Below, piece after piece: positions 1 through 64,000 of a stretch of 64,000 nt of DNA (its first letter is position 1; each line of letters starts with the position of its first letter). The notes under the pieces are model-generated. The model was not told where the DNA came from and ran no database searches. It saw nothing but the letters and a program-made list of their open reading frames with translations. The stretch lies in the NCBI GenBank assembly GCA_018378615.1, contig JAGZXE010000004.1, positions 4,749 to 68,748 on the forward strand, read 5' to 3'. The translations under genes were made by a program, and so were the position numbers. This DNA is from Haemophilus parainfluenzae. Lineage in GTDB: Bacteria > Pseudomonadota > Gammaproteobacteria > Enterobacterales > Pasteurellaceae.

Positions 1-221
1 TCTTCAATATGAAGTCCCGGCGTATCGACGTAAATTTCCTGGTAGATACCTTCCGTTTTAATTCCCACAATACGGTGACGCGTAGTTTGCGCCTTGCGAG
101 ACGTAATCGAGATTTTTTGTCCCAAAATTTTATTTAACAGGGTAGATTTCCCTACATTTGGGCGACCTACGATAGCGATAAAGCCACAATAGGTCTCTTG
201 TTCTTGATTTAATTCGGTCAT
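1..221 (-). CDS. era: GTPase Era (5' part; runs off window)
   Basis: Manual translation from ATG at 221: [30 protein letters not shown]... (P-loop); directly downstream of rnc. Confidence 0.97.
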
Positions 222-642
222 TTAATTTCCAATGTTTTTAAGATTTGTTCTGCGGCCGCTTGTTCTGCTTATCTAATGCCATTGCGCCAATTACTGCTTC
301 AACACAATCCGCCAAAATCGATTCACGACGAAAGCCACCACTTTTCAATTCACCAGAACCTAAGGACATATAATCCCCTAGCTCAAAATTGCGGGCAATC
401 ATCGCCAGGGTTGGCTCACGAACTAATGTGGCACGCATTCTGCTAAGTTCACCTTCATTACAACGAGGGAATTGATGATAAAGCGCATCCGCGATGACAT
501 AATTGAGAATCGAATCACCTAGAAATTCTAGGCGTTCATTATGTTGAGTGGAGGCACTGCGGTGTGTCAGTGCCAATTTTAAATTTTTTAGATCGGAAAA
601 TTGATAACCAATTTTTCGTTCCAGACGATCTAAATGATTCAT
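218..642 (-). pseudogene. rnc: Ribonuclease III with internal deletion and frameshift (dsRNA-binding domain missing)
   Basis: RNase III signature [10 protein letters not shown] and DCVEA present. After ...AMALD (about 271) the sequence jumps to the native tail [16 protein letters not shown] in another frame (TGA 218-220, overlapping the era ATG). The ORF now stops at 238 (134 aa). Confidence 0.88.
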
Positions 643-643
643 A

Positions 644-1693
644 TTAATTAATTTTTGTAAAGAAACGGTCTAAACGGAAGCCTGTAGGCCACTCATTTGG
701 TTCTTTTTCTAAACTCATCCAAATATAAGTGGCTTTACCCACGATATTTTTTTCTGGTACAAATCCCCAAAAACGGCTGTCATCACTATGATCACGGTTA
801 TCCCCCATCACAAAATATTGCCCTTCAGGCACAATCCATTCAGCAGTAGGTAAGCCTTCTTGTGGATAGAATTCAATCCCCGAATAACGGCGCATTGGCT
901 CCACTAAAATACTGTGTGTCACGTCACCGATTTCCAAATATTCCACTTGCGTTGGGAATGCTGGATTTGTGGGTTCTTGTTTATATTCAAACGCTTTAGT
1001 TTGGCAATCTACTTCGCAAGGTTTGCCATCTTTGCCATAAACCAGTGTTAAAGCACTTTTTTCAACATCAAGGATAATGCGGTCACCGCCTTTCCCTATA
1101 ATACGTTTAATGTAATCTACACCAGACATATTGTTTTTAGATGTTAACGCAAGATTTTCAGCATAAGCCGCTCGTGTTGCCCCTAAACTTGTACGAAGTA
1201 ACGCTTGCTCCGGTGCTTTAAACACAATTACATCACCACGTTCTGGTTTGTTACCTTCAATAATCGTATTTTGGAAAATAGGGTCTTTAATACCATAAGT
1301 ATATTTATTAACAACGAGAAAATCCCCTACGCGTAACGTCGCTTCCATTGATCCTGATGGAATCTGAAACGGCTCAAAAATAAATGAACGTACAAGAAAC
1401 ACCACGGATAACACGGGGAAAAGCGAAGAAATAAATTCTGAACCTTCTGAAATAGGGTCAATTTTCGCTTTTTCTTCATCCGTTAATGCTTTGCCTGAAC
1501 GTTGTTCTGCGCGTGCAATTTGACGACGACGTCTCGGCATCACGGCAAAGCGGTGATAACACCATAAAATGCCGGAAAGTGCGGTTAAAATCAGCAATAA
1601 AATACTAAATGTGTTAGGCAGCTGGAAATAATCTAACGCTTTCCAACCAGCAAAGCCTACGGCTAACAACAGAATAAAAAATACATTCGACAT
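644..1693 (-). CDS. lepB: Signal peptidase I
   Basis: [18 protein letters not shown] and [14 protein letters not shown] motifs; lepA-lepB-rnc-era synteny. Confidence 0.97.
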
Positions 1694-1705
1694 TGCTCTA
1701 CTTTC

Positions 1706-3502
1706 CTATTTATCTTTACCAACATGTAAGATCGCTAAAAACGCTTCTTGCGGCACTTCCACGTTACCTAAAGATTTCATTCGTTTTTTACCTTCTTTCT
1801 GTTTCTGTAAAAGTTTTTTCTTACGGCTCACATCACCACCATAACATTTTGCTAATACGTTTTTACGCAATTGTTTTACCGTTGAACGCGCAATAATGTG
1901 GTTACCAATCGCGGCTTGGATAGCGATATCAAATTGTTGACGTGGAATCAGTTCACGCATTTTTTCAACCAATTCTCGACCACGATAAGGAGCATTATCT
2001 TTATGAACGATTAACGCTAACGCATCGACACGATCACCATTGATCATGATATCCACACGTACCATGTCCGCTGCTTGGAAACGTTTGAAACCATAATCCA
2101 AAGACGCATAACCACGCGATGTTGATTTCAAGCGGTCGAAGAAATCTAATACTACTTCGCCCATTGGGATTTCATAAGTTAACGCAATCTGGTTACCGTG
2201 ATATACCATATTAGTTTGTACGCCACGTTTTTCCACACAAAGGGTGATGACATTTCCTAAGAATTCTTGTGGCACGAGCATATTACACTCTGCAATCGGC
2301 TCTCGAATTTCCGCAATATTATTTAATGGCGGCAGTTTTGATGGACTATCCACATAAACCACTTCACCATTGGTCATTTCAACTTCATAAATTACAGTTG
2401 GTGCTGTAGTAATCAAATCAAGATCGTATTCACGCTCTAAACGCTCTTGAATGATCTCCATGTGTAAAAGCCCCAAGAAGCCACAACGGAAACCAAAACC
2501 TAAAGCCGTTGAGTTTTCTGGCTCATAGAACAGCGATGCATCGTTTAGACTTAATTTACCTAATGCATCACGGAAAGCCTCATAATCGTCAGAGCTAACT
2601 GGGAATAAACCAGCATAAACCTGCGGTTTTACTTTCTTAAAACCTGGCAATACATGGCTTGCTGGATTGTGTTGATGCGTTAAGGTATCCCCTACTGGTG
2701 CCCCTAAAATATCTTTAATCGCACAAACAACCCAACCTACTTCACCGGTATTTAATACAGTCGTATCCACTTGTTTTGGCGTGAAAATACCTAGACGATC
2801 GACGTTGTAAGCTTGCCCGGTGGACATTACTTTGATTTTGTCACCTTTACGCAACACACCATTCTTAATACGAACTAATGACACCACGCCTAAATAGTTA
2901 TCGAACCAAGAGTCAATAATCAATGCTTGTAACGGTGCATCAGGATCACCTTCTGGTGCAGGAATTTTCGCAACAATTTCTTCTAATACATCTTCAATAC
3001 CCACACCGGTTTTCGCCGAACAACGTACTGCTTCCATCGCATCAATACCCACGATGTCTTCAATTTCTTCCGCAACACGTTCTGGATCCGCTGCCGGTAA
3101 GTCGATTTTATTTAAAATCGGCACGACTTCTAAATCCATTTCAATGGCGGTGTAGCAGTTTGCCAAGGTTTGTGCTTCTACGCCCTGTCCTGCATCCACA
3201 ACTAACAATGCCCCTTCACAAGCTGCAAGAGAGCGCGATACTTCATAAGAGAAGTCCACGTGCCCTGGTGTATCGATAAAGTTTAATTGGTAAGTTTCAC
3301 CGTCTTTGGCCTGATAATTTAAGGTTACACTTTGCGCTTTAATGGTAATACCGCGCTCACGCTCAAGATCCATGGAATCCAATACCTGCGCTTCCATTTC
3401 ACGATCTGAAAGGCCACCACAGGTCTGAATTAATCGGTCAGAAAGAGTCGATTTACCGTGGTCAATATGGGCAATAATAGAAAAGTTGCGAATATTCTTC
3501 AT
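1706..3502 (-). CDS. lepA: Elongation factor 4
   Basis: [20 protein letters not shown] start; 598 aa from ATG 3502. Confidence 0.98.
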
Positions 3503-3618
3503 AAATAGATTAGTTTTCTCAAAAATCATTAAATTTAACTGGCGGATTGTACCTGAAAAGCGCGGAAATCGCTAGGGATGAAAGGGAAAAGTGCGGTCAA
3601 ATTTTGAAACCTTTTACA

Positions 3619-3656
3619 TAAAACAAAACCCCGAATTACTTCGGGGTTTCTTTTTT
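3619..3656. terminator. Intrinsic terminator after grcA
   Basis: AAACCCCGAA-TTAC-TTCGGGGTTT hairpin with A and T tracts on either side. Confidence 0.8.
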
Positions 3657-3670
3657 CATTCAAACTGAAA

Positions 3671-4054
3671 TTATAGGCTTTCAGTGAAAGTACGAGTAAT
3701 AACGTCGCGTTGTTGTTCTGGCGTTAAAGAGTTGAAGCGTACTGCATAACCAGAAACACGGATGGTTAATTGTGGGTATTTATCCGGGTTGTTTACTGCA
3801 TCTTCTAAAGTTTCACGACGTAATACGTTTACGTTTAAGTGTTGACCACCTTCAACTTTAACTGTTGGTGCTACGTTTACCGGTAATTCACGGTATTCGA
3901 TTTGGCCTAATTCACTCACTGCTACTACTTGGTCTTCTGCGAATTCAGCTTTTGCACATAAACAACGAGCTTCATTTTTTTCGCTGTCTAATAACCAGAA
4001 TGAGTTTAAAAGATTGTCATTTGCTGCTTGAGTAATTTGAATACCTTTGATCAT
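3671..4054 (-). CDS. grcA: Autonomous glycyl radical cofactor
   Basis: 127 aa; [15 protein letters not shown] glycyl-radical motif; divergent from ung. Confidence 0.97.
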
Positions 4055-4176
4055 AAAGTGCCTCCTAATTTGGCCGTTGTATATTTATTAAACTGTGCAA
4101 ATTTTATCAAACTATTTGAAGAATTCAATTAATTTTGACCTAAAACAGGTTCTTTTTTCTGACTAATTTTTAAAAA

Positions 4177-4190
4177 TTGATCTAGATTAA
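4177..4190. promoter_or_regulatory. Putative FNR site upstream of grcA
   Basis: TTGAT-CTAG-ATTAA, one mismatch to TTGAT-N4-ATCAA; E. coli grcA/yfiD is FNR-regulated. Confidence 0.65.
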
Positions 4191-4319
4191 AGTTTCAGCC
4201 ACAGCAAGGCCTCAAAACACTCCGACTTTTAACAAGGTATTAACATAATTCTCAGATAAAGCCTTTCTAAGCAATTTCATTTATAATGTGCTCAAGCTTA
4301 TCCAATAAGGAAATACAGA

Positions 4320-4979
4320 ATGAAAACCTGGACAGATGTTATCGGTCAAGAGAAAGAAAAACCTTACTTTAAACACATTCTACAACAAGTCCATCAAGAG
4401 CGACTCGCGGGGAAAACCATTTATCCACCGCAAGACGAAGTGTTTAATGCCTTTAAATATACGGCATTTGATGAGGTGAAAGTCGTCATTTTAGGACAGG
4501 ATCCCTATCATGGCCCAAATCAAGCGCACGGTTTAGCTTTTTCGGTGAAACCTGAGGTTGCAATTCCCCCTTCTCTACTGAATATGTACAAAGAATTGGC
4601 TAACGACATTCCAGGTTTTCACATGCCAAATCATGGCTACTTAGTGAAATGGGCGGAGCAAGGTGTACTGCTGCTTAACACCGTACTGACCGTAGAACGT
4701 GGCATGGCTCATTCACACGCTAAGTTTGGTTGGGAAATTTTTACAGACCAAGTAATTGCAGCACTCAATGAACACCGTGAAAAAATAGTATTTTTACTTT
4801 GGGGAAGCCATGCTCAGAAAAAAGGGCAATTTATTGATCGTAATCGTCATTATGTTTTAACTGCCCCGCATCCTTCTCCACTTTCTGCACATCGTGGTTT
4901 TCTAGGATGTCATCATTTTTCTAAAACTAACGAATATTTAAAACAAAATGGTTTAACTGAAATTGATTGGCAAGTTTAA
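4320..4979 (+). CDS. ung: Uracil-DNA glycosylase
   Basis: GQDPYH and HPSPLS motifs. Confidence 0.98.
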
Positions 4980-5494
4980 GATTGCGGCTCAACATCAAGC
5001 GGGAGATTCTTTTCCCGCTTTTCTTCCTTTTTCTGCTCTCGTCTTTTTTTAAAAAAATCACTCAATTTCTGACCGCACTTTTCTGCGAGCACGCCAGAGG
5101 TAATTTCTAACGTATGATTCATTTTATAATCATCAAAGAAATGAAAGCGAGAACCTACAGCCCCTGTTTTATAATCTGACGCACCGAAGACTAAACGTTT
5201 AATCCGGCTATGTAAAATCGCACCCGCACACATAGTACAAGGCTCAAGGGTGACATAGAGTGTGGTATTGAGCAGACGATAATTTTGAATATTTTGTGCT
5301 GCATTACGTAATGCGACAATTTCAGCGTGAGCGGTTGGATCATTTTCAATAATGGATAAATTCCAGCCTTCACCGAGAATATTTCCTTCATCATCCACCA
5401 ACACCGCCCCGACAGGAATTTCGCCGAGTGCTTCTGCACGATCGGCAAGCATCAGGGCGTGTTGCATAAATTTCTCGTCTAAATCTGACCGCAC
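4976..5494 (-). CDS. tadA: tRNA adenosine(34) deaminase
   Basis: HAE and PCTMC zinc-binding deaminase motifs. Confidence 0.96.
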
Positions 5495-5503
5495 GTTGAA
5501 TGC

Positions 5504-6355
5504 CTAAACAGAGAAAGGATATTTGATTGGTTCGTGAGATTGATAACCCACCACCTTGAAATCATCCATTGTTACCCAAGTTTCAAGATCTTCAAGGGTT
5601 TTAATATCTGGATTAATTTCTAATTGTGGTGAAGGGAATGGTTCACGTTTTAATTGCACATCACGCATTAACTCAAGTTGGTCTTCATAAATATGCGCAT
5701 TGACAATTTTATGATATGCCTTACCCGGTTTATTACCAGTAATTTGCGCCATTAATGCAAGGAAAGTAAAGACTTGAATTTGATTGAAGTTTAAGCCAAG
5801 TGGTACATCACAAGAACGCTGATAGCTCGTTAAGTGCAATGTATCGCCCACTAAGGAGAAAGTGTGTGTGTGCATACAAGGACGCAAACAACCCAAATCA
5901 AATTCGCCAGGATTGAAGAAAGTCAGAATTTCGCCACGATCATCAATACCTCGACTTAAATTATTCACAATTTTACGAAGTTGATCGATGGTTTCACCAT
6001 TCGGTTTACGCCATGCTCGGCCTTGCACACCATAAACACGGCCCATATCATCGGTGCCTTTACGATGTGGATTAGCAAGCCAAGCGGCATTTTCATTGGC
6101 ATTAGCATCCCACGTTTTGGTACCAAGCTTACGGAAATCAGCCGCATTATCATAACCACGGATATAACCTAAAAACTCTGCAATCGCCGCTTTCCAATAG
6201 CTTTTTCGCGTGGTAATTAAGGGGAATTGGTTATTGGCAACATCATATTCTAGATCCGCATTAATCACTGTTAGGCAACGCTTGCCAGTACGCTCATTAG
6301 CAACCCACTCACCTTCATTTACAATACGTCGGCAAAGATCTAAATATTGTTTCAT
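5504..6355 (-). CDS. thyA: Thymidylate synthase
   Basis: LRPCMH and [10 protein letters not shown] motifs; downstream of lgt. Confidence 0.97.
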
Positions 6356-6364
6356 AAAAACTCC

Positions 6365-7174
6365 TTACTGATGAACCGCACTTTTAGAGCGATTGTATGC
6401 CCATGCCATAATTAATCCACCGCCAATAATCATCGGCAAACAAAGCGCTTGTCCACGAGTCATGATGCCTAAGAAAGATTCCACTTCAGGCTCACGGACA
6501 TATTCAACAATAAAACGGAAAATCCCGTAACCAACAAGGAATAATCCAGCTACCGAACCTACAGGACGAGGCTTTTTAATAAAGACATTCAGAATAATAA
6601 ACAGCACGAAACCTTCTAAGAACGCTTCATAAAGCTGTGAAGGATGGCGAGGTAATAACAATGGATCATTTGGGAAAATCATGGCCCAAGGCACATCCGT
6701 TTCTCGTCCCCAAAGTTCTAAATTGATGAAATTACCAATTCGTCCCATCCCTAAGCCGAATGGAATCAAGGGCGCTACAAAATCTGCCGTCTGCCAGAAG
6801 CTTCTTTTTTGAGAATAAGAGGTCCAAATCATTGAGATAATCACCCCAATTAATCCGCCATGGAATGACATTCCCCCTTCCCAAACACGGAATAAATACA
6901 GCGGATCTTGCACAAAACGATCGAAATTATAGAAGAAGACATCACCAATACGTCCCCCTAAAAATACCCCCATAAAAGCATTAAAAAGTAACGTATCCAC
7001 TTGATCCATAGTCCAACCACTATTTGGTTGATTGGCACGACGAACCGCCAGCCAACGAGCAAAGATAAAGCCTAATAGATACATTAAGCCATACCAACGC
7101 AGCCCAATATTGCTATCACCGAAAGTGAAAATAGTCGGATCAAAATGCGGAAGCATCAAAAATTCTGAATTCAT
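6365..7174 (-). CDS. lgt: Prolipoprotein diacylglyceryl transferase
   Basis: [16 protein letters not shown] and HPSQLYE motifs. Confidence 0.97.
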
Positions 7175-7182
7175 AACATTCC

Positions 7183-7977
7183 TTATTTAATAAACATATC
7201 AACTGCGATCGCAACTAATAGCAAGGCAAAGCCTTTTTTCAAGGTTGGGACAGGGAGTTTGGAGGTTGCTGTTGCCCCTAGTTTAGAAGTGAAGAATGAA
7301 GTGCCCGTAATACCAAGCACGGCAGGCAAATAAACATAACCTAGGGAATAATCTGGCATGGCAGGATTACCCCAACCACTCACCATAAAGCTAAACATGC
7401 CTGATAAACCAAGAAGTGCCCCACAGAATGCAGAAGAACCGATGGCTTTTTTCATATCAATCCCGCGGGAATTTAAAAATGGCACGATAAAACCACCACC
7501 GCCAACTCCAGCAGCACTTGATGCCATCCCAATTAAAATACCACCGATAACAGATGCTTGTGTTGTTAAAGGTTTGGTTTTCCCTGTGTTTTTCTTAATA
7601 GAAATCACCATTTTTGCCGCTAAATATACGACTAAACAGGCAAAGATTTTGGCTGATACATCACGATCAAGTTTGCCAATAAACAAACCAGAGATAAAGA
7701 CTGAGATCATCACCATCGGTGCCAATACTTTCACGGCACTCCAGACTATATTACCTAGTTTATGGTGACGCTGTGCAGAAGAAAATCCAGTAATCACAAT
7801 GGTTGCAAATGAAGTCCCTAATGCGGTGGACATCAGCAAGGGTTCAGGTACTCCTACCATCGGCAATAAATAAACCAAGGTTGGAACAATAATTAACCCA
7901 CCACCAATGCCAAATAATCCGGCAAGAAAACCAACAACAGACCCGACCAATAAACAAAGTAGAATAAAAGTGAGCAT
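7183..7977 (-). CDS. TauE/SafE (TSUP) family membrane transporter
   Basis: [13 protein letters not shown] and [10 protein letters not shown] internal repeat; very hydrophobic. Confidence 0.85.
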
Positions 7978-8570
7978 TATTGCCCCCTTGATTTATAAAA
8001 TGAACGTTTTTGATATTTAGAAGAACCATTTTTACGCGCCGCATGATAAGGTTTATTTGTCTCATGCTCTTGCGTATTTTCAAGCAATGTTTTTTCGTTG
8101 CCAAACATCACTTGGGCAAACTCTTTCATCGCCTTGCGATAAACATCTTTCTTAAAGGACACAACCTGACGTACGGGATACCAAAAACTTACCCAACGCC
8201 AACCATCAAATTCCGGTGATTTTGTTGTGTTCATATTAATATTTTTTTCATCCCCCACTAATTGCAACAAAAACCAACGTTGTTTTTGCCCAATACACAC
8301 GGGTTTGCTGTCATAACGCAGCAATCTTTTCGGCAGCTTATAACGCAACCAATGTTTAGACGCGTAAAGCACCTTCACATCTTTGGGTTGCAAACCAACC
8401 TCTTCATATAATTCACGATACATGGCTTGTTCGGCACTTTCATTATCGTTAATTCCACCTTGCGGGAATTGCCACGAATTCTGCCCGTATCGTTTAGCCC
8501 AAAGCACCTGCCCTTTGCGATTACAAATGACAATGCCTACATTTGGACGGTAGCCATCAAAATCGATCAC
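7977..8570 (-). CDS. rppH: RNA pyrophosphohydrolase
   Basis: [10 protein letters not shown] start; Nudix box WQFPQGGI...RELYEEVGL. Confidence 0.97.
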
Positions 8571-8659
8571 TATCGTTCACCTTAAATTTTGTACAAAAAT
8601 AATTTGCAGATTGTTTCATAAATTCGCTTTTTTATCAACCGAATGGGCATATTTACCCT

Positions 8660-9035
8660 ATTGTGGATAACTCTGTGGGTAACACTTGGATAGTCTAAAT
8701 TTAACTGTGTATAAAAATTAAAAACCGCTTTTCACACTTCATTTTTTTCATTTTTGCATAACCTTTAATCAAAAATTTTCCAAAAAAAATGACCGCACTT
8801 TTTCTCATCAAAGTGCGGTCAAAAATTCAGCCATTTTTTAGTTTAAACATTCCTGGCTTGGTGAAGAAATAACAGCTGTGAGTTATTCAATATTTCTGTG
8901 GATAAAATTGTGATTGAGCAAATGGTGACTGTTGCATAACTCTTCTTAGCATTTTACCATAGAGCTTTGAGGAAAAATTTTATCTTTAATTTCATAAAGA
9001 TAACGCTTATTCACAGAAATCATCTTATTCACATT
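8660..9035. promoter_or_regulatory. DnaA-box cluster, DARS2-like element
   Basis: Exact TTATNCACA/TGTGNATAA boxes at 8662, 8706, 8897, 9007 and 9025; degenerate boxes at 8674, 8883 and 8909; lies upstream of rppH. Confidence 0.75.
8790..8821. repeat. Inverted pair of DNA uptake signal sequences (USS)
   Basis: TGACCGCACTTT-TTCTCATC-AAAGTGCGGTCA. Confidence 0.9.
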
Positions 9036-9054
9036 CAAGTAAAAATTTTAGTGG

Positions 9055-9618
9055 TTATTTTTCATCCAAGCCTTTTTTGACTAACGCTAAATAGCGTTCC
9101 CATTCAAAATATTGACCAGGATCGATCTTACGACCAGGGGAAATATCGCAATGCCCAACGATACGATCGAGCGTTATTTTCGGGTAAGCTTGCATAATAT
9201 CTCGTGTTAATGCAGCAAGCACTTGGTATTGCTCCGCTGTAAAAGGTTGTTCATTACTGCCCTCTAGCTCAATCCCAATCGCAAAATCATTACATTTATC
9301 CCGTCCTTCAAAGCAAGAAAGCCCCGCATGCCATGCTCTATCATTGAAACTAACGTACTGTGTCACCTTGCCATCCCGTTCAATTAAACAATGGGCTGAC
9401 ACACGAAATTGATAAATCTCTTCAAAATAGGGATGGATGGTTGGATCGAGTTTTCCTTGGAAAAAATCATCTACATATCCACCACCAAATTGTTCTGGTG
9501 GCAAACTGATGTAATGAATGACGAGTAATGAAATATCCTCTACATTAGGACGTTCATCAAAATGTGGTGAAATTACTTTTCTTGTCTGGCTTAACCAGCC
9601 ATTTTTTATCTTATTCAT
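9055..9618 (-). CDS. ampD: 1,6-anhydro-N-acetylmuramyl-L-alanine amidase
   Basis: [18 protein letters not shown] and [14 protein letters not shown]; divergent from pilA. Confidence 0.96.
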
Positions 9619-9643
9619 CTGTTTTTCTGCGATTAAATTTCAT

Positions 9644-9665
9644 TTTTGCGATCTCGATCGCAAAA
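9644..9665. promoter_or_regulatory. CRP-S (Sxy-dependent competence) site of pilABCD
   Basis: TTTTGCGATCTCGATCGCAAAA with the TGCGA-N6-TCGCA core. Confidence 0.92.
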
Positions 9666-9760
9666 GAAGTACGGTCAGTTTTACTTTCATTTTTCCCTTT
9701 TACACAATGTTGCAGCCAATCCTGGCATTTTTTTATTCAACCAAAAGGAAATTTAATTTA

Positions 9761-10204
9761 ATGAAAATGACTTTTTCTAAACCCTTACATAAAGGTTTTA
9801 CGTTAATTGAATTGATGATCGTGATTGCGATTATTGCTATTCTCGCGACGATCGCCATTCCGTCTTATCAAAATTATACCAAAAAAGCGGCTATCTCCGA
9901 ATTGTTGCAAGCATCTGCACCTTATAAATCTGATGTGGAGTTATGTGTCTATAGCACCAATGCCCCGACAAACTGTTCAGGTGGTTCAAATGGCATTGCA
10001 GCAGACATCACTACTGCAAAAGGCTATGTCAAATCCATTACCACAAAATCAGGTGTGATTACGGTGACAGGAAATGGTGCATTGGATGGGATCAGTTATT
10101 CTTTAACGGCGACAGGCTCAACCTCATCAGGTGTTACCTGGACAACAGCTTGCCCAAGTAATGCTGATTTATTCCCAGCAGGCTTCTGTTCTTCTGCTAA
10201 ATAG
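9761..10204 (+). CDS. pilA: Type IV major pilin
   Basis: [24 protein letters not shown] prepilin motif; ATG 9761 follows AAGGA. Confidence 0.96.
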
Positions 10205-10210
10205 CGAAAC

Positions 10211-11590
10211 ATGGCTTATCAAGCAATCGCAAAAAATGGCGAGATTTATCATATCTCGCCACAATATTGGCAACAAAACCAACAGCAACAATCATTGCTG
10301 CTGCGTTACTTTGCGCTCCCTCTTAAAGAAGACGAACACCATTTATGGCTTGCGGTGGATTCGCTGAATAATCTTTCGGCTTGTGAAACCTTTGCTTTTT
10401 TAAGTGGAAAATTGGTTGAACCGATTTTATTTGAAACGACTCAACTCAAACAACTTTTACAATCCCTTGCACCTAAAGCCAATCAAATAGAAGAGCAAAC
10501 GACGTTTTATCATCATTCAGAAGACGAAAGCACGGCTAATTTATCTAATGATGATGAGCCCGTTATTCAATTATTAAATGGTATTTTTGAAACAGCCCTA
10601 CAAAAAAATGCCTCCGATATTCATTTAGAAACGCAGCCAAGTGGACTCTTAATTCGTTTACGTATTGATGGTGTACTACAACCACAACCAGTAATCAGTA
10701 AATCACTCGCCAATCGTGTAATTTCTCGTTTAAAACTCTTAGCCAAACTGGATATCAGTGAAACTCGATTACCACAAGATGGCCGCTTTCAATTCAAAAC
10801 GACGTTCTCCGATATTTTAGATTTCCGACTTTCTACCTTGCCCACGCATTGGGGAGAAAAAGCGGTATTACGATTACAACAAAATAAACCTGTTCAACTA
10901 AGTTTTGCTGAACTTGGCATGACACAAAATCAACAAAGTCAATTTCAACACGCGCTCAGCCAACCGCAAGGTTTAATCCTGGTGACAGGCCCAACGGGAA
11001 GTGGAAAAAGTATCTCGCTTTATACCGCACTTCAATGGCTCAATACGCCAGATAAACATATTATGACGGCAGAAGATCCCGTTGAAATTGAATTAGAGGG
11101 CATCATTCAAACTCAAGTGAATCCGCAAATCGGTTTAGATTTTAGCCGATTACTTCGTACATTTTTACGACAAGATCCCGACATTATTATGCTTGGTGAA
11201 ATTCGAGACGAAGAAAGTGCATTGATGGCATTAAGAGCGGCTCAAACAGGTCATCTAGTACTTTCTACCTTACATACCAACGATGCGATCTCAGCCATTT
11301 CACGCTTACACCAATTAGGCATTCAATCTCATGAAATTGAAAACAGTCTCTTATTAGTTATCGCACAACGATTGGTACGCAAACGTTGCTTAAAGTGCGG
11401 CCAACATTTTAGTGATTCTTGCGATTGCCATCAGGGATATCAAGGTCGTATTGGGGTATATCAATTTTTACAATGCGAAAACAACCGTTACCAAACTGAT
11501 TTTGAATCACTTTATCAAAGTGCGTTAGAAAAAGTGAAAGATCGCATCACCGATCTCGCCGAAATTCAACGCGTGTTAGGTAAAAAATAG
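10211..11590 (+). CDS. pilB: Type IV pilus assembly ATPase (GspE/PulE family)
   Basis: GPTGSGKS, LRQDPDIIMLGEIRD and TGHLVLSTLH. Confidence 0.95.
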   Translation: MAYQAIAKNGEIYHISPQYWQQNQQQQSLLLRYFALPLKEDEHHLWLAVDSLNNLSACETFAFLSGKLVEPILFETTQLKQLLQSLAPKANQIEEQTTFYHHSEDESTANLSNDDEPVIQLLNGIFETALQKNASDIHLETQPSGLLIRLRIDGVLQPQPVISKSLANRVISRLKLLAKLDISETRLPQDGRFQFKTTFSDILDFRLSTLPTHWGEKAVLRLQQNKPVQLSFAELGMTQNQQSQFQHALSQPQGLILVTGPTGSGKSISLYTALQWLNTPDKHIMTAEDPVEIELEGIIQTQVNPQIGLDFSRLLRTFLRQDPDIIMLGEIRDEESALMALRAAQTGHLVLSTLHTNDAISAISRLHQLGIQSHEIENSLLLVIAQRLVRKRCLKCGQHFSDSCDCHQGYQGRIGVYQFLQCENNRYQTDFESLYQSALEKVKDRITDLAEIQRVLGKK

Positions 11591-11598
11591 GTATTACT

Positions 11599-12822
11599 AT
11601 GGCAAAGCAAAAACTCTTTTATTTTCAAGCCTATGATCAGCGACAACAATGGCAAAAAGGCAGTCTTGTTGCCCAATCTAAACAAGCTGCACAATTCCAG
11701 TTAATCGCAAAAGGTTTTAATCACATTCGCTTGCAACAAGATTGGCAACTTAATCAGAAACCGAAAAATGCAGAAATCAGTGCTGTATTGAATCAACTGG
11801 CTACATTACTCAGTTCAGCCATTCCATTAAAGAATGCATTACATATTTTGCAAGATAACTGCACGCAATTGGGATTGCATGAGTGGCTTGGCGCCTTAAT
11901 TGAGTTAATTGAAAGTGGTCTTCCGTTTTCACAAAGTTTGGAAATGCAAGGAAAGTATTTAAATTTTCAAGAAATTCAACTTATTCAAGTGGGAGAAATC
12001 ACCGGAAAACTGGCGGAGGTATGCACTAAAATTGCAGAACGTCGAACACAATCATTAACGCTTCAACGCAAATTACAAAAAATTATGCTTTATCCTGCCA
12101 TGGTATTAGGTATTTCGCTTTCACTTACGTTGATTTTATTACTCTTCGTTGTACCACAATTTGCTGAAATGTATGGCGAAAACTCAGCTGAGCTACCTAT
12201 ATTGACTGCCGTATTATTAGCCATGTCTCAATTCCTACAACATCATTTTATCGCCTTGATGATTGTCTGCATTTTCGCTCTTTTTATGCTAAAGATGGCA
12301 TTAAAACATTCTCTTTGGCTGAATCAAAAAAAGAATGCGCTGATTAGTCGCATGCCAATTTGGGGCAATATCATTTGCCTTTCTCGTTTAATCAGTTTTA
12401 GCCATAACCTGCAATTAATGCTTCAATCAGGAGTGGCATTAACACCAGCCTTAAATAGCTTCCTACCCAAACAACAAACCTGGCAAACACAACATACCTT
12501 AAAAGGCGATATTCTGCTGCAACAAGAAGTGCGGTCAATTTTACAGTGGGTTTCTCAAGGTTATCCATTTTCAGAAAGCGTTAGTAGCCATCTTTTCCCA
12601 ATGGAAGCGCAGCAAATGCTACAAATTGGAGAGAAAAGTGGAAAACTTGCGTTGATGTTGCGACATATTGCTGATAACTATCAAGAAAAGCTCAATCATA
12701 AAATTGATTTACTTTCCCAACTTTTAGAGCCTTTAATGATGCTCATCATTGGTAGTTTAATTGGTATCATAATGATGGGCATGTATCTGCCGATTTTTAA
12801 TATGGGTTCGGTAATCCAATGA
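11599..12822 (+). CDS. pilC: Type IV pilus platform protein (GspF family)
   Basis: Two GE-x-G-x-L repeats; LLEP...MYLPIF C-terminus. Confidence 0.94.
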   Translation: MAKQKLFYFQAYDQRQQWQKGSLVAQSKQAAQFQLIAKGFNHIRLQQDWQLNQKPKNAEISAVLNQLATLLSSAIPLKNALHILQDNCTQLGLHEWLGALIELIESGLPFSQSLEMQGKYLNFQEIQLIQVGEITGKLAEVCTKIAERRTQSLTLQRKLQKIMLYPAMVLGISLSLTLILLLFVVPQFAEMYGENSAELPILTAVLLAMSQFLQHHFIALMIVCIFALFMLKMALKHSLWLNQKKNALISRMPIWGNIICLSRLISFSHNLQLMLQSGVALTPALNSFLPKQQTWQTQHTLKGDILLQQEVRSILQWVSQGYPFSESVSSHLFPMEAQQMLQIGEKSGKLALMLRHIADNYQEKLNHKIDLLSQLLEPLMMLIIGSLIGIIMMGMYLPIFNMGSVIQ

Positions 12823-13496
12823 TGACATTCGCCTTTTTCTTATTGGGTGCTTTAGCGGGCATCTTTGCTTGGCTTTATATTGATCATTTTATCCCTAATC
12901 TCCAACAAGAAATTTATCAGAACTATATCGAACTTTATCCTGAAAACAGACCCATTTTCCGTAGCGAAAAAGCAGCCATTCAATCTCAAAAGTGCGGTCA
13001 TATTTTCCTTTATTTTTTAGGATTTGGACTCTGTTTTGCTGCACTCTATTATTTTCTTCAGGATGAATTATTTACTTTATGGCTCGCGATTACGCTTAGT
13101 CTCATCTTTGTTATCAGTTGGCTAGACTGGCATTATCAACTGATTTCACCAACACCTTGCCTATTTTTATTTTTCCTGGGGCTATTCGGCGCACATCAAG
13201 AATTTTCAATTCTGACGCTTTCTCAAAGTTTAGAAAGTGCGGTTAGTTTTTTCGGTGTTTTTTATATCATCTATCATTTGTCTAAATGGTTTTATAAGAA
13301 GGAAGCGTTAGGCCGTGGCGATTATTGGCTTGCTTTAGGAATCGGCGCTTATCTCACCATCGAGCACTTACCACTTTTCTTATTCATTGCCTGTCTATTA
13401 GGCATCATAGGTTATTGGATTTCTCGTAAACCTGTTTTACCTTTCGCGCCCTTTCTTTGCTTATCGTTAATCATCACCAGTGCAATCAACCTATAA
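12819..13496 (+). CDS. pilD: Prepilin peptidase (A24)
   Basis: SWLD, LGRGD and PFAPFL motifs; operon position. Confidence 0.92.
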   Translation: MMTFAFFLLGALAGIFAWLYIDHFIPNLQQEIYQNYIELYPENRPIFRSEKAAIQSQKCGHIFLYFLGFGLCFAALYYFLQDELFTLWLAITLSLIFVISWLDWHYQLISPTPCLFLFFLGLFGAHQEFSILTLSQSLESAVSFFGVFYIIYHLSKWFYKKEALGRGDYWLALGIGAYLTIEHLPLFLFIACLLGIIGYWISRKPVLPFAPFLCLSLIITSAINL

Positions 13497-13548
13497 ATGT
13501 AATATATTGGCAACATTGAAAAATATTATGTTTAAGAAGTGGATGTAA

Positions 13549-14400
<852 letters not shown>

Positions 14401-14404
<4 letters not shown>

Positions 14405-14682
14405 GTCTTCAGCATCAAGATAATGGTAAACAGGGTGAATTTTTCTTACTCGATGAGCAAGGAAAGAAAATCGCTAAACTCATCTATTTTTATGAAACAC
14501 CCGATACCATTAATGCTAATCACACGTTTGTTGATGAGTCTCTTCGAGGACAAGGTGTGGCAGACAAACTCTATCAAGCCTTAATTCATTTTATCCAGGC
14601 TAAAAAGCTGACATTGCACCCAACTTGTAGCTATATTGCAAGAAAATGGGAACGAACCCAATCTGCACAATCTAAAGCTTAA
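14401..14682 (+). CDS. Small GNAT family N-acetyltransferase (YjdJ-like)
   Basis: [14 protein letters not shown] and PTCSY. Confidence 0.85.
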
Positions 14683-14772
14683 GCCTATTAATAAGCGTGT
14701 CATTTTTAAGGATATTTTTCCGACTTCGTGCTATCCTTAGCCCCATTTATTTCTGAGAACCTGTTATTTATT

Positions 14773-16032
14773 ATGCAAGAAAATTATTTAAGTCAGCAGC
14801 GATTTGCTGATCTTCCATTACATCCTATCGTGAAAAAAGCCCTACAAGACAAGGGATTTGAATATTGCACCCCTATTCAAGCGTTATCATTACCTATTAC
14901 CTTACAAGGAAAAGATGTTGCAGGCCAAGCACAAACCGGCACAGGTAAAACAATGGCATTTTTAACGGCAACCTTTCATCATTTATTAACGCATCAACCT
15001 GATTTTGCTACCGATCAACCTCGCGCATTAATTCTTGCACCAACCCGTGAACTAGCAGTACAAATTAATCATGATGCAGAATTATTAGCAAAAACAAGTG
15101 GATTACGAACCGCACTTGCTTATGGTGGGGATGGCTATGATAAACAGCTCAAAGCGATTGAAGCCGGTGTGGATATTTTAATTGGTACCACTGGTCGTGT
15201 GATTGACTACGTGAAACAAGGGATTATCCGTTTAGATGATATCCAAGTCGTGGTATTGGACGAAGCGGATCGTATGTTTGATTTAGGTTTCATTCGTGAT
15301 ATTCGTTATTTATTACGTAAATGTCCTTCTCCGCAAGAACGCCTCACCATGCTCTTTTCTGCAACGCTCTCTTACAAAGTACGAGAACTTGCCTTTGAAG
15401 ATATGAATTCCCCAGAATACATTGAAATTGAACCAGAACAAAAAACGGGGCATCGAATTAAAGAGGAACTATTCTATCCCTCAAATGAAGACAAAATCCC
15501 CCTCTTACTGACGTTAATGGAAGAGGAATGGCCAGAGCGTTGCATTGTTTTTGCGAATACTAAACATAAATGTGAAGAAATTTGGGGCTATTTAGCCGCA
15601 GATGGTCATCGAGTAGGATTACTCACGGGTGATGTAGCACAGAAAAAACGTCTTTCATTGCTCAAACAATTTACTGATGGGGAACTCGATATTCTCGTCG
15701 CAACCGATGTTGCCGCACGTGGGTTACATATTTCAGATGTGACACACGTCTTTAACTTTGATTTACCTGATGATCGAGAAGATTACGTTCACCGTATTGG
15801 CCGTACTGGTCGAGCGGGTGAAAGTGGTGTATCTATCAGCTTTGCTTGTGAAGAATATGCGATGAATTTACCGGCAATTGAAGAATACATCGGGCATTCT
15901 ATTCCCGTCAGTCAATATGACCCGAATTCATTGATTACTGATATTCCAAAACCTTATCGTTTAAAACGCAACCCTACGCCTCAAACGAGAAATACTACGA
16001 CAAGAAAAACAAACTATCGTCGTAAAAACTAA
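14773..16032 (+). CDS. rhlB: ATP-dependent RNA helicase RhlB
   Basis: [12 protein letters not shown] and [22 protein letters not shown] is typical of RhlB. Confidence 0.93.
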
Positions 16033-16036
16033 AAAG

Positions 16037-16069
16037 AAAAGCTGATGAATATCTTCATCAGCTTTTTTT
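16037..16069. terminator. Bidirectional terminator rhlB/mreD
   Basis: AAAAGCTGATGAA-TATC-TTCATCAGCTTTTTTT between convergent genes. Confidence 0.88.
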
Positions 16070-16073
16070 ATGA

Positions 16074-16562
16074 TTAATGCAATCCAACTCGTCGACGTGC
16101 TGTGCGCATCAATAAGAATACCCACGGCCATAATACGCCTGATGCAATGGCACCAAAGATTTCCTGCCAGTTAAAGAATGCTCCGTGTAACGAGAATTCA
16201 ACCAAGAAAATTGCCACTCGAATGGCAAAAACGAAAAGAAGCACTAATAAACTTTGGAACCAAAGGGAAAGGTTGCGCAACATTAAGTAATATTTGGAAA
16301 CAAAATAGAAGGCAACAGAAAGCACCAATGCATGCACGCCTAGAATAGAGCCAAGCACAATATCCCATAAAACCCCGAGTAAAAATGCCCAACCAATACT
16401 TACTCTATCCGGTAATGCAAGGCTCCAGTAGAGTAAAACTAAAACTAACCAAGAAGGTTTAAAAGCTTGGAAACCTGCTGGCCATGGCGCTAACTCCATC
16501 ACTAATGCCACAACAAAGAAGCATAAAATGGTTGCCCATTGAAAAATAAAACGCCCTTGCAT
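16074..16562 (-). CDS. mreD: Rod shape-determining protein MreD
   Basis: Hydrophobic 162 aa protein, last in mreBCD. Confidence 0.94.
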   Translation of the reverse strand: MQGRFIFQWATILCFFVVALVMELAPWPAGFQAFKPSWLVLVLLYWSLALPDRVSIGWAFLLGVLWDIVLGSILGVHALVLSVAFYFVSKYYLMLRNLSLWFQSLLVLLFVFAIRVAIFLVEFSLHGAFFNWQEIFGAIASGVLWPWVFLLMRTARRRVGLH

Positions 16563-17626
16563 TAATCTTCATCCCTATGTTCTTGCTGCTCTGGAGAAAC
16601 CGGTTCCTCTTGTTGAGGCATTGTGGTCGGTATTTCAGGATCCACGATTTCTTTTCCTGTATGTGGTTGAGAGCTATCCCCTTGATCATCCGTTATTTTA
16701 GTTTTGCTCACAGAATTTTTCGCTTCATGAGCCTGACTTTCCAAACGTTGCTGAACAAGACGACGTACTTCTTCCGGTGACATGGATTTCACTTTCGACA
16801 TATCAAGATTGCTCGGCCAAAGTAAAAGCAAATAACGTAAACGATCTAATTCAGCCAAAGGTTTCGCTTTTACCGTCGCAAAATAATTAGAACCATCACG
16901 AGACACACTTTGTACCACTGCCACTGGATAGCCTTCCACAAAACGGCCGCCCAAACCTGAAGTTACTAATAAATCGCCTTTTTCAATATCTACGGAACGA
17001 GGCACATTATCTAAGGTAAGTTCATCAGAATGCCCCGTACCACTCGCGATCACACGCACATCATTACGTAAAACTTGCACTGGGATAGAATGAGTTACAT
17101 CCGTTAAAAGCAAGACTCGGCTGGTGTTCTCACCGACAGATATAATTTGTCCAATCATCCCTTTTTCATCAATCACAGGCTGACCAACATACGCACCATC
17201 ACGTTCACCTTGATTGATCACCACTTGCTGACGATAAACATCAGTTTCAGCAGTAAGCACTTCGGCAATTTTTTTGTATTCATCGGTCCGTAAAGGCGAA
17301 TTAAGCAGTAAACGAAGACGTTGGTTTTCTACTTTGAGTTGATCCAATAATAAAAGATCCGCATTTTTCTCACGCAATTGCTCACGCAATACTTTATTTT
17401 CAATAAGCAGTTTATTGGTATCCACCAAGTTGCTTGATACCCCATCTAGAACTGTTCTTGGCCCATTCGCAAGGTAATACAATCCTCCAACGGCAGTTTC
17501 CATCACACTACGCGCCTTTGTCATTGATGAGGTTTGTCCATCAACTAAAATGAGTGTCATCGAAGCAATCACCGCTAATGCGAGTCGGATACCTAATGGT
17601 GGTGCTTTACCAAAAATGGGTTTCAT
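16562..17626 (-). CDS. mreC: Rod shape-determining protein MreC
   Basis: ENQRLRLLL coiled coil; VTSGLGGRF. Confidence 0.96.
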   Translation of the reverse strand: MKPIFGKAPPLGIRLALAVIASMTLILVDGQTSSMTKARSVMETAVGGLYYLANGPRTVLDGVSSNLVDTNKLLIENKVLREQLREKNADLLLLDQLKVENQRLRLLLNSPLRTDEYKKIAEVLTAETDVYRQQVVINQGERDGAYVGQPVIDEKGMIGQIISVGENTSRVLLLTDVTHSIPVQVLRNDVRVIASGTGHSDELTLDNVPRSVDIEKGDLLVTSGLGGRFVEGYPVAVVQSVSRDGSNYFATVKAKPLAELDRLRYLLLLWPSNLDMSKVKSMSPEEVRRLVQQRLESQAHEAKNSVSKTKITDDQGDSSQPHTGKEIVDPEIPTTMPQQEEPVSPEQQEHRDED

Positions 17627-17648
17627 TCACTGTCCTAGGGTTAAAAGG

Positions 17649-17706
17649 AAAAGTGCGGTCAAAAAATCAGACGAATTAAAAACGCCGATTTTTCTGACCG
17701 CACTTT
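17649..17706. repeat. Inverted USS pair forming a long hairpin between mreB and mreC
   Basis: AAAAGTGCGGTCA...TGACCGCACTTTT. Confidence 0.88.
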
Positions 17707-17712
17707 TAGAGA

Positions 17713-18801
<1,089 letters not shown>

Positions 18802-18939
18802 TCATTTCTGAGCATAGAAAAAAATTGTGCTAAATGTACCAAAAAATCGAGCTTGATAACAGGATTTTTTGCTTTGATCCTCTACACTTACCTCGCTATT
18901 TTTTCTAACAAGGTAAGTGCGGTCAATTTTAGTGGTATT

Positions 18940-20520
18940 TTATACCTGATTTCGATCAGTGAATTGCCACTTACCGTTACCTAAAATCATCAATTGTTGC
19001 TGATGGAAAGCCTGCAAGGTTGAACGATGCCCCACGCTAATAACCGTTGTATGAGGTAAGCGTTCTTTTAACAGACGATACATAGAATCTTCTAAACCTT
19101 CATCCATACTCGCCGTGGCTTCGTCCAGAAAGGCGACTTTCGGTTTGTGTAACAGCAAACGAGCAAAAGCCAAACGTTGTTGCTCACCAAGCGAGAGAAT
19201 ACGTGTCCAATCTTGTTCTTGATCTAAACGATCTTGTAAATGCCCTAAAGACACTTGTTTTAATACCTCAATCATCTCATCACGATTAAAGTCCTTTTCT
19301 TCATTCGGATAAGCCAGTGCCGTTAACAAACTACCTTGTGGTAAATAAGGCTTTTGCGATAAGAAAAGCTGATGAGTAGGACAATACACATCCGCCATAT
19401 CAATCGCATAACTAAAGCCCGTTAAACGATCTAATGTGGCTTTGTATCCGGCAAAACCATCGTAAGAATTACGGAAGAACGAAAGATTTGAATGCAACTT
19501 ACCAAATACTTGTAGCGTTTGCATAAGATCGCCGAGTTTAATTTGCTTCTCAAAATAACGCCCCACTTGAATTAACAAAGGGAACACAACGGAAACTTGG
19601 CTTACTACTAGGTTAAAACCAGAGAATTTTAAGGTTCGATAAACAATATCCCACATGTTATTGATCACTGCGCCGAATTGTTTATAAAGTTGGCTACTCT
19701 CAATTTTCTCCCCCGCATAAAATGCCACACTTTCCGCATATTCTTTGATGCGAATTAAAGAATAACGATAGTTAGCGTTTAAGCGTTCGTTGACGAAATT
19801 CAACATAATTAACGGACGCCCTAAACGGAATGCAATCGCGGTAGTGATAATCACATAAGCAAATACCAAGAACACCATCATGCGTGGAATTTCAGTACCA
19901 AATACCATCATTGGTCCTGCTAATCCCCACAATAAGATCGTATAAGAAATCATGGAGGTGACGGCATCAATCACCCCTGTACTTAAAGAGAGCGTAGTTC
20001 GCACATAGGATTGCACATCTTGTTGAATACGTTGATCGGGGTTGTCTAAGTTAGCGGAAACATACTGCGTTTTATAGTACGCGCGATTATTCATCCATTT
20101 ATCGACTAGCTGACCATTCAACCATTCGATCCAATCAATAGAAAAACGTTGCTCTAAATAATAGCTCAGCAATGCAGCAATCACTGAGCTTGTCGCAATC
20201 ACACAAAACAGCACCATTTGATCCCAAAACACAGGCTCATTAAATTCCTGCAAGGATGTGTACATATTGTTATACCACTCAGAATGTACCAAGCTAATAC
20301 GCACACTGACTAATGTCATCGCCACAATTAACAAGAAAAATAGCAAAGGTTTAATACTTCGACGTGGTGAAAGATACCCACCCGCAAATTGCCAAAATTG
20401 TTTCCCCCAGTGGGTAAAACGGACTAATAAGAAAATACCAAAGCTAAACACGACAGCCGTCATCGCTAATGTTTTTGCTATCCATAAAAGCGAATTAATG
20501 GCTTCTTGAGCGTAATCCAT
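18940..20520 (-). CDS. YddA-like (ABCD-type) fused ABC permease/ATPase; Walker A region absent
   Basis: DNPDQRI and ESVAFY in the membrane domain; LSLGEQQR, FLDEAT and SVGHR in the nucleotide-binding domain; no GxxGxGK(S/T) motif; apparent in-frame junction near 19395. Confidence 0.85.
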   Translation of the reverse strand: MDYAQEAINSLLWIAKTLAMTAVVFSFGIFLLVRFTHWGKQFWQFAGGYLSPRRSIKPLLFFLLIVAMTLVSVRISLVHSEWYNNMYTSLQEFNEPVFWDQMVLFCVIATSSVIAALLSYYLEQRFSIDWIEWLNGQLVDKWMNNRAYYKTQYVSANLDNPDQRIQQDVQSYVRTTLSLSTGVIDAVTSMISYTILLWGLAGPMMVFGTEIPRMMVFLVFAYVIITTAIAFRLGRPLIMLNFVNERLNANYRYSLIRIKEYAESVAFYAGEKIESSQLYKQFGAVINNMWDIVYRTLKFSGFNLVVSQVSVVFPLLIQVGRYFEKQIKLGDLMQTLQVFGKLHSNLSFFRNSYDGFAGYKATLDRLTGFSYAIDMADVYCPTHQLFLSQKPYLPQGSLLTALAYPNEEKDFNRDEMIEVLKQVSLGHLQDRLDQEQDWTRILSLGEQQRLAFARLLLHKPKVAFLDEATASMDEGLEDSMYRLLKERLPHTTVISVGHRSTLQAFHQQQLMILGNGKWQFTDRNQV

Positions 20521-20583
20521 AATCAACCTATAAAATCAAAAAAGTGCGGTCATTTTAGGCGGTGTTTATTTTTAAGCAAGAAA

Positions 20584-20605
20584 AAATGTGATGGAGATAA
20601 CATTT
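20584..20605. promoter_or_regulatory. Putative CRP site
   Basis: AAATGTGA-TGGAGA-TAACATTT between divergent transporter genes. Confidence 0.65.
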
Positions 20606-20685
20606 TTTGACTTTGTCACAAGCGGGTAAGAAATCAAGTTGATATAATCCAAAATAGTTAAATTTTTAATAAATTAGAGGTCGGT

Positions 20686-22338
20686 ATGAGTGAAACTGCG
20701 ATTACCATTAGTTTGCTTGCCCTCGTTGCCGTGATTGGCCTATGGATCGGGCATTTTAAAATTAAAGGTGTAGGTCTGGGTATTGGGGGCGTGCTATTTG
20801 GTGGGATTTTAGTTGCCCATTTTACCACCCAATATGGCATTAAATTAGATAGCCATACATTACATTTCGTGCAAGAGTTCGGCTTAATTCTGTTTGTTTA
20901 TACGATTGGTATTCAAGTGGGGCCGGGCTTTTTTGCTTCCTTACGACAATCAGGCTTAACCTTAAATGGGTTGGGCATTTTAATCGTTGTACTTGGTGCA
21001 GTGGTGACAGTTCTCATTTATAAGCTGGCGGATATTCCTCTTGATGTCGCGCTTGGTATTTACTCCGGTGCGGTCACCAATACCCCATCTCTCGGTGCGG
21101 GTCAGCAAATTCTTTCTGAATTAGGCATGTCGCAGACGACGTCTAACATGGGGATGGCCTATGCAATGGCTTATCCTTTTGGAATTTGTGGCATTTTACT
21201 TTCTATGTGGCTTATTCGTCTTTTCTTTAAAATTAAAGTGGATAAAGAAGCAGCAAATTTTGAAAAAGAAAGTGGTCATGACAAAGAAGCACTCAAAAGC
21301 ATGTCTCTGAAAGTCACCAATACTAATCTCAATGGTATCCATTTGATTGAAATTCCAGGTTTTGATGATGAAGATGTCGTCTGCTCTCGCTTGAAACGGG
21401 GTGAGCTTGTTATTGTGCCGAAAGCGGATACTGATGTTCAACTTGGGGATATTTTACATTTGGTCGGCAATCCTGAAGGCTTGAAAAAAATGCATCTTAT
21501 CATTGGGGAAGAAGTTGATATCCCGGTAGCCAGCTTGAGTGGCGAAATTCGTTCTGAGCGCGTGGTCGTCACCAATGAAAAAGTACTCGGAAAACAAATT
21601 CGTCATCTTGGTATTCATCAAAAATATGGTGTAGTTATTTCGCGTTTAAACCGTGCAGGTGTGGAATTGGTGCCAACTGCCCATACTACCCTTCAATTTG
21701 GTGACGTATTACACATGGTTGGAAAAACTGACATTCTCAACCAAGCCATTTCAGTTATTGGTAACGCTAAACAAAAACTACTTCAAGTTCAAATGTTACC
21801 AGTGTTTATTGGGATTGGCTTAGGGGTATTACTCGGCTCCATTCCTTTCTATATTCCAGGTTTCCCTGTGGCATTAAAATTAGGGCTAGCAGGCGGACCG
21901 TTAGTCGTCGCATTGATCTTGGCTCGAATTGGCTCTATCGGAAAACTCTACTGGTTTATGCCACCGAGTGCTAACTTGGCATTGCGCGAAATTGGTATTG
22001 TGCTCTTCCTTGCTGTAGTCGGTTTAAAATCTGGCGGTAGCTTTGTTGACACACTCACCAATGGTTCTGGTCTTGAATGGATGGGCTACGGTATTTTTAT
22101 CACTCTTGTACCATTAATGATTGTGGGTCTCATTGCACGTTTATATGTAAAATTAAATTATCTTTCTCTTTGTGGCCTGTTAGCAGGTTCGATGACGGAT
22201 CCTCCTGCGCTTGCTTTCGCGAATGAACTAAAAGAAGGAAGCGGTGCCGCCGCACTCGCCTATGCGACAGTCTATCCGCTCACCATGTTCTTACGGATCA
22301 TTTCACCGCAATTATTAGCCATTCTTTTATGGGTTTAA
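20686..22338 (+). CDS. YidE/YbjL (AspT family) transporter with TrkA-C domains
   Basis: [10 protein letters not shown] and GSMTDPPAL duplicated motif; central soluble region. Confidence 0.88.
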
Positions 22339-22351
22339 CATCCTTCAAACC

Positions 22352-22372
22352 TGGGGCAGAATAACTGCCCCA
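22352..22372 (+). terminator. Hairpin after the YidE-family gene
   Basis: TGGGGCAG-AATAA-CTGCCCCA; weak U tract. Confidence 0.5.
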
Positions 22373-22489
22373 ATATTATTGCCAAGCACTGTTACAACGA
22401 TAAAACAATTCAAATAAAATCCGCCCTAAGCCTACCCCTTTCCCTCATTCAATGATAGAATTCATCGCTTTATTTAAATAGGAAAAGAA

Positions 22490-22595
22490 ATGTCATTAGT
22501 TGAATTTGTAATTGATAAACTCGATGCAAACCATCGTTCACATTATGCAGCGCGATGCACGTGAAATGTATCAATTAGAAAAACTTTGGGCATAA
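22490..22595 (+). pseudogene. rsfS: Ribosome silencing factor remnant (internal deletion)
   Basis: AGGA RBS, then MSLVEFVIDKLD joined out of frame at 22526 to [22 protein letters not shown] (RsfS C-terminus); canonical position upstream of rlmH-mrdA. Confidence 0.88.
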
Positions 22596-22633
22596 AGTGC
22601 GGTCAATTTTACGGTGTTTTAAAAGGGAAAAGG

Positions 22634-23101
22634 ATGAAAATCACATTAATTGCAGTGGGCACCAAAATGCCGGCTTGGATTACTACCGGATTTGAAGAAT
22701 ACCAACGTCGTTTTCCTAAAGACATGCCTTTTGAACTCATTGAAATCCCTGCAGGCAAGCGTGGAAAAAATGCGGATATTAAACGCATCTTAGAGCAAGA
22801 AGGCAAAGCGATACTAGCCGCTTGTGGAAAAGGCAAAGTGGTGATATTAGATATCCCTGGCAAACCTTGGACAACACCACAACTTGCTGAGCAATTAGAG
22901 GGTTGGAAAAATGATGGTCGTGATGTGTGCTTACTCATTGGCGGGCCTGAAGGTTTATCCCCTGAATGCAAAGCGGCAGCAGAACAAAGTTGGTCACTTT
23001 CACCACTCACACTTCCCCATCCGTTAGTGCGAGTTGTCGTGGCAGAAAGTTTATACCGCGCGTGGTCACTGACGACAAACCATCCTTATCACAGAGAATA
23101 A
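22634..23101 (+). CDS. rlmH: 23S rRNA pseudouridine(1915)-N3 methyltransferase
   Basis: IGGPEGL and YRAWSL...HPYHRE; 155 aa. Confidence 0.97.
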
Positions 23102-23116
23102 CGTATTACATTACCG

Positions 23117-25093
23117 ATGAATTTAAAAAAATTCTTTGCTGCACCAACCAATGAACCGATCCGCGATAAAAAAGCGGAACGGAACTTGTTTGCGCGTCGA
23201 ACATTGGTAGCATTCATCGGTATTTTAGCCCTAAGTGGTGTGCTATTTGCCAATATTTACCATCTCCAAGTGGTGAATTACGACATGTACCAAACTCGCT
23301 CGAATGGTAACCGTATTAAATTGCTTCCACTTCCTCCTACTCGCGGATTAATTTACGATCGTTACGGCGAATTACTGGCAGAAAACCTCACTTTTTTCGG
23401 TTTATATATCGTGCCGGAAAAAACGGAAAATTTAGACCGCACTTTTGAAGAATTGCGCTATGTTGTAGGACTCACTGATGAAGACATTGAGCATTTCAAA
23501 AAAGAGCGTCGTCGTGGTACACGCTATACGCCGATCTTACTCAAACCTAGCTTAACAGAAGAGCAAATTGCTCGTTTTGCAGTAAACCAGTATAAATATC
23601 CAAGCCTTGATGTACGTCCTTATTTCAAACGAAATTACCTATATGGCGAAGCTATGACTCATATTTTAGGTTATGTTGGACGCATTAATGACCGAGATGT
23701 TGAGCGCCTGAAAAAAGAAGAAAAATTTGCTAACTATTCCGGTTCTACGGACATGGGGAAACTGGGTATTGAACGTTATTACGAAGAACAACTCCATGGT
23801 ACAACCGGCTTCGAAGAGGTGGAAATTAATAACCGTGGGAAAGTTATTCGTAAATTACGTGAGCAACCCGCCACCGCAGGTAAAAGTATTCATCTGACTA
23901 TCGATTTTACCCTTCAGCGTTATATTATGTCCTTACTTTCAGGACAAAAAGGCGCTGTTGTTGTGCTTGATCCGAAAGATAACAGTGTATTAGCGATGGT
24001 TTCAACCCCAAGCTATGACAATAATTTATTCGTCGATGGCATTTCTTCTAATGATTACAAACGTTTACTCGAAGATCCAACTCGACCGCTTTATAGTCGT
24101 GCGACACAAGGTGTGTACCCGCCTGCCTCTACTGTAAAACCATTCGTTGCTGTTGCGGCATTAACTGAAGGGGTGATTACGCCTAATACCACAATTTTTG
24201 ACCCAGGCTACTGGACATTGCCAAACTCAACAAAGCGCTTCCGAGATTGGAAAAAAACAGGGCATGGTTATACGGATTTAAACAAGGCCATTACTGAATC
24301 ATCGGATACCTTCTTCTATCAAACAGCCTTTAATTTAGGTATTGATCGTTTCTCCATGTGGATGAAACGTTTTGGGTTTGGTATGCCGACAGGTATTGAA
24401 ATTCAAGAAGAAGCCACGGCCAATATGCCGAGTAAAGAATGGAAACAAAAACGTTACAAAAAACCTTGGGTACAAGGCGATACAATCTCTGTGGGGATTG
24501 GTCAAGGTTATTGGACAGCCACACCATTACAAGTGGCAAAAGCCACCTCTATTGTAGTCAATAACGGTAAAATTCATACGCCACATTTAATGAAATCAGT
24601 TGAAGGCGCCACCATTGAACCGTATCAAGACCCGCTTTTATATGAAGATATTACCGACCCGAAACAAGCTTATTGGGATGCGGCTAAGCGCGGGATGTTC
24701 AATGTGGTAAACTCAGGTGCAGGGACAGGACGAAAAGCCTTTATCGGCACGAATTACCATGTAGCAGGAAAATCGGGTACCGCACAGGTATTCAGCTTAA
24801 AAGAAAACCAAAAATATAATGCAGCGGGATTGAAAAAAGAACTCCATGACCATGCTTGGTTCACGGCTTATGTGCCTTATGAAGATCCGAAATTAGTTGT
24901 CACCATTATTTTAGAAAATGCGGGCGGCGGTTCAAGTAATGCGGCACCGATCGTTCGCCAAATTATGGATTTCTACTTGAATAAACGCTTGCCACAAATT
25001 GAACGTCAAGAAAATGCTGAAAAAGCGAAAAAGACGGACCAAACTGATTTAGATGCGCCAGCACTAGAATCTCAACCAAGTGAGAATGAATAA
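23117..25093 (+). CDS. mrdA: Penicillin-binding protein 2
   Basis: PASTVK (SxxK), SSD and KSGTAQ. Confidence 0.97.
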
Positions 25094-26208
25094 TGGAAGA
25101 AAAAGTGCCTTTATGCTTGCGATTATGGCAACGCTTACATATTGATTTTTTATTATTTATTGGATTAGCCGCTATTACAGCTTATGGCATGCTTGTGCTT
25201 TATAGTGCATCAGGCGCCAGTGAAGTCATGTTCCAAAATCGTATTATTCAGGTCATATTAGGTTTTGCCGTGATGATGATTATGGCGCAACTTCCCCCTA
25301 AATTTTATCAGCGACTCGCTCCTTACTTATATTTGGTGGGTTTTATCATGCTGATCTTGGTTGACGCTATCGGTACAACCAGTAAAGGGGCGCAACGTTG
25401 GTTAGATCTTGGGTTCATTCGTTTTCAACCTTCTGAAATAGTCAAACTTGCGGTACCATTAATGGTGGCGGTATATTTAGGTAACCGTCCATTACCACCG
25501 AAAATGAGCGAAACCTTTATTGCTATTGCCATGATTATTGTGCCAACTTTACTTGTGGCTATTCAACCAGACTTAGGCACATCAATTCTGGTTAGTGCAT
25601 CAGGCTTATTCGTGGTATTCTTAGCAGGGATGAGTTGGTGGCTTATTCTTGCTGCTGTAGTTGGATTAGCGGCATTTATTCCTATCATGTGGATGTATTT
25701 AATGCATGACTACCAACGCATGCGTGTATTAACCTTACTTGACCCCGAGAAAGATCCACTTGGGGCGGGTTACCATATTTTGCAATCCAAAATTGCCATC
25801 GGTTCAGGCGGTATATCTGGCAAAGGATGGATGCAAGGGACACAATCCCAATTAGAATTTTTGCCTGAACCACACACTGATTTTATTTTTGCCGTGATGA
25901 GTGAAGAACATGGAATGGTCGGTTTTCTTATTCTGATGGCAATTTATTTGTTTATTATTATCCGTGGCTTAATAATTGCGGTAAATGCAGAAACCTCTTT
26001 CGGGCGTATTCTTGCTGGTGCAACCACACTGATATTCTTCGTTTATGTCTTCGTGAATATTGGTATGGTAAGTGGCATTTTGCCTGTTGTAGGGGTGCCT
26101 TTACCACTCTTTAGCTACGGCGGTACCTCATATGTCGCCATCATGGCAAGCTTTGGTTTAGTGATGTCCATTCATACTCATAAACCTCGCTTTATGAAAG
26201 GGAACTAA
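25093..26208 (+). CDS. rodA: Peptidoglycan glycosyltransferase RodA
   Basis: SEDS motifs FQPSE, QPDLGT, PEPHTDF and SYGG. Confidence 0.97.
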
Positions 26209-26261
26209 TTTCCCTTTTGGCTTTCTTATGAAGAGCACCGATAATCTTGAAAGTAATAAGT

Positions 26262-27122
26262 ATGACATTAAAAAACATCTTAAAAACGACCGCACTTTTC
26301 ACCTTGATAAGCAGCTCAAGTTTTTCTGCTTTTGCCGATACGCAAAAAATGTATGGTATTCAAGGGGATTCGCTGTCGATTACTACGACCGTTCAAGCGC
26401 CACAAAGCTATGAAGTGAATGGTAAAACATATACCACACAAGGTGAAGAAGCGAAATCCTATTCAAAAGAAGGAACGGCAAGCTATTACCACCATAAATT
26501 TAATGGTCGTAAAACAGCTAATGGTGAACGCTATAATTCAGCGCTTTTCACTGCTGCACATAAGACCTTACCTTTGAATTCTTATGCAGTTGTCACAAAC
26601 TTGCATAACAATCGTAAAGTGATTGTACGAATTAATGATCGCGGTCCGTTTAGTGAGAAACGCATCATTGACTTATCCCATTCTGCTGCGAAAGAATTAG
26701 GCCTTATTGCTCGTGGTACAGGGCAAGTAAGAATTGAAGCCTTACATGTGGATCATAAAGGTCAAATTTCAGGTGCGGGAGCAAAAACACTGGCTAAACA
26801 TGCTAAAACGCAAGAAGCCAGTGATCGTTTAGTCGTCAATAAAAATAACGAAAAAAAAAATCAAAACTTAGACAGCACAAACGATGCAAAAACTGTCTTC
26901 AAGCTAAAACTACTCGCGCTGTCATCAAAAAGTCAAGCAGAAAGCATCATCACAAAACTCGCGTTAGATGACATCAAAACAGAAATTAACCAAAATGGGC
27001 AAAACTATGAAATCCATTTTGGCCCATTAGCGGATCAAGCGGATATTAATCAATTAAAAACAAAATTACAAAAAACGATCAATGGGCAACCCGTAATCGT
27101 TTATACTTATAAAAACCAATAA
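26262..27122 (+). CDS. rlpA: Septal ring lytic transglycosylase RlpA
   Basis: TAAHKTLP and RINDRGPF...IIDLS; C-terminal SPOR-like region. Confidence 0.93.
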   Translation: MTLKNILKTTALFTLISSSSFSAFADTQKMYGIQGDSLSITTTVQAPQSYEVNGKTYTTQGEEAKSYSKEGTASYYHHKFNGRKTANGERYNSALFTAAHKTLPLNSYAVVTNLHNNRKVIVRINDRGPFSEKRIIDLSHSAAKELGLIARGTGQVRIEALHVDHKGQISGAGAKTLAKHAKTQEASDRLVVNKNNEKKNQNLDSTNDAKTVFKLKLLALSSKSQAESIITKLALDDIKTEINQNGQNYEIHFGPLADQADINQLKTKLQKTINGQPVIVYTYKNQ

Positions 27123-27140
27123 GCTATTAAAGGAAATACT

Positions 27141-28328
27141 ATGTTAAAACAATCTGCAAAATTGAAAAAAATTGTACTCTTCTCGGGATTAATAGCAGCA
27201 TCAACATTTGCTGCCGCTGAAGATATTCAATATGGTATCGCTGTACCGGAAGTGAATGCACAGACCTATGTTTTAATGGATTACAATTCTGGTGCGGTAC
27301 TTGCATCACTTAACCCTGACCAACGCCAATACCCTGCTTCATTAACAAAAATGATGACTAGCTATGTGGTTGGTGCAGCATTAAAACAAGGTAAAATCCA
27401 TAATGAAGATATGGTGACAATTAGCGAAAGCGCTTGGGGTAGAAATTTCCCTGATTCATCAAAAATGTTCTTAAATTTAAATCAACAAGTGTCTGTAGGT
27501 GATTTAAACAAAGGGATTATCATTGTTTCTGGTAATGATGCCTGTGTCGCAGTGGCTGAACATATTTCGGGTACCGTGGCTAACTTCGTTGATACCATGA
27601 ATAAATACGTTCAACAATTTGGCTTAAAAAATACTAACTTCACTACGCCACATGGTTTAGACGATCCAAACCAATATTCAACTGCACGTGACATGGCGAT
27701 TATTGGTGCGCATATTATTCGTGATTTACCAGAAGAATATAAAATCTACGCTGAAAAAGACTTTACGTTCAACAAAATCAAACAACCTAACCGTAATGGC
27801 TTATTATGGGATAAAACCATTAATGTTGATGGTATGAAAACCGGTCACACAAGCCAAGCTGGTTATAACCTTGTCGCATCAGCCACAAGTCCAAACAATA
27901 TGCGTTTGATTTCTGTTGTCATGGGTGTACCAACTTATAAAGGCCGTGAAGTCGAAAGTAAAAAACTCTTACAATGGGGGTTTGCTAACTTTGAAACCTT
28001 AAAAACCTACAAAGCCAATGAAGAAATTTCAAAACAATCGGTTTACTACGGTGATAAAGGTGAGGTAAAAGTTGGTGTATTGCAAGATGGTTTTATTACC
28101 GTGCCAAAAGGTAAACAAGCTGACTTAAAAGCACGTTATGAATTAGATAACAAATACTTACAAGCACCTTTAGCAAAAGGTCAAGTGGTGGGTAAAATTG
28201 TTTATCAATTAGATGGTAAAGATGTCGCCACCCTGAATCTTCAAGCATTAGAAGATGTACAAGAAGGCGGCTTCTTAGGTAAAGGTTGGGACTGGTTAGT
28301 GTTAACAGTTAAAGGATTATTTGACTAA
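27141..28328 (+). CDS. dacA: D-alanyl-D-alanine carboxypeptidase (PBP5)
   Basis: PASLTK, SGN and KTG motifs. Confidence 0.95.
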   Translation: MLKQSAKLKKIVLFSGLIAASTFAAAEDIQYGIAVPEVNAQTYVLMDYNSGAVLASLNPDQRQYPASLTKMMTSYVVGAALKQGKIHNEDMVTISESAWGRNFPDSSKMFLNLNQQVSVGDLNKGIIIVSGNDACVAVAEHISGTVANFVDTMNKYVQQFGLKNTNFTTPHGLDDPNQYSTARDMAIIGAHIIRDLPEEYKIYAEKDFTFNKIKQPNRNGLLWDKTINVDGMKTGHTSQAGYNLVASATSPNNMRLISVVMGVPTYKGREVESKKLLQWGFANFETLKTYKANEEISKQSVYYGDKGEVKVGVLQDGFITVPKGKQADLKARYELDNKYLQAPLAKGQVVGKIVYQLDGKDVATLNLQALEDVQEGGFLGKGWDWLVLTVKGLFD

Positions 28329-28332
28329 ACAC

Positions 28333-28360
28333 CTTGAAAATTAACCGCACTTCCCCATTT
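28333..28360 (+). promoter_or_regulatory. Sigma-32 promoter of ybeD-lipB
   Basis: CTTGAAA-N13-CCCCATTT. Confidence 0.8.
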
Positions 28361-28436
28361 ATATCACATCAATAAATTCGTAAGGTGTGTGAATTTAGCT
28401 GATTCACGCACCTTATTCTTAAATTAAGGAAACAAC

Positions 28437-28715
28437 ATGGCAACCGAAAACGATTATGAAAAACTAAAAGAAGTAATGGAATTCCCTGCTGCAATGACAT
28501 TTAAAGTCGCAGGTGTTAACCGTGAAGGCTTAGCGCAAGACATCGTTGCAGTGATACAAAAATATTTACCGGGTGATTATATTCCAAAGGAAAAACGCAG
28601 TAGCAAAGGCACGTATAATTCAGTTTCAATTGATATCGTGGCGCAAAATTTTGAGCAAGTAGAGACACTCTATAAAGAACTTGCAAAAGTTGAAGGCGTC
28701 AAAATGGTTCTCTAA
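28437..28715 (+). CDS. ybeD: DUF493 family protein YbeD
   Basis: EFP...FKV and [10 protein letters not shown]; between dacA and lipB. Confidence 0.93.
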
Positions 28716-28716
28716 G

Positions 28717-29358
28717 ATGAGCAATACTGATTTAATTATCCGTCAATTAGGATTACAAGATTATCAGGAAATCTGGCATAAAATGCAGGAATTCACAGAT
28801 AATCGAAATTCAGAAACCACCGATGAAATTTGGCTAGTTGAGCATCATCCTGTTTTCACACAAGGCCAAGCTGGCAAACCAGAACACTTATTACAACGCA
28901 GTGATATTCCTGTTGTACAATCGGATCGTGGAGGCCAAATTACCTATCATGGTCCTGGTCAGCAGGTTATGTATGTGCTCATTGATATCAAGCGCCATGA
29001 ACATTTAAATGTTCGCCAATTAGTGACCGCACTTGAACAATCTGTTGTGAAAACCCTTGCAGACTACGGCATTGAAGGTTATCCCAAACCTGATGCACCT
29101 GGCGTGTATATTGATGGCAAAAAAATCTGTTCATTAGGTTTACGCATTCGCAAAGGCTGCTCTTTCCATGGGCTCGCGTTTAATATCAATATGGATCTCA
29201 ATCCTTTCCACTACATTAATCCTTGTGGCTATGCAGGGCTGGAAATGTGTCAGCTTGCTGATTTTATCGGTAAAGAAGAGGCGACACTTGACAAGGTTTC
29301 CCCAAAATTAATTAAACACTTTGCCGAACTTTTGGGCTATAATGTTACAAATTTATAA
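28717..29358 (+). CDS. lipB: Octanoyltransferase
   Basis: [19 protein letters not shown] and INPCG. Confidence 0.97.
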
Positions 29359-29380
29359 CATTCACTTTTATAACTCATTT

Positions 29381-29408
29381 AAAAATGCCTGAATCAGGCA
29401 TTTTTCTT
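29381..29408 (+). terminator. Hairpin with U tract between lipB and lipA
   Basis: AAAAATGCCTGAATCAGGCATTTTT. Confidence 0.55.
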
Positions 29409-29420
29409 TAGGAAAGAACA

Positions 29421-30383
29421 ATGTCAACGCCTTTTAAAATGGAACGCGGTGTGAAATACCGTGATGCAGCCAAAACATCAATTATCCCTGTTAAAAACAT
29501 CGATCCTAATCAAGAATTATTGAAAAAGCCGGAATGGATGAAAATCAAATTGCCATCTAGCTCATTAAAGATCGAGACCATCAAAAACGGGATGCGTCGT
29601 CATGGCCTACATTCTGTCTGCGAAGAAGCGTCTTGTCCAAATTTACACGAGTGCTTTAACCATGGTACGGCAACCTTTATGATTTTAGGGGCGATTTGTA
29701 CTCGTCGTTGCCCATTCTGTGACGTTGCACATGGTAAACCATTACCGCCCGATCCGGATGAACCACGTAAATTAGCTGAAACTATCCAAGATATGAAGTT
29801 GAAATATGTGGTGATTACCTCTGTAGACCGTGATGATTTACCTGATCGTGGTGCAGGTCATTTTGCTGAATGTGTAAAAGAAGTGCGTGCATTAAATCCT
29901 GGCATCAAAATTGAGATTTTGGTTCCTGATTTCCGAGGACGTATTACTCAAGCCTTAGAAAAATTAAAAGACAATCCACCGGATGTGTTCAACCACAACT
30001 TGGAAAATGTGCCACGTTTGTATAAAGAAATTCGTCCGGGCGCTGATTATCAGTGGTCTTTAAAATTGCTTCATGATTTCAAAGAAATGTTCCCAAACAT
30101 CCCAACTAAATCAGGTTTAATGGTTGGATTAGGTGAAACTAATGAAGAACTCCTTCAAGTGATGGAAGACTTACGTGCAAACGGCGTAACCATGTTAACA
30201 CTGGGTCAATATCTCCAACCAAGTCGCCATCACTTACCGGTTGCGCGCTATGTGCCACCAGCCGAATTTGATGAATTCCGAGATAAAGCCAACGCAATGG
30301 GCTTTGAACACGCAGCCTGTGGCCCATTTGTTCGCTCTTCCTACCATGCTGATTTACAAGCAAGTGGTGGATTAGTGAAGTAA
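29421..30383 (+). CDS. lipA: Lipoyl synthase
   Basis: [12 protein letters not shown] and [14 protein letters not shown]. Confidence 0.98.
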
Positions 30384-30396
30384 TCAAAAACAGATA

Positions 30397-30438
30397 AAAA
30401 AATGACCGCACTTTGAATCTCAAGTGCGGTCATTTTTT
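30397..30438. terminator. Bidirectional terminator made of an inverted USS pair
   Basis: AAAAAATGACCGCACTT...AAGTGCGGTCATTTTTT between convergent genes. Confidence 0.88.
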
Positions 30439-30453
30439 ATATTATCCTTTCAA

Positions 30454-32478
30454 CTAGTCAGTTGCTGCAGGCTTCTCTTCTTCGCCCTCATCGGTCTCCA
30501 TCATGCTTTCTTGACGAAGATCTTCAAGGGTACGACCATTAATTAAGTAGCCATTTTCCGTTTTTTCCACTCTAGAAACGTAATTATCCCCCTCTTCCAC
30601 AAATTCTCGGTGAAGTTTTCCATCATATTTCACAAAGCTACTTAAATATTGCCAAAAGTATGAATTTTCCTTAATGGCTAAGGCTTTTTCATTTTGATCA
30701 TCAAACAACATTTTACTTAATGTCAGATTAAATGTGCCTTCAATATTATCTGGAATCATGTCTGATGAATCATCTTCGGGCACTTGGGGCACAATACCAC
30801 TCACTTCCAATTTAACTGGATAAGCATTAGTCTCCGGATAAGTATTAAGATTTAAATTTAACGTTGCATTATCAACGATTAAATCAAGCTCTTTCCAGGA
30901 GTTTTTGATGTATTTATCAAATGTGGCTGACGTTAAATGCGTGCTGCATAAGGCCCCATAAAACGGTGCTGAGCAAAATCTTGCTGATAAATGCGCTTTG
31001 CTATGATTAATTTTAAATGGTGCATCAATCGCTAATTTTTCAAATTGGAAGCCTGCACTTGGGTAACTGGCTTTATTCGCTGACAATGTGATATGTTCAT
31101 TATATTGATCATTGTCTAGTGTTTCCGTCTTATCACTAGCTGATACGTCATCAAGCACTAAATCGGCCATATTAAATGATTTTAAGGCTGCCTCAATATT
31201 GGTTTTGCCACTAAATTCTTTCACCCATTTATCTTTGGCATTCAAGAAGTCTTTATTGTCTTTTGATGGTGCCTCTTTCTCAGCAAAAGCATCTAATAAA
31301 AACGGTACAAACGCCAATTCGTTTGCCACGTTGTAATCATCTAACTGAATATTAACTTTACCGCCTTTAGCTTCCCATTTACGCTCTTCATCGGCAGGGG
31401 TTTGTTTCACACTATCAACATTCAGTTTAAAATCTACATTAGCCTTGGTTAAATCCGTATTCGCCAACTTAAGTTCAAGACCGGCATTTTGTAAGTTAAA
31501 GTAAGGTTGATTATTTTTAGGCACATTGACAGAAAGCACGGATAATGAACCATCAAAACGATCGTTTTGTGTAAAAATTTTCGTTAACAAATTGACGCCG
31601 TCTTTAATGTCTAGTGAGCCATCACTTAATTTTTTAAATTCATGATGAAAATTGACCGCACTTGGCACGCCATTTTGTTTAATCAATAAATTCAAACCAC
31701 CCGCTGTCGCTTGTCCTTCCTCTGTCGTGCGAGTTTTATTGGCAACGCGTAAAATATCACTACTGAATTTCGTACTCAGATCACGCTTATCTGCCTCGCC
31801 TGATTTTACATCAAAATGATAAGTGGTATTTTTTAGATAAATGTGAGTATTTTCACCATTTAATAACGCTAACTCGGCATTTTTCGCGGTTAAGTCAATA
31901 CTTGATAGGTCGTATTGATTTGCACCGACAGGCACAAGGCGAGCTTCCCCCTCAATTTGTTCCAGTTTCGTGTCTTTATCATAATTAAAACCACTTAAGG
32001 TGGTTTTTAGCTCAACTTCTTTATTTTTTAAGAAATGAAGACCAATAGAAAGGTTTTGGGACTTATTCGCAAAATCACGGAATTCCGTCAAAATATCAGA
32101 CTGTAAATAATCCCCTACTGGAGAAAATTTACTATTAATTGTATTTTTATCAATCGTGATATTTAATGTTTTATTTAATTGACGAACTAATTGATCGGAT
32201 AACTGTGACTCAGCCGTAATAAAGAAAGGTAACGCGGTAAGCTTGGTTGAAATCACACTCGTGTTTTTCGACTCACTATTTTTTACGCTAAAGATTAACT
32301 CACGAATAAAAAAGTTTTTCGCAGTTTGTGTCACGTTTAATGTTGCTTGATTATCCAAAGAGTAAGGGAAATTTTTTAATACCTGATCAATTTTGTGATT
32401 AGTATAAAATTGTGCGCCGATCCCAAGTGCCACTGCGATAGCCGAAATCGTCAATGTTATTGTTTTTTTCTTGCTCAT
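30454..32478 (-). CDS. Membrane-anchored periplasmic protein, possibly YdgA/DUF945-like
   Basis: 674 aa; N-terminal anchor ending GAQFYT; beta-rich body; C-terminal LINGRTL; family call tentative. Confidence 0.6.
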   Translation of the reverse strand: MSKKKTITLTISAIAVALGIGAQFYTNHKIDQVLKNFPYSLDNQATLNVTQTAKNFFIRELIFSVKNSESKNTSVISTKLTALPFFITAESQLSDQLVRQLNKTLNITIDKNTINSKFSPVGDYLQSDILTEFRDFANKSQNLSIGLHFLKNKEVELKTTLSGFNYDKDTKLEQIEGEARLVPVGANQYDLSSIDLTAKNAELALLNGENTHIYLKNTTYHFDVKSGEADKRDLSTKFSSDILRVANKTRTTEEGQATAGGLNLLIKQNGVPSAVNFHHEFKKLSDGSLDIKDGVNLLTKIFTQNDRFDGSLSVLSVNVPKNNQPYFNLQNAGLELKLANTDLTKANVDFKLNVDSVKQTPADEERKWEAKGGKVNIQLDDYNVANELAFVPFLLDAFAEKEAPSKDNKDFLNAKDKWVKEFSGKTNIEAALKSFNMADLVLDDVSASDKTETLDNDQYNEHITLSANKASYPSAGFQFEKLAIDAPFKINHSKAHLSARFCSAPFYGALCSTHLTSATFDKYIKNSWKELDLIVDNATLNLNLNTYPETNAYPVKLEVSGIVPQVPEDDSSDMIPDNIEGTFNLTLSKMLFDDQNEKALAIKENSYFWQYLSSFVKYDGKLHREFVEEGDNYVSRVEKTENGYLINGRTLEDLRQESMMETDEGEEEKPAATD

Positions 32479-32524
32479 AACGTCCCCAGATGCGATCTCA
32501 ATTTACGATCTCAAAATCCTTTTG

Positions 32525-32566
32525 AAAAATTAACCGCACTTTTCTCTTCAAAGTGCGGTCAGTTTT
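32525..32566. repeat. Inverted USS pair (probable adk terminator)
   Basis: AACCGCACTTT...AAAGTGCGGTC just downstream of adk. Confidence 0.8.
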
Positions 32567-32575
32567 CAATCTTTT

Positions 32576-33259
<684 letters not shown>

Positions 33260-33318
33260 TTAAAGCCTTGTTTGGTCAAATGATTTTGCTGTTAATTTTG
33301 ACCGCACTTTATTTTATT

Positions 33319-34593
33319 TTAAGCTTTTTCATTTCCTTTTTCATTCCATGGCGCCACCCAGAATAAACAAATCATTCCTGGGATAGCGAGGAATAAACAA
33401 ATCCAGAAAAAATGATAGTAACCTACTGCTTTGACTAAGTAACCCGATAACATACCAAGCCCTTTACTCGGTAAAGCAGAAAGACTGGTAAATAAGGCTA
33501 ACTGAGTGGCAGTATAAAGCGGATTGGTTTCACGAGCCATAAAAGCAACAAAGGCAGCAGTGCCCAGACCGACACCGATATATTCACCCGCAATCACGAA
33601 ACCTAATTTCCAAAGTTCAGCTGCACCGATTTGGTCAAAATGCCCAAATGCAGCTAACCAAATAAATCCACCAATAGTAATCCATTGGATAAAACCAAAT
33701 ACCCATAATGCGCGGTTAATGCCTAGGCGTAACATAATCACGCCCCCCACGAGACCGGCAGAGATACTCGCCCAAAGTGAAGTGCTTTTTACCACCAACG
33801 CAATATGCTCTTTTTCAAAGCCCATGTCATAGACGAATTTCGTTTGTAACGTAGTGGCAAATGAATCACCAAATTTATACAAGAACAAAAAGAGTAAAAA
33901 ACCGATGGCTTGGGCGACACCTTTGCGTTGGAAGAACTCTTTCAAAGGTATCCAAAACACCATATAGAAAGGTTGCTCACGATCGACCTGTGCAATCTGT
34001 GGTTCTTTCGCTAAAAAGAGCGTCATAAATATGCCCGCTAACATACAAAGTGCGGTCAATAAAAAGACGGTTTCCCATGGATAAATCGTCGCTAAATAAA
34101 GCGAGAGCCCCCCTGGAATTAAGCCTGCAACGCGATAAGCATTAATGTGGATGGTGTTCCCCAATCCTAATTCATTATCCGTTAAAATTTCACGACGATA
34201 AGCATCGAGTACAATATCTTGTGTCGCAGAGAAAAAGGCAATAAATGTGGCAATTTTAGCTACCGTACTTAACTCAGCCACGGGATCAAACTGACTAATC
34301 GCATAAAGGGAAATCAGCAAAACCACTTGAGAAATTAATAACCAACTACGACGACGCCCTAAAAAATGCGGGAAATAGCGGTCTAATAACGGTGCCCATA
34401 AAAACTTCAAACCATATGGCACCATCACCCCTGTCAATGCACCGATTAATTCAACGGAAAGTTTCTTATCTGTCAGCCACACTGGCAACATTTGCAATAA
34501 CACGAAAAGTGGTAAGCCCGAACTAAATCCAGTGAAAACACAGATCAGCATTTTGCGGGTAAATATTTGACTAGAAAGGGATTGTTCTGACAT
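33319..34593 (-). CDS. ampG: Muropeptide MFS transporter AmpG
   Basis: GFSSGLP, LKFLWAP, GRRRSW and SATQDIVLDAYRRE. Confidence 0.95.
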   Translation of the reverse strand: MSEQSLSSQIFTRKMLICVFTGFSSGLPLFVLLQMLPVWLTDKKLSVELIGALTGVMVPYGLKFLWAPLLDRYFPHFLGRRRSWLLISQVVLLISLYAISQFDPVAELSTVAKIATFIAFFSATQDIVLDAYRREILTDNELGLGNTIHINAYRVAGLIPGGLSLYLATIYPWETVFLLTALCMLAGIFMTLFLAKEPQIAQVDREQPFYMVFWIPLKEFFQRKGVAQAIGFLLFLFLYKFGDSFATTLQTKFVYDMGFEKEHIALVVKSTSLWASISAGLVGGVIMLRLGINRALWVFGFIQWITIGGFIWLAAFGHFDQIGAAELWKLGFVIAGEYIGVGLGTAAFVAFMARETNPLYTATQLALFTSLSALPSKGLGMLSGYLVKAVGYYHFFWICLFLAIPGMICLFWVAPWNEKGNEKA

Positions 34594-34673
34594 AAAGTGC
34601 GGTTATTTTTGAGCGTATTTTATCTGATTAAAATATTAAGGGCGGAATGATGCTCCGCCCAACAAGAGTGAGA

Positions 34674-35690
34674 TTAATCTCGATATCCTTTCGGATTATT
34701 TTTTTGCCAATTCCAAGTATCTTTCATCATTTGCTCAAGACCTCGTTCTGCTGTCCAATTTAACTCTTTCGCTGCAAGGCTTGGATCGGAATAGCAGGTT
34801 GCAATATCACCTGGACGACGTGCCACAAGACGATATGGAATTTTAATATTGTTCGCTTGCTCAAACGCTTTCACCATATCCAGTACAGAATAACCGGTAC
34901 CTGTACCTAAGTTATAAATGTGTAAACCTGCGTCATTTTCATGACGATTTAATGCTTTTAAGTGACCAATCGCTAAATCCACCACGTGAATATAATCACG
35001 TACACCTGTGCCGTCATGAGTATCATAATCGCTACCAAACACGGAAAGTTGCGGTAATTTACCGATCGCAACTTGGCTGATATAAGGTAATAGGTTATTT
35101 GGAATACCATTTGGATCTTCACCAATCAAGCCACTTGCGTGTGCGCCCACTGGGTTGAAATAACGTAAGATCGTCATACTAAATTGCGGTTCAGCTTTCG
35201 CAACATCAGTCAGAATTTGTTCCACCATATATTTAGATGTACCGTAAGGGTTAGTTGTGCCGCCCACTTTGCAATCTTCTGTAATAGGAATAATTTCAGG
35301 ATCGCCATAAACTGTTGCAGATGAACTAAATACAAAGTTCCACACGCCTGCTTTTTTCATTTCTTGAATCAAAACAATCGTGCCTGATACGTTATTCATA
35401 TAGTATTCAGCGGGTTTTTGAACACTTTCACCCACGGCTTTTAAACCCGCAAAATGGATGACCGATTGAATACTGTTTTCAGCAAAGATTTTTTGTAATA
35501 AAGCACGATCTAAAATATCGCCCTCATAAAATTTCACGTCTTTGCCCGTGATTTCTTTTACGCGTTCTAAAGATTTTGGGGAGGAATTGCATAAATTATC
35601 CAATACCACCACTTCTTTATTTGCATTTAATAATTCCACTACGGTGTGTGAACCGATATAGCCGGCGCCACCTGTTACTAAAATCGCCAT
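34674..35690 (-). CDS. galE: UDP-glucose 4-epimerase
   Basis: [10 protein letters not shown] and YGTSK; 338 aa. Confidence 0.97.
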
Positions 35691-35774
35691 GGGTTGCTCC
35701 TTAATCATTTTGTTCGTGAATTATAACATTGATTTCTATGATACATAAATTTATCCACTCTTTTGACCGCACTT

Positions 35775-35796
35775 TGGTGTGATCGTTGTCACAGAA
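35775..35796. promoter_or_regulatory. CRP site between galE and the autotransporter
   Basis: Exact core TGTGA-TCGTTG-TCACA at 35778-35793. Confidence 0.75.
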
Positions 35797-35894
35797 TAAA
35801 CATTTTTCTCTGGAATTTTGATTTGAGTCATTGAAGCGTCTCTCGATGAGGCGAATAATAGCCTGCGAAAATCAAAAAGATAAAGGAAGACAAC

Positions 35895-38800
35895 ATGAAA
35901 CCTCAAACACTTCAAAAAACCGCACTCGCATTACTCGTTGGTTGGTATGCCGCCAATGCTGCCGCTTATTCTGAACAAGGCCAAGCCGGTAATACCAAAA
36001 GCTGGGAAAGCACCGAATACCTTAAAGACTGGGGTTTAACCTCAATGAATGCCTCCACGGCTTATGCCCTTGGCTTTAATGGTTCTGGCGTGAAAATTGG
36101 CGTAATGGATTCGGGTGTACTATTAAACCACCCTGAATTTCAAGATGGTCGAATCCACGTTGTAAAAACAGAAGGGACTTACAGTAAAGATGGCATGCGT
36201 TATCCCGATGCCTCGGTGGGAAATGGTCCAATTAATAAAAATGAACCCGTAAAAAACGGCAAACGTAATTTTGATAAAACAGATAATGGCATATTTACTA
36301 AAGGTGAAGCCTTCAATATTGACGGGGCATGGCATAAATACACAAATGATTCACACGGCACGCACGTTGGCGGCACAATGGCGGCAAGCCGAGACGGCAA
36401 TGAAATGCATGGTGTAGCATTCGGCGCTAATCTGTATTCTGCCAATACCGGTGGTAACGACAACATGACCTATGGGCCAAATCAAGACTATGGTTTCTTC
36501 TTACAAGGCTACTCTGCCCTAGCAGATGCTGGCGCCAAAGTGATTAATAACAGTTGGGGCTCAAACCGTCGTGTCAATTCATCCTTTGCTGGTGCGTTAG
36601 GTTATAAACCAAAATACGATTGGCGTGATGTACCTGAATATGGCGTGCAATATTATGATGTACCAAAAGCACCTGAGCCAATTTCCAGTCCTGCGGCACA
36701 TATTTATTTAAGTAACTTAGGCGAAGCTGAAAAAGCTTATTATCAATTTGTCACAAGTGGTGAGAAAAACTTTGTTGATGCGGCTTATGAAGTAGCTAAG
36801 AATAGAAAAGTGATTCAAGTCTTTACCGCGGGTAACCGTAGTATGATGGCTGAGTCCTTTACGCGTGCTATGTTGCCACATTTTAGACCTGATGCAGAAA
36901 AATACTGGGTAAACGTCACCGGGCAAGTGGGAGGTGAAGGCTATCCAAATGACTCAAATGACGATGTGAGCGATGGAAAAGCAGGTGCAGATATTCAAGA
37001 ATTTAACCTCGCCGGCCATTCAAAATGGTGGACGATTGCGGCACCATCCGCCAACATCTATTCCGCCTATATTCAATTACAAGACAACAACACTTATGGC
37101 GATCCTATCTACAAATCGGCTGGTGGTACTTCAATGGCTGCACCTCACGTAAGTGGTGCGTTAGGTGTCATCTTTTCTCGCTATCCATACATGACAACCG
37201 ATCAGGCACGTGATGTCATGCTGACCACTGCAAGACAAACCACGCTTCGTAAAGGGCTTGAAGGTAAACCATTAGAACGTTGGGAAACTGAACAAGGTGT
37301 ACCGAGTAACGTTTGGGGTTGGGGGATTTTAGATCTTGGCAAAGCCATGTTTGGTCCGGGTCAATTCTTAGGAAACATGAAAATCAACCTCAATCAAAAT
37401 GATGTTTGGTCAAATGATATTAGCGATAAAGCCATCAAAGCACGTCAAGTCGAAGATCAAGCAGAAGCGGCAACTTGGACAACGCGCAAAGCAGAATTAC
37501 AAGCTTTAATGCAAAATCGTGCGGGCGCGACAGCTGAAGAAAAAGCGGAATATCAAGTAGGTTTAGCGCGTGAAGCTGCTCGTAATGAACGTGCTGCACA
37601 AGGCTATGTCGGTGCATTAACTAAAAATGGTTCTGGCACCTTAACCCTCACCGGTAATAACAGCTTCACTGGTGAAATTACTGTGAATGAAGGTCAGCTT
37701 TCAGGGTTAAATCAATCCCTTGGTTCGGCACAACAAGTCATCGTAAAACAAGGTGCAACATTGGAAGTGTTACCAAAAGCGGAAGTCACTAAACCAAGTG
37801 AGAATGGATTTGTTACTGAAACCTTAACCAGCACCGCGAAAACGGTCACTGCGACAGTGGAAAAAGGTGGTCGTTTCTTACTGAATAATGGTATTGCTAA
37901 CGTCAATGCAACCTTTGCAGACGGTTCTGTTTTAGTGCCAAATAAATTTGACGAAGAAATTCTACCTCAATTACAACAAGATCCACAAAAAGCGGTATCT
38001 GTGCAAGGTACTGGCTCATTTGTGGGAGCTGAAAATGCGGTAGTTGAAACACCTCGTACTTATGATTTCTTTGCTGTTAAAAATGAAAGTAATGCGAATA
38101 CGTTGAAAGTAACCGTTCAGAAAAAAGCTCTTTCATCTGCAGCAACCACTGAAAATGAAGTGGCTATCGCCAATGCCTTAGATGCAGCAACAAGCAGTGC
38201 GGCATATCAAAACCTCATTTGGGGAACAAAAGAGAATGCTCGCCAAGCTTTTGCTCGTTTAAGCTATGATGAAGATCTCGCGGCTGAACAACACAATGTG
38301 TTAAATGGCTTATTGCTTCGTCAGCAACTTGCCCAACCTGGTGCAGTAAGAGCACAACTTAATACCGACACACAAATTTGGACAAGTGGCACCTTCACCC
38401 ACTTCAGCACGGATAGTTTAAGCAGTCATGCGTACAATCAACTTGTGGGTATTGATGCAACCATTGATACAAACAAACATGTAGGTGTATTTGTTGGTTC
38501 AACACAAAACAGTCATAAAATTGACCGCACTTTAAAAGATCGTGCCGTACATTTAGGCTTAACGGCTGAACATCGTTTCAACGTATTAACACCGAAAATT
38601 GGTTTTATTCAAAGCTGGGGTAAACACGAACAACGCGCTGAATTTGCACAAGGTGTGAAAACCCATAGCCAAACACAAAATGTCTTTGCTGAACTTGCCT
38701 ACACAGGCTTAAAAGGCGAACATTTTGCGATTGAACCTTATGCCGGCGTAAGCTATATGCACATCAAAAATAAAGGTGTGACAAAAGGCGAAGTGCAGTT

Positions 38801-39128
38801 AAAAAACAACAATCGTGATTTAATCGTCACCTCTGCAGGTTTACGTCCATCCATTCCATTTGCAATCGGTGGCGTTCAATTAAACTTATTAGGTGATGTG
38901 GCTTATCATCGTTTCCATAAAGATAAAGCCGCTGAAGGCAGCTTAGTTATCAATAATCAAGGTGTAGCGAATCTTTATGGTAAAGAATTGAAAAATGTCG
39001 TTACGACAGGCGTCGCATTACAAGCTCAATTTACACCAGTACTGAGTGTGAAAGTCGGCTATCAAGGTGCTTACAACCACGATACGAAAGCGAATAATGT
39101 TAATGCAGAACTACGTTTCTCATTTTAA
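35895..39128 (+). CDS. S8 (subtilisin-like) serine protease autotransporter
   Basis: Signal peptide; triad GVMDSG, SHGTHVGG, GTSMAAPHVSG; LTKNGSGTLTLTGNNSFTG passenger repeat; beta-barrel ending ELRFSF. Confidence 0.93.
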   Translation: MKPQTLQKTALALLVGWYAANAAAYSEQGQAGNTKSWESTEYLKDWGLTSMNASTAYALGFNGSGVKIGVMDSGVLLNHPEFQDGRIHVVKTEGTYSKDGMRYPDASVGNGPINKNEPVKNGKRNFDKTDNGIFTKGEAFNIDGAWHKYTNDSHGTHVGGTMAASRDGNEMHGVAFGANLYSANTGGNDNMTYGPNQDYGFFLQGYSALADAGAKVINNSWGSNRRVNSSFAGALGYKPKYDWRDVPEYGVQYYDVPKAPEPISSPAAHIYLSNLGEAEKAYYQFVTSGEKNFVDAAYEVAKNRKVIQVFTAGNRSMMAESFTRAMLPHFRPDAEKYWVNVTGQVGGEGYPNDSNDDVSDGKAGADIQEFNLAGHSKWWTIAAPSANIYSAYIQLQDNNTYGDPIYKSAGGTSMAAPHVSGALGVIFSRYPYMTTDQARDVMLTTARQTTLRKGLEGKPLERWETEQGVPSNVWGWGILDLGKAMFGPGQFLGNMKINLNQNDVWSNDISDKAIKARQVEDQAEAATWTTRKAELQALMQNRAGATAEEKAEYQVGLAREAARNERAAQGYVGALTKNGSGTLTLTGNNSFTGEITVNEGQLSGLNQSLGSAQQVIVKQGATLEVLPKAEVTKPSENGFVTETLTSTAKTVTATVEKGGRFLLNNGIANVNATFADGSVLVPNKFDEEILPQLQQDPQKAVSVQGTGSFVGAENAVVETPRTYDFFAVKNESNANTLKVTVQKKALSSAATTENEVAIANALDAATSSAAYQNLIWGTKENARQAFARLSYDEDLAAEQHNVLNGLLLRQQLAQPGAVRAQLNTDTQIWTSGTFTHFSTDSLSSHAYNQLVGIDATIDTNKHVGVFVGSTQNSHKIDRTLKDRAVHLGLTAEHRFNVLTPKIGFIQSWGKHEQRAEFAQGVKTHSQTQNVFAELAYTGLKGEHFAIEPYAGVSYMHIKNKGVTKGEVQLKNNNRDLIVTSAGLRPSIPFAIGGVQLNLLGDVAYHRFHKDKAAEGSLVINNQGVANLYGKELKNVVTTGVALQAQFTPVLSVKVGYQGAYNHDTKANNVNAELRFSF

Positions 39129-39143
39129 CGATATTCAATAAGA

Positions 39144-39193
39144 CAAAAGTGCGGTCAGTTTTTGAGAAGTTTTAAAAATTGACTGCACTTTGT
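39144..39193. terminator. USS-derived hairpin after the autotransporter
   Basis: AAAGTGCGGTCAGTTTTT...AAAAATTGACTGCACTTT (second copy has one mismatch). Confidence 0.75.
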
Positions 39194-39294
39194 ATTAGAT
39201 ACTTTTAGTTATATTCATTTCAAATATCTAAAAGCTTAGCCCTACAATGCTCAATTCTAAGAGATATATTTCTTAAATATCCAATCATTAAAAT

Positions 39295-39768
39295 TCAATT
39301 TAATATTTCCACATATATTTCATCCTCAAACTTCTCAATACTAGAAATATCTAAAATGCACTCACCAATCCTTTTAACATGAAAACTGAATATAGAACTA
39401 AAACCAAACTCATTACTTTTAAAACACAAAAACAAGACACAAGGCTTATTAGGAAAGACTTTATTCCATTTAGCCTTGAAAGCATTAACAAAACAAAATG
39501 ATTCTTTCTTAACATTCTTATGGATATAATCTTCAATATATATTTTATTAATAGAAAACTCATACCCAGAGAAATCTAAAAATTGCTCTCTAATATTATC
39601 AATAGTTATATCATTACTATACTCATCACTCCATAACCAACTAAAAAAAACACATTTATTTATCTCAACAAACCCCTTATCTAATATGCAAGATAATTCT
39701 GTAGATAAATTTTCATGACTACAAACATCATTAAAAGAATCTCTCATTTTTGGATTCATATAAATCAT
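39295..39768 (-). CDS. Hypothetical protein (AT-rich orphan, possibly immunity-like)
   Basis: 157 aa ORF with GGAG RBS; visibly AT-richer than neighbours; no USS. Confidence 0.7.
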   Translation of the reverse strand: MIYMNPKMRDSFNDVCSHENLSTELSCILDKGFVEINKCVFFSWLWSDEYSNDITIDNIREQFLDFSGYEFSINKIYIEDYIHKNVKKESFCFVNAFKAKWNKVFPNKPCVLFLCFKSNEFGFSSIFSFHVKRIGECILDISSIEKFEDEIYVEILN

Positions 39769-39952
39769 TTTTCTTCTCCAAATAATTTAAACCTTTATCT
39801 ATAATCAGGTTATTCAATATTCCTTGTATATAAAAAAAGGTTTACTAGCACATTGATATGATTCTTTGCTTTTATTTTCACAACAGAGAATATCACATAA
39901 GTATTCTCTGAACCCACTCCAACATTCGCATTTTTAATACTAGTAGATAAAT

Positions 39953-39979
39953 AAAAAAGGCATCAACTTGATGCCTTTT
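39953..39979 (-). terminator. ppa terminator
   Basis: AAAAAAGGCATCAACTTGATGCCTTTT. Confidence 0.85.
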
Positions 39980-39999
39980 AAATTCATTAACATGAAGAA

Positions 40000-40530
40000 T
40001 TAACGTTCATTCCAACGTTTGATTGATTCACGAATCACTTCTTTCGCTTCTTCTACATCGCCCCAGTGAGTCACTTTCGTTGAACCTGGTTTTTTTAATG
40101 CTTTGTAGTTGTTGAAGTGGAATTCAATTTGTTTGATTAATTGCGCTGGTACATCGGCAAGGCTGTTGTATGCATTGCCTGTATCGCGGTCATCTGCTGG
40201 CACACAAACGATTTTATCGTCCACTTCGCCATCATCAACGAATTTCATCACACCGATTACTTTTGCTTCAAGGAATACACCCGTTGCAAGTGGTTGACGA
40301 GTTAATAATAAAACGTCTAACTCATCGCCATCTTCATCTAAAGTTTGCGGAATGAAACCATAGTTAGTTGGTTTTGCGAAGATCGCAGGCTCAACACGGT
40401 CTAATTGGAACGCTGCAACTTTACGGTTCCATTCGATTTTGTGGCAGCTCCCTTCTGGAATTTCATTTACCACATTGATAATGCCGGCATCTACATCGCC
40501 TGGCGTTAAAATTTGATTAAAATCAGCCAT
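40000..40530 (-). CDS. ppa: Inorganic pyrophosphatase
   Basis: NYGFIPQT, DGDELDV and DDGEVDDK. Confidence 0.96.
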   Translation of the reverse strand: MADFNQILTPGDVDAGIINVVNEIPEGSCHKIEWNRKVAAFQLDRVEPAIFAKPTNYGFIPQTLDEDGDELDVLLLTRQPLATGVFLEAKVIGVMKFVDDGEVDDKIVCVPADDRDTGNAYNSLADVPAQLIKQIEFHFNNYKALKKPGSTKVTHWGDVEEAKEVIRESIKRWNER

Positions 40531-40656
40531 TGTTTTTCCTTTTTTTGATTACGTTAAAAACGCTCAGAGTATAGCAGTTTTTAGCCGATAAAAAAATATG
40601 CGAAAAGCATCCTCAAAACTGACCGCACTTTCCCATCCAACTTCTATAAAACGATT

Positions 40657-40672
40657 ACGCAAACGTTTACTT
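40657..40672. promoter_or_regulatory. PurR box
   Basis: ACGCAAACGTTTACTT directly upstream of a purine permease. Confidence 0.82.
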
Positions 40673-40728
40673 TTGAATGATTTACTATAAAATAGCACAT
40701 CTTTTTGATTATTAACCTAGGGGACTTT

Positions 40729-42045
40729 ATGTCAAGTTTAGAAAAAACCTTTGAACTCAGCAAACGCGGTTCAACGGTTCGTCAAGAAATCATCGCGGGT
40801 TTAACCACCTTCTTAGCTATGGTGTATTCCGTGATTGTTGTGCCTAAAATGCTTGGTGATGCAGGCTTTCCAGCAGAATCAGTGTTTATCGCAACCTGTT
40901 TAGTCGCAGGACTTGGATCGATTTTAATCGGCTTTTGGGCAAATGCGCCAATGGCGATCGGCTGTGCTATTTCATTAACTGCCTTCACCGCATTTAGCTT
41001 AGTGATTGGTCAACATGTTTCTATTCCTGTGGCATTAGGTGCCGTATTCCTCATGGGTTTAGTGTTCACCTTAATCTCTGCAACAGGTATTCGCTCATGG
41101 ATCTTACGTAACCTGCCATCAAGTATTGCGCACGGTGCAGGGATCGGGATCGGCTTATTCTTACTTTTAATCGCCGCAAATGGCGTAGGCTTAGTGGTCG
41201 GCAACCAAGCGGGTTTACCGGTTAAATTAGGCGATTTCACTTCGTTCCCTGTGATGATGTCCTTAATTGGTCTTGCATTCATTATCGGCTTAGAAAAAAT
41301 GAAAGTGAAAGGCGGAATTTTATGGGTCATCATCGCGATTACTATCGTAGGTTTAATCTTCGATCCAAACGTAACATTCAATGGCCAAATCTTCAAAATG
41401 CCAACCTTTGGTGAAAACTCACTTTTCTTACAATTAGATCTCCAAGGTGCATTACAACCTGCCATTTTACCGATTGTTTTTGCGTTAGTGATGACAGCGG
41501 TATTTGATGCAACGGGTACTATTCGCGCCGTTGCAGGTCAAGCAGACTTATTAGACAAAGACGGACAAATCATCAACGGTGGTAAAGCCTTAACCTCTGA
41601 CTCTGTAAGTAGTTTATTCTCAGGCTTATTCGGTACTGCGCCAGCAGCCGTTTATATCGAATCTGCAGCAGGTACAGCTGCGGGCGGTAAAACCGGTATC
41701 ACTGCTATCGTCGTCGGCGTATTGTTCTTATTAATGTTATTCTTCCAACCACTTGCCTTCTTAGTGCCAGGTTATGCAACTGCACCAGCATTAATGTATG
41801 TGGGCTTATTAATGTTAAGCAATGTAAGCAAATTAGACTTCGATGATTTCGTGGGCGCAATGAGCGGCTTAGTTTGCGCGGTATTCATCGTGCTCACCGC
41901 AAACATCGTAACCGGTATCATGCTTGGCTTTGCGGCATTAGTGATTGGTCGCATCGTAAGTGGCGACGTGAAAAAACTCAACATCGGTACAATTATCATC
42001 GCCATTGTACTTGTCGCATTCTATGCAGGCGGCTGGGCGATTTAA
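40729..42045 (+). CDS. NCS2/AzgA family purine permease (GhxP/Q-like)
   Basis: [20 protein letters not shown] and YIESAAG...GGKTG. Confidence 0.92.
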
Positions 42046-42062
42046 TTAAATACAATCTTGAT

Positions 42063-42089
42063 AAGGCGAACGAATGGTTCGCCTTTTTT
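42063..42089 (+). terminator. Intrinsic terminator
   Basis: AAGGCGAAC-GAATG-GTTCGCCTTTTTT. Confidence 0.88.
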
Positions 42090-42224
42090 ATTTCTCCCCT
42101 AAAAAACAATCGCAAAACCAACCGCACTTTTACTTTACAAATCCCTAAATCCGCCTAAAATACAGGCCTTTAATACAGCTTGCCAAAAGCAAGCTACTGA
42201 CCTGAAATCAGACAAGAGAACATT

Positions 42225-43541
42225 ATGACAATCCCATTTAAACCTGAATTACTTTCCCCTGCGGGCTCCCTCAAAAATATGCGCTACGCTTTTGCCTATG
42301 GTGCAGATGCCGTTTATGCAGGCCAACCTCGTTACAGCTTACGTGTACGCAACAATGAATTTAATCACGCCAATTTAAAAATCGGGATCGATGAAGCCCA
42401 TGCGCTTGGCAAAAAATTCTACGTGGTCGTAAACATTGCGCCGCATAACTCCAAACTCAAAACCTTTATCAAAGATTTACAACCTGTGATCGACATGGGC
42501 CCTGATGCCTTAATTATGTCTGACCCAGGCTTAATCATGTTGGTACGTGAAAACTTCCCGGATATTGATATTCACCTTTCTGTACAAGCAAATGCGGTAA
42601 ACTGGGCTACCGTCAAATTCTGGAAACAAATGGGGTTAACTCGTGTGATTTTATCGCGCGAATTATCCATTGAAGAGATCGCTGAAATTCGCCAACACGT
42701 GCCAGATATCGAACTCGAAATTTTCGTACACGGTGCGTTATGCATGGCGTATTCCGGTCGTTGCTTGCTTTCTGGCTATATCAACAAACGCGACCCGAAC
42801 CAAGGTACTTGCACCAATGCTTGTCGTTGGGAATACAAACTGGAAGAAGGCACGACGGATGAAGTAGGCAACATCGTGCCCAAAATCGATCCGGCTCAAC
42901 AAATCAAAGTAAAAAATGTTGCGCCAACTTTAGGTGAAGGTGCAGTAACAGATAAAGTCTTCCTTTACACCGAATCACAAAAGCCCGATGAGCAAATGAC
43001 CGCGTTTGAAGATGAGCACGGCACGTACTTTATGAATTCAAAAGACCTGCGTGCCGTACAACACGTGGAAAAATTGACCGCACTTGGCGTCCATTCTTTA
43101 AAAATCGAAGGTCGTACTAAATCATTCTATTACTGTGCAAGAACGGCACAAGTTTACCGCAAAGCCATTGATGATGCGGCAGCGGGCAAACCATTTGATG
43201 AAAGCTTAATGGATACCTTGGAATCCCTTGCTCATCGTGGTTATACCGAAGGTTTCTTACGTCGTCATACGCACGATGAATACCAAAATTACGAATATGG
43301 CTACTCTATCTCTGAACGCCAACAATTTGTCGGTGAATTTACCGGTAAACGTAACGAGCAAGGTATGGCTGAAGTTGCAGTAAAAAATAAATTCTTGCTT
43401 GGTGATGAGGTCGAAATGATGACCCCACAAGGCAACATCGTCTTTAAGATTGAAAAAATGCTCAATCGCAAAAACGAAAATGTGGAAGCCGCACTTGGCG
43501 ATGGCCATCATATAAAATACTCCATTCTTAAAATTAATTAA
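42225..43541 (+). CDS. trhP: Peptidase U32 family tRNA hydroxylation protein, native C-terminus apparently replaced
   Basis: PELLSPAG, HGALCMAYSGRC, CTNACRW and SLKIEGR; conserved-looking sequence ends at ALGDGH (43508), followed by an AT-rich tail. Confidence 0.88.
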   Translation: MTIPFKPELLSPAGSLKNMRYAFAYGADAVYAGQPRYSLRVRNNEFNHANLKIGIDEAHALGKKFYVVVNIAPHNSKLKTFIKDLQPVIDMGPDALIMSDPGLIMLVRENFPDIDIHLSVQANAVNWATVKFWKQMGLTRVILSRELSIEEIAEIRQHVPDIELEIFVHGALCMAYSGRCLLSGYINKRDPNQGTCTNACRWEYKLEEGTTDEVGNIVPKIDPAQQIKVKNVAPTLGEGAVTDKVFLYTESQKPDEQMTAFEDEHGTYFMNSKDLRAVQHVEKLTALGVHSLKIEGRTKSFYYCARTAQVYRKAIDDAAAGKPFDESLMDTLESLAHRGYTEGFLRRHTHDEYQNYEYGYSISERQQFVGEFTGKRNEQGMAEVAVKNKFLLGDEVEMMTPQGNIVFKIEKMLNRKNENVEAALGDGHHIKYSILKIN

Positions 43542-45470
43542 CTTCATATTATTTATAAAAAGTTTTCATTGACATAAAAATAAAATCAAGAGTAAATTAA
43601 GCCTGATAATTAGGAGCAATCATGAATACAAAGGATTATTTTATGCTTATCACTTATCTTACTAACATTAGCAAACTTTACAAAGACATGTAATTAATAT
43701 TTAGATAGCTAGCTGTAGAATTTACTCAAGTTTTTTGGAGTTAATGACATCTCCCATTATACCAAACAAAACGCTGGAATATTTAGTAGTGGCTTTCTAG
43801 TATCAAAAAGTAGAGTAAATATTCTATTAAGTATTTAAATTAAATTTAAAATTATAGGTTACAATTGAAATGGGAAAAAAAATAAGAGATGACTTTACAA
43901 GCAACGATAAGGATATACTTGCAAAAGCTGCTAAGCTTAAATGTTCAAATCCTGATTGCAGGATATTAACTATATCTGCAAAATCAGATGATCACAACAA
44001 GATCACCAATATTGGTGTGGCAGCTCATATTACTGCAGCAAGCAAAGGAGGGCCTAGATATGATAAATCCTTGTCATCCAAAGATAGAGCTTCAATATCT
44101 AATGGGATCTGGCTTTGTAGTAACTGTGCAACGTTAATTGATAGAGAACCCCAAAAATATACAGTTGAACTACTAAAAAAATGGAAAGAAGAAAGATGTA
44201 AGGAGACACGAGATGAGTTGGGAAAGGAAGAAATTCCTGAAAATCAAAATAAACTAGAAAAAATTGATTTAATTCTTGACTATGTAAAATCAATAAGTGA
44301 TGACGGAACGTATGTAACCTACAAAAACATAGATAAAAAACGAATAGATGAATTCATTATAAACTTCCATAAATGTCAAAAAAAACCATTAATCAATTGT
44401 ATCATTCCTTTCTGTCAAGAAAAGATTAAGGCATTTGAATCAGCTGACACGATAGATATGGTGGAAAAGAAGTATGCTATTAAAGCATGGCAAGAAAAGA
44501 TGGATAAAATTCAAGAGACAACTTCAAGTTTATTAGGGTTTATTTTAGATGATACTTTTGGGAAAAAGTATAATTTTTTTATGGAAAGTCATATTAATCA
44601 AAATAATCTAACAGACTTGATACACGAGGCTCTTGAATATTCTCTTATTCCATCTAGTGGTTTTGATAGAACAAAAATTGATATTTGGAGATATTCTCCC
44701 AACTTTTTTCAGGCACCTATATATCTAGAAGAGGATGAAATTAAAATTTTATTGAATGATACGAAATTAGAAAAAAAAGAATATTTAGGATTTGGTGCAA
44801 ACTGGAGAGACTTAGGAGATATTCTAGACAATAGATTAAAAAATAAGGCTTTGGCCGCTATTTGTTGGAATATTGTCATGAACAATTTACATAATAAATT
44901 GAATAGTGAAGAAATAAGTGACTTATTTTTTAGACATAAATGGCATATTGGGCTTGGATAAGATTGGTTCCTGTCAAAAACTCATATGGTCTTAAATCTA
45001 ATTAGTTTTTAGCCACGCAAAAACTAGAAACCACAAAACACCTTGTTGTTATCATCCAGTGTTTGAACAAGCAGTAGGATACGTTAGTGGTGGAGTACAA
45101 AATATTTAAATATTGGCATTATGACACAGTATGCAACATCTAATGTCTGACTAGTAGGTAACATTTAAACATAAGTTATTGGAAACCTAATAACCTCAAT
45201 GTGATATTTTGTGCATCACTAAAGCAATAAATGGCATAATTAAAGTGGAACATCATGAGCAAAAGAGTTAACAAAAGCTTGCATGTCATCTAGTTCGCAA
45301 ACCCATGGTTCTAATTAAAACCAAGATGGGATAATACTCTTAATTTTCTCTAACAATTTAAATAAGTTAATCTATTTATATAACAGTGATATAATCGTTA
45401 CACTTATCTCTCTATCATAAAATTAATTAGTATGATGACCTATTTAGTCTGCTGATTTATTCTTGTATTT
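43509..45470. other. AT-rich accessory islet between trhP and queA
   Basis: Abrupt composition shift; no USS in about 2 kb; one intact ORF plus remnants; no integrase or terminal repeats seen. Confidence 0.75.
43870..44961 (+). CDS. HNH-type zinc-finger endonuclease domain fused to an unknown C-terminal domain
   Basis: CSNPDC...AAHITAASKGGPRY...NGIWLCSNCATLID...YTVELLKKWK within the first ~110 aa. Confidence 0.78.
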   Translation: MGKKIRDDFTSNDKDILAKAAKLKCSNPDCRILTISAKSDDHNKITNIGVAAHITAASKGGPRYDKSLSSKDRASISNGIWLCSNCATLIDREPQKYTVELLKKWKEERCKETRDELGKEEIPENQNKLEKIDLILDYVKSISDDGTYVTYKNIDKKRIDEFIINFHKCQKKPLINCIIPFCQEKIKAFESADTIDMVEKKYAIKAWQEKMDKIQETTSSLLGFILDDTFGKKYNFFMESHINQNNLTDLIHEALEYSLIPSSGFDRTKIDIWRYSPNFFQAPIYLEEDEIKILLNDTKLEKKEYLGFGANWRDLGDILDNRLKNKALAAICWNIVMNNLHNKLNSEEISDLFFRHKWHIGLG

Positions 45471-45524
45471 CCCTCTCATTCACTCTAGACTATGCCCCAT
45501 TTTTAGCTTTCATGATTTACAATT

Positions 45525-46616
45525 ATGCGTGTTTCTGACTTTCATTTCGACTTACCTGATGAGCTTATTGCTCGTTACCCTAAAGAAGATCGCTCTTCTT
45601 GCCGTTTGCTACAGCTTAATGGCGAAAACGGGGAAATTTCTCACCGCACTTTTACCGATGTATTGGATCTAATTGACGAAGGGGATTTGTTGATTTTTAA
45701 CAATACGCGCGTAATCCCCGCTCGTATGTTTGGTCGTAAAGCCAGCGGCGGGAAAATTGAAGTATTGGTGGAACGTGTATTAAGTGGACACCATTTCTTA
45801 GCGCATATTCGTTCGTCAAAAGCTCCGAAAGAAGGCGCAGAATTATTTTTAGGCGAAGATAAGCTGGGTGAGAATAATGGCGTAAAAGCGATTATGATCG
45901 GTCGTCAAGATGCGCTTTTTGAAGTGGAATTAGCGGATAAAAGTCTCAATGTGCTTGATGTGTTGCAAGAAATCGGTCATATGCCTTTGCCACCTTATAT
46001 TGATCGCCCTGATGAAGAAGCGGATCAAGAATGCTATCAAACTGTGTATAACAAAGTCCCAGGTGCAGTGGCTGCGCCAACGGCTGGCTTGCATTTTGAT
46101 GATGAGCTTTTACAAAAACTACACGAAAAAGGTGTCAATTTTGAATTTGTGACTTTGCACGTGGGCGCCGGTACATTCCAACCCGTACGTGTTGAAAATA
46201 TTGAAGATCACATTATGCATGCGGAATATGTGGAGCTTTCTCAAGAAGTCTGCAATGCCATTATTGAAACGAAGAAAGCAGGTAAACGTGTCATTGCGGT
46301 AGGTACAACATCAGTGCGTTCTGTTGAAACCGCTGCTCTATCTGCAGAAGAAAATGGCAACCCAGATTTAATTGAACCTTATTTTTCTGATACGTCTATT
46401 TTTATTTACCCTGGCAAATCATTCCGTGTGGTGGATGCATTAATTACCAACTTTCACTTACCGGAAAGTACATTGATTATGTTGGTGTCTGCCTTCGCAG
46501 GCTTTAGCCACACCATGAATGCCTATAAAAGTGCGGTCGAAAATCGCTATCGTTTTTTCAGTTATGGCGATGCGATGTTCATTACCAAAAATCCCAATGT
46601 GAAAGGGTTAGAATAA
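45525..46616 (+). CDS. queA: SAM:tRNA ribosyltransferase-isomerase
   Basis: [21 protein letters not shown] and FFSYGDAM. Confidence 0.98.
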
Positions 46617-46660
46617 GTGGTTTGACTTATTTTCAACCAACTCATAAAATACCTATCAAG

Positions 46661-46684
46661 AAGCCTGTACTAACAGGCTTTTTT
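46661..46684 (+). terminator. Terminator-like hairpin between queA and tgt
   Basis: AAGCCTGT-ACTA-ACAGGCTTTTTT. Confidence 0.7.
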
Positions 46685-46719
46685 ATTGAACAACAACCTA
46701 CGAACTGTTTATTCGTTGA

Positions 46720-47877
<1,158 letters not shown>

Positions 47878-47883
47878 TTAATG

Positions 47884-47924
47884 AAAGTGCGGTAGAAAAA
47901 TGAAATGCTTTTTGACCGCACTTT
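47884..47924. repeat. Inverted USS pair
   Basis: AAAGTGCGGT...ACCGCACTTT. Confidence 0.85.
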
Positions 47925-47940
47925 TAACAAAGGAAACCTT

Positions 47941-48453
47941 ATGCAAATCCTTGAACCTCAGCAATTTGCCACTTGGAATGAACCGATTGATATGCTTTAC
48001 GCCTGTCATAGCAAAGTGAAACGCTTTTGTAAGCAGCTCACCATTCTTCCAGGCTATTTAGAAAAGAATGGCGTGAATCAAGCTGTATTAAATGATGTGA
48101 AAACCATTTTGCAGTATTTTAATCACGCGGCACCACTTCATCATGATGATGAAGAAAAAGACTTCTTCCCCGCTTTAATTGAAAAAGCGCCTCAAGCAAA
48201 AGAATCGGTGGATGAATTAGAACGCCAACATGTTACTTTGCATGAAAATTGGGCAAAGCTTTCGGAGCAGCTAGAAGAATTAATTGCAGAGAAACGTACT
48301 GATGTAGATGAAAGACTGATTACGCTATTTGTGGCGAGCTATGATAGACACATTGCCCTTGAAGAGCCGCTATTTGAGCTTGGTAAGCAATATTTATCAG
48401 CAGAACAACTCACTGCTATGGGAAAAATTATGTTTGCTCGTCGCCAAGCTTAA
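47941..48453 (+). CDS. Hemerythrin/HHE cation-binding domain protein
   Basis: ACH, HHDDEE, QH and HIALEE metal-ligand pattern. Confidence 0.85.
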   Translation: MQILEPQQFATWNEPIDMLYACHSKVKRFCKQLTILPGYLEKNGVNQAVLNDVKTILQYFNHAAPLHHDDEEKDFFPALIEKAPQAKESVDELERQHVTLHENWAKLSEQLEELIAEKRTDVDERLITLFVASYDRHIALEEPLFELGKQYLSAEQLTAMGKIMFARRQA

Positions 48454-48456
48454 ATC

Positions 48457-48684
48457 ATGAAATATCAATTAAATTTGACCGCACTTTCCTGCCCGATTCC
48501 GCTTTTAACAGCGAAGAAGGCTTTGGCAAATTTAGCGCCAAATGATGAATTAGTTTTGCAATTAAATCGTCAAAGTGCGGTAGAAAATTTTGTTGTTTTT
48601 TGTGAAGAAAATCAATGTGAATTAGTGGATCAACATTGGCTTTCCGAGCAAATCTTCGAAGTTTGCTTGAAAAAAATCAATTAA
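48457..48684 (+). CDS. TusA/SirA family sulfurtransferase
   Basis: 75 aa; [11 protein letters not shown] (CPxP motif). Confidence 0.85.
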
Positions 48685-48787
48685 TTCCAAAATTCTAGTT
48701 GTTATTGCCTTCATCGGCTTTTACTGAATGCCGTTTTATGGTATTTTACGCACACTTTTAACTTTTCATTTTTATAAGGAAAACACA

Positions 48788-49078
48788 ATGGAAGCACAAA
48801 GCCCAATGTCCACGTTATTTATTTTCGTGATCTTCGGTTTAATTTTTTATTTTATGATTTACCGTCCACAAGCGAAACGTAATAAAGAACACAAAAAATT
48901 AATGTCTGAATTAGCGAAAGGCACTGAAGTATTAACCGCTGGTGGTTTGATTGGTAAAATCACTAAAGTAACCGAAGGTGCTGAAATTGTTATCGCTTTA
49001 AACGATACCACTGAAATTACGATTAACCGTAACTACATCGTTTCAGTATTACCGAAAGGTTCTGTAAAATCTCTCTAA
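48788..49078 (+). CDS. yajC: Preprotein translocase subunit YajC
   Basis: YFMIYRPQAKR; upstream of secD. Confidence 0.96.
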   Translation: MEAQSPMSTLFIFVIFGLIFYFMIYRPQAKRNKEHKKLMSELAKGTEVLTAGGLIGKITKVTEGAEIVIALNDTTEITINRNYIVSVLPKGSVKSL

Positions 49079-49101
49079 TTTAAATTCCTAAAGGGAAAAC
49101 T

Positions 49102-50952
49102 ATGTTAAATCGTTACCCATTATGGAAGAATCTAATGGTGATCCTTGTGGTCGCCATTGGTGCTTTATACTCTCTTCCAAATATCTATGGTGAAGATCCA
49201 GCGGTGCAAATTTCCGGTACTCGCGGACAACAAGCAGACACCACCGCATTAACTGAAGTACAAAATGTACTGAAAGAAAATAACCTTCCAACCAAATCTA
49301 TCGTTCTTGAAAATGGCTCTATTCTTGCCCGTTTCAACAACACAGATGACCAACTTCTTGCCAAAGATAAAATTGCAGAAAAACTTGGCAACAACTACAC
49401 CACGGCATTAAACCTTGCACCCGCAACACCGGCTTGGTTAAGTAGCATTGGTGCAAATCCAATGAAATGGGGTTTGGACTTACGTGGTGGGGTACGTTTC
49501 TTGATGGAAGTGGACATGAATTCTGCTTTGGCTAAACGTCAAGAACAGTTACAAGACACATTACGCGGCGAATTACGTAAAGAAAAAATTCAGTTTACCG
49601 CAATTAAAAACGGCGACAAATTTGGTACAACAGTCACATTAGAAAACGCTGACCAAATGTCAAAAGCAGCGCGTATTATTCGTCAGTTACACCCAACATT
49701 AGAAGTGTCTGATATTGGTGACAACACCTTAAATCTTGCCCTTTCTGAAGCGTCATTAACAGAATCACGTAACTTAGCGATCGAGCAAAACTTAACGATT
49801 TTACGTAAACGTGTTGCTGAGTTAGGCGTAGCTGAAGCGGTTATCCAACGTCAAGGTGCAGAACGTATCGTAATCGAATTACCGGGTGTTCAAGATACTG
49901 CGCGAGCAAAAGAAATCTTAGGAGCAACCGCAACACTAGAATTCCGCATTGTGAATTCGTTGGTGAACCCAGAATCAGCAGCGCGTGGTATGTTACCTTC
50001 TGACACAGAAATCAAATATGACCGTCAAGGTAGACCTGTTGCACTTTACAAACGTGCGGTATTGGGTGGTGAACACATCATCAACTCAAGCTCGGGTTTA
50101 GACCAAAACACCAGTACGCCACAAGTAAGTGTAACCTTGGATAGTGAAGGCGGCGAAATCATGTCGCAAACCACTAAGAAATACTACAAAAAACCAATGG
50201 CAACCTTGTATGTAGAATACAAAGACAACGGTAAAAAAGACGAAAATGGCAAAACCATTTTAGAGAAAAATGAAGAAGTCATTAACGTCGCAACCATTCA
50301 AGGGCGCTTTAGTTCTAACTTCCAAATTACGGGTGTAAGCAGTTCTGCAGAAGCACAAAACCTTTCTATGTTATTAAAATCAGGTGCATTAATTGCTCCA
50401 GTGCAAATTGTAGAAGAGCGTACAATCGGTCCTTCTCTTGGTGCACAAAACGTAGAACAAGGTATTGATGCAAGCTTCTGGGGCTTAATTGCAGTCATTG
50501 TCTTCATGCTAGTTTACTATAAAGTCTTTGGTATTATCGCAAGCTTTGCCTTGGTGATTAATATCGTTTTATTAGTCGGTTTGATGTCTATCCTACCTGG
50601 TGCAACACTCACCATGCCGGGGATTGCGGGTATCGTATTAACCCTGGGGATGTCGGTGGATGCCAACGTACTTATTTTTGAACGTATCAAAGAAGAGATT
50701 CGTAATGGTCGTCCAATCCAGCAAGCCATTAACGAAGGTTATAACGGTGCATTCACCTCTATCTTCGATGCGAACTTAACCACAATTTTAACGGCAATCA
50801 TTCTTTATGCTGTGGGTACCGGCCCTATTCAAGGCTTCGCGGTAACCCTTGCATTAGGTGTGGCAATTTCAATGTTTACAGCGATTACTGGAACACGTGC
50901 TATCGTGAACTTCCTATACGGTGGTAAACGTCTTGAAAAATTATCAATTTAG
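49102..50952 (+). CDS. secD: Protein translocase subunit SecD
   Basis: GLDLRGG, IGPSLG and VDANVLIFERIKEE. Confidence 0.98.
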   Translation: MLNRYPLWKNLMVILVVAIGALYSLPNIYGEDPAVQISGTRGQQADTTALTEVQNVLKENNLPTKSIVLENGSILARFNNTDDQLLAKDKIAEKLGNNYTTALNLAPATPAWLSSIGANPMKWGLDLRGGVRFLMEVDMNSALAKRQEQLQDTLRGELRKEKIQFTAIKNGDKFGTTVTLENADQMSKAARIIRQLHPTLEVSDIGDNTLNLALSEASLTESRNLAIEQNLTILRKRVAELGVAEAVIQRQGAERIVIELPGVQDTARAKEILGATATLEFRIVNSLVNPESAARGMLPSDTEIKYDRQGRPVALYKRAVLGGEHIINSSSGLDQNTSTPQVSVTLDSEGGEIMSQTTKKYYKKPMATLYVEYKDNGKKDENGKTILEKNEEVINVATIQGRFSSNFQITGVSSSAEAQNLSMLLKSGALIAPVQIVEERTIGPSLGAQNVEQGIDASFWGLIAVIVFMLVYYKVFGIIASFALVINIVLLVGLMSILPGATLTMPGIAGIVLTLGMSVDANVLIFERIKEEIRNGRPIQQAINEGYNGAFTSIFDANLTTILTAIILYAVGTGPIQGFAVTLALGVAISMFTAITGTRAIVNFLYGGKRLEKLSI

Positions 50953-50962
50953 GTAGGATAAG

Positions 50963-51937
50963 ATGAGATTATTTGCAAAAGATAAAAACGGACATTTTAT
51001 CCGTGAAGTGAATGGGATTAAATTGCCATTCCCTCTCACTGAATTTATGAAAGTGAGATTTGTAGGGTATGCATTTTCCGCAATTTTAATGGCGATTTCC
51101 CTCTTCTTCATTGTGACAAAAGGCTTCAACTGGGGCTTGGATTTTACCGGTGGTGTGGTATTTGATACTCACTTCTCACAACCGGCTGATTTAGAAAAAA
51201 TCCGTGGCACATTAAATCAAAATGGGATTGCAAGCCCGATTGTACAAACAACGGGTTCTGTACAAGACGTGATGATTCGCTTACCGGCTGACAATAACGA
51301 TTCTGCTATTGGTGATCACGTTAAAAGCATGCTCCAAACAATTGACCCTAATATTCATATTAACAGTATCGAATTCGTCGGTCCAAACGTTGGTGAAGAA
51401 CTGGCTCAAGGTGCGGTTTATGCGACCCTTGCAACCCTAGCAATGATGTTAATTTACGTGGGCTCACGTTTTGAATGGCGTTTAGGTTTTGGTGGTATTG
51501 CCTCACTTGCGCATGACGTGGTGATTACACTCGGTGTATTCTCTGCATTACAAGTCGAAATGGATTTAACCTTCGTGGCGGCGATTCTTTCCGTTGTAGG
51601 TTATTCTATCAACGATAGTATCGTGGTATTCGACCGTGCTCGTGAAAACTTCCGTAAAATTCGCCGTGTAGAAACCATCGATATTATTGATATTTCCTTA
51701 ACGCAAACCTTATCGAGAACCATCATGACATCTCTCACAACGCTTCTTGTTGTGATTGCCTTGTTCTTCTTTGGTGGTCCATCAATTCATAACTTCTCAT
51801 TAGCGTTATTAATTGGTATCGGTTTTGGTACTTATTCATCAATCTTTATCGCGATTGCGATTGCTTATGATATCGGCCTACGCCGTGAACATATGATTCC
51901 ACCAAAAGTGGATAAAGAAGTAGATGATTTACCTTAA
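50963..51937 (+). CDS. secF: Protein translocase subunit SecF
   Basis: GLDFTGG and GYSINDSIVVFDR. Confidence 0.98.
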   Translation: MRLFAKDKNGHFIREVNGIKLPFPLTEFMKVRFVGYAFSAILMAISLFFIVTKGFNWGLDFTGGVVFDTHFSQPADLEKIRGTLNQNGIASPIVQTTGSVQDVMIRLPADNNDSAIGDHVKSMLQTIDPNIHINSIEFVGPNVGEELAQGAVYATLATLAMMLIYVGSRFEWRLGFGGIASLAHDVVITLGVFSALQVEMDLTFVAAILSVVGYSINDSIVVFDRARENFRKIRRVETIDIIDISLTQTLSRTIMTSLTTLLVVIALFFFGGPSIHNFSLALLIGIGFGTYSSIFIAIAIAYDIGLRREHMIPPKVDKEVDDLP

Positions 51938-51954
51938 TCTATTAAACATCAGAT

Positions 51955-51988
51955 AAAAAGAAAGCCACCATAACGGTGGCTTTTTTAT
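51955..51988. terminator. Bidirectional terminator after secF
   Basis: AAAGCCACC-ATAAC-GGTGGCTTTTTT. Confidence 0.85.
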
Positions 51989-52019
51989 TGCTAAAATTAT
52001 GACATTTTATGACCGCACT

Positions 52020-53059
52020 TTAGTCGTTTACATCACCTAATAAAGCCGCATATTTCTTCGTTGATTCAGAGCTTTCTAAGGTAATTTTAAACGCCATTGT
52101 TAGCGGCACTGAAAGTAACATACCGACTGTACCGAGCAACCATCCCCAGAAAAGCAACGAAAAGAATACGACCAAGGTAGAAAGTCCTAAGGTTTTCCCC
52201 ATCATTTTCGGTTCAATAATATTACCAATCACAATATTGGATGCAATAATACCAGCTGTCACGCCCATACCTACACCAAATCCATTCAGTAATAACGCTT
52301 GAACAATAATAGGCACTGCGGCAATAATCGAACCAATATTCGGAATGTAATTTAATAGGAAACTTAACGTCGCCCATAAAATGGCATATTGGACATCCAT
52401 GACATCCAACAAAATCCACGTCGAGACGCCGGTAAGCAGACTAATCACCGTTTTCACACCAAGATAACTAATCACACCGTCTAAAATACGATCGATGTGA
52501 TGTTCTTCCGCGACAACATCATGTTCATTATCACTTAAAACTAAAGCAAGTTTATGCTTCATGGTTGGTGCTTCAAGCAGCATAAAAATCACCGCTAAGA
52601 TCAACACAAAAACATTCGTCACCACACCAGAAAAGTTTAATAACAAACGGCTCACAAAGTTCATGATCACACTTGGATCAAAATGCTCCATAATGGCTTC
52701 GCGAGAAATTACAATCGGCAATTTCAGTTTTTGAGCTAACGCCATGATGTCATTTATACGCTCCGAAAGCAGCACTTTATATTGCGGAATCGAGCGTGTA
52801 AATTCTTGCACACTGCTATTAATTAATCCCGCCAGGAAAAAGAATACGATTAAAATTAAGATAAATAACAAGGCAATAGCAATACCATGCGGCACTTTGC
52901 GTTGTGTCATCGCTTTAATCACTGGCGAACAAATAATGGCGATAAATAATGCCAATAAAAAAGGCACGACAATCTCTGCTGCCAGTTTAATTCCCGCAAA
53001 CACTATCACTAAAGCCGCCATAGCGACTACAGTGCGGTTAAAATTTAAGTTTTTTTCCA

Positions 53060-53060
<1 letters not shown>
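52020..53060 (-). CDS. AI-2E family transporter
   Basis: LNYIPNIG, GNIIEPK and FWGWLLGTVGMLLSVPLT. Confidence 0.92.
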
Positions 53061-53993
<933 letters not shown>

Positions 53994-54060
53994 TTTTATC
54001 CTCATTTTTATACGCAATAAATAGCGTCATTCTACCCTATTTTATCTTTTACCAAAGCAT

Positions 54061-54094
54061 AAAAAAGCCATTTAGCTTTCACTAAATGGCTTTT
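54061..54094 (-). terminator. clpB terminator
   Basis: AAAAAAGCCATTTAG-CTTTCA-CTAAATGGCTTTT. Confidence 0.85.
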
Positions 54095-54105
54095 CATTTT
54101 ATAGC

Positions 54106-56676
54106 TTATTGTCTGGCTTGAACTTTGCCGTCAGTATAATCAACGGTTACCACTTTACCTGGTAATAATTGACCAGATAGAACTTGTTGTGCCAAGCTGT
54201 TTTCGATCTCTTGTTGGATTGCACGTTTTAATGGACGCGCCCCATAAATTGGGTCGTAACCCACTTCACCAATGAAATCTAATAACGCTTCGGTAAACAC
54301 TAATTCGTAACCACGGGTTTCCATACGTTTTGCTAAACGTTCTAATTGGATGCTTGCAATCGCACGGATATTTTCTTTGCCAAGTGGGTGGAATACCACA
54401 GTTTCGTCAATACGGTTGATGAATTCCGGACGGAAATGTTGGCTCACCACTGACATCACTAAGGCTTTCATTTCTCCATAGCTTTCGTCTTTGCTACCTT
54501 GGATCAAATCAGAACCCAAGTTAGAGGTCATAATCACGACTGTGTTACGGAAGTCCACAGTACGGCCTTGACCATCAGTTAAACGGCCATCATCCAACAC
54601 TTGTAATAAGATGTTGAATACATCCGCATGGGCTTTTTCCACTTCATCGAGCAAAATTACAGAATATGGACGACGACGTACCGCTTCAGTTAAGTAACCA
54701 CCTTCTTCATAGCCTACGTAGCCTGGAGGCGCACCCACTAAACGAGATACGCTGTGTTTTTCCATAAACTCTGACATATCAATACGCACCATCGCATCTT
54801 CACTGTCAAAGAGGAATTTCGCCAACGTTTTGCAAAGCTCTGTTTTACCTACCCCCGTTGGTCCTAAGAATAAGAATGAACCAATTGGGCGGTTAGGATC
54901 TGAAAGTCCAGCTCGGCTACGACGAATTGCGTTCGCGACAGCATCTACCGCTTCTTCTTGACCGATCACACGTTTATGCAATTCTTCTTCCATGCGTAAG
55001 AGTTTTTCTTTCTCTCCTTCCATCATTTTAGAAACTGGAATGCCGGTTGCTTTAGAAAGTACTTCCGCAATTTCTTCATCTGTCACACGATAGCGTAATA
55101 GGCTCATTTCTTTGCCTTCACCGGTTTCAGCGGCAGCAAGTTGTTTTTCCAATTCAGGAATACGACCGTATTGAAGCTCAGACATTTTGCTTAAATCGCC
55201 AGCACGACGTGCTTGCTCCATTTCAGTTTTCGCTGCATCTAACTCTTGTTTGATGTGTTGAGAACCTGAAAGCGCTGCTTTTTCTGACTTCCATACTTCT
55301 TCAAGCTCAGCATACTCACGTTCTTTGTCAGAAAGTTCTTTTTCTAACATTTCTAAACGTTTACGGCTTGCTTCGTCTTCTTCTTTTTGTAACGCCTGTT
55401 GTTCCAATTTTAATTGGATGATACGGCGTTCAAGACGATCAAGCGGCTCTGGTTTAGAGTCAATTTCCATACGGATGCTCGAAGCAGCTTCATCGATTAA
55501 GTCGATGGCTTTATCCGGCAATTGACGATCGGAAATATAACGATGTGAAAGTGTTGCCGCTGCTACGATTGCTGGGTCAGTAATATCTACATGGTGATGG
55601 ATCTCATAACGCTCTTTCAAACCACGTAAGATCGCAATGGTATCTTCTACACTTGGTTCATCTACAAAGACTTTTTGGAAACGACGTTCAAGCGCCGCAT
55701 CTTTCTCGATATATTGACGATATTCGTCTAACGTTGTTGCACCCACACAGTGTAATTCACCACGTGCTAAACTTGGTTTTAATAAGTTACCCGCATCCAT
55801 TGCACCGTCAGTTTTACCTGCACCAACCATGGTATGGATTTCATCAATAAAGAGGATCACGCGACCTTCTTCTTTTGATAACTCATTTAAAACGGCTTTT
55901 AAACGCTCTTCAAATTCGCCGCGGTATTTCGCACCGGCAATTAAGGCGCCCATATCTAAAGAAAGGACTCGTTTATTTTTCAAGCCTTCTGGCACTTCAC
56001 CATTGACAATACGTTGTGCCAAACCTTCCACGATAGCGGTTTTACCTACACCAGGCTCACCGATTAATACTGGGTTATTTTTGGTACGACGCTGTAATAC
56101 TTGAATCGCTCGACGAATCTCTTCATCACGACCAATCACCGGGTCGAGTTTACCGCTTTCAGCACGAGCGGTTAAATCAATTGTATATTTTTCAAGAGCT
56201 TGTCTGCTTTCTTCTGCATTTTGATCGTTCACGCTTTGTCCTCCACGAATATGTTGGATCGCTTGTAGAATTTGTTCTTTTTTCGCACCACATTTTTTCA
56301 AAATGTCATTTAATGCGCCTCGCTCTTCAAGCGCCGCTAATAAGAACAATTCACTGGAAATAAATTTATCTTGTTTTTGTTGAGCTAATTTGTCACATAA
56401 ATTCAATAAGTTAAGCAATTGACGGGAAATTTGCACATCACCGCCATTACCCGACACTTGTGGCAATTTATTCAATTCGGCATTTAATTCATTACGCAAT
56501 AATGCCACGTTCACGCCACTGGTCGTTAAAATTGGTGCAATTGAACCGTCTTGTTGATTTAAAAGTGCGGTCAATAAATGCACTGGTTCGATAAACTGAT
56601 TATCTTTACCTAGCGCCAATGATTGTGCTTCACTGAGTGCTTGTTGGAATTTTGTGGTAAATTTTTCAATATTCAT
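54106..56676 (-). CDS. clpB: ATP-dependent chaperone ClpB
   Basis: Two AAA+ modules ([16 protein letters not shown]) and a middle coiled coil; 856 aa. Confidence 0.98.
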
Positions 56677-56729
56677 ATGCTTATCTTCTCCTGATTAAAT
56701 TCTTGGGGTCATCCCCTTTACGAGTTATT

Positions 56730-56757
56730 AAATAAGACCCTTTTTTGGTATTTCAAG
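56730..56757 (-). promoter_or_regulatory. Putative sigma-32 promoter of clpB
   Basis: Minus strand CTTGAAA-N13-TCTTATTT (-10 is degenerate). Confidence 0.6.
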
Positions 56758-56811
56758 AGAAAAAATCAACAATTTTTAATTTTTTCTATCAAACTTTACT
56801 TCTTGATAGGT

Positions 56812-57384
56812 TTAAGCGACTAAGATTTGATGAAGTGGCACGTCCCACGCTTCAGTTGGAAGCTGTTCGACTTGCTGACATTGATGGGCTAATCCCACAG
56901 GGATAAAAGAAGAATTTCGCCAATTTTGTAAGGTACGATCATAAAAACCACCGCCCATGCCAAGGCGATTACCTTGTTTGTCAAACGCGACGAGTGGTGT
57001 AAAAAGAATATCTAATTCCTCTAAAGGCAATACGCTCTGAACATTGAGTTTTGGCTCCCAAATGCCAAATTTATTTTTCAGCATCGGTGTATCTGGCAAA
57101 TAACGTAAAAACAAAAGATGGTTAGGATTGAAAGGGTGTAATACTGGCAAATAAACGTGCTTATCTTGTGCCCAAAGGGTTTTGATAAGTTTCTCTGTGG
57201 AGATTTCACCATCAAAGGAAACATACAAGGCAATATGCTGCGCATTTCGTTCTTCAATTAATGCGAGAGCTTGCTGAGTGATGGAATCTTCCGCCTGTTG
57301 TTGCTGAAGTGCGGTCAAATTTGCTCGTGTTTTACGAATTTGTTGACGGAGTTGATTGCGAAGCGTTTGCTGTGTTGATTTCAT
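56812..57384 (-). CDS. fau: 5-formyltetrahydrofolate cyclo-ligase
   Basis: PLVAFD...GNRLGMGGGFYDR; follows 6S RNA; true start ATG 57384. Confidence 0.94.
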   Translation of the reverse strand: MKSTQQTLRNQLRQQIRKTRANLTALQQQQAEDSITQQALALIEERNAQHIALYVSFDGEISTEKLIKTLWAQDKHVYLPVLHPFNPNHLLFLRYLPDTPMLKNKFGIWEPKLNVQSVLPLEELDILFTPLVAFDKQGNRLGMGGGFYDRTLQNWRNSSFIPVGLAHQCQQVEQLPTEAWDVPLHQILVA

Positions 57385-57410
57385 TCGATTAGAAAGAATG
57401 GACTTTAAAG

Positions 57411-57607
57411 GAAGGTCCCAGAGTGCCGCTACGAGTAGTAGTCCTTGAACCCGACGGTCCAAGGAAACCGGTAAGGCCATTTTTAGGTTTCTTTAGTCCA
57501 ATGACAAAGTCAAAGGTCAAGCCTACACACCAATGGCGGGAAACCGATTTATAAAGTTCTAAGTATCGGCTCAGGGACATAACCCATCCACGAACACCCC
57601 AGGAAAT
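57411..57607 (-). ncRNA. ssrS: 6S RNA
   Basis: About 197 nt starting ATTTCCTGGGGTGTTCG, with CCCTGAGCCGATA and CCTTGGACCGTCGGGTTCAAGG; complementary ends; directly upstream of fau; ends approximate. Confidence 0.92.
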
Positions 57608-57699
57608 CTTTTAAATTTATACTAGCTCAATTTGATTGGTTTGACTAGCCTTTATTTGAATAATTTTGCTTATTCAAGCACGTCCCAAAAGGGATGGGA

Positions 57700-58491
57700 T
57701 TATTTTTTAACCGGTTGAATTAAATCAGACTCTTCCGGTTTTTTCACGTCCGCAAATTGTTTATCTTTATTCGCATCGATGACTTGTTGAGTTTGACTCG
57801 CTAATTGTTGTAAACCCATTTTTTCATAGGCTTCTTTCATTAAGAATAAACCTTCGTAAGTCGCTTTGGCATCTGGATATTGTTGTAACATACCCACTAC
57901 ACGGTTTGCTACAGCTACCCATGCATCACGTTTTGCATAGAATTTTGCAATTTCTAATTCATGACGAGCTAATGAATCTTTGATGTATGCCATACGTGCT
58001 ACTGCATCTTGTGAATATGGGCTATTTGGGAACGCACGCACTAAGCTTTGGAAGTTTGAAAACGCCGTTTTCATTGAAGTGGTTTCACGCGTTGCACGAT
58101 CAATACCAAAGAAATCTTGGATCATGTTATCGGCCGTTGCTAAGTTAGTTAAACCCGCCATATACACTGCATAGTCACGGTTTGGACTTTGTGGGAATTG
58201 ATGTAAATAGTTATCTACAGTGACCAACGTTGCGGTGTAATCTTGTGTTTTATAGTTTGCATAAATTAAATCAAGCATTGCTTGCTCTTGGTAAGTACTA
58301 CCAGGGAAGCGCTCTGTTGCCGCTTTTAAATAACGAATCGAGTCAGAATAGCTCCCTTCTTGCAATGCTGCCGCCCCTTTTGCATAAAGATCATCAACAG
58401 AAGCTTGTTCCACTTCTTTATTACCACTGCTACAAGCTGCAATCGCGAATGAGGTCAATGCAATAAGTCCAAGAGATTTTATTTTACGCAT
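57700..58491 (-). CDS. bamD: Outer membrane protein assembly factor BamD
   Basis: Lipobox IAAC; TPR-like repeats; divergent from rluD. Confidence 0.95.
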   Translation of the reverse strand: MRKIKSLGLIALTSFAIAACSSGNKEVEQASVDDLYAKGAAALQEGSYSDSIRYLKAATERFPGSTYQEQAMLDLIYANYKTQDYTATLVTVDNYLHQFPQSPNRDYAVYMAGLTNLATADNMIQDFFGIDRATRETTSMKTAFSNFQSLVRAFPNSPYSQDAVARMAYIKDSLARHELEIAKFYAKRDAWVAVANRVVGMLQQYPDAKATYEGLFLMKEAYEKMGLQQLASQTQQVIDANKDKQFADVKKPEESDLIQPVKK

Positions 58492-58600
58492 TCTTTTTTC
58501 CTTAATTTTTACGAAAATCAATAAATAAGTTACAATTAACGAATATTGTATAGAACATTACACAATAAGCCAACTTTTTAAATTTTTAGATGGATTTTTT

Positions 58601-59575
58601 ATGCCACAAATTACCTTAACGGCTGAAATTCAGCCCGAACAAATGGGACAGCGTTTAGACCAAACCCTCGCAGAGTTGTTCCCAGAATATTCCCGTTCGC
58701 GTTTAAAAACCTGGATTGAAGCAAAACAGGTAAAAATGAACGGTGAAATTGCTGATATTCCACGTGCAAAAGTTTATGGCGGAGAGCAAATTGAAATTTC
58801 GGTAGAAGTAGAAGATGAAAACCGTTTTGAGCCACAAAATATTCCACTTAATATCGTTTATGAAGATGACGATATTATCGTGATTAACAAACCTAAAGAT
58901 CTCGTGGTTCACCCAGGTGCGGGCAATCCGGATGGCACGGTACTTAACGCGCTACTCTATCACTATCCACCTATTGCCGAAGTACCGCGCGCAGGAATTG
59001 TGCATCGTTTAGATAAAGACACAACAGGTCTGATGGTTGTTGCCAAAACCATTCCAGCACAAACGAAGCTTGTGCGTGATTTACAAAAACGCAAAATCAC
59101 TCGTGAATACGAAGCCGTTGCAAGTGGTATTATGACTAAAGGTGGAACCGTAGATCAGCCAATGGCTCGTCACGCCACCAAACGTACATTGATGGCGGTT
59201 CACCCAATGGGTAAACCGGCTGTGACGCACTATCGCATTATGGAAAATTTCCGTAATTACACGCGTTTACGCTTACGTTTAGAAACAGGCCGCACTCACC
59301 AAATTCGTGTGCACATGGCACATATTGCGCATCCACTATTGGGTGATCAAACCTACGGTGGTCGTCCTCGTCCACCTAAAAATGCAAGCGAAGCCTTCAA
59401 TGAGGTTCTGCGTAATTTTAAACGCCAGGCCTTACATGCGGTTATGTTGCGTTTAGCTCACCCAATTACAGGTGAAATGATGGAATGGTATGCGCCATTG
59501 CCGGATGACTTTGTCGAATTACTGTATGCCTTAAAAGCGGATTACCTTGAACACAAAGACGAATTGGATTATTAA
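58601..59575 (+). CDS. rluD: 23S rRNA pseudouridine synthase D
   Basis: S4 domain, GIVHRLDKDTTG and GRTHQIRVH. Confidence 0.97.
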   Translation: MPQITLTAEIQPEQMGQRLDQTLAELFPEYSRSRLKTWIEAKQVKMNGEIADIPRAKVYGGEQIEISVEVEDENRFEPQNIPLNIVYEDDDIIVINKPKDLVVHPGAGNPDGTVLNALLYHYPPIAEVPRAGIVHRLDKDTTGLMVVAKTIPAQTKLVRDLQKRKITREYEAVASGIMTKGGTVDQPMARHATKRTLMAVHPMGKPAVTHYRIMENFRNYTRLRLRLETGRTHQIRVHMAHIAHPLLGDQTYGGRPRPPKNASEAFNEVLRNFKRQALHAVMLRLAHPITGEMMEWYAPLPDDFVELLYALKADYLEHKDELDY

Positions 59576-59576
59576 G

Positions 59577-60314
59577 ATGAAAACTATTATTCCAAACTGG
59601 AATGTTCCACCACATATCCAAGCGTTTACAACCACAAGAGAAGGTGGCGTAAGCCTGCCGCCTTTCGATAGTTTCAATTTAGGTGATCATGTCGAAGATG
59701 ATAAAAGTGCGGTCAAAACTAACCGCACTTTATTGGTCGAAAAATTTAATCTGCCACATTTCCCGTTGTTTTTAACTCAAACACATAGCACTCGTGTGAT
59801 TACGGTGCCTTATGAGGACAATGATTTAGAGGCTGATGCGGTTTACACCAATCAACCTAACCAAGTATGTTTGGTGATGACAGCTGATTGCTTGCCTGTT
59901 TTATTCACTAATAAACAAGGCACTGAAGTGGCTGCCGCCCATGCTGGCTGGCGCGGACTCTGTGATGGTGTATTAGAAGAAACAGTGAAATGTTTCCAAT
60001 CAGCCCCCGAAGAGATTATTGCGTGGTTTGGGCCTGCAATCGGACCTAATGCGTTCCAGGTTGGCAAAGAAGTGATTGCGCAATTTATGGCTTTTGACCC
60101 GATTGCAGAAACAGCTTTTCGACCAGATCCGAATGAAGCAGGAAAATACCTCGGCAATCTTTATCAAATCGCCACACAACGCCTCAACAAATTAGGTATT
60201 ACCCAAATTTACGGTGGGGAGCATTGCACATTCAATGAAAAAGAGAGCTTCTTTTCCTATCGTCGAGATGGCAAAACAGGTCGAATGGCGAGTCTGATTT
60301 GGATAAAAAAATAA
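59577..60314 (+). CDS. pgeF: Peptidoglycan editing factor PgeF (YfiH)
   Basis: TADCLPV, AHAGWRG and FFSYRR. Confidence 0.95.
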   Translation: MKTIIPNWNVPPHIQAFTTTREGGVSLPPFDSFNLGDHVEDDKSAVKTNRTLLVEKFNLPHFPLFLTQTHSTRVITVPYEDNDLEADAVYTNQPNQVCLVMTADCLPVLFTNKQGTEVAAAHAGWRGLCDGVLEETVKCFQSAPEEIIAWFGPAIGPNAFQVGKEVIAQFMAFDPIAETAFRPDPNEAGKYLGNLYQIATQRLNKLGITQIYGGEHCTFNEKESFFSYRRDGKTGRMASLIWIKK

Positions 60315-60326
60315 ACCTATCAATAC

Positions 60327-60359
60327 AATAAACCGCACATTAAAGTGCGGTTTATTTTT
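60327..60359. terminator. Bidirectional USS-derived terminator
   Basis: AATAAACCGCAC-ATTAAA-GTGCGGTTTATT between convergent genes. Confidence 0.82.
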
Positions 60360-60362
60360 GAC

Positions 60363-60782
60363 TTATTCTGAATAGTTTTCAAACCAACTTTCTAAAATCA
60401 AGCAAGCAGAAATCCCATCTACTTTACCTTTATTGAGGGCACGATAACCGCCACGCTGGAAAATTTCATCTCGAGCAGAAACCGTTGTTAAACGCTCATC
60501 TTGCAGTTCTACTTTGATACCGAAACGACCATTTAAGCGATTAGCAAATTTTTTCGCACGAAGTGTTAAATCTTGCTCAGTACCATCCATATTTAAAGGC
60601 AATCCCACCACAATAACATCAGGTTTCCAGTCTTTTAAGCATTTTTCAATAGCATCCCAGTTTGGAATCCCATCTTGCGCTTTAAATGCAGGCAAGGCTT
60701 GCGCTGTACCCGTGATACTTTGCCCGACTGCACAACCAATGCTTTTTGTGCCAAAATCAAATGCGATTGCCGTGATGCCCAT
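60363..60782 (-). CDS. ruvX: Pre-16S rRNA nuclease YqgF/RuvX
   Basis: [19 protein letters not shown] and DERLTT. Confidence 0.95.
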
Positions 60783-61342
60783 TAACTATGCCCTACTTGT
60801 GAAAAGACAAAATTATGAGGATTAATCCCCAATAATTGATTCGCTGCAGGATAACGATCTTCATAAATCGTTTCAAATAAAATGGTGTCTGAAGCAGGTG
60901 CCACTAACCACGCATTATCTGCAATCTCTTGTTCTAACTGTCCTGCGGTCCAACTTGCACAACCGAGAGCCACAAGATATTTTTCGGGCGCATCCTCTGA
61001 ACCAAAGGTTTCTACAATATCTGCCGAAGTGGTCAGAAACATCTCATCGGTAATTTTATAACTGTGCTCAAATTCTTTCGCAGCTTTCTTATGCAGAATA
61101 AAACCACGCTCGGAATGTACTGGGCCACCCGCAAGTACAAGTTCATTGCTAAAAGTGCGGTCATTTTTCATCATAAAATTCATTTTTGAATACAGTTCAG
61201 CAATGCTTAAATCGGTGGGTTGATTAATCACTAAACCCATCGAACCTTGCTCATTATGCTCGCACATATACACCACGGTATTTTGGAAATAATCCTCCAA
61301 CTGTGGCATCGCAATTAAAAATTGCCCTTGTAAATCCATCAT
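60782..61342 (-). CDS. yqgE: YqgE/AlgH family protein
   Basis: FLIAMP, GGPV and [12 protein letters not shown]. Confidence 0.93.
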
Positions 61343-62076
61343 TATCCCAAATCTCCAAAACAAATTTGTAACGCACTAATAGCCGCTAACGAAGCGGTTT
61401 CTGTGCGTAACACACGCTTTCCTAATAAAATTTCAGTGAATCCTTGTTGTTCAGTTTGCGCGATTTCTTGAGGTGACAAACCGCCTTCTGAACCAATAAG
61501 CAAACGAACACCTTCTTTTGGTATGGAAGGCAAGGTTTTAATTGAATATTGGGCTCTTGGATGTAAATTCAATTTCAGCGCGCCATCATTTTCAGCACAC
61601 CAATCTTGTAATTTCATTAACGGACGAATTTCTGGCACAACGTTACGTCCACATTGTTCACAAGCCGCAATGGCAATTTTTTGCCATTGTTGGATTTTCT
61701 TATCCATGCGTTCACCATCCAACTTCACCCCACAGCGTTCCGACCACAATGGTGTAATCATATTTACGCCCAACTCTACTGATTTCTGAATGGTAAATTC
61801 CATTCGATCGCCACGTGAAATAACCTGCCCTAAATGAATCGATAAATTCGACTCTTTATCACTTAATTCACAACCAAGAATTTCCACCTTAACGGCTTTT
61901 TTGCTCGCTTCAATAATTTTTGCTGGATAAATATGATTACTTCCATCAAATAATTCAATTTGCTCACCTTCTGTCATACGAAGTACACGTCCTACGTGAT
62001 TAGCCGCATCCTCTGAAAGTTGGCAAGTAGATTGATTTTTAAGGGATTCTGGATGATAAATTCTTGGAATACGCAT
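61342..62076 (-). CDS. rsmE: 16S rRNA m3U1498 methyltransferase
   Basis: [21 protein letters not shown] and LRTETA. Confidence 0.97.
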
Positions 62077-62100
62077 AATATTGAGTCTTTGATATAAGGA

Positions 62101-62130
62101 AAAAGTGCGGTCATTTTCAACCGCACTTTT
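62101..62130. repeat. Inverted USS pair (probable fadR terminator)
   Basis: AAAAGTGCGGT-CATTTTCA-ACCGCACTTTT. Confidence 0.85.
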
Positions 62131-62134
62131 AATA

Positions 62135-62863
62135 TTATTCTGTTGCTAAATCTTTTGGCAAGCTTTCTAAAATGGCTCGCCAGTAGGCGGAAGTCACTTG
62201 CTTGTGTTTACGAATACATTCCACCACTAAATCGGATTGACCTTTTTCACAAATATCACGTAATTCTACATAAAAATCATGTGTCACTTGGCGATGTTTT
62301 TCTTCGCTGAAAAACAATAAACCAATTTTATGATAAACCCCACGTAAACTATTAAAAATTAAACGATAGAAAGGTTTATTAGCCATTACTGTAAATTGAC
62401 GGAATAAGGCATAGTCAAACTCCATGTAACTTTCAGCGGTGTTTTCTAATGAATCTAGCCCTTTAAACAAAGCAACCGAGGCTTTAGGCGAATTTTTTAC
62501 GGCTTCATAAATATAAGATTCAGACATACGACTACGCAACGAAAGCATATTTTCAATGATTAATGGCGCACTTTGACGATCTAAAGTAATTAAGGTTTCA
62601 ATAATGCTTGGACCAGCTGTATCCCAAATATTATTGACTTTTGTTGGCTTGCCGTGTTGAATGGTAAGCCAGCCATCACGAGCCAAACGCTGCAATACTT
62701 CGCGTAACGTGGTGCGTGTTACACCAATTTTATCAGCTAAATCACGCTCAGAAGGAAGATTGGTGCCTGCGGGAAATACATTATCCCAAATACTTCTAAC
62801 AATATATTCTTCGGCAAGAGCGGCTGGGCTTTGAGCCCGTAAAAGGGTATTATCTGTTTGCAT
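62135..62863 (-). CDS. fadR: Fatty acid metabolism regulator FadR
   Basis: GntR HTH (LPSERDL...[26 protein letters not shown]); start ATG 62863; divergent from nhaB. Confidence 0.96.
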
Positions 62864-62997
62864 GAGTATGAAATAAATATAAAAAAATCTAAAAAGATCA
62901 AAAAAATGTGATTTATTCAATAAATCTTTAACTGGTCTATTATCCTTTAAAGCAGTATATATTACAATGACAGGACTATAAAAAAACGGAGTTCGAT

Positions 62998-64000
62998 ATG
63001 ACTTACACACAAGCATTCATGAAAAACTTTCTGGGCGCAAGTCCAGATTGGTATAAATTAACCATTATTGCCTTCTTGGTAATTAACCCGATTTTATTCT
63101 TTTTTGTTAGTCCATTTTTTGCAGGCTGGCTACTCGTTGCAGAGTTTATTTTCACCCTAGCCATGGCATTAAAATGCTACCCTCTTCAACCAGGTGGTTT
63201 ATTAGCATTTGAAGCCATTGCCATTGGCATGACGAATGCCGAACACGTTAAAGCGGAGATCGTGGCAAACTTTGAAGTGGTTTTACTTTTAATCTTCATG
63301 GTCGCCGGTATTTATTTTATGAAGCAACTTTTGCTTTATGTGTTCACCAAATTATTAGTGCGTATCCGTTCTAAAATCGTTCTCTCTTTAGCATTCTGTT
63401 TTAGTGCTGCATTTCTTTCAGCTTTCTTAGATGCATTGACTGTTGTGGCGGTCATCATCAGTGTTGCCATGGGCTTCTATGGGGTCTATCACAAAGTAGC
63501 ATCAGGAAAAAATCTGCAGGATGCGGTTGATATTGCCGATGATAACAAAATCAAAAATCATGAAACTCTCGAAAAATTCCGCTCTTTCTTACGTAGCTTA
63601 ATGATGCATGCTGGTGTCGGTACCGCACTCGGTGGTGTAATGACCATGGTGGGTGAGCCACAAAACTTAATTATTGCAGAACAAGCTAAATGGAATTTCA
63701 TTGAATTTTTCTTCCGCATGGCTCCTGTAACAGTCCCTGTATTTATCTGCGGATTACTCACTTGTATTTTAGTCGAAAAATTTAAATTATTCGGTTATGG
63801 TGAAAAACTACCGGAAGAAGTATGGCAAGTCTTAGCGGATTTAGATCGTGAAAACGCACAAAAAATGTCTAAACAAGATAAGATTCGTCTTTCTGTCCAA
63901 GCGGTTATCGCGGTTTGGTTGATCTTAGGTTTAGCCTTCCATTTAGCGGCTGTAGGCATGATTGGTTTAAGTGTGATTATCCTTGCAACAACCTTTACTG
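62998..64000 (+). CDS. nhaB: Na+/H+ antiporter NhaB (5' part; runs off window)
   Basis: Manual translation [21 protein letters not shown]...[21 protein letters not shown]; absent from the ORF track. Confidence 0.96.

Follow-up and report, generated by a model that had tools for sequence, protein, structure and literature searches.

In the window, by which we mean the whole 64,000-nucleotide stretch of Haemophilus parainfluenzae DNA that was analysed, the spacer upstream of rppH probably carries, at positions 8883-9067, a DARS2-type DnaA-reactivating unit that is orthologous to a second unit on the mutH side of the enterobacterial rppH-mutH spacer. This degree of confidence is a joint one that includes the distal history, and the same mechanism with a simpler history would add a modest amount to it. 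Taken alone, the Haemophilus locus is a moderate extension; it would bring DARS-type replication-timing control to Pasteurellaceae, with the exact sites named. The second unit that it exposes in E. coli makes the question of a third DARS directly testable.

DnaA boxes and predicted IHF and Fis sites in the rppH-ampD spacer

The spacer runs from the start of rppH (8570) to the stop of ampD (9055); these and the other gene names in the window are our presumptive assignments from the translations. rppH is the first gene of an rppH-(membrane protein)-lgt-thyA run, the same gene order that flanks DARS2 in E. coli, and the closest named relatives are Haemophilus parainfluenzae records with an RppH identity of 96-98%. 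The initial annotation had listed five exact DnaA boxes here, and all of them are found (TTWTNCACA, at 8662(-), 8706(-), 8897(-), 9007(+) and 9025(+)), as are the TGTGGGTAA at 8674 and the triad TTATTCAAT-ATTTC-TGTGGATAA-AAT-TGTGATTGA at 8883-8917 (Table 1). Over the whole window there is no excess of exact boxes (15 vs 12.2 in shuffles). The 1.8-Mb host assembly (G000) has 314 of them, and only two 400-bp clusters with at least three, one of four boxes on contig C80 and one of five at the window locus, the densest of the assembly. A cluster of five has a genome-wide Poisson expectation of 3e-4, and the clustering at 8660-9035 is not a matter of chance.

Table 1. Features of the rppH-ampD spacer and its borders, in window positions
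Feature	Position	Strand	Remarks
rppH (RNA pyrophosphohydrolase)	7977..8570	-	left border of the spacer; ORF list
Sigma-70-like promoter match	8610..8638	-	points into rppH; 2 matches vs 2.1 by chance
Left double DnaA box	8662..8682	-	3-bp gap; without opposed box I
Extra co-oriented exact box	8706..8714	-	44 bp past left pair
IHF-like match	8766..8779	+	104-105 bp past left pair; mainly in host genus
Inverted pair, terminator-like hairpin	8790..8821	-	3' of ampD; 1 found vs 0.3 expected
Triad box I	8883-8891	+	2 mismatches; 5-bp gap to box II
Triad box II	8897-8905	-	perfect; 3-bp gap to box III
Triad box III	8909-8917	-	2 mismatches
Weak fourth co-oriented box	8931..8939	-	34 bp past box II start; resembles DARS1 box III'
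Predicted IHF site	8989..9002	+	A/T tract, then 13-mer at +93 from box II; host-genus copies degenerate
Two exact DnaA boxes	9007..9033	+	within the IHF-Fis interval; restricted to host genus; may act in feedback
Predicted Fis site	9053..9067	.	63 bp past IHF 13-mer start; overlaps ampD stop codon
ampD	9055..9618	-	right neighbour, reads toward the triad-IHF-Fis unit; ORF list

The triad has the geometry by which a DARS core is defined in the accessible text of PMC6868365 and of PMC4245941 Fig. S10A, that is, boxes I and II head-to-head 5 bp apart and box III co-oriented with II at 3 bp. If box II must be perfect and no more than 4 mismatches are allowed overall, the host assembly has two triads of this 5/3 spacing, in the window and upstream of uvrB; none of the 34 other spacing pairs occurs more than once.

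The initial annotation had named the conservation of this spacing across Pasteurellaceae rppH-upstream regions as a check, and the spacing is indeed conserved. When rppH positions were taken in 150 family genomes and 60 upstream regions were compared (about one per genus plus 7 of the host genus), the triad was present in 41 of the 60, on the same strand and 305-430 bp away. Used as a search pattern, which was picked after inspection of the data and applied to related and hence dependent genomes, it matched in 151/151 family genomes, mostly twice, against 0 for the reversed control. The opposed box I stands at exactly 5 bp with at most 2 mismatches in 33/35 Pasteurellaceae triads, and the +34 box recurs with at most 2 mismatches in 17/33 relatives. 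The annotation's statement that the locus stayed beside rppH holds for those 41 loci and fails for the other 19, which lack a triad there. Eighteen of these 19 genomes were checked at a pattern match elsewhere, and the displaced triads are mostly accompanied by an IHF site, a Fis site and the left pair. IHF was kept at ≤2 mismatches in 16/17 scored (8/8 in one set and 8/9 in the other; L109 and G047 were left out), and Fis at ≤2 mismatches in 7/8 of the 8-locus set. Triad, IHF and Fis sites have in such cases moved jointly away from both rppH and mutH.

Some variants of the locus were also seen. In L107 and L108 (G077 and G150), the entire pair-triad-IHF-Fis locus is found between a corC-like gene and ampD-pilA, away from rppH. 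Several genomes of g15 (all 7), g44, g48 and other genera have a third triad match. In one clade (L013, L017, L021, L022, L027, L043, L055 and L057), conserved GATC sites flank the triad, one overlapping box III and one preceding the +34 box; they are absent from the window locus, and in that clade they suggest Dam/SeqA timing.

IHF and Fis sites, which the initial annotation could not place, now have candidates to the right of the triad, at 8989-9002 and 9053-9067, and the Fis site takes the predicted unit past the end that the annotation had set at 9035. The scan for them was another check that it had named, and both predicted sites are conserved: the IHF consensus is found at +82 or +93 from box II with ≤1 mismatch in 36/44 relatives, against 11% in shuffles, and the Fis consensus 42, 52-53 or 63-65 bp past IHF with ≤1 mismatch in 39/42, against 9.7% in shuffles, at offsets that were permitted after data inspection. 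The offset steps are roughly one helical turn each. An IHF site some 80-110 bp past box II and in helical phase, as in DARS2, is thus present family-wide, and the copy in the window is a degenerate one, with 3 mismatches to WATCAANNNNTTR and 1 to the in vivo ChAP logo of PMC13036160; by the classical consensus it is the weakest among relatives. The window Fis site has 1 mismatch to GNNYANNNNNTRNNC, and the joint IHF+Fis score of 4 mismatches is the worst of 35. Family-wide, IHF and Fis jointly at ≤2 mismatches follow the triad in 31/35 loci and the left pair in 0/33 (shuffles 1.4%), and by the ChAP logo, IHF passes in 35/35 after the triad and in 6/33 after the left pair. The IHF-like match after the left pair occurs in 6/8 same-genus loci, and family-wide it reaches ≤1 mismatch to the classical consensus in 2/33. 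IHF or Fis sites between left pair and triad were considered and rejected for want of a conserved peak; the sequence of that interval barely aligns.

The conserved Fis-like site lies nearer to IHF than in E. coli (42/53/63-65 bp in Pasteurellaceae vs ~77-84 in DARS2), which makes for an asymmetric loop, the Fis arm falling some two turns short of the DnaA arm; the accessible text of PMC11724364 puts the IHF site of E. coli DARS2 about equidistant between DnaA boxes and Fis. The boxes at 9007 and 9025 stand between IHF and Fis, where a feedback role of the box V type is conceivable, without positional conservation: they are not conserved outside the host genus, one same-genus locus lacks both as exact matches, and some DnaA box is found in this interval in 20/35 relatives at variable offsets. 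In E. coli DARS2, the low-affinity boxes that accompany box V overlap the Fis site and serve negative feedback. An equivalent of box V at -119 from the distal box II, frequent in outgroups, was also considered and is not conserved in Pasteurellaceae.

If the locus works as the E. coli model predicts, ADP-DnaA would first occupy the perfect box II, a partner would be recruited head-to-head to box I across the 5-bp gap through a Gln208 contact, and further partners would join head-to-tail on box III. A bend made by IHF would then let Fis contact the DnaA complex through Gln68, after which ADP would leave DnaA and ATP be reloaded, and the same chemistry may be expected in Haemophilus. ATP-DnaA on the 9007 and 9025 boxes might displace IHF or Fis as a form of feedback. 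The left double box would serve as a high-affinity loading or titration site for DnaA and presumably no longer releases ADP because its box I is lost. The cognate proteins are encoded: DnaA of the host assembly keeps the ADP-release residues Gln208, Phe239, Lys243, Arg227 and Leu290 (Arg205 and Arg245 differ from E. coli), and there are Hda, a Fis with Gln68 and two IHF-like subunits, which we take to be alpha and beta. These two are the only PF00216 matches, and an HU gene was not found in this 88%-complete assembly.

The inverted pair at 8790-8821, which we take to be an uptake-sequence (USS) pair, lies inside the cluster, again as first annotated. Transcripts of ampD would traverse the Fis site, the IHF site and the triad before reaching this hairpin, and could modulate IHF binding; tRNA read-through that modulates IHF binding at datA is a parallel (title of PMC10950094). 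A non-coding RNA reading was dropped, since Rfam gave a single chance match on the locus, at 17.6 bits, far under the cut-off of 80.4.

Which module of the enterobacterial spacer the triad matches

The spacing of the E. coli triad and the location of DARS2 given in the initial annotation proved correct against the E. coli sequence and papers. The E. coli core is found 158 bp ahead of rppH, in the same strand orientation and with identical 5-bp and 3-bp gaps, and DARS2 includes core boxes I-III, IBS1-2, FBS2-3 and box V (PMC4245941 and the accessible text of PMC8682772 and PMC11724364). The Haemophilus locus is like it in its rppH-upstream spacer, its strand, its 5/3 triad, the order triad-IHF-Fis, the IHF offset in the same helical series and the encoded cognate DnaA, IHF and Fis. 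It is unlike E. coli DARS2 in that the complete unit is the rppH-distal one, in that its extra boxes lie between IHF and Fis and not right of Fis, and in its ampD neighbour. Among the 41 rppH-linked Pasteurellaceae loci the right neighbour is ampD in 15, mutH in 2 and other genes in 24, so that the rppH side of the DARS2 location is kept and the mutH side in only two. The working triad is probably not the module proximal to rppH: the box-I slot of the left pair has ≤2 mismatches in 1/33 loci, and conserved IHF and Fis sites are lacking after it.

E. coli has a further, second triad on the mutH side of the core, 316 bp to the right. For comparison, the outgroup consisted of 40 loci taken from 22 further families of the order. 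Many of them have two modules in the same orientation, and 22 of these were hand-picked and used together with E. coli; non-Pasteurellaceae rppH loci could be fetched for 27/39 and 40/83 of two samples, from which most reduced genomes were left out. The left pair occupies the rank of the E. coli core in the spacer and the triad comes after it. In the 4 Pasteurellaceae loci with mutH, the triad lies 209-305 from MutH, and outgroup distances are 99-358 for distal and 409-691 for proximal modules. The triad shows the distal traits of a strong box II, a weak box III and a preceding AG, and the left pair, as in cores, has a strong box III. Of 42 Pasteurellaceae Fis sites, 40 come nearer to the distal-unit profile, a likeness of T-rich sites that could in part be convergence, and the commonest IHF-to-Fis spacing of 63-65 is common to Pasteurellaceae and the enterobacterial second unit. 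In two families, 3 outgroup loci also have a spacing of 62-65 behind the proximal core. A profile test assigns 28/35 Pasteurellaceae triads to the distal module; the test is weak, with 19/23 and 17/23 in leave-one-out and only 19/33 pairs called proximal, and it scored the window's own left pair as distal. An assignment on flanks alone was uninformative (20/35).

We consider it rather likely, on these comparisons, that the Pasteurellaceae triad corresponds to the mutH-side second module and not to the E. coli DARS2 core, and the old core seems to survive in this family only as a double box without box I. The left double box would then be the remnant of core boxes II-III after loss of box I. 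It is the only double box of the host assembly with a perfect TTATCCACA and a partner with ≤1 mismatch, and weak boxes at +23 to +45 past the pair recur in relatives. The initial identification as a DARS2 orthologue accordingly stands for the locus, by synteny and DARS geometry, and needs correction for the triad, which maps better to the mutH-side unit. Like the region from the right half of E. coli DARS2 to mutH, the Haemophilus unit has a perfect box II, weak boxes I and III, and an IHF-like and then a T-rich Fis-like site (63 bp past IHF in the window, 64 bp in E. coli), at the same rank; unlike it, the enterobacterial second unit has a weaker box I (TTATCCCAY), places IHF at +105 and has an intact core on its left, 316 bp away. 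Box I carries 2 mismatches in the window; each of the two proven E. coli cores has 1, and the enterobacterial second unit as a rule 3.

A simpler history, the one that the initial annotation had in view, would make the triad directly orthologous to core I-III of E. coli, together with IBS1-2 and FBS2-3, and would have the left pair added within Pasteurellaceae. It would fit the TTATTCA-type box I and the 5-bp spacer, which are close to those of the E. coli core, as well as the IHF offset of +93, near the core's +95, and it gains from the weakness of the profile test. It is nevertheless an improbable one, as it requires that a pair was gained independently at the core position and the distal unit was lost, and it goes against the pair-triad-mutH order and mutH distances, the box II/III strengths with the preceding AG, the core-like strong box III of the left pair, and the type and spacing of the Fis site, all of which fit the distal module.

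A second unit in E. coli and a possible third DARS

The E. coli second unit, consisting of a triad and predicted IHF and Fis sites, spans NC_000913.3 2,969,451-2,969,648. Among enterobacteria, sampled at one locus per genus (n=31), the core is present in 25, the second triad in 23 and the second triad with IHF and Fis in 22 (shuffles 1.5%). Of 43 named enterobacterial loci with the 316-bp spacing, a set with many Enterobacter and Klebsiella, 38 have an IHF-like site at +105 and a Fis-like site 64 bp past it. In the order at large the complete second unit has a patchy distribution, with a good IHF+Fis pair after the distal module in only 5/24 outgroup loci. Coding constraint from ygdT, which overlaps the second triad in E. 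coli, is an unlikely explanation, as the position of the ygdT start codon varies among enterobacteria.

The DARS2 fragment that served for EMSA and footprints is 455 bp long (PMC4245941). Judged from supplement coordinates and the primer, this fragment ends at 2,969,566, 2 bp short of the predicted IHF site of the second unit. Without the core this fragment was inactive (PMC4245941), though the IHF and Fis sites of the second unit are missing from it as well. Boxes IV-VI, the "right half" of E. coli DARS2, have been reported as dispensable. In PMC11317965 Table 1, the double box of the second triad is the one given for the locus's strongest DnaA ChIP peak, and PMC13036160 describes an additional IHF peak "just outside DARS2"; with the IHF logo of that paper, the sole perfect match in the E. 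coli spacer plus 150 bp is the predicted site of the second unit. By IHF GeF-seq, no DARS2 signal whatever is reported in the accessible text of PMC8407004. ChIP supplements of PMC3064808 and PMC3333857 give binding regions or flags for mutH that are too coarse for site assignment. The published DARS2 alignment covers nine species, with Pasteurellaceae absent from the accessible Fig. S10A text of PMC4245941, and no description of the unit in this family came up in text searches. In the literature searched, the second unit is not described as a unit; an earlier mention is possible in figures or in the DARS-like survey of Fujimitsu 2009.

A Fis-dependent third DARS, "yet to be unidentified", was postulated by Kasho 2014 (PMC4245941), an idea that we found in only one further replication paper. 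Since the 455-bp fragment stops short of its IHF and Fis sites and core-only deletion leaves it intact, the second unit is a candidate for this third DARS. In one such deletion, ALO4254, boxes I-III only are replaced (accessible text of PMC4585315), and this is the DARS2 allele of the Delta4 strain (accessible text of PMC11331064), which therefore belongs to the core-only deletions that leave the second unit in place. Our tentative proposal, read from sequence comparison, is that the rppH-mutH spacer might hold two tandem DARS units, that the mutH-side one may be the third DARS of Kasho 2014, and that Pasteurellaceae may have kept this unit while the core decayed; the unit would have been missed because the 455-bp clone stops 2 bp before its IHF site. 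If it is active, the core-only strains (ALO4254; Delta2ATP, Delta4) would still have extrinsic DnaA reactivation, and claims and models resting on such strains would be affected. The unit is thus a specific 200-bp E. coli K-12 candidate for the third DARS. Should it act in some other way, the conserved but "dispensable" right half of DARS2 would still have gained a structure, and the extra IHF peak a likely place.

Other functions and related loci in the host assembly

The main functional rival to DnaA reactivation is a datA-like sink, in which co-oriented double boxes and an IHF bend would titrate DnaA or stimulate DnaA-ATP hydrolysis and so replace the datA that is absent from its usual place. 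It owes this place to the host assembly having no box cluster downstream of orn-tRNA-Gly, and it also draws on QueG not being found with an E. coli query (in an assembly 88% complete), on the left pair as the best double box of the genome, followed in the host genus by an IHF-like site, and on the short distance of 31-92 kb between locus and mnmG in several complete genomes. The locus shares with E. coli datA a double box, an IHF site ~93 bp from a box, a non-coding setting and a position away from oriC. At datA the chemistry is opposite, there is neither a 5-bp head-to-head pair nor a Fis site, and IHF lies between co-oriented essential boxes, with no Fis requirement (accessible text of PMC11724364 and PMC4585315). 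Here Fis follows a conserved IHF site that stands outside the box array, the pair-to-triad interval has no conserved IHF, box I is held at exactly 5 bp (the 33/35 above), and the locus is not the one beside orn-glyVXY, all of which makes a datA-like role an unlikely reading. On contig C149:4100-5300, orn and two tRNA-Gly genes keep the synteny seen in E. coli, and the start of the downstream ORF looks truncated.

There is only a slim chance that the sites regulate flanking transcription (of the rppH-lgt-thyA run, or of mutH in enterobacteria) and not the nucleotide state of DnaA. The double box does lie 24-44 bp upstream of the rppH promoter-like match, in E. coli, promoters under DnaA control are marked by double boxes (PMC11317965), and the enterobacterial Fis-like site is just ahead of mutH; against this, triad, IHF, Fis and usually the pair travel together beside many neighbours, gene ends included, and mutH of the host is on a separate contig, with upstream DNA that is coding-like and has no exact DnaA box.

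As the densest exact-box cluster of the assembly, the window locus could also be taken for oriC, an alternative that the initial annotation had raised and that is now ruled out, with a negligible probability. The 4-box cluster on C80 (C80:1400-1750) lies between mioC and mnmG with GATC-rich, AT-rich 13-mer-like repeats and is the origin candidate; the window locus has no GATC at all between 8566 and 9119, and its counterparts lie 31-708 kb from mnmG in 23 genomes. Nor was a fixed distance from oriC seen in the 22 genomes available as one main contig, where by hand calculation it ranges over ~1-36% of the chromosome.

The separate host triad lies at the uvrB (DARS1) position, at contig C85:1034. 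The window triad is like E. coli DARS1 in its geometry, its perfect box II and a weak extra box past box III, and unlike it in its IHF and Fis sites, as DARS1 needs neither (accessible text of PMC6868365). Triads of this second type (C85:1034-1170 and L112, L113, L115, L121, L122 and L124-L126), several of them at the uvrB/DARS1 position, have a near-perfect IHF match at +106 to +108 in 8/9, the match of the host copy being perfect, and no Fis site at a matching offset. E. coli DARS1 itself has a 2-mismatch IHF match at +107, though it is described as IHF-independent. In g48, second-type matches occur in both directions. The host uvrB (C85:1290-3170) lacks ~52 residues in frame (E. coli 58-109, with the Walker A region cut), which is either an assembly error or a damaged gene, and it is directly followed at C85:3461-4707 by ORFs that we take, from their translations, to be Hcp-like and TssB-like (type VI secretion).
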